From Oopsacas minuta (Eukaryota > Animalia > Porifera), in NCBI GenBank assembly GCA_024704765.1, contig JAKMXF010000339.1:124001-188000 (forward strand): 64,000 bases of DNA, written 5' to 3'. This document shows, piece by piece, positions 1 through 64,000 of this stretch. Numbering within the stretch: the first letter of the stretch is position 1; every line of letters starts with the position of its first letter. The position numbers and the translations under genes were made by a program. The notes under the pieces are model-generated. The model was not told the origin of the DNA. It did no database searches and saw only the letters and a program-made list of their open reading frames with translations.

Positions 1-455
1 TCGATTAGAAAAATGGCAGCCGTGATAAAGCAAAAGTAAATTCATTTTAATATTTGATATTTTAGAGTCCAGTTTTCCCGCGAAGTCCTGAAAAAAGGCA
101 AATAATGATTAAATATGGAGAAACCCACCCAGCATAAGAACTACGTTGGTCGGGTTATAAGAAATTGAAATAATTATTCAAAATGACAATATAGCAGAAA
201 TAGTCAAAGCAAATTAGCCAAAAAGTGGTCGAAGGTGGAAGTAAATATAACTATATAGCGGAATCATATTTGGTATCATTCGAACCAGAATCTCATGTAG
301 ATTAAGCATAGCCTACTAAATATAAGGTCTGATCACTACTTTTGACAGAGGATAAAAGGAAATGGATATATTTTAATGGGCTATTCCATAATCGCTGATA
401 ATAATAAACTGGAAAATAGAGAACTAGACAATCGGGGAGGACAAACCGTAGATAG

Positions 456-614
456 TATATACCCGACTTCCCATGCGCTTATAATGCCACTGTTAATGAG
501 AAACTTGTTTCAGCTCCACAAAAGATACACCTGAACATACATACGGGCGGGCTGTTCACTATTATTATCTCATCATTGTGTGAGGAGGTATCAGCTGAAA
601 AATTGGTTCATTGA
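456..614 (+). CDS. probable terminal exon of an unknown gene with a hydrophobic C-terminal stretch
   Basis: AG at 454-455 followed by open frame YIPDFPCAYNATVNEKLVSAPQKIHLNIHTGGLFTIIISSL...LVH*; homologous to the convergent exon at 692-844. Confidence 0.3.
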   Translation, partial: YIPDFPCAYNATVNEKLVSAPQKIHLNIHTGGLFTIIISSLCEEVSAEKLVH

Positions 615-691
615 CTTCATTCATAAAAAATATTATAATTGCTAAAGTCAAATTTGATATGAGAATAGGCTAGACTATGAAAAAGATGCTT

Positions 692-844
692 CTATTGTAC
701 TACTACCCGGTTTATACAGCTTGTAGTTGATATACATTGAGTAAATGGTGAGATAATGACAATAATGACAATAATGCATAATGGTGCGGTAGCCATACCA
801 GATGTGGGCGGTGGAGCTGAAACATGTTTCCAACTTACAGTGGC
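692..844 (-). CDS. probable terminal exon, paralogous to 456-614, convergent
   Basis: acceptor ttattag then ATVSWKHVSAPPPTSGMATAPLCIIVIIVIISPFTQ...VVQ*; about 29/35 nt identical to the + exon and the only frame open in both copies. Confidence 0.3.
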   Translation of the reverse strand, partial: ATVSWKHVSAPPPTSGMATAPLCIIVIIVIISPFTQCISTTSCINRVVVQ

Positions 845-3409
845 CTAATAAATTTTGATATGATTTCTCTTACACCAATGTGACGTAATTATGAGCATTC
901 CCTTATATGGTTACTTTCAATATTGCGCAATAATTTTCAGAGCTATCATATCAAATGTATAATTAAAATATTGCCACGCACCCTCAATAATCCTTTAGCT
1001 GCTAAGCCCATCCAGCGACCCAACAATTGAAGTTGCACACGGCCCTATAACTAAATCTGGCACTGCATACTTGTAATATATGCAATAATTCCATGATCAA
1101 TTGAATATATCTTCGAGAATTAGAATAATTAATGATGCTATTGAATTTGAGAATTAAGATTAGGACACAGCCTACTAAAGGTAAGGCTTCCTCACCAGGG
1201 TGTAATCCAGGCGTATGCTGCGCGCCTACAGGAGCATAAATTTGGGTAAATATAACTCTAGGCGTAGAAACTCCTATATCATAATACAAAAATGTATAAT
1301 ATAGGCGTATGAAATGAATTAGAATACATAGTCACTTCAATCTCATCTCTAACTCGAGATATAAACATTTGAAAAAGTTAATTAGGTGATGATGACGTAA
1401 AAAAACTTCTAACCGCCATTAACGTGTAGCATATCTATCTGATCAATGTGAGAACTTAATACGATTGAAGAGACGATGTAATTTATATTCAGGGTTCATT
1501 CCAAATTTATACCATAGTATTTAATTTCGCCAATATACTCAGAATAGTGAGAGAATGGTGTTTAGCATGAATTAAAGAACGTGAACCGAGGTGCACATCC
1601 AAATTTTTGTCGGACCTTCTGTAAAGAATATTAAGTCAATATCTCTTGAACTGAAGTCAGAATAGCGGTTACGTCCGGCAGACAGGTAGGAACATCTCAT
1701 TTTTTGTCATGATTCTGACCAAAAGTTAACCTATCATGGGATTAGTACGTCATCATGACTGTACCAAAAAATCCCAATTTTTCAAATTTCAAAAAATTTC
1801 AAAATTTCATTACTAACCAAAAGCGACATAGCATCTCCAGTGTCACCACAGAAAGCCATTGAATGTAATTAGGATGAAACATGGATAATAAAATCTTAAA
1901 TTTCTGCATAGTATAGACCCAAGGCACAAAGTGCTGAGGTTAACCCGTCGCATAGCGACCAAAAGCACAAACAAATTTATCTGTCTACTACAAATCTAAC
2001 CAGAGGCACTAAGCTGTCGCACAGGGACCTAGTAAGCGAAGAGCGCTAGTATATATTATTACTAAAGCTACCATACAAACTCTATATAGGAAGCACATTA
2101 AAAATCTTCTAGAAAGTGGTAAAAAATTTTATTCGCAAATCTTGGAGCAATTTTTCTTGCCCACGGGCGCTTATTCAGGGAAATAACGTACTGTTAGTTT
2201 TGTGGTTAGCATTAGCACAACCAGGACCCTGAACCATGGAATATAAACTACATGAACAGTCAACTCATATTGACTCGATAACAAGTTAGGCAAGTGTGTA
2301 ATTATTGATATCTTGAAAACCATTAGTTCTATTATATATTAAAGATATTATTGTCGAATAGGAAGTCATGTATGGGGATTTCATTGGCCATTAGCACACT
2401 TGAAATTTCTGTGATATGTGAGCTTTGCGGATTTCCACATCTTTTCATATATTTTGTAATAATGCAAATAATTAGGAAACAGTTTCAGTTTGACATGAAA
2501 TATGTACTACGATAGAAAGAAAGTTGTACATGGGGAGTCAATTGGTCCTATTAGCTTATCCAAAACATATATACACAAATAGCGTAGTCGTTGGAAGGTT
2601 TTATCGTGAACAAATTGATATATAAACAAATTTGATAAAGCTAGGTTCAGTCCGTGGAGAATTCTATACCAGATAACATATCCAAAATCACCGAAAATCC
2701 GCTTTGGGGATATTTTTTGAGGAATTTTGTATAGTCATCAGATAGCACTAGAGAAGTTGTAAAATTGAAATAACTTCTATGATTAAAGTCTGATCACATT
2801 AATTTCCTTCCATGGTCAGAAAAAGGAACTAGGGTTAATAATCGGTGAATGAAAAAGTAATTAGGAATGCAACTTGTAAATACAAAATGATTTCCAACTT
2901 TTACACAGGAGAATGTTAAAGATTGTACTAAAGGAAGGGATCGACAATTCTTAATGACCTCTGGGAACTTTTATGGCAAAATTCGAATTGAGATTACGAT
3001 TCTGTATGAAAAATAGAGGAAACGGTAATTTTTGTTATATTTCGTAGGATTTTGGCACGACCGCGCGACCTTATAATCGTTATCTTGGACGAATATTCAC
3101 TTCTCTTAATTGTACCTTTAGTACTTATAGCATCTGTCATTCGAATATCGAACAGAATCTCAATTCCCTGAGGTTTCCAGTTACGAATGTTAAACTTGTA
3201 AAAAAGGAAAAACTGTAGCTAAAGCTTACTCTGCTTACAACGAAAAACCGATCATCGAATTGAAATTGAGGCCCAGAGCACTTCGTTATAACGAGAGTTT
3301 ATTGTACGCTTATATGTATAGTAGTAGAATTTCGCTAACGTTAAGCCAGCAGGTAATATATTGGGAAATATACAAACAAATTACTATTCGGAAAACTGAT
3401 AAAGGACTA

Positions 3410-4470
3410 ACCTAGAAATGTTAACTTCCTTTAATTTTTTTGAAATTATATCTCTAGTTTCTACTTTCCCTCCTTCCGGCAAGTCTCGCAAAGTCTGCAT
3501 TGTAATGTGAGAAAGATAGTACAAGTTTCCAGTGGCATCATAGGCCATTTCAATACCGTAAGGTAAATACATAACACTAGGTTCTAGGAAAGAGATGATA
3601 ATTTATTAAAGAAAGAAGGTAAATATCGGATATACATTGAGGCATCGCATAATATACTATACATAACTACAGCTTACTATTTATGGCTAATAATAAAAAA
3701 CCAGCGTAATTATGTAGCAGACAGTATAACGGATAAGTATACTCGATTTATACATACGTATATAAAACTACATTTGCTATACGAAAGATATTATCACTGC
3801 CATATATGTATATAAAGCCTAAATCGTACCAGGTTGTGTCGCGGGCTGGAGTAAGTTAACTCTATTGAACCATGGGTATACAACTACCATACCAAATTGA
3901 ATTATTTGAATTGATGCTGTTAAGCAGGGTTCAGTGTAGTATATAAATATAAACATATACAGTAAACTTAGTTAAGACGTACTCGGCTTAAAACGTAGAA
4001 ATATTCATAACGAGGGGGTATGTCGTATCCGAATTCTACTGTATTTGTATATGGATAGATTAACCTCGTGTAGATACATATATGCATCCAGAATTAATCG
4101 AAGAAACTGGAAGACCAATAGGGCTGAATTTTACGTAGAGGGGTATTTGGGCATGGATCTGGAAAATTCTAGTCTTGGACGAAAATTCATAGCAATGACG
4201 AAATTATGACACAATTGTCACCTTTTCAGGAATTTCGAAAAATCACATTATTGCCACTGCTCAGCCAATACAAATAATAGAAGTTAGAAATTAGAATTAA
4301 TTAACATAACATATAGTGGGAATATTACTTACCCTGTGATACTAGGTTATTGAGCTGCTTCCATGTGTCCAAAGGTGGTATCCATTGAAAAGGAACTGTA
4401 CTGTCTTCAGATTTACTTCGCTTGAAGTAGACAATACGTCCATCTTCGAGAATATCATAATCCCATTGTT
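3410..4470 (-). CDS. two exons of a tandem WW-domain protein (partial, multi-exon)
   Basis: exon 4470-4333 bounded by ttttactaccag / gtaagt encodes QWDYDILEDGRIVYFKRSK...FQWIPP; exon ~3580-3410 encodes LPYGIEMAYDATGNLYYLSHITMQTLRDLP (WW-like). Confidence 0.5.
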
Positions 4471-4670
4471 CTGGTAGTAAAAGAGAAAAATTTGGATTGA
4501 TCATGTCTACTAATTACATACTAATAATCATAGGCAATAAAATTCAAGGATCGACATTTAGGTCAAAAAGGAAAATAGCAGGTGAGTTTATTAGAATACC
4601 ACACTTTTATAGCAATATTCACAAAAAAGTCTTTTATTCAAGGTTGCAACCGAATAGTTCAATATTTGGT

Positions 4671-6175
4671 TACCCCAGTTTAACCCCGGGTATAGTCTAG
4701 GCTAGCCTAGATTAACCCCCAGGTATAAACCGGGCTAGCCCAGATTAAGCCCCGAGATCAGGGATATCCTGCTCCAATAATAAACATAGGAGCAGTGTTT
4801 TAAATTTCAAATTCAATTGAATATATTCTAATACAAAATTCAAACAATATACCGGTAATTGAATTAATAAGATGAGTATGAATAATATCAAAGGTTTAGT
4901 AGTAAATCTGAAAATAGAGTTCTAGCAAGTGATTGAGTACCCAAAATTATTTAACTAATAATACTTCCAAATTTCTTCTTGTTTATGGGACTCAGAAATT
5001 TTGGATTTCAATCCATGGATATCTGTTGCTGAAGTATGGTGCAAGAGTCAAGATTTAGAATACTCCAATGATCTCCAATAGTCAATGGTGGACCATTAAC
5101 TGGATAAACAGCAAAGAAGAAACGTGTTCTATTGTAAGCCGGGTTCGTTTCTCATCCAATATGATATTCATTTAACTGAACCCCCTTTCGCATTCAGATG
5201 AGTTGCATGGAATAACTTCTACGATATATTCACGGCGCTATAAAGTAAACATTTGCTCTCTCTCTCAACTCAACTTAATTATATTTGGAACAAATTTCAA
5301 TATATTTCAAATACTGATTGTATGCTACTGTAGATATCAGGTACACAAATTCAGTAACTTGTGAAGTAATTGTTAGTTGCCAATTTGATTTGTTAAAAAA
5401 AGTATGGGAGCGACGCTCCCACCCGCTCCCTCAGCAGGACACCACTACCCGGGGTTAATCTAGGCTAGCCCAGATTATGCTCTCAAAAGGGGGTTAATCT
5501 GGGCTAGGCTAGTTTATACCCAGGAGTTAGTTTAGGCCAGTGATTCTCAACGGGGTCTACTTGGCCCTCCTGGGGAGGAGGAATTGGGGACGATTATGTT
5601 TAAGGAATATCCACCAGGCTCTTGGGTCACTGACCACTCATTATCGGTTCACCCAGTCAATTAATTTCGACTGACCTGGCTCAGAACTTGGACAAATAAT
5701 TATATTATCAAACCAAATATTATTGATCAAACACATTTAAACATAGAAGTACTATTCTGAATAATAATTATTATTCGGTAACATTATTCACTGTTCTGTT
5801 TGTTGATATCAACATCATATTTTACGCATTATTTGGTATATATTTTGGATAGTTATACGTAGTTCTATTCAAAATGCCAAATTTTCAATTGTTTGTTTGG
5901 TAGACTAACTGAAAATTAATCATTACTATTACAAAATTAAGGTATGATGATGATTCAAAGATAGGGAGCCGGAGGCTATGGAAGAACCTGGGGGTCGCTA
6001 AGGGAGGAATGCGATGTCGGACGTTGAGAAACACTGATCTAGGCTCAGAAGGTATAATTTGGGCTATGCTAATTTATACCCAGGGGGTTAATCTAGGCTC
6101 AGAAGGTATAATCTCGGCTAGCCTAGATTATACCCGGTATATTCTGGCGGGGGGTTAATTTGAGCTGCTATACCG
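4671..6175. repeat. three clusters of palindromic ~30-nt subrepeats (4671-4755, 5447-5540, 6020-6175), MITE-like
   Basis: repeated units such as ggttaatctaggctagcccagatta / ctaggctagcctagattaacccc in both orientations. Confidence 0.55.
5030..5225 (-). pseudogene. hAT transposase C-terminal dimerisation-domain remnant
   Basis: manual translation IPCNSSECERG..LNIILDEKRTRLTIEHVSSLLFIQLNGPPL; similar to the 56717-56899 remnant. Confidence 0.55.
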
Positions 6176-7037
6176 GTAACTTTAGTACTATTTTTTCGTA
6201 GTATGTGGTGATTTTGGCCCATATGTATAAAAATATGCAGTGAAATATTCCGAATTACAAAATCCATATTCTTGCAAATCCCCGAGGAGTGAATTTCATA
6301 TATCAAAATAAATTATTTCAGTTATCCAAACACCCAACTTAGATTTGAATGACGAACGTGTCCGGATAACCGAGGGTATACTATAATTCGAACATCAATA
6401 TAAGTTTCATTCTATGTGTATTTCATATATGCTTCAGTTTCTTTTGGTATACTAATCGTGATTATTTTCTTTACACACTTAAACATAATCAATTCTAGTA
6501 ATAATTGATAGCCTTCCAAAATTTAATTTTAAATAGGTTGATGCATCAGGCGGAAAGATACATTAGACTTTTCCTTCCTCATTGTTTTGTTAATATCAGA
6601 GAAAGAGATCGATCCCTGATCAATGATTAGACTAATATGTACTTGGATGAGAGGTACAATCGGATAAAACGCACTAAATTATTCTTCCCAAAAGGACAAT
6701 ATGTATTGAATATTAATCGGATAAGACGTACTCAATGATAAGTACAGTCGTGAACTTTGCTATATAGGGGGCCATACTCCATGCTATCATAGTTGTGAAC
6801 TTTTGAAAATTTCTATCCGTGAGATCGTTAAGATTCTTGTTATTTTAGCTGGTTAGTTTTAAAAGAAATTAAATATATCGATTATTATTACGATTTCAGC
6901 TACCTACCAACCATAATGACGTAACACGTGTTCTTTTCGTGTTAAATTCACTGTGATAACATTAAATATTAAAGAGAGAAAGTTAAAGTGAGACTCGGTT
7001 GAATCCGCGAAACTTGACAACTATGGAATATCGATGC

Positions 7038-7129
7038 CAGGGTTCCTCAACCTGTGGTCATATGACCAAACTTGACCACACTATGGTCAAAGGGATTTTT
7101 TTATGTGGATTTTTGGTCAAGAAACCCTG
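7038..7129. mobile_element. 92-bp MITE-like element
   Basis: imperfect TIRs CAGGGTTCCTCAACC / CAGGGTTTCTTGACC (reverse complement of right end); flanks do not form a TSD. Confidence 0.5.
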
Positions 7130-8372
7130 AGAAATGTTTCTGCTAACATGTATAATATCTCGGTACTTCTTTGTGAGAAAAATGCTATCGTTTAAAGTCA
7201 ATTGGAGTGTATGCATAAAACAACTTTCGCTCTCAATATTAGCTAATTTCGCACCTAGGCGTATGTTCGCGGAATTATCGCGAATGAGGAGATGAACTTT
7301 AATATCGGAAATTTTCCAACCCTCTTTCATTTCTTGAAGAATATCAAAAATGGCAACTCCTGTGTGAGTACCTGGAAAATGTTTGACATTTAGTACAGCA
7401 TCCTTCCTCTGAAACGATAGATCTATGAAGTGACCACTTAAACGGATATATGACAAGTTTGAATGCATACCACTCCAAATATCAGAAGTAAAGGAAATGT
7501 GTTTTTGGTCCTTGAGAAGCTGTGAGATAGATTGTGCTAGTTTTTCATAAATTTTCGCAATTATCTTTTCTTGAAAGTACTTTCTGCTTGGAATTTCATA
7601 TCTCGGAGAAATGGCTGATCAACCTTTTGAATCCTATATTCTCAACTATAGAAATGGGTTGGCATCAATTGCTATCATCTCCCCGATTCGATAGGAATTT
7701 CCATTGCACGAGGATCATCAATTTGCCACTTTCTTTGTTTTTGAATGTCTGATATAACGTTTCTTGAATAGTTGCACTTAGATCTGATTGAGAATGCGCG
7801 ATCAGAGGAATACTGGGTATGGTTGATTCAATAACATTGGGTGCATTGTTGTAAAGCTGTTCTGGCTATAATCGACATGTGGGAAGAGAAGATTTTGATT
7901 TGTTAGTGCGTTTAAATAATTCTGGATGGGAATTTTCAGATGATTCCTCAGTGGGGATGTACTGTATGTTTTGGAATTCTTCCCACATGTAATATTTGCA
8001 TCACACCCACTGCACAGTGCTCTCGAAGAGTCTTGTTTAGAAATTGAGAAAATCGACCAAATTTCGCTCATATGGAATATGGAAATACATAGAGTGAAAT
8101 ATATTATAATATATAAGATACCCCAAATATGATGTCACTTAAATGTTCACAAGTGCATACATATCAATGTGTAGCGTACTTAATTATCCACTATTACAGT
8201 AACCTAGCAGTGAAGAAGCCCAATCGCCCACAGATCATCTAATTTATACACCTTGATCTTAAATATTCTGTAATACAATTCTAGCAGGATATCCGACCGG
8301 ATAACCGGATAGTGGGTTACCGGATACCCGGATCCGGCCGGAGTAACAAATCTCTAATCCGGTACAGCTCTA
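7130..8372 (-). mobile_element. 5' half of a ZBED-type hAT transposon (inverted relative to its 3' half)
   Basis: TIR TAGAGCTGTACCGGAT at 8372-8357 on minus; BED finger (WSIF...CSGC...LRNHL) at 7802-8071; RDNSAN and CFMHTLQL motifs at 7058-7468; frameshifted. Confidence 0.85.
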
Positions 8373-8792
8373 CTTAGTACCACAAGTTAGCTTAAGTATT
8401 TAACAGCTACCTTCTTAGTACTTTTGGTCGCTCAGCGAAGGAATATACTCGCCATTTCGTGCCTCGAGTGTATGAAATAGCAGAAAACTTACTTTTATAT
8501 TATCCATGGTCCCATCCAAATTACCTGTGATTGAAATTTCAAACTTCCATCATGTATATTGGCTGAGTAGTGGTTAATAATGTGATTTTTGGAAAATCCA
8601 AAAGGGTGACAATGGCGTCATGATTTCGTCATAGGTCTGAATTTTCGTCCAAGACTCGGATTCGTCAGAACAAGGCCCAAAACAACCCTGTAAGCCAAAT
8701 ATCAGCGCATAGGATCTTCCAGTTTCTTCAATCAAATCTGGACATGCAAACATATATGATTAATCGCGTTTTAATTAACAATTGTATAGATC

Positions 8793-10002
8793 AGGGTTGT
8801 TGGCCATTTTCATCACTCACCTTTATCAACAAATCGTCTCAAAGATATTCAAAATGAGCTTGGAATTCCACAACATAAGCTAATTCAAGATGTGAGAACT
8901 CGATGCGATAGCACGTTTTATATGCTAGAACGTTTGATGGAACAAAGAAGAGCGATTGCAATGTATTCAAATGATTTTGGAATTACAAACCTTACTCTAT
9001 AACCAGTGGCATTTAGTTGAAAAAATATTGAGATTATTGCAACCAATTGAGGAAGTTATAAAACGATTTAGTTCTACTTCAATATCTATTTCGGAAGTCA
9101 TCGTCGAAGTACAAGTTCTTTTACGATACCTTGGAAAAAAGGAAAATGATGAAGGAGTGCAAACAATGAGGAATGAATTAAGGAAATCTATCGAGGCCCG
9201 TTTTGTGATTGATGGAAAGATATTTACCAAAAAACATTATATAATCGCAAAAATATTTGACTCCAGGTTCAAAACTTCATTCTTTACAATTCAACAGAAA
9301 GACTATTTGGGTACTATCAAGGATATGCTTATTTCGGAGATGGAGAAAGATGTAGGACCTGAAGCTGGTTTGCCCACAAATATAAGGGATAATTTGATAA
9401 CTGACATCAATGGCTGTGAATCTCCGCCCGCAAAGAAATCTTTAAGGGAAGAAATTCATGATTCTATCAAGAAGTGCTATGATGAGATTCTAAGTGGGGC
9501 GCTAGATTACGAGAAAGAAATATCATATAGTGAGGACGAGCAGATGAGTTTTAGTCCTAGGGTGAGTCAGAATATACAAGAAAATCATTTTAAATTCCAA
9601 CTTGAGTGCTATTTGGAAGATCCATTACTCCCTAGATCGAAAGATCCCTTACTTTGGTGGAAAAGGAATGATACTATCTATTCGAATTTAGTTCCTGTTG
9701 CTGTGAAATATTTATCGGCTCCACCAAGTTCAATATACAGTGAGAGACTATTCAGTACTGCAGGGATCATTTTCGAAGAAAGACGCAGCTCTCTTCTCCC
9801 AGAAAATGGGGAGCGATTAATATTCATTCAAAAGAACCTCTCATTATTTAATTACAAATATTAGTTGTGTGTTCTAGTGCTCTAATTACTCATATTCCGT
9901 TATCGTAAATTACTTATAAATATCCAGCCGCATCCGGATATCCGGAAAATGGCCGGATATTGCCGGATACTGGATTAGAACCGGACATCCGGTACAGCTC
10001 TG
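8793..10002 (+). mobile_element. 3' half of the same hAT transposon
   Basis: RVVGHFHHSP...QDVRTRCDST, then ORF 8956-9864 with DPLLWWK and SERLFSTAG dimerisation motifs; TIR ATCCGGTACAGCTCTG at 9987-10002; flank gtactaaa matches gtactaag outside the other TIR. Confidence 0.85.
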
Positions 10003-10501
10003 GTACTAAACTGTTGGGTAGCGACCTAACAAGTAGAGCGAGCCGAAATTTTACTGTTTTCAATTGAGCCAAGGGGGCATGCCCCAGGGTACGAGTTTAC
10101 CAGAGGGTTCAAGTACCGGGAACGAGATTTTGCTAGGAGGGCTTTGCCCTCCTATGCCCCCAAATAATCTCTGAGCACCCACTTCATTACTCCAAGTGAC
10201 CAGATAAATGTCAACCTTCTACACCAATTGCTAACCAAATCTTATTTCTTACGATGGATTTCGCTACTGGTCCTGGAATTTACTAATTGTTCACAGGCCC
10301 AATAGACCCTCATTTAGAACTTGTTACCCACTACATTGAATGTGTGCCCCCAGATTTCAAAGCCACACGACGCCACTGCCCAGCTGTATCGTGGTCATAC
10401 CCAACTATAAATTTATAGATTCTTGGCATGCCTCCTGCTAAACGCGTAAAAACACTTTGCCCCTCGCCCTTCACCCCTGATAACTTCATACTCCACCCTC
10501 G

Positions 10502-13420
10502 CACAGTGTGGCAAAAAGGCAAAAATGAGGGATTAGCCAAATTGTAACCTCAAATCGATAAGATTTGTATTATATTTATATATGAATCGACCCCGTACAT
10601 TTCACTGGACAAGTCAAATTTTTAATTATCTCACTCAAAATATGTGAGGATGACGTCATCACTAAAATCACTAATTCATAATTTTAATAGATTATCAGGG
10701 ATTCATCAAGGGTATCCTGTTCAGATGTTTCAAGCATGCTATCTTCTTTTGATTTAGCCTTTCTAATACTTTTGTGACGATTTAAAACCAATACAGGGTC
10801 ACTGAAGCACAAAAGTCTGACTAAAATATCACGAAAGTTGTCAGAAAAGGATGTTTTTCTTGTTAAATTTTCTCTATACCTTCTGACATACTTATTGCAA
10901 GCCTCTAAGCATTCTTCAGAAAGGTTTTGTAGTCCATAACCATGATTATAGCAATAAATTATTTGAAAACAATGAGCAAGCAGTTTATGAAGAGAGGGAG
11001 AGATGCTTACCCAAGGAAAGTGATTCAAAACAATTCATACGTTTCCTTGCAAAGATTTTCAAGACCATGACAATTAATGTGGTCTTTGCTGTTAACTATC
11101 CTCAAAATCACCGAGAGGTTGTTTTGAATCATTTCAAGGGTTGGTTTATCAACTGGGTTAATAGTGGAGGTAGCGCATCTGAAGAAATCTTTTATCTCGG
11201 AAACAGTCTCGTGCAACATTACCAGTTGTTGAAGTCCCCCTTGACTAGAAGGAATATCGATTTTGATACTACATTTGGCATCTATAATTGATCTTATTCG
11301 TTTCAAAGAATCCTGTACTTTTGTGCATGTAGGTGACCACTTTTTACAACCTGCGTCTAAGTGATATATGTTTAACATGTACCACCTAAAGACACAGAGA
11401 TACGCATGCAATGGAGAAGCTGCTAAGATGTTTATTTCGGAAGTAGGGTGGTGGGTAATGCCACAGCGTTTTTGGAAGGTAGGGCAAATATTTCGTCCTC
11501 ATTAATATCGTCAAATAGTTGATTAGCATCAGTAATGTATCTATTAATTGGAAAACCTGATCTGGCCCACTCTAAACCATTGATTTCCTTTCCTGTGGCC
11601 GTGCAAAGATGACATGATGCACCACCCGCTTCATCTAATAGACCTGCCATTTTGGTATCAAATATAGATCGAATAATTTCTACATTTATGTGACGATTTT
11701 CAACTGCAATTCCTTGTTCTACAATTAATTTAGTTGCGGATTTACGAGTGTATCCATAATAAATTTAACGTTTTCGTGATTTTCCTTCAACGCAATTAAG
11801 CAGACTGCTCTGAATGAAAAAGGTGAATTGGGGGAAGTATTGACGTATAATGAGAAACCTGTGTTATCTGTTATACTGAGAATTTTAAATCCGAATAGAA
11901 TAATACTGTGTGTATCTAAACCTAGATTTGAGTTCACTTGGTTGTAAGAATTGTGTGAGCCTCATCCAACTAGACCGTCTGCATTTCGAACTGATAAAGG
12001 ATATTGTGAATTGTTTACAATGGAATCGAAGCTTAAAAGATGTCGTTGAATTGTTAGTTCGAGTATTTGAAATAAGGAACTGATACACCAATAGAGTTAC
12101 CTTCAGGGTTAGTGACAAATAAAACGCTTCGTGAAAGAGAAATTTCTTGACGGTATTGCGATATTACTTTATAGGATGGGAATACGATATCTTGTTTCAG
12201 TAATTTCTTCAACTGTGTGTATTTGAATGCTCCAATTTCGAGAAGATCTATTATATAACTTGACATAGGTGTCGAAACTTTCTTTACATTTCCGTACGTG
12301 CCTGTTGCGATTATTTCTTTGCATATACTGGAAGTTTCTCGATCATATTCCTGGTTAGAAATTAATTCCAGAGCTAAATCAGCAACTTTCTTCTCGCCAA
12401 CCTGCTCCCTTGGGGCAACGAACTGAATATGCTTTAGCAAAACGTTCAAACGGTTTCGAGCAGCTTTCATTGTGAGTTTGAATAATGGTTTTCTGATCTC
12501 TGTTAGATTCTCTTCAATAAATGAGTGCTGCTCAGGGATAGAATCGACTGTGTCAATCGACATTTGTGATCCAGAGTTACAAGTAGTGACTGAATAAAAC
12601 TCCATACCCTCCCAAACATTTAAGTTGTAAATCTTCTGGTAATGATCTCTGGATTTTCGAAGATTTCTTAATTTCCAACGAATAGTTTCAAACAGATCAT
12701 CTGACAAGGAATGAACTTCAATTATCTGACGAGCTGCACCAGAACAATTCCAACCATGTGATTTATAAATATCGTATGCTTCTTTTTGTGAAATAAATGT
12801 TTTATCCATTGAACTAGTGGAAGGAAGTATTGTCTAGTAAGTATCAATAATGGGATAAATAACACAAGTTTGAAATTCAGCCGATCTCAGGGAAATTTGG
12901 ATTGAAATTCGAAATGGGTGGGGAATGGGGCGCTAAAAATTGTATAAAATTAAGGGTAGTACAGTACTTTAACATTGTTAAAGATATAGAGGCCCCATAT
13001 TGTACCCATTTAAAAATCTACCTCTGAGTATGTCGAAATACATCCCGAAATTTGGTAATTTTCGGGGTTTCGAAATAGAGTTCTCTCAAAAATTTCTATT
13101 AAGTTTGGGAGGTATTAATATTCAAAGTTATGATAGGGAATACTTATAAATGAATCGCGAATTGAATTACTTGCAAGTAGGCATTTGATTGCATCTACTG
13201 TTAGAATTTATGATAACGTAATTATAGTTCGGAAAATGTTTTGAAACCTTATAAAATTACGTCATTAGACAATGAGAATTTAAATTCACAAATAGAAGCT
13301 GAACCACAGTAAACACAATATAGTTGTATTCTCGACAGACTCTTGAACAAGATTAGAACTATTATAGATAGTTATGAGACCACTAAAAATTTGGCTAATT
13401 CTAGATGATGCCACACTGTG
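10502..13420 (-). mobile_element. full-length Transib / RAG1-like DNA transposon (2919 bp), coding region decayed
   Basis: both ends start CACAGTGTGGCA; perfect 5-bp TSD CCTCG (10497-10501, 13421-13425); RAG1-core motifs in the broken ORF. Confidence 0.9.
10684..12809 (-). pseudogene. RAG1-core-like (Transib) transposase, several frameshifts and stops
   Basis: RKPLFKLTMKAARNRL (NBD-like), ADGLVG*GSH (first Asp region, mutated), FDTKMAG (second Asp), CHLC, PLHAYL, LHKLLAH, SEECLEACNKYVRRYRE, RDILVRLLCFSDP. Confidence 0.85.
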
Positions 13421-13536
13421 CCTCGGTAATTTCTTTGCCCCCCTAGGTACAAAATCCTGGCGACGTTCCTGGACTTGGAAGGCTCACTAACCTTTAGGAC
13501 ATTGCTTATTGACGGCCAAGTCACAAGAGCTATAAA

Positions 13537-13744
13537 CAGGGCCGGCGTTAGCCAATCGGAGGTCCCTGGACAGAGTTGAACATGGATGCCCCTTTCCCTA
13601 AGATAAATAAGATGAGATGTCAAAAGTGATTTAATCTAACATAAAATCATGGTACTACTCTTATTTCCTAGAAGAGGACCTTCCTACATTTAGCTCCCTT
13701 GTGGTTTTTGAGGCCCCCTAGAGGTCAGGGGCCCCCGGGCCCTG
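13537..13744. mobile_element. 208-bp hAT-type MITE
   Basis: TIRs CAGGGCCGG / CAGGGCCCG and perfect 8-bp TSD GCTATAAA (13529-13536, 13745-13752). Confidence 0.85.
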
Positions 13745-13859
13745 GCTATAAAAGAAGGTTTTAGACGGTCTCATCGCATGCATACCAGAATTCAAACCGG
13801 TGGCTACCATGTCGGATTGGGAGCTAGCTTCTAGAACTGCGTTTAAAGAAGATGTCAAA

Positions 13860-14248
13860 AGAAGTATTGGCTCAATCGAACTCTCTATATTTGATGTATG
13901 TATCTCTACGAATAATGGTGTTGAGAGTTACAATTTCAAACACAAGGCAAGAATTCGAACTTCTCATTCTAGAATATGGTCATTCCTGTCAGAATTAAAT
14001 GATATAATTGCAGATGCAGACAACATTGGCCAAATACGACTAAGAAGACAGATTAGTCGGCAAGAGAGTCTATTTATGCCCATATTGATAAACAGTGAAT
14101 GTTATATAAAAAAGAATTTCGCAATTGTGACTACACCCCATGGCAAAAATTTTGTGATAGCTGTAGCCAGCAAATAATGGACTTGAGACAAACTTGCCCC
14201 ATATGTCGTAACGGCATAAATGAGAGGTTACAGATATTTATTAATTAG
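13860..14248 (+). pseudogene. MULE transposase C-terminal remnant followed by a C3HC4 RING remnant
   Basis: TNNGVESYN...HSRIWSFLSEL, then ECYI...PHG..FCDSC...TCPICR...QIFIN* across a frameshift. Confidence 0.5.
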
Positions 14249-15378
14249 TATTTTATTCTTCAATCATTTTTCATTTTCTTCCTTCATTCATTAAAAAGTA
14301 ACCAGCGAACATTGCACTTGACTAATAAATCGATCCATTACTCAATCATACAACTCTACCAAATCAATTCAGACAAATGCAGAACTTACAAAAATTAGTG
14401 AAAAATTCGGATGAATGCATGCGCACCATTTCCATATTTTGTCCCAACTATTCTAGACATAGAAATAACATTATCAATTCATTTGTGATGAATACCTAAA
14501 CGAAACAAAATATATAAGCACATAAATAAGACAAAAGTATAAGATTTAAGTTGAGAAATGAACTATTATCTTTCATCATCATCGCGGTGTGTCAACTTTA
14601 AACTATTCAAATTCTTAACAGCATTCGATAAAATACAATTGTCAGTTATTCGGAGAATAGAGTTGAGATATTCCAGCCAATGTATCACAGATGCTGCATG
14701 TGCTTCTCCAAACTCGACGTCATCAAATTCAACAATTAGTGATACAAGTGTGACAAGGATTCTGCGAGATTTTCCGCTTAAAACATGATTGAACAAGTTT
14801 AGATCTTTTCACTGTGTACAAATAAACTCCATGGAGTGCTGCACACTGCTCCATGTACTACTACTGATGGCCATATAAGTCCTTCTCGATATGGTAGTTG
14901 GGATAAATCGTAAACAGGGTCTGATTCTTCGAATTCAGTTTTTCTCCTCTGTCAGGAGAACCAAACAATTGGAACACATAGGCTTATCGTTGCTTAGAGG
15001 AAGTTTACCAAATACTTTGCTTTATATAGAGTACTGTATATCCTGAGATAATTACGAGAGCGTGTAAGAGAGCTGGATCTGGAGCAGTGCTAAAACCAAT
15101 CTCGAGTAAGTTACTATATGGTTCTAGATCGATCACAGAAGAGTCTTCTTCGTATGATGTATTAGAAAAAGATTCAAATAACTCTCTTATTCTGCTCTAT
15201 TAGAACTAAATTCATAAATAACTCGATTAAATAAAATTTGTATCAAATATATACATAACACACAAAAAATATGTATACTCTAAGAAAAGCAAAATAATCT
15301 GACAAGTACATTCGTTTCAAAATATTTGAATACACGGATTGATGTTACAAGCTACCACAATTATTCTACTGTTTCTGT

Positions 15379-16100
15379 CTATTGCAATACCTTTTGGCTC
15401 TTAAATTGGCCACGATCTTCTGCATATTCTCCAATCTTGTGTATCAGTTTTTCTGAGATGGAAAACATCAGAACGCAATGACAAAAATCTGAATGGTCTG
15501 TTATCAAAATATTGGAATCTAAGCCGATACACAAATGACTTGAAAGTCCAACTTGATTATCTTCTCCATAGGTGATGATGTCTAGAAACAGCTGATGAGA
15601 ATAATTATAAAATCTAATACACTTCCCTCCCTCCATCAACACTACTACTTCCTGTGAAGTTAGTCTGACATCCTTTGGGTGACAAACATCACTAATTAAT
15701 GATTTGAAGCTATAGTCCTGTAGATTCAAACATTGTACGCGATTGTTGGACCAGTCACAAATGCAGATAAGATCTTTCTCAATTGAAACGACAACTCCTC
15801 TAGGATCATCAAATTCTAGCTCTTTCTTTCCTTTACTTCCGACAGTGTGAGATAATGCACTGTCAGTATAATATACATTTAGGCTATTAACATCTGTCTA
15901 TGTAACATATACCTTGTTAAGCTGTATGCATATATAAGCTGGGCCTTTCATCTTGCCACTGATATCACGAATGAACTTTAAAGATTCGTTGTAAACCTGA
16001 ACTCGATTGTTTCCAAAGTAACAAATGTAAATACTATTCGTTTCCGGGTCAATAGCTAAGGAACGAGACATCTGAATTCTTGAGAATCTGGAGAGTTTAG
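15379..16100 (-). pseudogene. NHL-repeat protein, 5'-truncated and frameshifted
   Basis: SLAIDPETNSIYICYFGNNRVQV, GKKELEFDDPRGV, CDWSNNRVQ, HPKDVRL over several frames. Confidence 0.75.
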
Positions 16101-16101
16101 T

Positions 16102-17150
16102 TTTCATAACGATTATTCTTCTAGTCCAGGGTATTCAAGGTGATGGCGAATCTGTTATTCAGAACGTTACTTCTGTCAGTTAGCAATCGAAACGCGTGGA
16201 TTTTGGCACGAATTAATCGGCGAAACTAATAATCCTAAATTAGTGAAGTTTACTGTGTATTGTGGTTTGGTGAAAGTTCTGCTTCTACTGCAGAGGGTAA
16301 TATAGAAAAGGCAGTAACAAATCTCAAAGAATTAAGTCAAGATTATTGCTATTACAAAAATCCTGAAGAGATTCGGCAAAATTTCCCGTTCATCAGTGAG
16401 GCAGTTACTGATAGCGAAAACTTTAGTGTACTCCTGGTGCCTGGGGATGGTGGTGGTTCAATCAATGTTCTTGAACTTATAAAGTCTCTGCTACAAATGT
16501 TAAAGGCAAGTAGCAACTGTGACTTATTGGAGAATACGAAGGTAACAAAAGTTGATTACTCAATAAGTTCTCATATTACAGTAACTGCAGGCGATTTAAG
16601 TGTATATTCGGGAAGGAAAGTTATCATGACACCGAGTGTCTTCATCAATGAGCTCTTAGAAACAGTGCACCCTCCATTTGAACAAAGAATGGGAATTGTA
16701 ATTTATCTGTGGTGTTCAAACTACTTTTCTCTCCATAATGACTCCCCTGTTGATGAAGATGCTCTTCGATTTACCCAAGATTTTGTCAGACAATCCATGC
16801 CAGATCTCCAACCAGAGTTAAATACTGAAACCATTGCAACATGTGTTGCTGGATTTGCCTTAAATGCGAACTCCTTTGGGGACCCTGGCTTTGTTCTTGA
16901 CTTCCTAACTGGAACAGACAAACGTATTGTGCTGTACACATCTGGTTGGGTTATGAAATTTGTACCTCTGTTTGATAAAATACTGGCTGATAAGGCATTT
17001 AACGGAGAAAGAAAGTATGAACCACTTCTTGAGAAGATGGAAATTGGTCGTGGTGTAATGTATCCTGGAGATGAAGCTGTAAGTGTACATGCAAGCCGAG
17101 CAAAGATACCCCAGACAGTCCATGTCAAGTTCTTTCAATCTATATTGTGA
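16102..17150 (+). pseudogene. sarcosine oxidase / pipecolate oxidase-like FAD oxidoreductase, truncated
   Basis: HNDYSSSPGYSR*WRICYSERYFCQLAIETRGFWHEL upstream of ORF 16260; GDGGGSIN, VIMTPS, FVLD, GWVMKFVPLF; no GxGxxG, one stop, one frameshift. Confidence 0.65.
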
Positions 17151-17674
17151 CTATTCTAAGTATCTCTGAGTAATAAGTAATGAACAAATATGTCTATAGC
17201 TATTCTACTATTTGATTGTATGTGAGTGTAATCATTATAATTATTGTTTGGAATTATGCCGGGTGTGTAAATTGATGGATTCTACGAGTAAAACTAGAAA
17301 AAGGTACAAATGCTCTTAGGATGTAAACCTATAAAATGGAGACAAATAAACTCATCATCATGTTAACTGCAAAAATGTGATCGACAAATAACATCACAGG
17401 AATTTAATCATTATTGGTATGACGGCCGGCATTGACAATTTCAGATATCTTATGGTATCTTACGTGCTACTAGAGTTGCAGTGGTCGGACCGGATCACGG
17501 TTTTTCTGAACCCAAATTTATGATGTTCAGTCCCATCCGGCCCTTGCTACATTACTAGCGCTACCAAATCAACAAATTTGTTCGGAACTACATGTTATGG
17601 GCAGTTAAAGTTTTGGATTCGACTAGAAGAGGATATTTCTAGTGAGTGAGAAAGTGAAGATGCTCCAATTTCAG

Positions 17675-17815
17675 AGAATGCATGTGTCGTTTGTCTTCAG
17701 CATCAACAAGCATAATAACCTGTATTTTCTTGCCATGGATGCATACCAGCTTCTGCGGAAATTGCAGTGAAAGACTAAGATAGCTGGGGCGATCTTGTCC
17801 TATTTGTCGACACAC
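17675..17815 (+). pseudogene. C3HC4 RING-finger remnant
   Basis: CVVCLQ...MHTSFCGNCSERLR*LGRSCPICR with stops; ends at the Chapaev-like insertion. Confidence 0.5.
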
Positions 17816-17821
17816 AAATAA

Positions 17822-20800
17822 CACAGCCCTGCGGGAAAAAAAATTTTATTTGCTGATTGTTATTGCAAAACATTTTCTAATCCACATTTTAATACTGATT
17901 TTGAATAATTTTGTAAAATATACGTATCACGTCTAGTTTTTTTGCAAAATTATTTTTAAATATTGGTATATTTATCGATGAATGCATGATACCTCTACAA
18001 GTAAAATAGTGAAAATCTGCCATTTATAAATTTTTACTAAGAATTACAATAAATTTTTTATTGATAATATAATCTTAGTTAATAAACAAATTTGAATATA
18101 TTAGTCTGAATCAGGAGTAAATTTCCGTTTTTTTGACATTCTAGCATGAATAACATCAATACAATCTCTCTTGAGGCACCAGCAGTAATCAGCCATCATA
18201 TGAACGTCCCACCTCCCCTGATATCGTGTTTCCATTGTTTTTATGTCTTGGTGGAATCGTTCACCTTGCTCCTCGGAAACAGCTCCAAGATCCTATGGAA
18301 AATAGTCAATATGACTGTGAAGAAAGTGAACTTTTACACTCATATTCCAGCCGAGATTCTTGTAAGATTCAATCAACTCATTCACAAGTATTTCATAATT
18401 AGGAGATTTCGTATTTCCCAAGAAATTTTCATGACATTTACAAATGCATTCCATGCACATTTTGCTTTGCATATCATAGAATTTGAAAAATTACACAACT
18501 CAACAAGATTTCTCATCAGAGATTACATACATTTATCTTAACATACTTTTGAATGCTGAACTCGAATCTGCAATCAGAATATCTCTAGCACGTCTAGTTA
18601 TTCTGAAATCCAATATCCATTTTTTCAATAGTATAGTATTACCTAGTTACTAAATTGCTATATGAGCATGCCAATTTTGATCAATTATCTGGAATATAAA
18701 TGACTTTACTTATTTGAATTCAAGCAAATCAATTATAAACATGCATCGTAATTGTAGAACTCATCCGACAATTTCTGTTACGTTTGTGGTCTTTTTTGCG
18801 TAAATCACAAAGACGACCAATCACAAATCAATTAAAGAACATATACAAATTGTACTTCGAATGTCCACTTGGTGACCAAGACAAGTCGTGGGTACCACAA
18901 GTTATATGCACTTCTTGTTCAAGTGGACTACGTGATTGGTTGAACAAAAGGAAAGTTTCAATGCCATTTGCAATACCCATGGTCTGGAGGGAACAGAAAA
19001 ATCACCTTGATGATTGTTACTTTTGCCTTATCGACATTACAGGATTCTCAGCCAAGAATAAGCACGCTCTTGTTTACCCAGACTTGGATTCTGCTCGCAG
19101 GCCAATTCCACACGACATCTCATTACCAATCCCAATTCCCAAGCCACAGCAAATTAAAATCGGGTCTGATATGGTGGAAGATGTTCATGCAGATTCTACA
19201 GATGCTAATTATGTCCCGGAAGATGAATTACTAGAGCCACAAACATTTACACAGGGAGAATTGAATGACCTGGTCAGGGATCTTGACTTATCTAAAGACA
19301 AAGCTGAACTCCTTGCATCCAGGCTCAAACAGAAAAACCCACTCGACAAAGATGTCCTAGTATCCCACTATCGCAAGCGAAATTTCGATCTCGCTCAATA
19401 CTACACCACTGATGGCCCACTGTGCTATTGTAATGATATCGAAGGACTCTATGCAAACCTATTACAAGAACATTCTTCCTCTAATTGGCGCCTTTTCATC
19501 GACTCGTCAAAACGCAGTTTGAAAGCTGTTCTGTTGCATAATGGAAATCTAAAGCCTGGCGTTCCAATTGCTCACTCCGTCTATCTCAAAGAAACCTTCG
19601 TCAATTTGGAGGAAGTTTTGGAGGCAATACAATATAGAATACATATATGGAATATCTGCGGTGATCTTAAGATAATCGGGCTATTGATGGGCTTGCAACA
19701 AGGTTTTACAAAGTATTGTTGTTTCCTATGTCTATGGGACAGCCGAGCAACTGGTGAACATTATAAAAAATGTGATTGGCCGAAGAGAACCTATGAAGTG
19801 GGAAAACCAATTGACAGCATTCGCCATTGGTAGATCCAAACAAAGTTTTCTTACCCCCACTTCATATTAAACTTGGATTAATGAAAACATTCGTTAAAAC
19901 AATGGGCAAAACAAATTCAGCAGGATTTCTGCATTTGGTAGGCAAATTTCTGAAACTAAGCGAGGCAAAGTTAAAAGAGGGAGTATTGTAGGACCACAAA
20001 TCAGACAAGTATTCAGAGATCCAGATTTCGAGAAGACATTATCCGAATTAGAAATGAGTGGTTGGAATTCTTTCAAATGGGTTTGTGAAAACTTTTTGGA
20101 CAACAAGAAGTCGTCCAACGACAGAGAAGGAGTGGAAACCTTGCTTAACGCATACGAGAAGATGGGCTGTCGCATGTCGCTAAAACTTCACCTCTTGCAC
20201 TCTCACGTTGATTTTTTCCCTGAGAACCTTGGTGCTGTAAGTGATGAACAGGGTGAGAGATTCCACCAAGACATACAGGAGATGGAAACCCGATACCAAG
20301 GTTTCTGGAATGAGGGCATGATGTCCGATTACTGTTGGAGGCTCTTCAGAGATAATCCCAACAAGATATATAAAAGGAAGTCGTACTCTCAACACTTTTA
20401 ATTTAGTTAGCTACCTTTATACTTCTAGATGGATATGTATTTCCCCTTAGTTTGTGAGTACTTGATACATGCATGAATGTGAATAATTATATGTAAGAGC
20501 TAAGATAATAACTGATATTATCTTGGCATTAATCTAAAACATCGAAACGTTGATTTATTTCAGATGGCTATCATGTAAGAAGACAAAGAGACAGCCACTA
20601 CCATAAAATAACAGGAAAAATTTAGGAAATACATAAAAATCGTTGACTTGTAGATGGAAAGAATCTGAAAGCAGATTTGAATTCAGCGTAAAAACTAGCC
20701 TAGAAAATGTCAATCTAATACTTTATGAGAAAATGAAGTTAAATTTTGTTGACCTGTGTTATCATCTCGAACAAGTTGTCTTATCTGAGGACCGTCGAAT

Positions 20801-22406
20801 ATACCGGCTTTTCTTTTTTCATCACTTAGGTAGTAAACTTCTCGGTAATATATTTGAAACAATTTCCTTCTTTATCTAATGCCCTAACAAACTGTTTCAT
20901 CAATCCTAATTTTATATGAAGTGATGGAAGCAAAATCTTGAGAGAATCCACTAGAGGCTCGTGAATAATGTCCTTATCTCCAACATTAAGATTGGTTCTA
21001 GCTGGCCAGCTCTGTCTAGAATAGTGTTCGCTCTTTGCACGACTGTCCCATAAGCATAAAAAACAAGGGTATTTTGTATATCCTGATTGCTGTCCCAAAA
21101 GAATGCATATGATTATTGAGTCACCACAGATTACCCAATTGTGCTGGTTATAATTAATTTTATGAAGCACAATTTTCATGTTATCATATCGTTCCTTTAA
21201 ACTTACTGAATGTCCAATTGGTATGGAACTAAATTTGTTGCCATTATGAAGTAGAACACATTTCAAACTTTGTTTTGATCTATCAATAAAGAGTCTCCAA
21301 TCATTAGGTACATACGGACATCCAAGAGCATTAACTAGCGGTGAAACATCATGACAAAACACAAATCCGTCTTCCATTATGAAATATTTCAAAAATTCGA
21401 TCTCTCTGTTCCTATATGAGTAAAATTTTGTTTCTGGGAGAAGCAAGTTTTTTTCTTTTAGCCTAGAACCTAACAACTCTGCAGATTCTTTAGGTAAATC
21501 TAAATCACGTACCAAATCATTTAATTCAGACTGATTAAATAACTGTGGAGAATTAGAAAGAGATAATACACACGGAATAAAATCCTCATCTTCTCTAATT
21601 AATGAATCTCTAGTTCACAATCATCAATTTCCGAGATAACATCCAAATTAGTAAATTTTGAAACAGGTACATCAATAGAATGGGGAACGGGTCGTATTGC
21701 TGAATGTAAATTTGGATACTTGATCAATGACTTGGTTTTAGCATTGAATCCGGAAATATTCGCCATACAAAAGTAACAATCGCTAATGTGATTTTGTGGC
21801 TCTCTCCATATCATTGGAATTCCAAAACTTAAACTCATCCTGATTCATTTTGTCCATTGTCTCAAATTTTCTACACAAGATCGGCACACTGTATGTGGAG
21901 CCCATGTTTTGTCTTGATCACCTAATCTCATTCCAAAATATCCTAAATATGCTTTTTTAACAAATCCTGTTATTGCCGTAGTTTGTTTAGAAGTCATAAA
22001 ACTACCGCAAATATAACAAAAGACGTCTGGATCATTACTGCACCTTCTCCGATAAGCCATATGATAATAAAATATCAAAATAGTAGACTATAGTACAATA
22101 AAGCTGTATATAACAAAAATAAAAATAAAACAAATTATGTAGAAAAGAATGGAGTTAAAGGGACTAATTAGAAAATGCAATAAAGCACGCATCTGTTTAT
22201 TTCAAAAGACAAAATTCACACAAGTATCAAATATAATCATTTATTCTAGGGAAGTGGACTTAAAAAAATCGACTTACATTAAAATGACATTAGAGTAAAA
22301 ACGAGACGTGATAGGGGAATTCTGATGACAGATTGAGAATCAGCATACTCAAGTTAACTAAAAACAACCCATGGATAATAATCAGCAAATTTGACGCAGG
22401 GCAGTG
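17822..22406 (-). mobile_element. Chapaev3-like (CMC) DNA transposon, outer element, decayed
   Basis: TIRs CAC(A/T)GCCCTGCG, TSD TAA both sides; CSNDPDVFCYICG, DQDKTWAPHTVCRSC, NHISDCYFC, LFID, CGD, EEQGERFHQDI (last part at 18140-18490). Confidence 0.85.
18494..20758 (+). mobile_element. Chapaev3-like DNA transposon, inner element nested in the previous one
   Basis: TIRs CACAACTCAACAAGATTT / CACAGGTCAACAAAATTT, TSD TTA; frameshifted transposase 18741-20401 (DQDKSWVP, NHLDDCYFC, LFIDSSK, CGDLK, DEQGERFHQDI). Confidence 0.85.
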
Positions 22407-22552
22407 TAATTACTAATTAATCTATGAGTAATTAACCTTTAGTAACAAAGTGTATTGATAAGTGATTATTCAAGAAATAAATAACAACTTAAAATATGAG
22501 TAAAGACTATCTTCTTGTTTAGTAACTGAACGTGACATTATAAAGGTGAAAA

Positions 22553-24178
22553 ATGGCAACTGCAGAACAAACATATGACATCCTAATTGCAGGCGCGGGA
22601 GTTTCTGGACTCTATTGCGCATACAAATTAAACGAGAAATATCCCCAAAAGACTATATGTATTATAGAAAAACTGGACCGCATTGGTGGGCTGTTGGAGA
22701 GTGTTCTTGTAACAATCAATGGGAAAACCATCAAACAAGAAGAAGGTGGAATGCGCTTTTACAAAACTAGTGAGATCTATAAATTAGCTATAGAATTAGG
22801 ATTGGAGAAAGAAATTCTTCCTTTCTCAATGGGAAACAAATATAATTTGAACTTCATTAGAGGTGTTCGCTTTACACTTGGCCAAGCTGTTGAATCAAAA
22901 GTGTGGTTTGACTTGTATAACACCAGCTTGAGTGTAGAAGAGGAAGACAAATATACGGATCCATTCGCTATACTAAATGATGTATTCGATAAAATTCGCA
23001 TGATGCAGGATCCACAAGAAGCACCATTTACTCCACAACAATGGCAACATGTTAGATTACAATGGAAGGTTGACAATATCGAATTATATAAATGGGGTTT
23101 TGCGTCTATACTGCGTTTTATGGGTCTTTCCCATGAAACGATCAAAATGATTGAGATATCACTTGGATTCAAAAGTTTATCCAATCGTAATATAAATGCT
23201 GGATATGGATTCCAATCCAACCTTGAATTCACTTCAAACCCCGAGTTTTATACTCTGAAATATGGTTACGATAAAATACCAAAAAGGCTTTGAAAAACAA
23301 TCACAAACAATGAAGTAAAAGTCAATTTACTATCTGAGTTAGTGAAACTTGATGAAGATGTTAGCCAAAGTTATCCAATTCGTATTGAATATATTGACAG
23401 AAATGATCCTAATAAATCACAGCAAAAAACTATCAGATGCAAAAAATGTGTACTTGCTTTACCCAAATTAGCCTTGCAAACTTTACCCTCAAGTAACGAG
23501 TGGATGGCAAACACTAAATTTTCACCGTATGTCGATTCCGTAATCTCTGAGTGCCTTACAAAAATAAATTTGTATTTTAAAAAGCAATGGTGGTCCATAT
23601 TGGGAATTGATAGTGGTCCGAATTATACGGATTTACAGCTTGGTACCGTATATATATTTAATCCCATCAAAGAACCTGCAGAACGACTGAAGGCATACGA
23701 AGATCCTGGATCGTTAACTATTTATTGTGACTATGACAATAGTTATTACTGGCAATCTATGCAATCGATTGGTCAGGATTATCAGCCGAAAGACAATGTA
23801 AAAGTTCCACTTCACAGTGTTTTAGCCAAAGAACAAGTTGTTGCAGTTGCCATGGATCAATTAGCGCAATTATTCCAAAGGTCCAATTTCAAAAAAGGAA
23901 GCCCTAGAGATGTGACCCCCATGGAACCACTCATTGAGATTCCTGATCCAGTTCTAGCCACATACACTCACTGGACAGACCCGCGTTTTGGTGATTCTTG
24001 TCACGCATGGAAGGTATTTTCTAATGATAGTATAGATTCTCCTGGGATGTTCAATGTGTTAGGGCCTAACATTGGTATTATTGGAGAATCATATTCACTT
24101 GTCCAGGCATGGGTGGATGGGTCATTGACTGAAACTAATTCGTATTTAGAATATCTCACGAAATCTGGAGATTTCTAA
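22553..24178 (+). pseudogene. flavin-dependent amine oxidase (L-amino-acid-oxidase-like), 541 codons with one in-frame TGA
   Basis: GAGVSGL Rossmann motif, EKLDRIGG, EEGGMRF, GESYSLVQAWVDGSL; the two listed ORFs are in one frame separated only by TGA 23291-23293; no introns. Confidence 0.85.
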
Positions 24179-25562
24179 TGGGTGGTGTGTGAGCTCTTAG
24201 TGAGTGTATAGGAACACTATATATAACATTTGAGTTTTAGGATTAGGCTTGTTAAGAGATGGAATTTGTTATCTATCTAATTTATATATTGGTATTTGAA
24301 ATGTTTTTTAGTGATATGATATGATTAATCGTTTTCTATTTGGTGTACATGGGGCCTTCATAAACAGACATCTGTATAATCCGGTTGACCTACCCTACTG
24401 AACAAAAGTAATCAGGCAATGGTAAAGTTTCCATACAAATACAAATACTCTCCCATATTTTTGATGGGCCAATACAGTAAACTTCAGAGTATCTCCCATG
24501 TCATAGTTGCATTCTTCGTATTGTAACCTCAGTATACAGACTTCCAGTTTAGATATTTTTTACTGATGCTAAATATTTTCAACTCATGACCAGAGGCACC
24601 ACTGGATGGATACAAACTATAATCTAAATACACTCCGTAATCCATTTCCCACACGATTATGGATCCATATCCAATCTATATCCATTTTGAATACGAATAT
24701 TCAAATCAAATTCATGAAACATCCATGAAATACATAAATTTTATGGATCTGATAGATTCCTTTTGGAGCTTACAATCCTGAGATTCCGAATTTAGTAGCA
24801 AATGCCTATGACCGAATACGGCCGGGAAAATGTGTGATTTAATGAGGTCAATAAGGCGCTGAAATCTCGATTTGAGTGGGCGAATTGGTTAAAACGCAGT
24901 TATATAATTTTAGTGTTCCTTTTTGTTACGAATGTAACAATTCGACCGTAATCGGTTAATTGTAGTATGTGAATGGGATTGGTTTGCAATCTTACAAGCA
25001 AACCAAGGGATTACACCTGCATCTCAAATCAATGTATCAAATCGATATACTTCTAAGCCCTAAGAATACCGAAACTCTAGAAAACGACTAATAACGAAAT
25101 CCCGAGATTACAAAATATGTCTGGGATTGTAAGCCATAACCCATTTAGACTTTAGAGAATTCAAATCTCTTCGAAATGCATAGATGTTTGATATAATGGA
25201 TTTAACATTAGGCATACTCTCAATCATAATGTTTACTGTATTGACCATCAATGACTGAATACTATTGTCTGGGCAGGGTATATAACCCGAAATTGTTTCT
25301 GATCTAGAATAGCTTCTCATAATACAAATTCATCTGCAAAATCCGACAATTTGGTAAATAGATGCAAGTTTCATATCTCAACGAGTGTCGGTTTATGCAG
25401 GCGTTGTTAATTGAATACTTATTAGCGTAACTGGATATTTGTGCCTTATACATACCAGTATTTCTCCATTTCTACGGTCTTCGGTTAATCGTTTATCTAG
25501 TCTAGCAAATCATATAATTTTATTGTGTTTATTGTCAATTCATAACTTTAGCTAGATATATT

Positions 25563-26504
25563 GGAAATAATGTCCTACCACTTTTGATAGTTGTTTTCCC
25601 GTTATTCTATCACGTGTGTGCTTTCAAATATGGACCATTTGTGCCAAACAATGCCGAATGTCCCATCCTAAATGTAGCTACATTTAGTTTTGATCGTATC
25701 GATTGCAGCAGAATTCAAAATAACAGCGTGTTACAGTCCATAGTAACAATAATAAAGAGGTATGATGTTGTTTTGCTAATCGGGTTAAGAGATCCAGATG
25801 ATTCAGTCAAGAATGTCACGAACAAATTGCTACGCACACTTAATACTTCTGTCCCCTTGGCGGATTGTTATAAGCAAGTTATTAGTATTCGATTAGGCAA
25901 GGTTAACCCCGAACAATACAGTTTCCTATATAAGCCCTCCAAAGTCGACGTGCTTGATTTCCATCAGTTTCCAACTTATAGGGCTAGTTTCGTGAGGTCA
26001 CCTTTTTCAGTACTTTTCATGCCATCTAAGTGCTCAAATTGTAATTCGTTTTGGCTACAAGCTACACATACAGCTCCTGAGAATACATTCAATGAAATTC
26101 AAGATTTGTATTTGTTTACGTTTCGTTCTGATTATCTTTCATTTGGGACGACTGACGGGATTATCCTGGGGAATCTAAATGCAGACTGTAGCTACCTCTC
26201 AGATGAAGATTTTCAAAAGCTCTCCTTCAATACAGATCCTGCGTTCTCGTTTGGGTTAAAAAAAGGCGCGAATAGTACTTCGGTATATCGCAACATTTCA
26301 TGTACTTATGATAATTTGATTTTATATAAGTCGATCGCGTTAGAAGTTACAGATATACACGTATACAATTTCAGTTTAGCTTTAGGAAAAGATTCATCAC
26401 AATCGCTTGCAATCAGCGAGCATTACCCTATCGAAATGAAGATCAAAGCTTGCGCGAGTTCAGTATCAAGAGAACCTTTCTTGACAAAAAACAGGAAATT
26501 TTGA
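25563..26504 (+). CDS. DNase I-like protein with degenerate active site; start not resolved
   Basis: RYDVVLL..LRD, EQYSFLY, HTAP, GNLNADCSY, CTYD, ISEHYPIE; hydrophobic N-terminal stretch; no in-frame ATG, so an upstream exon is needed. Confidence 0.8.
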   Translation, partial: GNNVLPLLIVVFPLFYHVCAFKYGPFVPNNAECPILNVATFSFDRIDCSRIQNNSVLQSIVTIIKRYDVVLLIGLRDPDDSVKNVTNKLLRTLNTSVPLADCYKQVISIRLGKVNPEQYSFLYKPSKVDVLDFHQFPTYRASFVRSPFSVLFMPSKCSNCNSFWLQATHTAPENTFNEIQDLYLFTFRSDYLSFGTTDGIILGNLNADCSYLSDEDFQKLSFNTDPAFSFGLKKGANSTSVYRNISCTYDNLILYKSIALEVTDIHVYNFSLALGKDSSQSLAISEHYPIEMKIKACASSVSREPFLTKNRKF

Positions 26505-27199
26505 TGTAATCTAACATTGCGTTCTCTTTCAATTTCTTTCTTCTTCATATTTCAATACGTGCCAAATATGTTGGAGTAAAGTATAACAATTGGAAGTTTG
26601 TGACCATGGAGATTCAATTGATTATTGTAATGCAGTTTTGCGAATACCAACCTGCTAAAGCAATTATGAGTGTTAATTCATTACTTAAGGTTAAATATTT
26701 CAATCTCTTATTGCGGAGGTATATCTCTAGTTTGGGTTCCTTCGTTTACATAATAACAGCGTTGGCTAAAAGTCAAAGTGTCTCGAAACACTAACGGGAT
26801 TGATCATGTTGTAGACTCCTGACATTGCTTCTAGTAATTGGCAGTTGACCAATAGAAGTCATACCTGTATCAAACAATATTACATAGCATTTCCAAACTC
26901 TCTTGTAACAAGAGATATACTTTCCAGAACAACAATTGTATTCGTACCAATTCCTGGCGTTTATATCCATTCTTTATCTCGAAATAAAGAAATTATTGTG
27001 AGCTTTAGAATTTTGAACATATTTTCATATCTACCTAACAATTGGCCTTTAACTAAAAATATATTTTTCATCTGCTTCCGAATTCACATAATTATCTAGA
27101 AATTATATTTTTACTTCTTGCTTGTACATTTTACTATGTTCCTTATTACAGCAGAACCTCATTACTACTAAGCTACGAACACACTAATGCGAATTTTGG

Positions 27200-28230
27200 G
27201 ATCAAGGTTTGGCACCGATATATCGTATAGAATCGGAGATTTAATATTCATAAAAACAATAGTAAATTTCCATATAATTAATTTAATGTGTGAAAATCAG
27301 ATTCAGTTTATTTGGTATATTTATTCAAGATATATAGAATTCTGTTTACATTCTTGATAAGCACGATTATACATAGTTATGTGACATCTCATAATTGAGA
27401 TATTCAATTCAATACAACATTCCATAAATCATTTCCTTGACAACGGACAAACACACACACACGCCACCTCCGCTCCTTACTCAGAAAAGGAGTGGACTCG
27501 GGCCCCCGCTCAAGTGAAAATGGAGTGCTCTTTTCATTCTTCCAGATTTACATTAGACGAACATTTGGCTCGTCGCTTTGTAATGAACTCGCCGCATTGC
27601 GCCTCGAGGTATTCAACGGACAAACAATAATTGAGAGTTAATAATATTGAAGTTGTTTACAATATTCAGACTCAGCATACTCGATTACCCCAGTATAGTC
27701 TTTGAAAGCATGATTCTACCTCAATTTCGAAACATTTTCATTGTATATACCTAGAAGTAAACATGTATTCACAATATGTTGTTTACAATACCATATTCGG
27801 ACTCCGTATACTCGAGTAACCCAGTATAGCCTTTGAAAGTATGATTCTACCTCAATTTTGAAATTTGTTTACTTTATATTCATAAAAAGACGAATACATT
27901 TACATATGAGAAGCTTGAAAATGCGAAATTTGGTTTCAGTGTATGATGCTACCCTTGGGTATCCGTTTAGAGCAAGCCTGTATATATATTTTGAAATTTG
28001 GATAATTTGTTTACTGTATATTCATAAAACAACAATAAATTTACACAAGATTAATCCAAAATTGTGAAAATCGGATTCAGCATGTTTGATATATTTAGTG
28101 AAGTTTTATTGAATTCAATTACTTCCTTGATAAACACGATAAATACATAGTTATGTGTGACAATTTCAAAATTGTATACCGTAAATCCTTTCCTTGACAA
28201 CGGACAAACAAACGAACAACAATGGTGATT
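27200..28230. repeat. dispersed repeat family (acggacaaac / taaatcctttccttgac motifs), possibly Helitron/Helentron-related
   Basis: same blocks recur at 30050-30700, 35040-35170, 41980-42400, 45330-45660, 62180-62640. Confidence 0.65.
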
Positions 28231-28889
28231 TAATAATTTAGATTTGCATTTGAAGTAATTAGGATTAAATTTACCATTGTAGATTAGGGAAATTGCTAAA
28301 TGCGCACTTCAAACCATTTCAATAAATTGTAGTTTATACAAAAGTGTCCTAGCATCAACTTTGTATAGCAAGAATACTGAAGTTCATACAGAATAACGAT
28401 GAAATTTGTAATTTGTTTGCAATTAAATAGGAGAGCGCTCCTTCAAAATTGAGCGCCGCTCCACCTTCCTCCCCTGAATCATCAATGAAGCGAGTTACTT
28501 TAATGCTCTGTGTTTAATAAAAGCACTAAAAATGTAATACATAAGGTAATATTAGGTCAAAGTTGAATTGTTAATCCTTAAAGCAGCTCGAGTGCTGCTT
28601 TGGGGCGGGAGCTGGTCCTACTTCTCTCCTGAAGACGTTTTTAGTTTTTTCTAAGAAATAGCTTAACTATAGCGGTGCGCCCTCATCACACTTCGTTTTT
28701 TGGCAAAACAACACAATGCATCTCCTTAAAGGAGGAACGATAATAGCAAAACTAGAAATGAAAGGATAGTCCGGTCTTATGGCGTATTAGCATCCTCTAA
28801 GCAATAAGGAATTATATATAATATGGAAAGAGTATAATTAGTTCAAATATGACAAAATAGTTATTCTACAGGAAACATAAACAAAGGTA

Positions 28890-29738
28890 TCAAAAAATAT
28901 TGAGATGATGTTGACCTCCATTACAAACTATAATAAGTCTTCCTCTGTTATCTACTGTAATACCGGAAGGATTAGTTAATGTAATCTTGTGCATCAAATC
29001 AAACTGAGAGTTTAAACTGGAAATAGAATTATACAAGAAATCTGTAATAAGAATATTGTTAGAATTGTCAATATAGAAGAAATATGGATTCATCAGCTGT
29101 AATCCATCTCCTCTAGAGATAATACTCTTATGTAGAATAAGATTATAGTTGTACAGATGAAGACAAGGATTAGATTGATCAAGAATATAAATGAATTCTT
29201 TTGTAAGTTTAACATCAAGAGGGTATTTGAGGTTATCTTGTCCAAACCGTGCCTTGAAGGTAAGTTCCTGGGACAGTATCTGAATACGATGATTTCTAGA
29301 ATCACATATGTATACCTCTCCGTTAGCTTCATCAAATGTCAGACCACTAGGATATTGAAATTCCAAATCTCCTTTCCCACGTTTCCCTATTCTAGAAATA
29401 AACTCTCCATTCATTTGATAATTCAAAATACAGGCGCTTCTTTGTGAAATCAGAATTCTATCTCTACATATAGCTAACCCAATTGGACCATACATCTTCC
29501 CTTCTCCTTCCTCATCTCCAAATTTAAACATAATCTGACCATTACAATCGAATACTTTCACACAATTATTCAAACAATCTGCTACATAAATATCTCCTGT
29601 AGAATTATCAATAGTTACTCCTTCTGGTCCATTAAGATATCCTAATTTCTTTCCCCATTTACAAACACTGACTATAGGTTGCATCTTGCTCTTATAGTCT
29701 ACAGAGAATATTCTCTCTAAAGTATTAGCTGTAGCCAT
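28890..29738 (-). CDS. stand-alone NHL-repeat beta-propeller protein, copy 1 (intact, 282 aa)
   Basis: repeated xxPxG..ID...IY.AD..N..V/I motifs; single exon; ATG GCT ACA GCT start. Confidence 0.9.
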   Translation of the reverse strand: MATANTLERIFSVDYKSKMQPIVSVCKWGKKLGYLNGPEGVTIDNSTGDIYVADCLNNCVKVFDCNGQIMFKFGDEEGEGKMYGPIGLAICRDRILISQRSACILNYQMNGEFISRIGKRGKGDLEFQYPSGLTFDEANGEVYICDSRNHRIQILSQELTFKARFGQDNLKYPLDVKLTKEFIYILDQSNPCLHLYNYNLILHKSIISRGDGLQLMNPYFFYIDNSNNILITDFLYNSISSLNSQFDLMHKITLTNPSGITVDNRGRLIIVCNGGQHHLNIF

Positions 29739-30049
29739 TTAGTTCAGTTCTGTAACTAGAATAATGAAACAATTCAAATAATATAACTTATCTATTTGAC
29801 TATAAGTAATGAGCCTAACTATAAATACAAATCAATACAGAGACCTATAAAGTGTGATATCAAATCACTATAATTTAATGAATTCAAATAGAATACAGTA
29901 TATTCCGCTATGCTCTGATGTTCTTATATTTTGGGAAGTCATTCAGGACTCTAGGGTCCCAGCTCAAAAGTTTATCCTAGAACCTAAGGTCCTAGTCTAA
30001 ATATCCGCTCCATGAATCCAAGACCCTAAATTTACTGGTACAAATCTAA

Positions 30050-30700
30050 CTATATACGAGCCTTTGGTCGTCGCTTCGCGATGAACTCTTCCTCATTACG
30101 CCTCGAGGTATCCATTATTCTCCAAATTGACGGCCCCCTTGAGTATTATAATATAGATATATTTAAAACAATATAATTCACAAATATACATATATGGCAT
30201 ATATATTATTGAATTTTTTTGCAAGATCAACCCCCTTTGTAGCCGTTGAGAGCAAGTTTCTAAGTAAATTTTGAGATATTTCTATTTGTTTCCTGTATAT
30301 TCATAAACACAATATATTTACATGTCAACGGACAAATAAACAAACAAACAAACAATAATTGAGAGTAAGTTTTATAGATTTTGTTTACAATACCATATTC
30401 AGACTCAGCACATTTTGTCATCTCAATTGTTGTTTATTTGTTTGTCCGTTGTCAAGGAAAAGATTTACAACATGCAATTTTGAAATTGTTACATAACTAT
30501 GGATTTATCGTATCAAGGAAGTAAATAAAATTCAATAAAACTTCACAAAATATATATCGAACATGTTGAATCCGATTTTCACAATTTTGGGTTAATCATA
30601 TATATATTTATTGAATATATCGTAAAAATAATTGAAATGTCAAAATATATGTAGAGACTGAGTACGCTGAATCTGAATTTTGCATTTACGTTTCTCATAT
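30050..30700. repeat. copy of the dispersed repeat family
   Basis: gagcctttgg..gtcgcttcgcgatgaactc...gcctcgaggtatccattattctccaaattgacgg shared with 45480-45660 (reverse) and 62185. Confidence 0.7.
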
Positions 30701-31158
30701 CTAATTTTGTTGTTATTATGAATATAAAGTAAATAGTTCATATATATATATATATATGTATTAATTCATTTTGCAATTTTTATCCTTTGCCAAATTCGAG
30801 GTACAAAGTTCCGAGTTACATGCGAACACAGAGTATTCGCAAGTCGCGCAGCGCGAGCAAACGAAGCGGCTCGTCTGAATGAAATGACATAACCAGATCG
30901 GTATGCTTTCAGGCTGTTTCATTACAAAATATCAAACCAAAGTTTTACAAATATTCATCAATAACGAAAAAGTTGTGGTAAAATAATCTTAAATGCATAT
31001 AGTATACAAACAATTTCACATACTTTGATTTTGGGATACAGACTTTTCGTGACAAGATGGGTATATTTACACACATGGATATAGGTAATAATATTATATT
31101 CAATAAAAGTTGTGGTTACAGAAACAAGAGTACAAAATATCCCTAAATTAAAGAACTT

Positions 31159-32068
31159 TTAATCTTGAAAGGTAAAATGGTAGGCAACTCCTCCTAAGAA
31201 TTCAAACTTTGGTTTCAGCAAGTAATTCTGTAGTAAATTTTGTAATGGATTTTCTCTTTCTTCAAAATATTTGCATTTCGAAGGATTCCGACCACTTATA
31301 TAAAACGCTTGTTTTACTTCAACAAACCCTTGTTCTCTCTTATGTATCCTTAGAAAACGCCATATAGAAGGATGATGGCAAGACAAGTGACAAGCAAATG
31401 AACGGTGCTATGCCTCAGGTGTATTATTTGTCCTTAGGAACCCATGCTGAACCATGAAGTGGTTGTTCCACATTTCCATTGGAAATATTGGTGAGGACAT
31501 GAAGGAGGGAATTATCGATAGCCTACCAATATAAGTAGCTTCAAAGTATAATGCAGGTCGTAAGCTTCCACAGGTAGTTGTGAGAAAGGGCTATTGAAAA
31601 GTTGAGGTATGTCAGTAGGAGTTGCAAACGAGAGTGCAGGTAACATTTGCACTATTAATGCAAATTCTACATCTTGCATTATCTTGCTGCTAGTCCTAAT
31701 TGTTGAAATTACGCCAGACATTTTGACATAGATGAAAGATACAGCCTTGAACCTTTGTAGTTAGGAAGTATTGTGAAAATGCATTAATTGAGGCTATTTC
31801 AAAATCCACAATTAGATGGGTCGGGCAAGCGGTTGGACATAAATCATGTACTTTGTTCCACATGTATCTTGCGCCTTGTTTGCTAGCAATACGAATAAAA
31901 ATGGAAAATATGAGCAGTGAATATCAGATCCGGCCTCCTTTCATAGCATGCATCAAGTAGAGTTGATAAAACAAGCTGGGCAGGGTTTTCAAGGTGGTAT
32001 CTGCTAACCAGACAGTTGTAAATGAGAGTAAATCCATATTTGCTTGAGTTCCGAAGATTACAATCCAC
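31159..32068 (-). pseudogene. MULE (Mutator-like) transposase remnant
   Basis: VDFEIASINAF...VQGCIFHLCQNVWR, MLPALSF, TNNTPEA, CHHPSIWRFL in broken frames. Confidence 0.7.
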
Positions 32069-32804
32069 TTATTTCCACTTTGCGGGCAGAATCGTAGAGC
32101 AAAATTGTTGGCCCTTTTTGTTTTAGTATAGCATTCTAATATTTCGAGATACTATAGTGATAGTGGTTCAGGCGGGACGTTTTCGGATGTATTTCTGCTC
32201 CTCACTATTGTTTTCTTTAAGCTATCTATTTGGGTAGATGTACAGTTCGGGATTCACAAGAAATTTAGGAAAGAATTTTATAATCAAGTGAAAATTCAAA
32301 ATCTATACCATTAAGAAGGTAAAAATAACCTCAAAAATTCGAGATTTTTTGATAGACGAAAAAATTCGGATTATACAGCTATACAGGTCGAATTTACATT
32401 ACTCGATTATCGTTATATTGTCGGATTCTGGATTATTGTTTTGTAAACAAAAACCGTCCGTGAACAAAAATAATTTCGGTTTAGGGAAATTCGGGATCAC
32501 ACAGGTGTAGGATTACGGAGATTCCAATGTATTGCAATATAACAGTGTAGAGATCAATTATGTGGCGAGGAAAACTATAATACATAAAGTCCTCTCTAAT
32601 TGTCCACAGCGATTAGAAATTCGAAATGATCGTGTACATAGGAGATAGGACTCGTACTTTTGACAAGAGGACGATTTATAGAGATAGAGAAGTGTACTAT
32701 TAGAGAGGACCCAATGTAAAGGAATGAAGAAACTAATATCAATACAAATTATCTAGCTATATCTACAAAGGTAGACTGGAATACAAAGTCCGTTAGAGAA
32801 GAAG

Positions 32805-34892
32805 TCATAAACTTTCAAAATTATGCAATACTTTTCCTTCCCAATATTCATACCTGTGATGAATGTTAGGAAATCCAATGCCGGGAACATCTATAGACTG
32901 GAGTATATTTTTATCAAAGATACCCAGATTGTTACACTTGAGAGAGTTTGCATACTCAGCTCCAGCTAAAAGAGTTGCATTAGGATTAGAATTATAGACA
33001 ACTTTATGGATATATTTCATGTAATCTTTACTTTTGTTATAAGATTGTTTCAATTTATGAATCAGGTCATCTTTCAGGTTACCACCAATGAAATAGAGAC
33101 AAAAATTAACATTAGTAAGTCCAGCAGTTTCAACGATTTGTTGTATCAATGTGAACACATGTTCTGTCTCTATACTCAACTCAAACTCTTTACAAGCAAT
33201 AGAATCACAATTACTAACTAAAGATATCCAGCCAGACTCATAACCGTAGTTAACAACAATACCGTTAGCAGTTCCATTACCAACACATACAGCTACACTT
33301 TGTGGTGTACAACGGATACATGGGTGTTGATAAATAACATGCAATAAATAACTTATATTCAATTCTACGGAAGCACAATATAGAGGGTTAACAAGACAAA
33401 GCAGTGAGGTTGTGCGTGGAAATATTTTACAGTCAATATATAATCCATATAATATTTCTGGTAACAGAGAGATGTCATCAATCAAACCACGTTTAACTAG
33501 TTGTGTACATTCATTTTCATAACTAGCTAATGCATTTTCCCCACAAAACCAACGATTATAATTCCCCCTCCTCATGTGTAAATCATAAATACCAGGTACA
33601 CGAGCTACTACAGAGCGCATTTCACTGGTGTGAACCACTCCACTCTTATTGAGGACATTAGCACATCTAATGTTATAACCACCCATATCGATAACAGCAC
33701 ATCTATCAGCAGATCGCATTCTAATTCTAGCTTTGAAGTTTCCATACCAATCAATTACGAGTGGATTAATCGGAGTTTCGCTAAGATAGATATCCACCTT
33801 ATGACCATGTGACCATCTTCTCTTATACAATTCAAACCACAACCCTCCATCCATCGCAAGATCATACCAAACCTTACAAACTTCCATACAAATTACAACA
33901 TCCTTAGCACTCAAGTAGCTGAATATTTTGATATACAATTCGTATGGGAGTGTTAATCTTTTCAATTCTCCGTAGTATTCATCACTAACACTACGTTGTG
34001 CTGCCATCTGCAAGCTAATAGCTCGTAAATATGTGTCTGTGAATCCTTCCTGATCACCAACCTTCTCCAACAGGTTAGACTTACGATACAGAGTCAGGGC
34101 TGTGTTATAGGACTCAGATTGTGAGTACTTTAACGGATTGGGTATCATTTGTGTATCCACTCGACGAAACATCATTTCAGTTCTTAGAAGATATTTGACA
34201 CCTTTCAATACAGGTGTACCCTCATGGAATGTATCATGATTGAATATCAGACCCATACCAACACATGGTTTAACCTTGTGATAGACATGCTTCCTATCCT
34301 TCTCATCTATAAATTTGGTTTCCCCACCTGTGTAATTAGTATTCAGGTATATCAGTACTGTGTATACTGATGATTCATCTTCACGAGGTACCCAGGGTCC
34401 ATCAAAATGAGGTGTGAAGTGGCCTCCACTTGTATATTTCATTATTTTAATACACTCATTCAATCTTATTGGTCTCCAAGTACCCTCGTTACCAAATCCG
34501 ATTGGTCTGATACGTATTACATCGTGACGTGTCAAGAGAGGTTCGATTCTAGCGAAAATAGCATCTGCCATCTCATGTGATAGTGTCAGGATTCTGTCAT
34601 TAACTCTATAATAGGTTGGGAATTTGTTTGATAAACTACCAAAACCAACTTTTTCACATTCTCGGATGAAAAACTCACATTCTTTCGGAGTTAGCAAATT
34701 ATTCAGAATGAAGCTATGACAGTTTGGAATGTCTGACAATTCTTTCCTATTGATATTTGAATGTGTGGCTTTGAGTGACTCACATAAAGGTAGCGGGATA
34801 AAATTCTCCTTCGCTGTCTCCAGCATTGGCTTTGTGGTTATTTCCTTTTCATAATGAGATTCTTGAAAACTATTAATTAAGGCTGTAGCCAT
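32805..34892 (-). CDS. 2OG-Fe(II) oxygenase (P4H-like) / F-box / actin-fold fusion protein, 695 aa, intronless
   Basis: KYTSGGHFTPHFDG, LIYLN, GGET, FHEG, KYLLRT; F-box LPYELYIKIFSYLSAKDVVICMEVCKVW; actin-like AVIDMGG, WFCGENA, LVKRGLI, GIVVNYG, FIGG, LAGAEYA; ATG at 34892. Confidence 0.9.
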   Translation of the reverse strand: MATALINSFQESHYEKEITTKPMLETAKENFIPLPLCESLKATHSNINRKELSDIPNCHSFILNNLLTPKECEFFIRECEKVGFGSLSNKFPTYYRVNDRILTLSHEMADAIFARIEPLLTRHDVIRIRPIGFGNEGTWRPIRLNECIKIMKYTSGGHFTPHFDGPWVPREDESSVYTVLIYLNTNYTGGETKFIDEKDRKHVYHKVKPCVGMGLIFNHDTFHEGTPVLKGVKYLLRTEMMFRRVDTQMIPNPLKYSQSESYNTALTLYRKSNLLEKVGDQEGFTDTYLRAISLQMAAQRSVSDEYYGELKRLTLPYELYIKIFSYLSAKDVVICMEVCKVWYDLAMDGGLWFELYKRRWSHGHKVDIYLSETPINPLVIDWYGNFKARIRMRSADRCAVIDMGGYNIRCANVLNKSGVVHTSEMRSVVARVPGIYDLHMRRGNYNRWFCGENALASYENECTQLVKRGLIDDISLLPEILYGLYIDCKIFPRTTSLLCLVNPLYCASVELNISYLLHVIYQHPCIRCTPQSVAVCVGNGTANGIVVNYGYESGWISLVSNCDSIACKEFELSIETEHVFTLIQQIVETAGLTNVNFCLYFIGGNLKDDLIHKLKQSYNKSKDYMKYIHKVVYNSNPNATLLAGAEYANSLKCNNLGIFDKNILQSIDVPGIGFPNIHHRYEYWEGKVLHNFESL

Positions 34893-36099
34893 TTCTAATT
34901 GTATTAGCAATTCATAAATAGTCTATTTCGCTTAATCGGTATACTGGTTAAAATTTTGACTTAGCAGTGACTTAGCTAAGCAGATTGACAAAAAAATTCG
35001 TAAAATTTGGGCAAAATATTCACCTCAATTGAGACAATTTGACAATTGCATACCGTAAATCCTTTCCTTGACAACGGACAAACGACAATTGATATTTAAT
35101 AATTTACGAGCCTTTGGCTCATCGCTTCGCGATTAACTTGGAGCATTGCGCCTTGAGGTATCCATTAGTATCCAAATGGAGATTTGTACGAAAATTCACA
35201 CATATGACGAAATAAATATCACATTATTAACCAATGCTCAGCCAACATACATGATAGAGATTTGAAATTTGAATCATAGCCACCCTTCAATGTGACAAAT
35301 GATCTGGTGTCATAATTTTGGCCGAATGCAAACTCATCCCAGAATTTTTACGTCATCATGACTGTAGAAAAACATAAAAATTATCCAAAAATTTAGATCT
35401 CAGAATTTCAAAATAACTGAGTCATTAAGGGCCCAGATTAGTAACCAAAAACTACGTAAGAGCTGCAGTATTACCACAAAAGGCCATTTAATGGAATTTA
35501 GTTGGGACCATGGATAATAATATGAAAATTTCCACAAATTTTAACTCCGATGCACATTATGCTGTGCATATCTATGTTTTGTTAATAATACGAAACTATA
35601 ATTGATTCATTTATCGTACAGTGCTGTAGGTTCCGGTACGAGGTGCGGTGCTTCCCAATTCTGTCAATACAGCTAGATGGTGAATTGGTGAGATGTGATG
35701 AATGTCTCACCAATAATTTTTTGGTACCTACGTCCCTGTGGTCTACTGTAGATCTCGGGAACTGGTCCAAATATTTATGCTAAAATTCCAAGAATATTCT
35801 TAACTTGAATAGTGTATTTTATCTACATCTTGTGATTTATACTTGGAGATACACTCGTTTACATGGGGATAAACAATATTCTGTGAAGTTAGTTAACTGT
35901 CTTAAGATCATTTAAAGGGTCTGTATGTGCATAAATAGACTCAGCTAGCCTAGTGGTGTCGAACAAGGGGTCACCCGATATGTTTAGGCCAATTTTGAGC
36001 ATGGATTGTATTTATCGTTTAAAGTTCATAAGTAATAATAAATAGCAAAAAAACGAATGCACTTGTAGTTCATCCATGGTCCAGTTTTTTATTGCTGTT

Positions 36100-36480
36100 T
36101 CCAGTCCTTATATTACGTAGTTCACGGCTCAGATAAAATTGGCAAATGTAATCTTCATGCTTTAGACCACAAACTGAATTCACTATTCGCTGCTGACATA
36201 AACAAATTTTTAGCGAATTCTAACACTTTTACCTCTCGCAGTGATAGCCGTATTGTATTATACTACATACCTAATGGTGGATTACGGTTCTATACAGCTC
36301 TTTACAATCATTAATACAGCTTGTTAATTTCTCGAGGAAGATTGATAATATTAGAGATGAGATATTATTTCTTTGCTGTTTCAATAAAGCTAAATTTGAG
36401 CTGAGTGAACAGATGGATAAGATTGATGTATTGATTAGTTTATTACAAAATGAATGGAATATATTCTCTAAAGACACACA
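36100..36480 (-). other. exon-like fragments of an unidentified gene
   Basis: open, helical-looking frames with AG/GT boundaries (LENIFHSFCNKL..., IRLSLREVKVLEFAKNLF...); no family recognised. Confidence 0.25.
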
Positions 36481-37365
36481 GGTTTATCTTGTTGGGAATC
36501 AATCAGAAATGCATTTATTAATAAAAGAATAATAATAATTGAAATGTATCATTGGTTGTTTGGGTGGATTAAATGTCTACTCTACAAACTGGATGTCTCC
36601 AGTAAGGTGTAAGGTGCATACTTACCAACCCCTTGTAACTGTTTCTCTGGAAATTTTACTCTCAAAATTCCTGAATTTCGAATATTATATGCAAATTCAA
36701 ATCCCTTGATAACCCAGGGTCCCTGGATGGTTTGGAAAATATGAAGGTGAATCAAACCGAAGCAAAATTTGTGGGTCAGCTCCTGTCTGGTAAACGAAAT
36801 ATAGACTATTTAAATATTTCTAGTACTAGCTGAGTCAATCTAGCGATCGATTATATATCTCAACGAATATTATCGTAGTTGTGACTTTTTATCCAACAGG
36901 CCAACTCACCCGATTCAAATTTTTGGACCAGGGATAAGTCCCAAGTCCATTGAAATGATACAGGCATTTATTTTGTGATATTATTGAATTGGGCCCGACT
37001 AGGGCTTGAGAATAAAACAGTATATGTCTACAAAGTATTTCCAGGCTGAAATAACTTATCTAATTTCTTACATAGCAAATATGTTAGAAAATTGCTAAAA
37101 TTTTGAAATTCTATTAATTGTTCATAAAATACATTTCGGGGTTAAGGAATTTTTCCATGAGATCTAAGGATATCTCCACACAAATATCAAAGATTGTCCT
37201 AATAATTTCTGCACGTTCCAGAGACTTATAGTAGTGACCATGGATGACATTTATCACATTCGTTTGAAGCATATAATGGTATTTTATGTCCGGTCATGAT
37301 GGATATATTCACAAATCTATGTGATCCAACCACTTATCTACATTCTTATCAATAGCATATAATTT

Positions 37366-38586
37366 ATGATAATGGCATCAGCAATTCATGTATCAGATCA
37401 TATTCCATCTTCATTCCCAGATCTGCAAAAGAGATTGGATCGATTCAGAGAAGTTATCAAATCCAAAAAGTTAAGAGTTAAGAAGCTTAGTCAAGAAATG
37501 AAATATCTAATTTCAAATAAGGAAAATGATATGATTAGCCAGTTAGATAAAGCATGGGATGACGTCATCATTCAATTAGATGAATTTGAGAATAAAAAAC
37601 AAAAATTAAATAATCACAAGATGGAAATGGAAAAGCTCTTTCAAGAACTAAAACAATCTACGTCATCAATAGAGTCTGTATCCCTTTCTATAGAAGCAGC
37701 TATGAATGATTTAGATTTGAATATCCCTTATGTTAGTTTATTTTGGGCAATTGATGTCTTGGAAGATAGTATTGACAATATGTGTATTTATGAGCAACAG
37801 GACAATTCTATTCAAAAGAACACTGAATTTCAGTTGGAATTGGATAAATTTACAGATAGTCCTGAAGATCCTTGGGGTATAGCGATCGACTCTGCTAATG
37901 ATCTTGTTTATATTGCTGATAGAACTTTTGATAAAGTTAAGATATTCTGTAGAAATTATGGAACATGTATTGGCTGTATTGAAGGGGAAAAATTACAATT
38001 TCCAGAGAATATTATTCTAAAGCACAATTCTGTAATTGTACAGTGCAGTAAATCAATTCATAAAATCGATTCATTAACTCTTAATACAGAATTAACCATA
38101 CTTTCTGATTCATTATTGGCTGGTTTATGTATAGATTAGTTACACATGTATGTAGGAGATTACTACAATGTGAGTCTCGTGGTACTGAGTATGAATTTAA
38201 AAGAAGAGAGGAGAATAACTCTCAAAGGTGAATACTGCAAAGCTAATGAAACTCTGATAAAGTCCATCTCATTGGTTCAAGATGAATTTTATATTTTGTT
38301 TGTAAATACAGATTACCCTATACAAGCCTTGTCAATTGAGGGTATCCTTACAAGAACAGTTATACCTTTACAATTATTGAAGTTTCCTCGCTGCTTCTCT
38401 CTCGATCAACAGTTAAACGTTATAATAGGAGATGTAGATGACGTGAAGATATTCTCGAATGAAGGAAAATACATAACTAAGTTTGGGAGGTTTTCTGATA
38501 TATTTGGCTTAGTAGTAGATGAGTTAGGGTCTATTATTACTGTACAACGAGGATCCCCTGTGATACAAGAATTTAAAATAGTTTAA
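37366..38586 (+). pseudogene. coiled-coil + NHL-repeat protein with one in-frame TAG
   Basis: helical N-terminus, then PEDPWGIAIDSANDLVYIAD; ORFs 37366-38139 and 38146-38586 share a frame, TAG at 38137-38139. Confidence 0.75.
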
Positions 38587-38799
38587 TTAATATTTCACTG
38601 ACCTATATTTTTCTATCTCGATTGCTGTCTGATGATTTGTTTATTTATTCTGTTAGTGTTAGTGTTTGTTTGATTTTGAAAATTTACATTTTGTCGCTAC
38701 TCAATTGTGAATCCATCTCTCATTTACCTGAGTATGTTTTCTATTAGTTGTGATGTCATTCTCAGAACTATTCAAGTTTGTATAGTTGCTGAAGATAAC

Positions 38800-39010
38800 T
38801 CGCCCACCAGACCCCCACCTCTTTCACTCACAGACAGAGACCGAGGAGACTCATGATGAAGAAGACACTCCCCCCTCAGACTCCCCAGACAGCAACAAGT
38901 CCCTATTAGAGTGAGTACGTCAGGACATAATCCGTGTCTGTTTGAAGGACTACGGAGAGATAAGTGTTCTGGTGTTATACTGCAGGAATGGACATCTATT
39001 CTACAGACTC
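38800..39010 (+). mobile_element. possible LTR-retrotransposon pol 3' tail / LTR junction remnant
   Basis: Pro/Thr-rich stretch, RVST..., LKDY, then a purine-rich run and TGTT. Confidence 0.25.
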
Positions 39011-39132
39011 AGTCACAGACAGAGACCTACCAAGTTTAGAATTGTAAGGTATTACACTTAAATATTTAATTATACGCTACCTACTGTACTTTAATACTTA
39101 GTATTTGCTGTTGTTGCCTTTTGGATAATATC

Positions 39133-39476
39133 TATACTATTAAATCTCAATTTGTGTGTCTGTCTGTCACGCTCCCATATAGAAAACATATAGGTTCAGT
39201 TCATAAAGTCCAGAACCAAATATTACACAACATAACAACAACAAACAACATCATACTGGAGTAATTGAGTATGCTAGGTTCAAATATGATATTGTAAACA
39301 ACATTTCATAAATATTCGTTCACTTTTGGGTACATAAAGTAGGCAGATTTAAAGCTAATGTCAGTATCATGTTTGGAACTGTTAAGATTATGAGTTTAAG
39401 TACTCGAGGGCCGTAGGCCCGAGTGCGGACACTAAGTGTTCGCAATCGCGTAGCGCGAGCTAGCGAAGCGCGCTAG
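39133..39476 (+). mobile_element. non-autonomous Helitron-like element (344 bp)
   Basis: A|TC start, tgtctgtc microsatellite, GC-rich subterminal hairpin, CTAG|T end; similar 3' ends at ~2045 and ~61690. Confidence 0.6.
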
Positions 39477-39600
39477 TATTAGTTAAAATACATGGGTTAT
39501 GTATATTACGACTATCCATGTCAGTAAACATGAGTACAATGTAATTTTGAATCATGGTATCATCGTATAGTATAAGTATAATGTCGTATATACGTTTTAG

Positions 39601-40467
39601 ATGGTTTCAGGGCTGTTGGATATATGACATGTGTCTTAGTCCTGACAGTCACTCGTTACTAGAGGCCTGTAGTCACGGCATGCTCAAGATACTCTCTGTA
39701 CTTCCAATACTATTTGATAACTATCTATCTGATGACGTGTTAGAGACACGAGACATTGACATTAAAATCAATCTCAGGTAATGCACTTTTTAATGGGAAA
39801 TTATAATTTTAGTTCATTCATTTTGCCATATATTTCTCTTGTATTAGAAACTCAAATACACTGGAACTTCGTTTATACGAACACCAGCGGAAGGTCAAAT
39901 ATGTCTGCTTTAACCTGAGTTCGTATTAAACGGAGTAATACCAATTGAATAACCATTGTAGGGACCTGATTTAGTGTAAATATTTGTTCATCTTAGCCAT
40001 ATATGCATATTAATCGTGTTCACATTAACGAAGTTTCGCTGTATATTATTTTTACTGTTATAGTTCGTTAAATAAGGAAAGTTCCTTATTATTTCAGAAT
40101 TGGATTCAATACCGAGTGCCTTATGATATGATTTAATTGAAATTATGTTGCATTCAGGTCTTACGGTTGTCCTACCTGTGTAGTCTGGTGGAGTGCTAGG
40201 AATGGAAATAATTTCGGGATTATCGGGTTTCAGAAATGTACAATAGTAATCGTGGATATGAATAATAAAGAAATACAGAAGGTTATAGAACTGGGATCAG
40301 AATATACTCCAAGAGAATTCCAGCTAGAACGGAAGCACCACAACTCATCAACTAGTCTATTCATATCAACCACATGTAATATTCATTTCTGGGGTCTTCT
40401 AGAGACTGCTGAAGAGCAAAAACTTATTGGTACACTCATCAACGGCAAGTACCATGGATATAGTTAA
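39601..40467 (+). CDS. two in-frame exons of a WD40-like beta-propeller gene fragment
   Basis: exon 39601-39777 (ttttag/gtaatg) splices in phase to 40158: WIYDMCLSPDSHSLL...KINLR-SYGCPTCVVWW...IVDMNNKE. Confidence 0.45.
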
Positions 40468-40742
40468 AGTCCTGCTTATATAATTAGTTATATTGACTAG
40501 TGTATAGGAGCTAGCAGTAAATCTCGTGAATGTAGCAGCGATGAACAAATTGATTATTTGAGTAGACAAGAATCTATTTCTAATATTCTACAAAAGTCCA
40601 GCTCAGATACAGAATTCTCTTCTCAAACAATTTTAAGGTGTGAAATAAAAACAAGGAATAATATATAATATGGGAAGGGTATATTTGATTCAAATGTAAC
40701 AAAATAGTTATTACAAAGGAAAAGTAAACAAAGGTATGAATA

Positions 40743-41608
40743 TTAGTAAAATAGAAAATTATCAAAAATAATGAGATGATGTTCACCTCTATTACAAACT
40801 ACAATAACTCTTCCTCTGTTATCCACTGTAAAACCGTTTGCATGAGTTATAGGTATCCTGTGTATCAATTCTAATTGAGAGTTTAAAATAGAAATGGTGT
40901 TAGAAAAATTATTTGTAATAAGAACATTGTTGGAATTGTCAATATGGAAGGAACAATGAATAATCACCTGTAAGTTGTTACATCCAATAGAAATAACACT
41001 CTTATGTAGAATAAGATTGTAGTCGTATAGATGAAGACAAGGATCAGATAGATCAAGAATATAAATGAATTCTTTTGTAAGATTAACATCAATTGGAGAT
41101 TTGAGGTTATCTTGTCCAAACTGTGCCTTGAAGGTAAGTTCCTGGGACATTATCTGAATACGATGATTTCTAGGATCACATATGTATACCTCTCCGTTAG
41201 ATTCATCAAATGTCAGACCACGAGGATAATCAAATTCCAAATCTCCTTTCCCACGTTTCCCTTTTCTAGAAATAAACTCTCCATTCATTTGATAATTTAA
41301 AATACAGTGACTTTTTTGTGTAATCAGAATTCTATCTCTACATATAGCTACCCAACTGGATGACACATCTTTCCCTCTCCTTCCTCATCTCCAAATTTAA
41401 ACATAATCTTAGCATTACAATCGAATACTTTCACACAATTATTCAAACAATCTGCTACATAAATATATCCTGTAGAATTATCAATAGTTACTCCTTCTGG
41501 TCCATTAAGATATTCTAATTCCTCTCCCCTTTTACAAACACTGACTATAGGTTGTATCTTGCTCTTATAGTCTACAGAGAATATTCTCTCTAAAGTATTA
41601 GCTGCCAT
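40743..41608 (-). pseudogene. NHL copy 2, frameshifted
   Basis: paralogue of copy 1; 1-nt loss near 41355 (gggttagct to gggtagct), a second near the stop; start MAANTL. Confidence 0.85.
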
Positions 41609-41979
41609 TAGTTCAGTTCTGTAATTAGAATAATGAAACAATTCAAATAATATAACTTATCTATTTGACTATAAGTAATGAGCTCTAACTATAAATACAA
41701 ATCAATACAGAGACCTATACAGAGAGATATCAAATTTATATAATTATATGAATTTAAATAGAATACAGTATATTCTGCTATGCTCTGACATTCTCATATT
41801 TAGAGAAGTTATTCTCAGGCACTGGGGTCTTGATAGCAAAATCCCAAGATCCTAGTGTCCTAGCAATGTTTCTTGGATCCTAAGGTTCCAGAGGTCCCAG
41901 GTCAAAATTTTTTCCCAGGACCCTAAGGCCCTAGTCTAAATATTCGCTCCAGGACCCTATAATTACTAATGCAAATTTA

Positions 41980-42400
41980 ACTCTGTTCGAGCCTTTGGCT
42001 CATCGCTTCGCGATGAACTCGGCGCATGGCGCCTCAAAGTATGCAACGGACAAACAAACAGGCAAATAATAATTCATATTGACGAATATGGATGTTGTTT
42101 ACAATATTCAGACTCAGCATACTCAAATATACCACTTTAGTCGTTGAAAGTATGATTTGACCCCCTATTTTGAAATTTGTTTACTATATATTCATAAAAA
42201 TAACATACATTTACATATGATTAATCCAAAAGTGTGAAAATCGGATTCCGCATGTTCGATATATATAATGAAGTTTTGTTGAATTCTGAATACTGCCTTT
42301 ATACACACGAAAAATATGCTACAATTTCAAAATTGCATACCCTAAATCCTTTCCTTGACAACGGACAACAACCAGACAAATAAACAGACAAACAACAATC
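41980..42400. repeat. copy of the dispersed repeat family
   Basis: same gagcctttggctc / acggacaaac / taaatcctttccttgac blocks. Confidence 0.7.
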
Positions 42401-42454
42401 TATATTCCGATATCTCAATGATTATTTGTCCGTCTGTCTGTCTGTTTATTTGTA

Positions 42455-42580
42455 ACGATTGACTGGACTTTCTCTTCTTCACCTGCCTAGAGATATTGAT
42501 GTAGACATCAATGAAGTGATAGATGAGTTTAGGCGAATCAATCCAACGAGACTGCAATTGTCTAACATTTTAGCTGATTG
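42455..42580 (+). pseudogene. hAT transposase extreme C-terminus remnant
   Basis: RLTGLSLL...DIDVDINEVIDEFRRINPTRLQL*. Confidence 0.45.
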
Positions 42581-43823
42581 ATAAACATTAAAATAGTCAT
42601 TACTAAGTTTGATTTATTATCAAAGTATAGCTTAATAAATTTCAATGTCAATCCATATTACTTAGTATCCCCAAATAGTCTCGAAACGCTACTCCAGACT
42701 GTACTACTCCTAAACACACTTTACCAATTAACAATTTGAATTACATAACTCTGCGAGTTGTTGATATTGTTTAAAGAAATTCAAGAATTTGTACGATAAT
42801 CACATTCCGTAAAACATTCAAATCTCCTCTATCGAATGATATTAATCTCGTTAATTTTTTGACAAGAGAAAGTGTGTCAAATTTGTGACTGAAGTAAATA
42901 TGCAAAATATATCAAATATGCTGAATCTGATTTCACACATTTGAATTAAACATATCACAAAAATCCGACACAAGAAATTCTGAGTCAAAACTGACATATA
43001 ATAGTATTAACCTCTACAGGCATATCTTGCTGCATCCAACATCCACAGTTTATAATCTGATTCTGCACACGCTGGACATATGTTTTGTGACCTTCAACCA
43101 TTTTCGTTGAGACAAAAGGATCATGTTATCTATTCAGAATCAAACTAGGCAACTGAATTTTATCATAAACAATTCCTTCTCTCAAAAATCAGTAAATACA
43201 TTCCTGATAAAGTTAATAGGCTAGGGAAATGCACGCTTTTGTGAGAATGTATACAGAAAAGTTTGCATATCTTCATCAAGTTTTGTTAAACTTCACACTC
43301 GTTAAGTTGTGCGGATAATTCACGGCTGAAATTCGTTGCTGACTTCACACTCGTTCTAGGGAATTGGGTTCTAGGAACAAGATTGTTCCATAACTAGGAG
43401 CTACAGCACTCTCAAACAGTAGAGGCCTACCTTACCCCTGTTTACTTACTAGTTAGCCACGCGTCAGGAAGCTACTTCACAATGACGCCAGTACGAATGT
43501 CACACTTACCCTCCTTTATGATAATTCATGGGATTATCTAAAGATTTCTTGATATAGGAGGACTAGTTAGTACTGCCAGACAGAATATTCCGCGACTGTT
43601 CTAATTCACGCTGAAATATACTTAACGATTAAATATAAGAATGTCAGAGCATAGCAGAATATACTGTATTCTATGTAAATTCATATAATTATATAAATTT
43701 GATATCTCTCTGTATAGGTCTCTGTATTGATTTGTATTTATAGTTAGAGCTCATTACTTATAGTCAAATAGATAAGTTATATTATTTGAATTGTTTCATT
43801 ATTCTATTTACAGAACTGAACTA

Positions 43824-44658
43824 ATGGCTACAGCTAATCCTTTAGAGAGAATATTCTCTGGCGACTATGGCAGCGAGATACAACCTATAGTCAGTGTTTG
43901 TATAAGGGAAGATGAATTAGGATCTCTTGATAGTCCAGGAGGAGTGACTATTGACAATTCTAGGAGATATCTATGTAGCAGATAGTGTGGATAATAGTGT
44001 TAAAGTTTTCGATGGTAGTGGTAAGATTATGCTTAAATTTGGAGATGAGGAAGGAGAAGGGAAGATGTATGGTCCAATAGCGTTAGCTATATGTAGAGAT
44101 CGAATTCTAATTTCACAAAATTTCTGGATTTTGAATTATCAAATGAATGGCGGGTTTATTTCTAGAATAGGGAAACGTGGGGAAGGAGATTTGGAATTTG
44201 ATTATCTTCGTGGTCTGACATTTGATGAATCTAACGGAGAGGTATACATATGTGATTCTGATAATAATCGTATTCAGATACTGTCCAAAGAACTTACCTA
44301 CAAGACACAGTTTGGACAAGATAACCTCAAAACTCCTCTTGATGTTAAACTTAGAAAAGAATTCATTTATATTCTTGATGAATCTAATCCTTGTCTTCAT
44401 CTGTACAACTACAATCTTATTCTACATAAGAGTATTATCTCTAGAGAAGATGGATTACTGAGGATGAATCCATGGTACTTCTGTATTGACAATTCTAACA
44501 ATATTTATTTTACAGATTATTATTCTGACGAAATTATGCTCGTCGATTCTCAATTTTATTTCAAACACACGAAATTTATAGCTTCTCTTACCGGTATTAC
44601 AGTAGATAACAAAGGAAGAGTTATTGTAGTTTGTACTGGAGGTCTACATATGTTATGA
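43824..44658 (+). pseudogene. NHL copy 3, frameshifted
   Basis: 2-nt loss near 43960 (ctacaggag to ctaggag); rest of the frame open. Confidence 0.85.
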
Positions 44659-45329
44659 TAATTTTTCACTTTTGTTAGTGTTCATAGCTTTGTTTCTTTT
44701 TTCTTTCCTCCAATATTATGTATTATTCCTTATTGTTATTTCACATCTTATAGAGGATGCCTTTATGTTATAATAACGCCATAAGCCCGCATTCTATTTC
44801 TCTCTTTGCGATTAACGTTAAATAGCCAAAACTTCGATACGATATTCCCCATTATTCAGATATCATTAATCCCCCTCCTTTAAGGAGATGCTCAGTGGTG
44901 TTTTTCCAAATATCGAAGTAGGTTGTGAGTGCTCCTTATTTCAGTTAAGCTATTTCTTAGAAAACTTAGTGAAAAGGTTAGCCCCGCGCCCGCCTCCTAC
45001 CCCCAAGCACCACTAGAGATGCTTTGAGGACTAACAATGTATTATTGATCTAATATTGCCATATTTATCACATTTTTAGAGCCTTCATTACAGTCGATAT
45101 TAGTTATCGTATATGATGAGACTAGTAAGTGAATTATAGGTTAACGAGATGTCATGTACCATATGATAAGTTGTTTGTAGTGTAACAACAATTTTATGAT
45201 TACAACGATACAAACTGAATCATTACTAAATCGATGTTTAGGATTATTTATCCTCCAGTACTCTACTAAACTGTATTCAATGCATGACTACTAAATCTGA
45301 CTTCCAGTCAAAGGCAGGAATAGTTGACA

Positions 45330-45660
45330 ACTTATCAACTGTCCTGCTTTTGACTGGAAGTCCAAGGAAAGTCCAATGTCCATTGACATGTAAATATATT
45401 GTTGTTTTTGTGAATAGACAGGAAACAATTAGAAATATCTCAAAAATTACGTAGATACTTGCTCTCAACGGCAACAAAGGGGGTTCATCTTACAAAATAT
45501 TTCAATAATACATGTGTAATATACGCATATTTGTGAATTACATTGCGTTAAATATATCTATATTATAATACTCAAAAGGACCGTCAATTTTTGGAGAATA
45601 ATGGATACCTCGAGGCGTAATGTGGAGAGTTCATCGCGAAGCAACTACCCCAAGGGCTCG
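45330..45660. repeat. copy of the dispersed repeat family (reverse orientation)
   Basis: reverse complement of 30059-30330. Confidence 0.7.
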
Positions 45661-46235
45661 TAGTAATTTATAACAAAATTGTAATTATCCTATATAAGAT
45701 CCTCCGGCCTGAACTCGGTGCCAAACTTATTACTCAAATATACAAAAACTGAATTATATCAAAAGATCACAAAAATATTATCGCGAACCATGTACGCGAA
45801 ATTTTATCTACCAAAGATTCACATACAAAGTGAGGCGGCTCAGGCCGCCCCTCCTCCGCCAGCCCTGACAAGTATACTGCTGTACGTATTAAACCGGTAT
45901 CCACTATATAGAGTTCATTGCAATGGGAATTCCTTTTCTATAAACTCTATTATTCTTCAATTATCATACATCTACGTATTCGTTTCTAAAATTGGAAATA
46001 ATGGAAATGAAATATAATCAATATACCTAAGTTGACTATTTCATTGAAACAATTCGTTGCACATTTAGCCTTGTAAATCACAGAATATTTTATCACAACA
46101 GTTTTCAAGCATTTCTTTTTCTTCTCACATAGGTGGTAATCGATCATCTCAATTTTGTCGAGAAATCAATAAATATCGAGTAATACCTCATAAATGACTT
46201 CTCATAATTCTATCGGCGAATATTATATGTACTAC

Positions 46236-49200
46236 CATAGCATTCTATATACTAAGGCAATGGCACTCTATTGAAATTTTGGATCATGGATTGTCAGTAC
46301 CATCGACTTTCAAAGTATAATGTATTATCTATAGGTGTGATTCTACTGCTCCTAGTTAATTATTAATTATCAGTTTCAAATGATTTACCACACCCCGGCC
46401 TGATTTATTTAATATTAGAATATTAAAAGTCAACATAATAGATTTTAATAAGTCAAACCATATATTTAACAGTACAATACGTATATGTGGCATACAACAA
46501 ATAACATAATATATTCTCTTAGTAGTAGTAGCAGTAATATATTATACTATCATAAACGTCCAGCTGAACATAACAAATCGAATAACAATACAATAGCTTC
46601 AGTCTTCTATACAAACTTCTAACAGTAAAATGATCTATAAAAGAACAAAGGAAAATTATTTGTATTTTTGAGCTTAGTATTATCCCTATTTAACACCATA
46701 AAATTGTAATTGCGGATTCTCTTCGACAAGATTATATTTGACCATGTAACACACAATTTCTTCAATATTTCCCGATTCCAAACGCCACAGGAGCAACAAT
46801 CATTCCAAACATCAGTATATTTCTCTGAAATGATTGTCATAGAAATGAGTACCAACAAACTACGGGACTATGCAGAATAGAATTTCTTGCTGAGGAAATC
46901 ACAGTTATCTATCATCAGAAAGGCTTTATACAAGATAGTAACAGACTTTACTACACAAGAAGAAGGATATTTAAGAGAACCTCGATCTACTAAATTAATC
47001 AAAGTATATTGAGAACCAACGTCATTATTAACTTCTAGGAGTCTATCTGTTGTTAAAAGATCGTAACAAGATTGACAAGCATTTGACTTTTTTATGTAAA
47101 AAGAAGGCTGCATATCCTGCTATTTAGATGAGGCATTCAATCTGAGAAACTTCTAATTCAATGAGCGAGATATCATTCAATATATTCATATAAGGTTCTA
47201 TATCGAGTTGCTTTTCGTCACTTATAAACTCACAATCGTCTGCGAATTGCCTAGGGTATTCTTTTAGTGAAAATGTTATCTCCCAAACCATATTTTATGC
47301 CGTGAATTTTCAAACAAAAGACCTGGGTGATGATGTTATAACGTCGAGCATATTTATCAATGATTAGATATTTCAACTGATCGTGCAAAAAAGTAAGACG
47401 CATTCGTAAAGAAGCCTCAGCGATTTCGAAATATAATTTGGAATCAGTGTGCTCTAATGTATCAATAGCTTGACCAAGACTATGAATAGAGTTCTCCACA
47501 TTTTGTATCAGAGATGTCGCAGAGGTACGAGGGGCACTCGAAAAGTTTTGCCGTTTGATATGAAACCATTAATCTGTCGGATATTTTTCCGCATCCATCT
47601 TTTCAGACATATTTTACTAATCTACTTTGAAACTTTCATTCATTTCTTCTACTTTCATAAATTAGATAATTTTAGTATACAGGGCTTCTAAAATATCTCA
47701 ATCTAAATCAGATCTCACAAAACGTGATTTTCGAGCAATGATATTGATCTTATTCAAACTACAGAAGACAAGAGTAGAAATCTATGAATCTTTACAGGAA
47801 CATTTCCCAGATCTAGCTCCTTCTCAAAGTACAGTTGAACGATGGTACAGGGAATTTATTCACAGAAACTTTGTTCTTGAAGATGCCCCTCGTTCAGGAA
47901 GACCGAATATTTCACATAATGAAGAAAATGTCAACGATATGCTAGATCTAATTACTAAAGATCCTCATATTACGTACGCTCAGTTAGAGTATGAAACCGA
48001 GTTATCATCGGGGACAATTAATATCATTTTGCACAAGGAGCTTTGTGTCAGGAAGTTGTGTGTCCGATGGATCCCCCATTCTTTGAACTTTCAGCAAAAA
48101 TTATCCCGCATAGACTTTTCAAAATTATGCTCAAAAGGTTTGCTAATGGAAGTTCAAGAGCTGTTTCTGAGATCCTTACAGGTGATGAGACATGGATATA
48201 CCATTATGACCCAGAAACAAAGCGAATGTCAAAGGAGTGGGTTGAAGAAGATGCCCCACCTCCAACCAAAGTGTGGAGGGCTAGACCTGTTGGGAAACAA
48301 ATGTGGGCGATTTTTTCAGATCTAGTGGGTTTGTCGAAGCTGTTGCTCTCGAGGATAGAAAGACTGTTTCTGCCGACTGGTACACTACAGTGTGCCTACC
48401 CAAAGTCATCACAGCAATTGAGTCACAGCGGCAGAAGACAGGCATTAGAGGAATTCTTCTTCATCATGATAATGCTTCATCGCATACGGCAATCAGAACT
48501 CGTGAGTTTTGGAAAATTCTGGACTCAAAAACATTACCTCACCCACCCTACAGTCCTGATTTAGCCCCTTGCGACTTCTGGTTGTTCCCTAGACTCAAAG
48601 ATCAATTACGTGGGAGGAGATTTTCGACTAATGAGGAGTTGAGAGGGGCACTTTTCCAAGCGATCGGAGACATACCCAAAGAAGAGTGGAAAAAATGTTG
48701 ATAATTGGTTTACCAGAATGAAAAAATGTATAGATTGTCAGGGACAGTATTTTGAAAAAATGTAATAGTCAATTTTATTATTACTATCTGATATGTCGGT
48801 CAACATCAAAACTTTTCGAGTGCCCTTCGTATTTGTATTAGTACTTGGAGATATTTCAAATAAATCAACTTAATGGGTAATGTTTTCTAATAACCTGATA
48901 TCATTTATTGAGGAAGACGAGAGCTGAATTTTGTTCTTTTCTTTATAAAAAGACTTACAAAATACACTTTCATCGACAATTATATATCGTTCGATAGTGG
49001 AAACTTCGTTACAAAATTAAATCTTAAGAAATAGTATGTTAGAAGAATCAGGGCGATGGAAAAGCCAACCGTTTGGGAGTATGATCATGTGCAACTTAGA
49101 TATAATACAACTAAGACTCGAAATCATGAACATAGCTTCGGTCTCTTGAAATTCTGCTTGACTTTTCTTGTATACATGCTGCATCCTCTTCTCCTCTTTA

Positions 49201-50118
49201 TCGTCTAGACTCTAGAGATAGCCTTTGGGTTTTAGCAACTGCATCTGTGAAATAAGTTAGACAATTTGCAAAGATACTAGGAACTGCAAATTTCTTAAGA
49301 ACAACTTTATTCCTGGGCATCTTGATCATCTCAACTCCGTTATAATATACAATATTCCTCTCGATATCTTCTTCACGGAATGATGTATACAGACCTATAA
49401 AGATAGAAATAATTATACTATATCACAGACAAATTTCTATAACAACTTACCAAAAATCGTTTATTCTCTTCATAGTCTCCTTTCGGTCGAGGAATCGCTC
49501 GAAACCACTTTTCACGAGTTTCAACATCAGTAGGAAAGGAAAAGTAGGCATATATGAATCGAATCACCTTGACTGTGATAATTCGACTTACAACCAGGTA
49601 CTAGGCATGTCATGTTGAATGTGTGATGATGCGGTACAAATATTGCAGTATTTGGAAGAAACGAAAATATTAACAATAATTATTATATGTTATCAACATT
49701 GAATACAAAATTTATGGGTGGGTAAAATATTTTCTATATTAAGAAGTTTAAGACACAAAATTTCAAAAGTAATCACAAATATTGACGCTAATACATAGCT
49801 TGCATGTTGCTACATAAGATCTCTATCCTCATAATGAATCATATATATTCTTAGAGCACTATAGGCGATTAATTCGCGCGAACAATACGACTGAATTGGA
49901 TATTCAAATATGTGCAAAACTGAAGTTTTATAAATCAGGCAAAATTATACTAAAATATGTTCTAAGGAGTAGCAGTTGTTGGATACACATAAATGTTGAA
50001 ATCACTTTGATATATTAAGAAATACAAAAGTTGTGATGTAAAGTAGTCCGATGGTAATGACAATCCATGGTCAAAAATTTCGATAGAGTGCCATTGCCTT
50101 AGTATATAGAATGCTATG
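46236..50118 (-). mobile_element. internally deleted THAP-domain P-element-like transposon
   Basis: ~70-bp TIRs starting CATAGCATTCTATATACTAAGG; THAP exons (CLVPGC...KWFRAIP | VCIHH) at 49612-49360; C-terminal IAGYAA, CQSC, DRGSLKYPS; catalytic core absent. Confidence 0.75.
47528..48829 (+). mobile_element. mariner (D,D34D-type) element, 1302 bp, frameshifted
   Basis: TIR CGAGGGGCACTCGAAAAGTTTTG / CAAAACTTTTCGAGTGCCCTTCG with TA on both sides; TGDETW, HDNA, HPPYSPDLAPCDF. Confidence 0.9.
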
Positions 50119-50929
50119 CGTTACTATATTAAATGATCCATCGTTGTAAACATAAAACATCTCTTTCTCTCTAAACTAGTTGTGTCTTAATTTAAGAAAA
50201 TTTCCGAACTAGAAATCAGAGTTTAATGAATTCTATACATACAATTATTTCAGTAACACAGAATCTCAGCACACATTTATCACCAAATTACAATTAACCA
50301 CATGCACAATTCGTGTTACATACTTAAATCTCAGAATTCTATACTCTCCTCAAAATATTACATGAGTGTCCATGGTGTTACTTAATCGGAGGCGTCGATC
50401 TTGGGGGTGGGCAATGGGCTCGTGCCCCCCCCCCCCCTCCCAATATTATTTATCATTTTTCACTTTTCCATCATTTATATTATTGATTAATTCTACAAAT
50501 ATATTCTATTGGAGTTATACAATTATTGCCAATAATTTGGCTTTGTGTATATTTGAATTTCAAAGGCATACAACAAATTGCCCAGCTTTCTTCACTTTAT
50601 GTAGAGCACCAATTTTGTATTATGAATCAAATTTGTTTGCTAGAGAGTTTTAGTATTTAATATTTGAGTGATTATTTTGTATTGGTTCATTCTAAAGTGC
50701 TTTCGTTTGGTTTCTTAGCACAATTGGCTTCACAGCCTTCACTCTCCAATACCTATATTTCGTAATATAAATTAGTACAGAATCATGGTTACTTGTATTA
50801 GATTTCAATATTTGTATTAATTCATTAATTGATGGCAAATATTTGGACAACAGTACAGTTGATCTGCTTCCCAGCCCTAAGCGACCAAGAATTCTACAGA
50901 ACTCTCCTAACCAACCTAGAGATATAACT

Positions 50930-51790
50930 TTTCCAATCGATCCAATAATTCATAAAAAGTATCGCTCCAAGCGCCATGCTAACTCATTGCCATATTCACT
51001 GTGTTGATCTCGCTGTTCAAGATGTAGTTATAACAATTCCTATAATGCGCAACTTTCTACATTTAGCAAATGATCTTATTGTATTTCTTAGAAACTCTCC
51101 AAAACGATGTGCTATTGTACATAAGATTGCACTGCAGTTAGACTGTCCGCAGAATCACATAAGACTCCTTACCTCTACACGATTCACTGTAAAATATTCT
51201 GCGCTTTCTGGATTATATTAACAATTTGATGTAGTTTTTGATGAATTGGAAGAGATAAACACACAAACCAGTGAAAGTAGGATTAAATCAAAAGGAAGTG
51301 GTAATATTAAGCGGTAACAGAATTTGATACATGTTCTGCTCTATGCTTATCACTCAAGCTATTTGAAATAACAGATAGGTTAAGCAAACGGTTTCAGTCT
51401 AAAGATGTTTCAGTCGGAGAAGGAAATTCATTTGTTAAATATCCAATCTCTATTTTAGAATCAATGGATTGTGAAGAAAAATTTAAATTACTCTGGTCAG
51501 AGGTGCAACAATTTTGTATAGAACACGGAACGGAATCTGCAAAACTTCCACATCAAAGACGACCTCCAATTCGATTTGATCTCTCTAGTAAAACTATTTT
51601 CAATACACCAGAAGAATACTATCAATCAATATACAATCAAGTTCTTGCTCATGCTTGTGATACTATACGATGTAGCATAACGAGCAAATACATAGTCTAG
51701 TATTAGAAAAAATCGAACACTTCTTAGTTGATAGTTGGAAAGGAGTTGCCATCAATCTAGATTACCTTAAACTTGTATGTAAGTGTAGTA
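50930..51790 (+). pseudogene. hAT (ZMYM1-like) transposase remnant
   Basis: HCHIHCVDLAV, RNSPKR, LTSTRFTVK, KLPHQRRPP; many stops. Confidence 0.55.
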
Positions 51791-52427
51791 TAGAGTTTAG
51801 TCAAGCGCTGTGTGCAATCGCAATACTTACTAGTTACTAACGAACACATTAGTTGTCAGCTATAAAAGCGACTAGCGCCTGTAATAGATATGTAGTTTAC
51901 ATTTATTTTTGTTACTGTGTATTACTCCTCAATAGCAAACAGAATCTTCCAGAGAGTAATGACAGAGCCAAGAACAGGCTCAGATGGATACTTGAGCCCC
52001 CTCGATCTGCTAATTGCAAGAGCTTAATTTGAGAAATTGAATCTCTGTCAGGAATACATTCTTTATCAAAGTTAGCTTATCAATGCACAATCTGCACTCT
52101 TGAAACCCTTTCAAGAATTTATAGACCGAAAATCCTCTGACAAGCTAACGACTAGAGAATCTACTGAGTGTATTCAATTGATAATATATCACCAATTCTA
52201 TCAAGATAATCCTCAAGAACTACAGTAGAACTCTGATATACAGTACCCTTCGGGAAATAAACAATAAACACATACTAACCGATCAGTGAACTATGCAATA
52301 GAGTAATTCGCTCCTAGAGGCGTATAGAATTGACCCCTCCTGTAATTAGGCGTACAATAATAACTCCAGCTAAGTGTATTACATACGCCTAAAAGGATCG
52401 TCTGACGCTACTCGTTAGAAAGAACTA

Positions 52428-53120
52428 GTGTCAATTGTGAGCACAAAAATTTTGTGCGATGGTCAAAATATTCCACTTCTTGGAGATCATGACAATTCTA
52501 CTGATCTGGAGAAAGATAACAATGAAAATCATGGAGACTTCCGTGTTCTTTTACAATTCAGAGTCGAAGCAGGAGATTCAGTCCTCAGTAATCACTTACC
52601 ACAGCAGCTAAAAATGCAACTTACACATCTTCTAACATCCAGAATCAATTGATTGATATCATTGCTAACAAACTAAGAAACAAGTTTCTTAAGAATATTT
52701 CAGAAATCCCAACGACTTCCAGTGATTTCTGATGAGATCACTGACATATCTAATAAAGAGCAGTTGAGCCTAGTACTGAGGTATGTAGATCCTGAGAATC
52801 TGTTAGTTCGGGAGGAACTGATGAGTTTCTTGGAATGTGATACTACTTGGATCACTGGCCGTTGCCTTTCGGATAAGATATTGGGCTGTTTGAACGATTA
52901 TGGATTGGATATTCCCTAGCTAAGAGGTTAGGCGTACGATGGAGCTGGTAACGTGGCGGGATCAATAAAAGGAACAGCAGCACGTATTAATAAGAAGTAC
53001 CCTCTTGCACTTTATCTTCGCTGTGCCTCTTACTCTCTTAATCTCGCTGTGGTGAAGTCTCTACAAGTCACCAGTGTTCGTAATATGATGGGTGTAGAGG
53101 ATAGAGTATCAGCATAGTTC
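52428..53120 (+). pseudogene. hAT (THAP12/PRKRIR-like) transposase remnant
   Basis: HGDFRVLLQFR, DEITDISNKEQLSLVLRYVD, AYDGAGNVAG, CASYSLNLAV. Confidence 0.7.
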
Positions 53121-53322
53121 CACCGAAGAGTATCATGTCTTTATGAGAGGTAGCCAAATGATTTCTCCCAGGTTCTTATTTCTAGACCTTCCTGATATTA
53201 TTCTAAATTTCAGATAGTGAGTCAAATATTCTACTTTGATTAGCCCAGATTATATTATATGTAACTTGTTTATACAAAATAATATTGTAAGGGGAGTTAT
53301 ATATGATATAATGGAATCATTA

Positions 53323-53515
53323 CAGGGACATCGCAAGGATTTTCGACCTAGAGGGCAATAAATTACCAGGGGGTCCATAGTTACCAGAGGGTAGGACGAG
53401 GTGCAAGGTGTTTTCATGGGTTTAGCAGGAGGCATAGTCAGTGGTGGATCTATAGATTTTTAGTTGGGTATAACTATCCAGCTGGGCCGTGGGGTCGTGT
53501 GGCTTTGAATCTGGT
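53323..53515 (+). repeat. uninterrupted copy of the repeat that hosts the Transib element
   Basis: cagggacatcgcaaggatttt...gtttagcaggaggcat...gtcgtgtggctttgaa aligns to 13471-13421 + 10501-10350 (minus). Confidence 0.65.
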
Positions 53516-54447
53516 TCGCAACAAGTTCTTGATGATGGTCTATGCGCGTCGTATACAATCAGTAAGGCCGCGGAGGGAAACCATCTCAAGAAATTTTGTT
53601 TGGTTTGCAATTGGTCCAGAAAGTTGACATTTTTCTGGTCTCTTCGACTAATAGTGTAGAACTCGGAAAATATTGGACTGCCGGGTACCCAGTCACATTT
53701 AGCACGATTGCACTGTAGCTGGGGTCTGGGAGCGCTTTAAGTCTTCCAGTGGAATATTAGAGTCGTGACGTAGTCCTTGGACAACCAGCAATATATGCAA
53801 CCACATTAATTATTTTTCTATTGTTTCGTTGGTTAGAAATTGATACAATTTCTCATAACTGTGTAAACATAATTGGTTTGGTATATTTGGCCATTTACTA
53901 TATAAGAAAAGATGGATACATTTGCTTAGGATAATACTAGAGATTATATAATATTGTGGGAAAATTGCGAGCGAAGCGAGCCGAAATGTTACAGTCTGCC
54001 AATCGAGCCAAAGGGATGACATCTATGCCTCCCCGTTGCCACGTCTCTGGAGTTGCTTAGTAAAGGGAAGGAATCGCATATGAGAAATCCCTCGTGGGAA
54101 TAGCCCTAGGAATTCGGTGTTAAAGGAAATCAAATGTATATCTCATTTCAAAACTTAAGTGTCTTTATGCATTGCTTGGAGGACTAATTAGGACGGACAG
54201 GCCGAATATTTGGCTACAGAGCTAGTTTGCCCTAAAAAATACTTTGACAATTACATACATATGAATGTCAGAGCATAGCAGAATATACTGTATTCTATGT
54301 AAATTCATTTAGTTATATAAATTTGATATCTCTCTGTATAGGTCTCTGTATTGATTTGTATTTATAGTTAGAGCTCATTACTTATAGTCAAATAGATAAG
54401 TTATATTATTTGAATTGTTTCATTATTCTATTTACAGAACTGAACTA

Positions 54448-55310
54448 ATGGCTACAGCTAATACTTTAGAGAGAATATTCTCTGTAGACTATAAGAGCAA
54501 GATACAACCTATAGTCAGTGTTTGTAAATTGGGAAAGGGGCTAGAAAATCTCCGCGGACCTAGAGGAGTAGCTATTGATAATTCTACTGGAGATATCTAT
54601 GTAGCAGATTACGAGAATAGTTGTGTTAAAGTATTCGATTGTAATGGTAAGATTATGTTAAAATTTGGGGATGAGGATGGAGAAGGAAAGATGTTTTGTC
54701 CAGTTGGGTTAGCTATATGTAGAAATAGAATTCTAATTTCACAAAGTAGCGACTGTATTCTTAATTATCAAGTGAATGGAGAGTTTATTTCTAGAATAGG
54801 GATACCTGGGGAAAGAGAATTGGAATTTGATTTTCCTCCTGGTCTGACATTCGATGAATCTAACGGAGAGGTATATATATGTGATTCAAATAATGATCGT
54901 ATTCAGATACTGTCCAAAGAACTTACCTACAAGACAGAGTTTGGGTCAGATCACCTCAATTTTCCTCTTGATGTTAATCTTACAAAAGAATTCATTTATA
55001 TTCTTGATCTATCTGATCTTTGTCTTCATTTGTACAACTACAATCTTATTCTACATAAGAGTATTATCTCTGGAGGATATGAATCAGAGCTGATTACTCC
55101 ATATTTCTTCTGTATTGACAATTCTAAAATATTCTTATTGCTGATTATTCTAATATCTCTTCTTCTTGCTCTATTTCTATATTCAACTCTCAATTTGATT
55201 TGATATACAAGATATCTATAGATTATCCTTCCGGTATTACAGTAGATCACAGAGGAAGAGTTATTGTAGTTTGTCCAGGAGGTGGACGACCTCGTCTCAG
55301 TATATTTTGA
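54448..55310 (+). pseudogene. NHL copy 4, frameshifted near the 3' end
   Basis: 1-nt loss near 55125 (ctaacaat to ctaaaat); homology continues to TGA 55308-55310. Confidence 0.85.
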
Positions 55311-55766
55311 TAATTATTCTATTTTACAGTATACTTACACTTGTTTATGTTTCCTTTCTAGAATAACTCATTTGTTACACTTCATTAAAGCTAAACTATT
55401 TCCTATAACACTTGGTGAAAAGTTGGCTCCCGCGCCCGTATTATGTATACAGCGGTTGCCATCAATTTATCTCAAGTTTGACTCTTCTAATGTACTATTT
55501 TCGTAACATTCTCATGAGTTATACTTCAAACGCACGACTGAAGATGCTTTAAGGATTAACAATGTAATATTGATCTAATATTCCCGTATTTATCACAATG
55601 TAATATTTATCTTATTGTGAACTTAGTACAAGTTTAGTAGCCCAGAATATATCCAATAATTTCATAAACCCATTTTTATCCTAGGTTGAAAGTCTGAGAG
55701 GATTAGTACTGATGTTAGAGATGACCACCATGATGGTTTTCCATTTGTTCATTCTTAGAGCAAAAT

Positions 55767-55985
55767 TTATGAAACAACTAGTACATTCTTCAGAACTATT
55801 TCTCCATTCATGACTTGCACGTATTCTGATTTACTATTTAACATCTTAACAGTCCTCTCAGTTTGAAATTTCTCAACACAACCCTGAATCATCGATTTAC
55901 AGCGCACATTTTTGATATCGAATCTATGCAACAATTCTTGTTTAATTGCCTTGAAGGATAACGTTTCAAAAATCACTGAATGCAC
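55767..55985 (-). pseudogene. Tc1-like N-terminal HTH remnant
   Basis: RFDIKNVRCKSMIQGCVEKFQTERTV resembles the HTH of Tc1-type transposases. Confidence 0.35.
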
Positions 55986-56498
55986 GAAGACCTCTACAGA
56001 ATACTCTATTACTTCGAATTTGGATTATGTACCTTATCTTTCAATAGTATTATTCTTATGTTTGACTGATGGTTTCAAGGTATCCCTGAATGTAGACGGT
56101 TCCGTTTTTGGTCCTCTGTTTGATTGATAATATAATGTCATGATTATATTCTAGATGAAGCTGTCTCTCGTTTTGTGTTCACTCATACACAGTTTTCATA
56201 TATCTGGGTTGAATATTTCGAGAAAACTTATTCTTATATATATATTGGCTTACATATGAATATGTGTATCTCCTCCAACCTTAATCCCACCATACACAGT
56301 CAAATTGTTGCATGAAAACGCAATATAACATTGTTGTGCCGTGTATATTGCCTTGTCGTATAGAACAAATTTGCATCAAATATTTTGATTTCTCAAATTA
56401 TATTCAAATTTTCCTTATTAAGATACTTAGAAGGTAGAATTTCATCGTCTCACCGGTCACTCAAGGATGATCAAATTTTGCTGATATTTGGAAGTACT

Positions 56499-58640
56499 CA
56501 GGGGTGTAGTGCTCAAATTTATGGTGGGGGAGCGCTTATACAAGAATATATCCCGAAAAATTGGTCCAACAAAGTTTTTTGTTTTTTAACGAAACATGTT
56601 TGTAATCCACATTATGAGTAATATACACTAAAAATATTCACAAATAATGTTGTCCTTCTTCTGTGCAAATGTTTTATCTTTCCAACTTCGACACACCGTA
56701 GCAGAATTATAATGTCTTACCCATGTTTAGTATATTCTGTGGGATTCCATATTGATAAAGGAGGAACATAAATTTGGATGAACATCAACGAGGAAACATG
56801 TTTTATTGGTAATCTTCTGTTGCGTTTCTCATCTAAAATGATATTCATCAGGCTAAGCCGTGCGCTCACATCCCGATAAGCTACAGGAAATAACATCAAT
56901 ACATCTTGAGTCCCAAATCCTCATAGTAATCACATAATGCAGTAATTATCTTATTTCAGATAATTAATCCAAACCGGTCACATAAAAGTTTGACTTCTCT
57001 TTCTCCATACCCAGGAGTGTGTTCAACAGGGCAACATTCTGGTGATAATACTTCCAGATTCTTTATTATAGATGAGTCATCTGCCACAGTTTCTTGAATA
57101 AACAAGCCTGCATAAACTTGATCAAAGTGCTAAGAAAATTGACTGTATTAATGTTAATAATAGATGCATTCGGTATGAGAGTTGTTAGATTGAATTATAA
57201 ATTCCTACTAGCACATTCTGCCTATAGTGATCTCGTGCCTTCATTCTCGATCAAGTTTTCTAGACGTCGAATTGTTCTGCAAATCATTTTATCACATAAA
57301 TAATTGTAGTGGTACGATGTTGTAATTCAGAAAGAGCTGATAACTAATAGAGAGTATCATACATTAGACCCAGATCGACAAGAAATCAGGTGTTCGAATT
57401 ATTTGCAACATTCCATTTAGTATCGCTCTTTCAGTAGAACTTCTCTCAGGATCTTAAGATGCAACATCGAAATGTTTACATTGAGATTGGTAATGGACCA
57501 GACAGCTTTTACTGTCCGGAAAGAACTGGCAACCCACCTTGTATCAAGCATTCGTCCAATTTTTGTGGCTTGTTCACAGACAGACGATGAACATTCTCTC
57601 AATTCTCTTTGATTCTTTGGTGGGCGTGAATATCAAGTATATAATTTATAAAATAATTTGAAGTGATTTGATAAAATTAATCTCTAAATTGCTTCAGATA
57701 CAGATAACCTAGACGATGGTTTAAGCAGTGCCAGAGAATGATATTTGGATATTTTATCGTAGATGCTCGCACCAGCAGAAGCAAATCCGTAACCCTCCAT
57801 ACAATTCAGTAGAGTACCTAGGATGGTTGAGGCATCCTGCTTTGCCAGTTCAATGAGATCCCACAACATGAATTTCGGATTTTCTAACTTTGAAGTTTCG
57901 CACTATTGATAAACTACTAGTGAAGAAATATTTGATAACGTCTTTGATTTATCAATAATTAACACAATTTTCCCTTCAATTTCCTGTGTACGGGAACAAA
58001 TCTTAAGTCTCATTTGGAACTTTATGTAATCAATGATTTCTGTTGCAGAATAGCGGGAACTAAATCGGGATGATCTGTATACGGTCAATTATTCTTGGCA
58101 AGATAGTAAGTTGTTTGAATAATTCGCTTAGTATCCTCTAATTGTAAATGTTTCAAAATGTCTGTGTGCGTTTTAATACAGGACTTTTCTACATTTAGAA
58201 TACTTTCTTCTGAAATTGTGTGTGCGTGAGAAGTTTTGTGTCGAACAATTTTGTTACGTAATGATTTCAATCTTGCTTCTTTTGTATCACCATAATAGTT
58301 AACAAGATCTTTAGACAATTCTGTAGTGATATAAACACCTCTTCTCTTATGCAAGGATAGACAAGACACTTTCTGGCATATTCAACACCCCAGAGTGCCA
58401 GCTTTGCAAAGTATACATTGGTAATCCTTTTGTTTACTTTTACACATATCGGCAGACCAAATATCTGGAATTCTAATCTCGTCAGAATCACTGCAAGAAG
58501 AGGCTATCGTAATAATAGCAAGCCCAGTCTCAGTGCTGTGAGAGCTTACTTCAATAATATAATCTTCTTCAGATTGTGAATTATCTAGAGTTCTTCGAAG
58601 GCGCTTTGTAGGAGGAGATTGATCAAAGTAAATCTAACAG
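56499..58640 (-). pseudogene. hAT (KIAA1586/ZNF862-like) transposase, heavily decayed
   Basis: LRNKIVRHKTSHAH, YYLAKNN, IIDKSKTLS, LIEL..QDASTI, LDTRWVASSFRTVKAVW, LMNIILDEKRNR. Confidence 0.7.
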
Positions 58641-59149
58641 AAATAGGTAATAGGAATTTTCCAATTATACAAAGAGAAAGTAGACAAAAATGGTTTCAGT
58701 ACATTATAAAGAGTCAGCAAGCCATTCTTGCCAAACGATTCTATATTAAATAATCGTCTAAAAGCCTCAGTATTGAATTCTAGCTCCTTTTACTACTCTT
58801 TTCCACATCCCTGAGTAAGTTGAAAAATAATGAAATAATCTTTTATGGAATTTCACATTACTGTATGTGTAAGGGGCCATTAATTATTGAAAGACAATAT
58901 AGTAAAGCCAATTGCACTGTTGTTATAATGGTCCAGAATATGCTAAATTCCCACACTGTTGATACGATCACATGGCCAAAACAGTGCAGTGCGATATTAA
59001 ATACTTCAAATAGGCAGAAACTAGCATCAAGTTTTGTGCCTGATGCTAGTTTCTGCCTATTGGAATAAACTCTGTCCGAAAATGGTATGATTCATCCGAC
59101 AGAGTATATATGGTTGTATATTTTTCATTCTTTACAGAAATTCATCAGC

Positions 59150-59700
59150 TCGGACTATAGCTGTCTTATGATACTCTGACTGTCTGCAGGAACCTGTCTC
59201 CCCTGTCACATCCATCCCGCCATTGACTATACTCAAATGGGCTCGTAGTATGATCAGTGGGAAAATCCCCCACCAGTTACAAAATCACAAGAAGAATTCC
59301 CCTCGCCGTCCAAACTCCAAAGAAAGCCGATATATAAATATATATATATCAGGGACTCGTCGCGGATAATTCTATTTTGATCCCATCTGGGAGCAGCCAG
59401 AAAAGTATGAGTTCATATATTCAAAGTCAAAGCCATTCAGCCCAATCCCAAGTGTTGTATATGTGTGGCTTCACATGACTTGGAAAAACTCCTACAACTC
59501 TTCGTGGATTCGGACAATCCTTCTACAAGAAACCTCCTGGAGACAGCTGTTTTGAAGGGTACTCGTTCGAACGAGTTCATATATTTGATGAGTTCATTGG
59601 GCAGTACTAATGGAACAACTGTTCGATCCAAGTCCGCCACTTCACGAAGCTAAGGGTGGTAATCTCCCTAATGCAGCATCGCACTATATCGTTTTGTCGA
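59150..59700 (-). pseudogene. Gypsy-like integrase remnant
   Basis: VVPLVLP...SCEA (H2C2 region), EFG..., QSEYHK; many stops. Confidence 0.45.
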
Positions 59701-60434
59701 ACCACTCCCTCGACGTACAGTGACACCAGATCCAGGTGAAAAACCACAGGAACGGGAGGCATACCGCAGACGTATAACTTCCTCCCATCACTTAAACCCC
59801 ACTTCTAATTCTCCAGGAACTACTACAGTTATTCGTAACAAGACTACAGAATTTGTTACTGGTTTTATTTCTAATATTGATAATTGACCTTTAATTACAT
59901 TTGTATTTTCCCATGAGTTGACATTTCTAATTGTTATGCGAGCAAAGGGAAGCGAAATTTAACAGTTTGCACATTGTGCCAAGGGGATAACCGGGGGCAC
60001 GAGATCTTGCCAAGGGGGATATAGCCCACTATACCCCCCGTGGAGACGTCCCTCGGGTTGACTTAGGAATGAGACGGAATCTTATGGATATCTTGTGGGA
60101 AATAGGAACGATTCTCATGTGAGAGATCCCATGCGGGGAAATCCAAAGAATTCCCATAGAGAATTATGTGCTAATGAGAATCAATAAGTAATTCCAATTT
60201 CAAACCTTAAGTGGCTCTATGTATCCCATGGAAGGACAAGTTAGGACTACCATATCAAATATGAATATAAGAATAGAGGAATATACTAAATTCATTTAGT
60301 TGTATAAATTTGATATCTCTCTGTATAGGTCTCTGTATTGATTTGTATTTATAGTTAGAGCTCATTACTTATAGTCAAATAGATAAGTTATATTATTTGA
60401 ATTGTTTCATTATTCTAGTTACAGAACTGAACTA

Positions 60435-61280
60435 ATGGCTACAGCTAATACTTTAGAGAGAATATTCTCTGTAGACTATAAGAGCAAGATACAACCTATA
60501 GTCAGTGTTTGTAATTGGGGAAGGGGATTAGAAGATCTTAATAATCCACAAGGAGTGACTATTGATAATTCTACAGGCGATATCTATGTAGCAGATTGTC
60601 GGAATAATTGTGTGAAAGTATTCGAAAATAATGGTCAGATTATGTTTAAATTTGGAGATGAGGAAGGAGAGGGAAAGATGTATCATCCAAATGGGTTAGC
60701 TATATTTGGAAATAGAATTCTAATTACACATCAAAGCTGCATTCTCAATTATCAAGTTAATGGGAAATTTACTTCTAGAATTGGGAAGCCTGGGAAAGGA
60801 GAATTGGAATTTTATGATCCTAGTGGTCTGACATTTGATGAATCTAACGGAGAGGTATACATATGTGATTATAATAATCATCGTATTCAGATACTGTCCA
60901 AAGAACTTACCTACAAGACACAGTTTGGACAAGATAACCTCAAATCTCCTCTTGATGTTAAGCTTACAAAAGAATTCATTTATATTCTTGATCTATCTAA
61001 TCCTTGTCTTCATCTGTACGGCTATAATCTTATTCTAAATAAAAGTTTGATATCCAGAGGATATGGATTACAGCTGATGTATCCATATTACTTCTATATC
61101 GACAATTCGAACAATACTCTTATTACAGATTATTATTTTAACTCTATTTCAATTTTCAACTCTCAATTTGAATTGATACACAAGATTTCTATTGCTTATC
61201 CTTCTGGTATTACAGTAGATAACAAAGGAAGAGTTATTGTAGTCTGTAGAGGCAAGCAAACTCATCTCGATATATTTTGA
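60435..61280 (+). CDS. NHL copy 5 (intact, 281 aa)
   Basis: ATG at 60435, uninterrupted paralogue of copy 1. Confidence 0.9.
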   Translation: MATANTLERIFSVDYKSKIQPIVSVCNWGRGLEDLNNPQGVTIDNSTGDIYVADCRNNCVKVFENNGQIMFKFGDEEGEGKMYHPNGLAIFGNRILITHQSCILNYQVNGKFTSRIGKPGKGELEFYDPSGLTFDESNGEVYICDYNNHRIQILSKELTYKTQFGQDNLKSPLDVKLTKEFIYILDLSNPCLHLYGYNLILNKSLISRGYGLQLMYPYYFYIDNSNNTLITDYYFNSISIFNSQFELIHKISIAYPSGITVDNKGRVIVVCRGKQTHLDIF

Positions 61281-62179
61281 TAATTTTTCTATTTTACAGT
61301 ATACTTACAGTTGTTTATGTTTTCTTTTTTGGAATAACTCATTTGTTACATTTGTACAAATTATACTCTTCCCATATTATATATTATATTTCTGATTTTG
61401 CTATTAACTTCAAATTGCTAATCTAAAACCGCGATACGATATTCCCCATAATTCAGATAAGCAAAAACCACGTAAGAGCTCCATTGTTACCACAGAGGGC
61501 CGTTAAATGAAATTTGGAATGACCATGGATATTAACAAATTCACAAAAATTTACCTCAAGGCACGTAGTACTAAGTATGTCCAGTCGCTTAGATACCCAA
61601 AAGCACTGACAAATGTAGTTGTTTCATACATTTGTTAAAATATGGGGAAATTTCGGGTATACTTCTGCCCTAGCAAGCGAAGCACGCTAGTATCCAATTA
61701 TAACCCAATAATTTTTGAAATTCTTATCAAATCAGTATAACCAATTTGTAGTAAATACCCGATTTCCTATACCCCCGGAATAATATCACTATTTGCATTA
61801 ATTGCATAGTTCTGTTGCCCTATTAAGCGGAGTATATTGTATAATCACACAACTGACAAATGGTACGTATTTTACCACATATTTCTCTGTTTATAAATCA
61901 GATGACGTCATCTCGACCCGACATAAGTTTGATCATTTAGCTAGTATTTAATATTCATTATCATTAATACATCTATTCGAGTCAAAATGTACCAATTATA
62001 ACTTTTAGAGATTAATAGAATTGGTTACCAAATACAGAGCATTAACGCTCCTCAATTGTTGGAGCCAGAGTTGGAATCGGGTCCACATTTCAGAACCCAA
62101 CCGACACAAACCCGAAGTGTAAATAGGTGTAGATATTAACTGAATTCCCTCTAAAATATATGTTTTGTTGACATTTTAA

Positions 62180-62640
62180 CTAATACGAGCATTTTGGCTC
62201 GTCGCTTCGCAATGAACTCGGCACATTCTGCCCTCTAGATATCCATTATTCTCCAAATTGACGGCCCCTTTGAGTAACATAATATAGAATATAGATACAT
62301 TTAGAACAATACAATTCATGAATATACGAATATTGCATGTATATTATTGGATTATTTTGTAAGATCAAACCTCTTTTGCAGCCATTGAGACAAGTATCTA
62401 CGTAAAATTTTGAAATTTTGCTAGTTTGTTTACTTTATATTGATAAAAACAACAATAAATTTACATATGATTAATCCAAAAGTGTGAAAATCGCAATCAG
62501 CATGTTCAATATATTTAGTGAAGTTTCATTGAATTCTATTTACTTACTTGATAAACACGATAAATACATAGTTATGTGACAATGTCGAAATTGGATGCCG
62601 TAAATCCTTTCCTTAACAACAGACAAACAACAATAGAGAT
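62180..62640. repeat. copy of the dispersed repeat family
   Basis: gctcgtcgcttcgcaatgaactc...atccattattctccaaattgacgg; taaatcctttcctt. Confidence 0.7.
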
Positions 62641-63553
62641 TTAATTATATTGATTAGACAAACAATAATATAATTCCAAAATAGAATTCAATCATTGAAT
62701 TTCTAAATTACGCACAAAATTCGAATTGATCAACTTCGACTCCGATTCTAAATCACAATCTGAACCAGAACCCGATTCAAACTCTGGTTGGAGTGCGCTC
62801 CCATCTCCGCTCCTTACTCAGAAAAGGAGCGGACTCGACTCGAACCCGCTTAAGTCAAAATGGACCGTGCTCCAATTCATTCTTTCAGATTTACATTAGA
62901 TTTGCATTTGAAGTAATTAGGAATTAATTTAACAATTGTAGATTCAGGAAATTGCTAATTGTGTAAACTCAAACCATTTTAATAAATTGTAGATTATACA
63001 AAAGTGTCTTATCATCATATTTGTATAGCAAAAATACTAAAGTTAATACAGAATAACGATAAAATTTGTAAATTGTTTGCAATTGAATAGAAGCGCTTCA
63101 CTTTCCTCTCCTGAATCATAAATCAAGCGTGTTACTGTAATGCCCTGTGTGCAATAAATGCAGCAAAAATACTATACAAAAAAGGTAATATTAGGTCAAA
63201 GTTGAATTGTTAATCCTTAAAGTATCTCCAGTAGTAATTTGGGGCGTTTGTGGGTCCTACTTCTATCCTGGAAACGTTTTATAAGAAATACATTAACTTT
63301 AATGATAAGCGTCCTCATCACATTTCCTTTTTTTTGGCAAAACAACACAGTGCATCTCCCTAAAGGAGAGTAACGTGAATCGCAAGGTAGAAATTGAAGG
63401 ATAGTCCGGGCTTATGGCTTATTGGCATCCTCTGAAGTCTAAACAAAGAGGAATAATACAAAATATGAAATAGTACAATTTGTTCAAATACAACAACTGA
63501 TAATTCTAAAGGGAACATGAATGATTGAATGATTATTAGTAAAATGGAAATTA

Positions 63554-64000
63554 TCAATACATATTGAGATTACCTCCATAACAAACTACAATAACTCTTC
63601 CTCTGTTATCTACTGTAATACCGGTAGGATAATCTATGGGGATCTTGTGTATCAAATCAAATTGAGAGTTGTATATTGAAATAGAGCCAGATGAAATGAT
63701 ATCAGAAGAATCTGTAATAAGAATATTGTTAGAATTATCAATATAGAAGTAATATGGATAAATCAGCTGTAATATATCTCTTCCAGAAATAATACTCTTA
63801 TGAGGAATATGAGTATAGTTGTATAGATGAAGACAAGGAATAGATCGATCTAGAATATAAATGAATTCTTTTGTAAGTTTAACATCAAGAGGGTATTTGA
63901 GGTTGTCTTGTCCAAACTGTGTCTTGTAGGTAAGTTCCTTGGACAGTATCTGAATACGATTATTATGACAATCACATATGTATACCTCTCCGTTAGCCTC
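63554..64000 (-). CDS. NHL copy 6, 3' part only (5' end outside the window)
   Basis: open frame EANGEVYICDCHNNRIQ...YPTGITVDNRGRVIVVCYGGNLNMY*; missed by the ORF track for lack of a start. Confidence 0.85.
   Translation of the reverse strand, partial: EANGEVYICDCHNNRIQILSKELTYKTQFGQDNLKYPLDVKLTKEFIYILDRSIPCLHLYNYTHIPHKSIISGRDILQLIYPYYFYIDNSNNILITDSSDIISSGSISIYNSQFDLIHKIPIDYPTGITVDNRGRVIVVCYGGNLNMY

Follow-up and report, generated by a model that had tools for sequence, protein, structure and literature searches.

An intact gene of the glass sponge Oopsacas minuta encodes a P4H-like oxygenase, an F-box and a reduced actin fold in one protein

Results

Gene structure

The stretch of DNA analysed (the window) is 64 kb of contig JAKMXF010000339.1, assembly GCA_024704765.1. 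The host is the glass sponge Oopsacas minuta (Hexactinellida), in keeping with the sponge origin contemplated in the first-pass annotation. The minus strand carries a single unbroken ORF at 32805..34910, which has 701 aa when counted from a TTG. Translation from the ATG at 34892 gives 695 aa and a stop, and these coordinates are the same as those of the first-pass annotation. The contig has a recorded gene product of 695 aa, identical to the ORF translation, and contigs checked for joints within the 695-aa ORF showed none. The open frame spans 2,088 nt at ~35% GC and is the longest ORF of the window; the runner-up has 349 aa. The locus holds an intact gene whose product belongs to an oxygenase/F-box/actin-fold family (Table 1). 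The combination of all three parts in one protein, as first proposed, is upheld by the intact ORF, Pfam, the family profile and the fold.

Table 1. Features of the gene and its protein, in window coordinates
Feature	Positions	Strand	Basis
Complete single-exon CDS, 695 codons + stop (stop 32805-32807)	32805..34892	-	ORF list
N-terminal tail, aa 1-27, predicted disordered	34812..34892	-	pLDDT <50; sequence read directly
P4H-like 2OG/Fe(II) oxygenase, aa 28-254; double-stranded beta-helix core ~aa 139-244	34131..34811	-	Pfam PF13640; family profile vs PDB
HxD motif H162-F-D164, Fe(II)-binding	34401..34409	-	40/40 relatives; aligns with B. anthracis P4H HxD
H223 (distal Fe ligand) to K233 (2OG C5-carboxylate binder, His+10)	34194..34226	-	40/40 relatives
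Family-specific helical linker, aa 255-311, three helices, GD..FT..YL.A..LQ motif	33960..34130	-	pLDDT; family consensus
F-box, aa 312-360	33813..33959	-	Pfam; PDB sequence matches
Post-F-box helical connector, aa 361-393, invariant W382	33714..33812	-	Model helices 361-370, 382-393; family alignment
Reduced actin-fold domain, aa 394-651	32940..33713	-	Family profile; Foldseek; motif counts; model secondary structure
C-terminal tail, aa 652-695, predicted disordered	32808..32939	-	pLDDT <50

Read depth is raised over exactly the ORF in two of four sequencing runs, and in run X4 the ORF bins reach ~10-100x the flanks. Since the kind of the four runs (RNA or DNA) was not recorded, transcription of the locus is only suggested by these data. 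Among the 20 best-supported sequence differences within the ORF, the only ones listed, 15 are non-synonymous (pN/pS ~0.8), and by this weak test there is no sign of short-range purifying selection. The contigs that carry these differences may be near-identical paralogues. The 90% cluster of the window protein (P0001) holds three member sequences.

Close to the gene lies an extremely deep 40-nt segment (35044-35083). A GT donor and a downstream Sm-like site had prompted the idea of a spliced-leader RNA gene, which was rejected; the other two copies do not preserve the GT. They have ~200 nt more in common with each other, a continuation that the loose ends match too. The segment is a high-copy dispersed repeat. 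Rfam and tRNA searches of 31000-37000 gave no match.

The oxygenase domain

Pfam 2OG-FeII_Oxy_3 (PF13640) matches aa 149-235 with 45.9 bits (cutoff 27), and the beta-rich core is modelled at pLDDT >90. The first-pass annotation had recognised the H-x-D (HFD) and the distal histidine (FHEG), and H162, D164 and H223 are indeed invariant in 40 relatives. Its choice of the arginine in LLRT as the 2OG binder has to be revised. That residue, R237, is nearly invariant but off the 2OG-binder position; the binder is K233, which is fully invariant in the 40 relatives, lies ten residues past the distal histidine and aligns with the lysine at distal His+10 in the B. anthracis P4H (...GEKWI motif). Nowhere in the family protein is conservation higher than at the catalytic residues.

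In searches of the PDB with the family profile, the matches included the P4Hs of B. anthracis (3itq, 3e-13) and Chlamydomonas (2jig, 1.6e-10), P4H-TM (6tp5, 2e-7) and the PBCV-1 P4H (1.8e-6); no PHD2/EGLN/PhyA chain was among the matches at E<=0.01. The AFDB matches to the oxygenase carry the name prolyl 4-hydroxylase. By sequence comparison the domain is placed in the collagen/algal-type P4H-like clade and not with the HIF-PHD/Skp1-PhyA type. Collagen, plant and transmembrane P4Hs enter the secretory pathway by a signal peptide or membrane anchor, which the sponge protein does not have; the N-terminus (MATALINSFQESHYEKEITTK) contains no hydrophobic signal-peptide-like segment and is predicted to be disordered. 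Because it is fused to an F-box, the oxygenase would be cytoplasmic or nuclear.

The F-box and its connectors

Both F-box profiles of Pfam score above their curated cutoffs (F-box-like, PF12937, aa 314-357, 51.1 bits, cutoff 24.3; F-box, PF00646, 33.8 bits, cutoff 20.5), which confirms the canonical F-box that had been reported. Sequence matches in the PDB are the F-boxes of FBXW8, FBXL5, KDM2A/B and SKP2. The linker that precedes it has no Pfam match within aa 255-311, and its helices (260-277, 281-298 and 304-311) are predicted with high pLDDT and its motif is kept in the family consensus. The protein has the usual layout of F-box proteins, with a protein-interaction domain C-terminal to the F-box, here the actin fold at aa 394-651.

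The actin-fold domain

For the window protein alone, Pfam Actin reaches only 17 bits at aa 400-588, under the cutoff of 27. The family makes the assignment: 32 of 40 members match Pfam Actin (PF00022; best E 9e-36), and the profile of the family C-terminal domain matches canonical actin over actin residues 4-359 with E 3e-49. AlphaFold2 gives pLDDT 83.7 and pTM 0.77 for the full length and pLDDT 85.7 and pTM 0.84 for the C-terminal domain, and Foldseek matches the models to actins and ARPs with probability 1.0 and TM 0.5-0.64. The pTM of 0.77, from a single-chain model, suggests that the packing between domains may be fixed.

The nucleotide-binding and hydrolysis motifs are incomplete. The phosphate-1 loop (D402, G404, R409) and the adenosine GG (G603-G604) survive. 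Where actin has D154, D157 and H161, the sponge protein has N548, Y551 and W555, and the D154 equivalent is retained in only 8 of 43 relatives. The phosphate-2 strands lie only ~25 aa from the GG motif, vs ~136 in actin, and subdomain 4 is therefore missing from the usual four. In contrast to the highly conserved catalytic residues, the actin-like domain varies widely, with a mean column identity of 13% vs 30%.

Spread of the family

Relatives comprise 192 cluster representatives at E<=1e-30. All three parts are common to 104 of the 176 relatives retrieved (the same 104/176 share the C-terminal domain). Three-domain proteins occur in demosponges, choanoflagellates, Amoebozoa (among them Dictyostelium and Physarum), Naegleria (Heterolobosea), one chytrid and one centrohelid, and there are RefSeq models with all three domains in Halichondria. 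Complete three-domain ORFs derived from transcripts were found for Choanoeca, Salpingoeca, Pellita, Physarum, Soliformovum and Pterocystis; these homologues are thus transcribed as one unit. In a tree built from an HMM-guided core alignment with FastTree, a sponge clade (support 99) adjoins the choanoflagellates; deep nodes of this tree are unresolved and several long branches were flagged. Tandem paralogues were noted in a further assembly, GCA_040384145.1 (WGS prefix JAWVHD).

A profile search of a 5.8-billion-protein set with a 40-sequence alignment returned only the original 17 proteins and no new taxa, and a fold search of the ESM Atlas gave no three-domain cluster. Our literature search found no paper describing an oxygenase/F-box/actin-fold family. 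The Dictyostelium actinome paper does not mention such a protein, nor does the accessible portion of the supplement to the Dictyostelium Skp1-interactome paper.

The family is ancient, widespread among eukaryotes and apparently uncharacterised. The first-pass annotation had not recognised the architecture, and this stands insofar as no describing paper was found. It is no novelty of sponges, being widespread and shared by 104/176 relatives. Members in choanoflagellates, Amoebozoa, Heterolobosea, a chytrid and a centrohelid make the architecture older than animals and argue against a sponge-specific substitute for HIF.

Discussion

Proposed function

We propose that the protein is most likely docked on Skp1, with the actin-like domain binding a partner and the oxygenase either hydroxylating that partner or sensing O2/2OG. 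Through its F-box the protein would bind Skp1 and thereby probably enter an SCF ubiquitin ligase. By analogy with ARP8/SUSA2, the actin-like domain, which has lost subdomain 4 and most catalytic ATPase residues, may serve as a partner or substrate module. The oxygenase, with its apparently competent active site, could then hydroxylate either the bound partner or one of the complex's subunits, most likely on proline. Output would thereby depend on O2, 2-oxoglutarate and Fe(II), giving the protein a possible oxygen-sensing role. As a whole, a Skp1-docked F-box protein with an actin-like partner module and a competent oxygenase is the best explanation we can offer, and we consider it probable.

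The protein could instead be an enzyme first: a cytoplasmic protein hydroxylase whose F-box ties it to Skp1 to keep it soluble or to control its own turnover, and presents no substrate for ubiquitylation. The same has been suggested for Dictyostelium JcdI/Fbxo13, an active, O2-limited dioxygenase (apparent Km(O2) 22%) that is Skp1-bound, needed co-expression of Skp1 for solubility and has its level tuned through Skp1 (PMC9485057). The O2 phenotype of JcdI needed catalysis and not the F-box (PMC9485057), and ligase function of the window protein should therefore not be assumed. The concentration of conservation in the catalytic residues, with an actin-like domain that varies far more, fits this reading as well. 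Against it stand (i) the protein-binding fold C-terminal of the F-box, which is the classical layout of a substrate receptor; (ii) ARP8/SUSA2, which has the same F-box-to-actin order, binds the Skp1 homologue ASK1 and genetically acts as an SCF component (PMC7562919); (iii) the retention of the whole three-part layout across so many relatives. We regard a hydroxylase that is only tethered as rather unlikely.

A bolder form of the Skp1-docked proposal would make the family an ancient, HIF-independent O2/2OG sensor inside an SCF ligase. The P4H would hydroxylate Skp1 or the partner of the actin domain in an O2-limited manner and so switch ubiquitylation; sponges would have kept this device, and ARP8/SUSA2 would be a descendant that lacks the oxygenase. 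We hold this fuller scenario to be unlikely.

The first-pass annotation had likened the protein to PHD and VHL in one chain and suggested that it could hydroxylate Skp1 or mark substrates in cis. In its full form this model would have a one-chain oxygen switch, or a Skp1 hydroxylase, replace the missing HIF pathway in sponges, with the oxygenase placing a hydroxyproline mark on Skp1 or a substrate and the same protein reading it for ubiquitylation. In its favour, the gene comes from a sponge, a group reported to lack PHD/EGLN and mostly VHL (PMC5800844). The oxygenase and F-box do share one chain and the active site is intact. The identity of the enzyme is another matter, as the oxygenase resembles collagen/algal P4Hs, gave no PHD2/EGLN/PhyA match in the PDB at E<=0.01 and has a lysine binder. 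No hydroxyproline-reader-like domain was identified in the window protein, whose third domain is an actin fold. The family also predates animals, and is thus not specific to sponges. In Dictyostelium, PhyA occurs alongside a protein of this family, and the family is therefore not simply 'the' Skp1 hydroxylase. A one-chain replacement for the sponge HIF pathway seems to us distinctly improbable.

That the ORF is a duplicate in decay or without function, open by chance and belonging to a set of near-identical copies, would suit the 15 of 20 differences that are non-synonymous and the three-member cluster, but is scarcely credible for a frame of this length at ~35% GC, twofold the longest other in the window, with all catalytic and F-box signature residues intact, a confident AlphaFold model and, in two runs, a rise in depth that coincides with the ORF.

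Significance

The analysis defines a conserved eukaryotic F-box family, composed of a P4H-like oxygenase, an F-box and an actin fold, of which we found no description in the literature. Beside JcdI (PMC9485057), it is a second case of an F-box protein that carries a dioxygenase and is conserved across protists. Its presence in the tractable models Dictyostelium, Physarum, Naegleria and Ephydatia makes function directly testable. More speculatively, an O2-consuming cytoplasmic hydroxylase wired to the ubiquitin system would be a candidate sensor of O2 or metabolites in early-branching animals, given the reported shortage of PHD/EGLN and VHL in sponges (PMC5800844).

Comparison with known systems

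The closest profile matches of the oxygenase are P4Hs (B. anthracis 3itq/5hv0, Chlamydomonas P4H-1 2jig, PBCV-1 5c5t and human P4H-TM 6tp5). The HxD...H...K(+10) pattern of collagen-type, algal, bacterial and viral P4Hs aligns with the family residue for residue. Those enzymes differ in being stand-alone and ER-luminal or secreted, whereas the sponge enzyme lacks a signal peptide and shares its chain with an F-box. PhyA (Dictyostelium, Toxoplasma) and the animal pair of PHD/EGLN and VHL are similar in concept, linking prolyl hydroxylation, O2 and cullin-RING ligases. However, PhyA and PHD/EGLN belong to a different oxygenase subfamily, the sponge family having lysine and not arginine as the 2OG binder, and PhyA has no F-box.

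An F-box is likewise joined to a 2OG/Fe(II) dioxygenase on one polypeptide in Dictyostelium JcdI/Fbxo13 and animal KDM2A/KDM2B (FBXL11/10), and the KDM2A/B F-boxes match that of the window protein in sequence. Their oxygenases are JmjC-type (lysyl/arginyl hydroxylase or demethylase) and not P4H-type. They differ too in domain order and partner domains (LRR, CXXC, PHD), and have no actin fold.

Plant ARP8/SUSA2 (At5g56180) provides the parallel for the other half of the protein. Plant F-box+Actin clusters ranked closest to the sponge protein in a protein-language-model search, with a score of 0.67 that serves only as a lead. ARP8 is outside the top 30 Swiss-Prot structural matches, and a search with the F-box+actin region of the most actin-like member, Physarum P0050, returned the query alone. 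In ARP8/SUSA2, as in the sponge protein, the F-box immediately precedes a divergent actin-fold domain, which is presumed to bind substrate and not to polymerise, as we propose for the sponge domain. ARP8/SUSA2 differs in that it has no oxygenase domain and is reported to be plant-specific, and the absence of subdomain 4 from the sponge domain is a further difference. The pairing of an F-box with actin has been called plant-only (PMC7562919); a family that has both outside plants contradicts that statement.

Gene product and domain architecture

The first-pass annotation, made from the sequence alone, had read an oxygenase, an F-box and an actin-related domain as one fusion at 32805-34892. The ATG-started ORF coincides with these coordinates, and the fusion is confirmed by the ORF itself, Pfam, the family profile and AlphaFold2 with Foldseek. 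In the 64-kb window this single ORF is the longest, twice the length of the next, with a GC content of about 35%. An identical 695-aa product is on record (assembly GCA_024704765.1, contig JAKMXF010000339.1), and the host, which the annotation had supposed might be a sponge, is the glass sponge Oopsacas minuta (Hexactinellida; genome project, PMC10280926).

Coordinates of the gene, its domains and associated features
Feature	Position	Strand	Remarks
ORF from TTG	32805-34910	minus	701 aa
ORF from ATG	32805-34892	minus	695 aa; ATG at 34892
2OG-FeII_Oxy_3	aa 149-235		Pfam, exceeds curated cutoff
F-box-like and F-box	aa 314-357		Pfam, both exceed curated cutoffs
Actin	aa 400-588		Pfam, 17 bits, under cutoff of 27
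Low-confidence parts of AlphaFold2 model	aa 1-27, 435-445, 652-695		the only such parts
40-nt core, three copies	28170-28209, 35044-35083, 42331-42370	minus	GTTTGTCCGTTGTCAAGG...
139-nt skip	32564-32704	plus	GC..AG; just 3' of ORF stop
Paralogue pair, GCA_040384145.1	JAWVHD010004204.1, 923-4986		670 and 661 aa, intronless oxygenase-F-box, head to tail

The actin-related assignment holds despite the sub-cutoff Pfam score. Pfam Actin is matched by 32 of 40 full-length relatives (best E 9e-36, the Physarum member), a profile of the family C-terminal domain matches conventional actin at E 3e-49 over actin residues 4-359, and Foldseek pairs the window-protein models with actins and ARPs at probability 1.0. 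AlphaFold2 returned pLDDT 83.7 and pTM 0.77 for the full-length protein (85.7 and 0.84 for the C-terminal domain); the pTM of 0.77 suggests a defined packing of the three domains in one chain.

Oxygenase and actin-like domains

Compared with PDB chains, the profile of the family N-terminal domain matches Bacillus anthracis P4H (3e-13), Chlamydomonas P4H-1 (1.6e-10), human P4H-TM (2e-7) and PBCV-1 P4H (1.8e-6), with weak matches to P3H1 and poxvirus C10; chains of the PHD2/EGLN or PhyA type are absent from the matches at E<=0.01. In the alignment with the B. anthracis enzyme, H162 and D164 fall on the HxD motif, H223 on the distal His and K233 on the Lys ten positions beyond that His. All four are unchanged in 40/40 relatives. 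The active site first proposed is thus right in its HxD and distal His, whereas the 2OG-binding Arg assigned to LLRT gives way to Lys233, which, from its alignment and invariance, we take to be the 2OG-binding residue, as in collagen-type P4Hs. That Arg, R237, is almost invariant but lies four residues beyond K233. The N-terminus of the protein has no signal-peptide-like segment, which fits an F-box protein located in the cytoplasm or nucleus.

The actin-like domain keeps the phosphate-1 loop (Asp in 37, Gly in 39 and Lys/Arg in 36 of 43 relatives) and the adenosine GG motif (38/43 and 35/43). Only 8/43 retain the Asp corresponding to D154 of actin, and the D157, Q137 and H161 positions are not conserved. 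At the D154, D157 and H161 positions the window protein carries N548, Y551 and W555, although Gln is still present at that of Q137. A single helix of about 25 aa leads from the phosphate-2 strands to the GG motif, against about 136 aa in actin, so the subdomain-4 region is essentially absent. The domain is a reduced actin fold, probably non-hydrolysing, and is most readily interpreted as a scaffold for binding.

Distribution and phylogeny

Run exhaustively against 1.84 billion cluster representatives, phmmer found 4,954 matches at E<=1e-3, of which 192 reached E<=1e-30; most of the top 150 cover aa 50-400 (oxygenase, linker and F-box). When the C-terminal domain was searched iteratively, 104 of 176 fetched proteins proved to have it. 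Among AlphaFold DB clusters the best match is L8HCR0 ('Actin subfamily protein', 839 aa), with an alignment spanning aa 41-585.

The gene belongs to an old, widespread family. Besides sponges (Halichondria panicea XP_064395911 and XP_064395912; several Ephydatia muelleri paralogues), all three domains are carried by choanoflagellates (Choanoeca flexa, Salpingoeca infusionum), Amoebozoa (Pellita, Stenamoeba, Dictyostelium cf. discoideum KAM9998903, Physarum, Soliformovum), Heterolobosea (two Naegleria lovaniensis paralogues), the chytrid fungus Nowakowskiella and the centrohelid Pterocystis. Many of these members are complete transcript-derived ORFs, so in relatives a single transcript spans the three domains.

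In a FastTree tree of 88 three-domain proteins, the sponge clade (support 99) splits into an Oopsacas-like and a demosponge group, and choanoflagellates with the metagenome protein P0031 form an open fork with it (support 83); deeper nodes are without resolution and long branches are flagged. The pattern fits vertical inheritance in Holozoa, and nothing in it points to horizontal transfer into sponges.

Ephydatia, the assembly with relatives P0004 and P0006, and GCA_040384145.1 each have tandem or multiple paralogues; in the last, the 661-aa copy was missed by the C-terminal domain search and may differ at its C-terminus. Some relatives have further domains. P0011 and Pellita P0035 contain a FYVE zinc finger, inserted in the actin-like domain or following it, P0031 has ankyrin repeats at its N-terminus, and P0058 and P0039 carry a rhodanese-like domain there. 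In some lineages such additions hint at targeting to membranes or phosphoinositides.

Transcription and variation at the locus

Four sequencing runs of the same organism (X1-X4, RNA or DNA not stated) have contigs covering the window. In X4 the bins within the ORF reach a depth of ~680-2,500, compared with 12-73 and 24-64 for the flanks; X3 has a similar step across most of the ORF, and X1 and X2 are flatter. No contig joint falls within the ORF. The depth step and lack of joints suggest an unspliced transcript. Twenty differences are listed in the ORF, 5 synonymous and 15 non-synonymous, giving a pN/pS of ~0.8. In the actin-like domain 8 of 9 are non-synonymous, and seven cluster in codons 491-520, on one short contig per run. 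Since near-identical paralogues may exist, the differences may separate paralogues rather than alleles, and we count them as a reservation, not as a sign that the gene is decaying.

The 40-nt core has a depth of 33,000-176,000 in the four runs against hundreds nearby, and its three same-strand copies lie about 7 kb apart (chance expectation, none). Two share a further ~200 nt; the 35-kb copy is truncated and precedes the ATG of the gene by 150-190 bp. A spliced-leader gene was considered and rejected, as alignment identifies a high-copy dispersed repeat. Contigs of all four runs make the 139-nt skip; an indel polymorphism may account for it, or a GC-AG intron in a plus-strand transcript.

Proposed function

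We propose, with moderate confidence, that the F-box would dock the protein on Skp1, the reduced actin fold would bring in a partner, and the intact P4H-type oxygenase would hydroxylate that partner or a component of the complex, thereby coupling output to O2, 2OG and Fe. A distinctly less probable reading, by analogy with the tether role suggested for the F-box of JcdI, is that the enzyme may be the point and the F-box merely its tether or regulator. The oxygen-dependent ubiquitin switch first envisaged, PHD and VHL in one chain or a Skp1 hydroxylase, is improbable: the oxygenase is of another subfamily, no hydroxyproline reader was found, and Dictyostelium has PhyA alongside a member of this family. 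What stands of that interpretation is a three-part protein with an intact oxygenase; the PHD- or PhyA-type enzyme does not. A decaying duplicate is very unlikely, and the catalytic residues are deeply conserved, which speaks for a function of the family as a whole.

Relation to known systems

The P4H-F-box-actin family is apparently unstudied. No description of such a protein was found in the literature, nor any mention in the Dictyostelium actinome or Skp1-interactome papers. Sponges are without PHD/EGLN and mostly without VHL (PMC5800844). Plant ARP8/SUSA2 is an F-box and actin protein that binds ASK1, with substrate binding proposed for its actin domain; the combination was claimed as plant-only (PMC7562919), which the non-plant three-domain members contradict. 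Dictyostelium JcdI/Fbxo13 joins an F-box to an active JmjC dioxygenase (apparent Km for O2 22%) and was termed the first F-box protein with conservation across protists (PMC9485057). The window protein is not a sponge-specific invention and combines two known themes, F-box with dioxygenase and F-box with actin.
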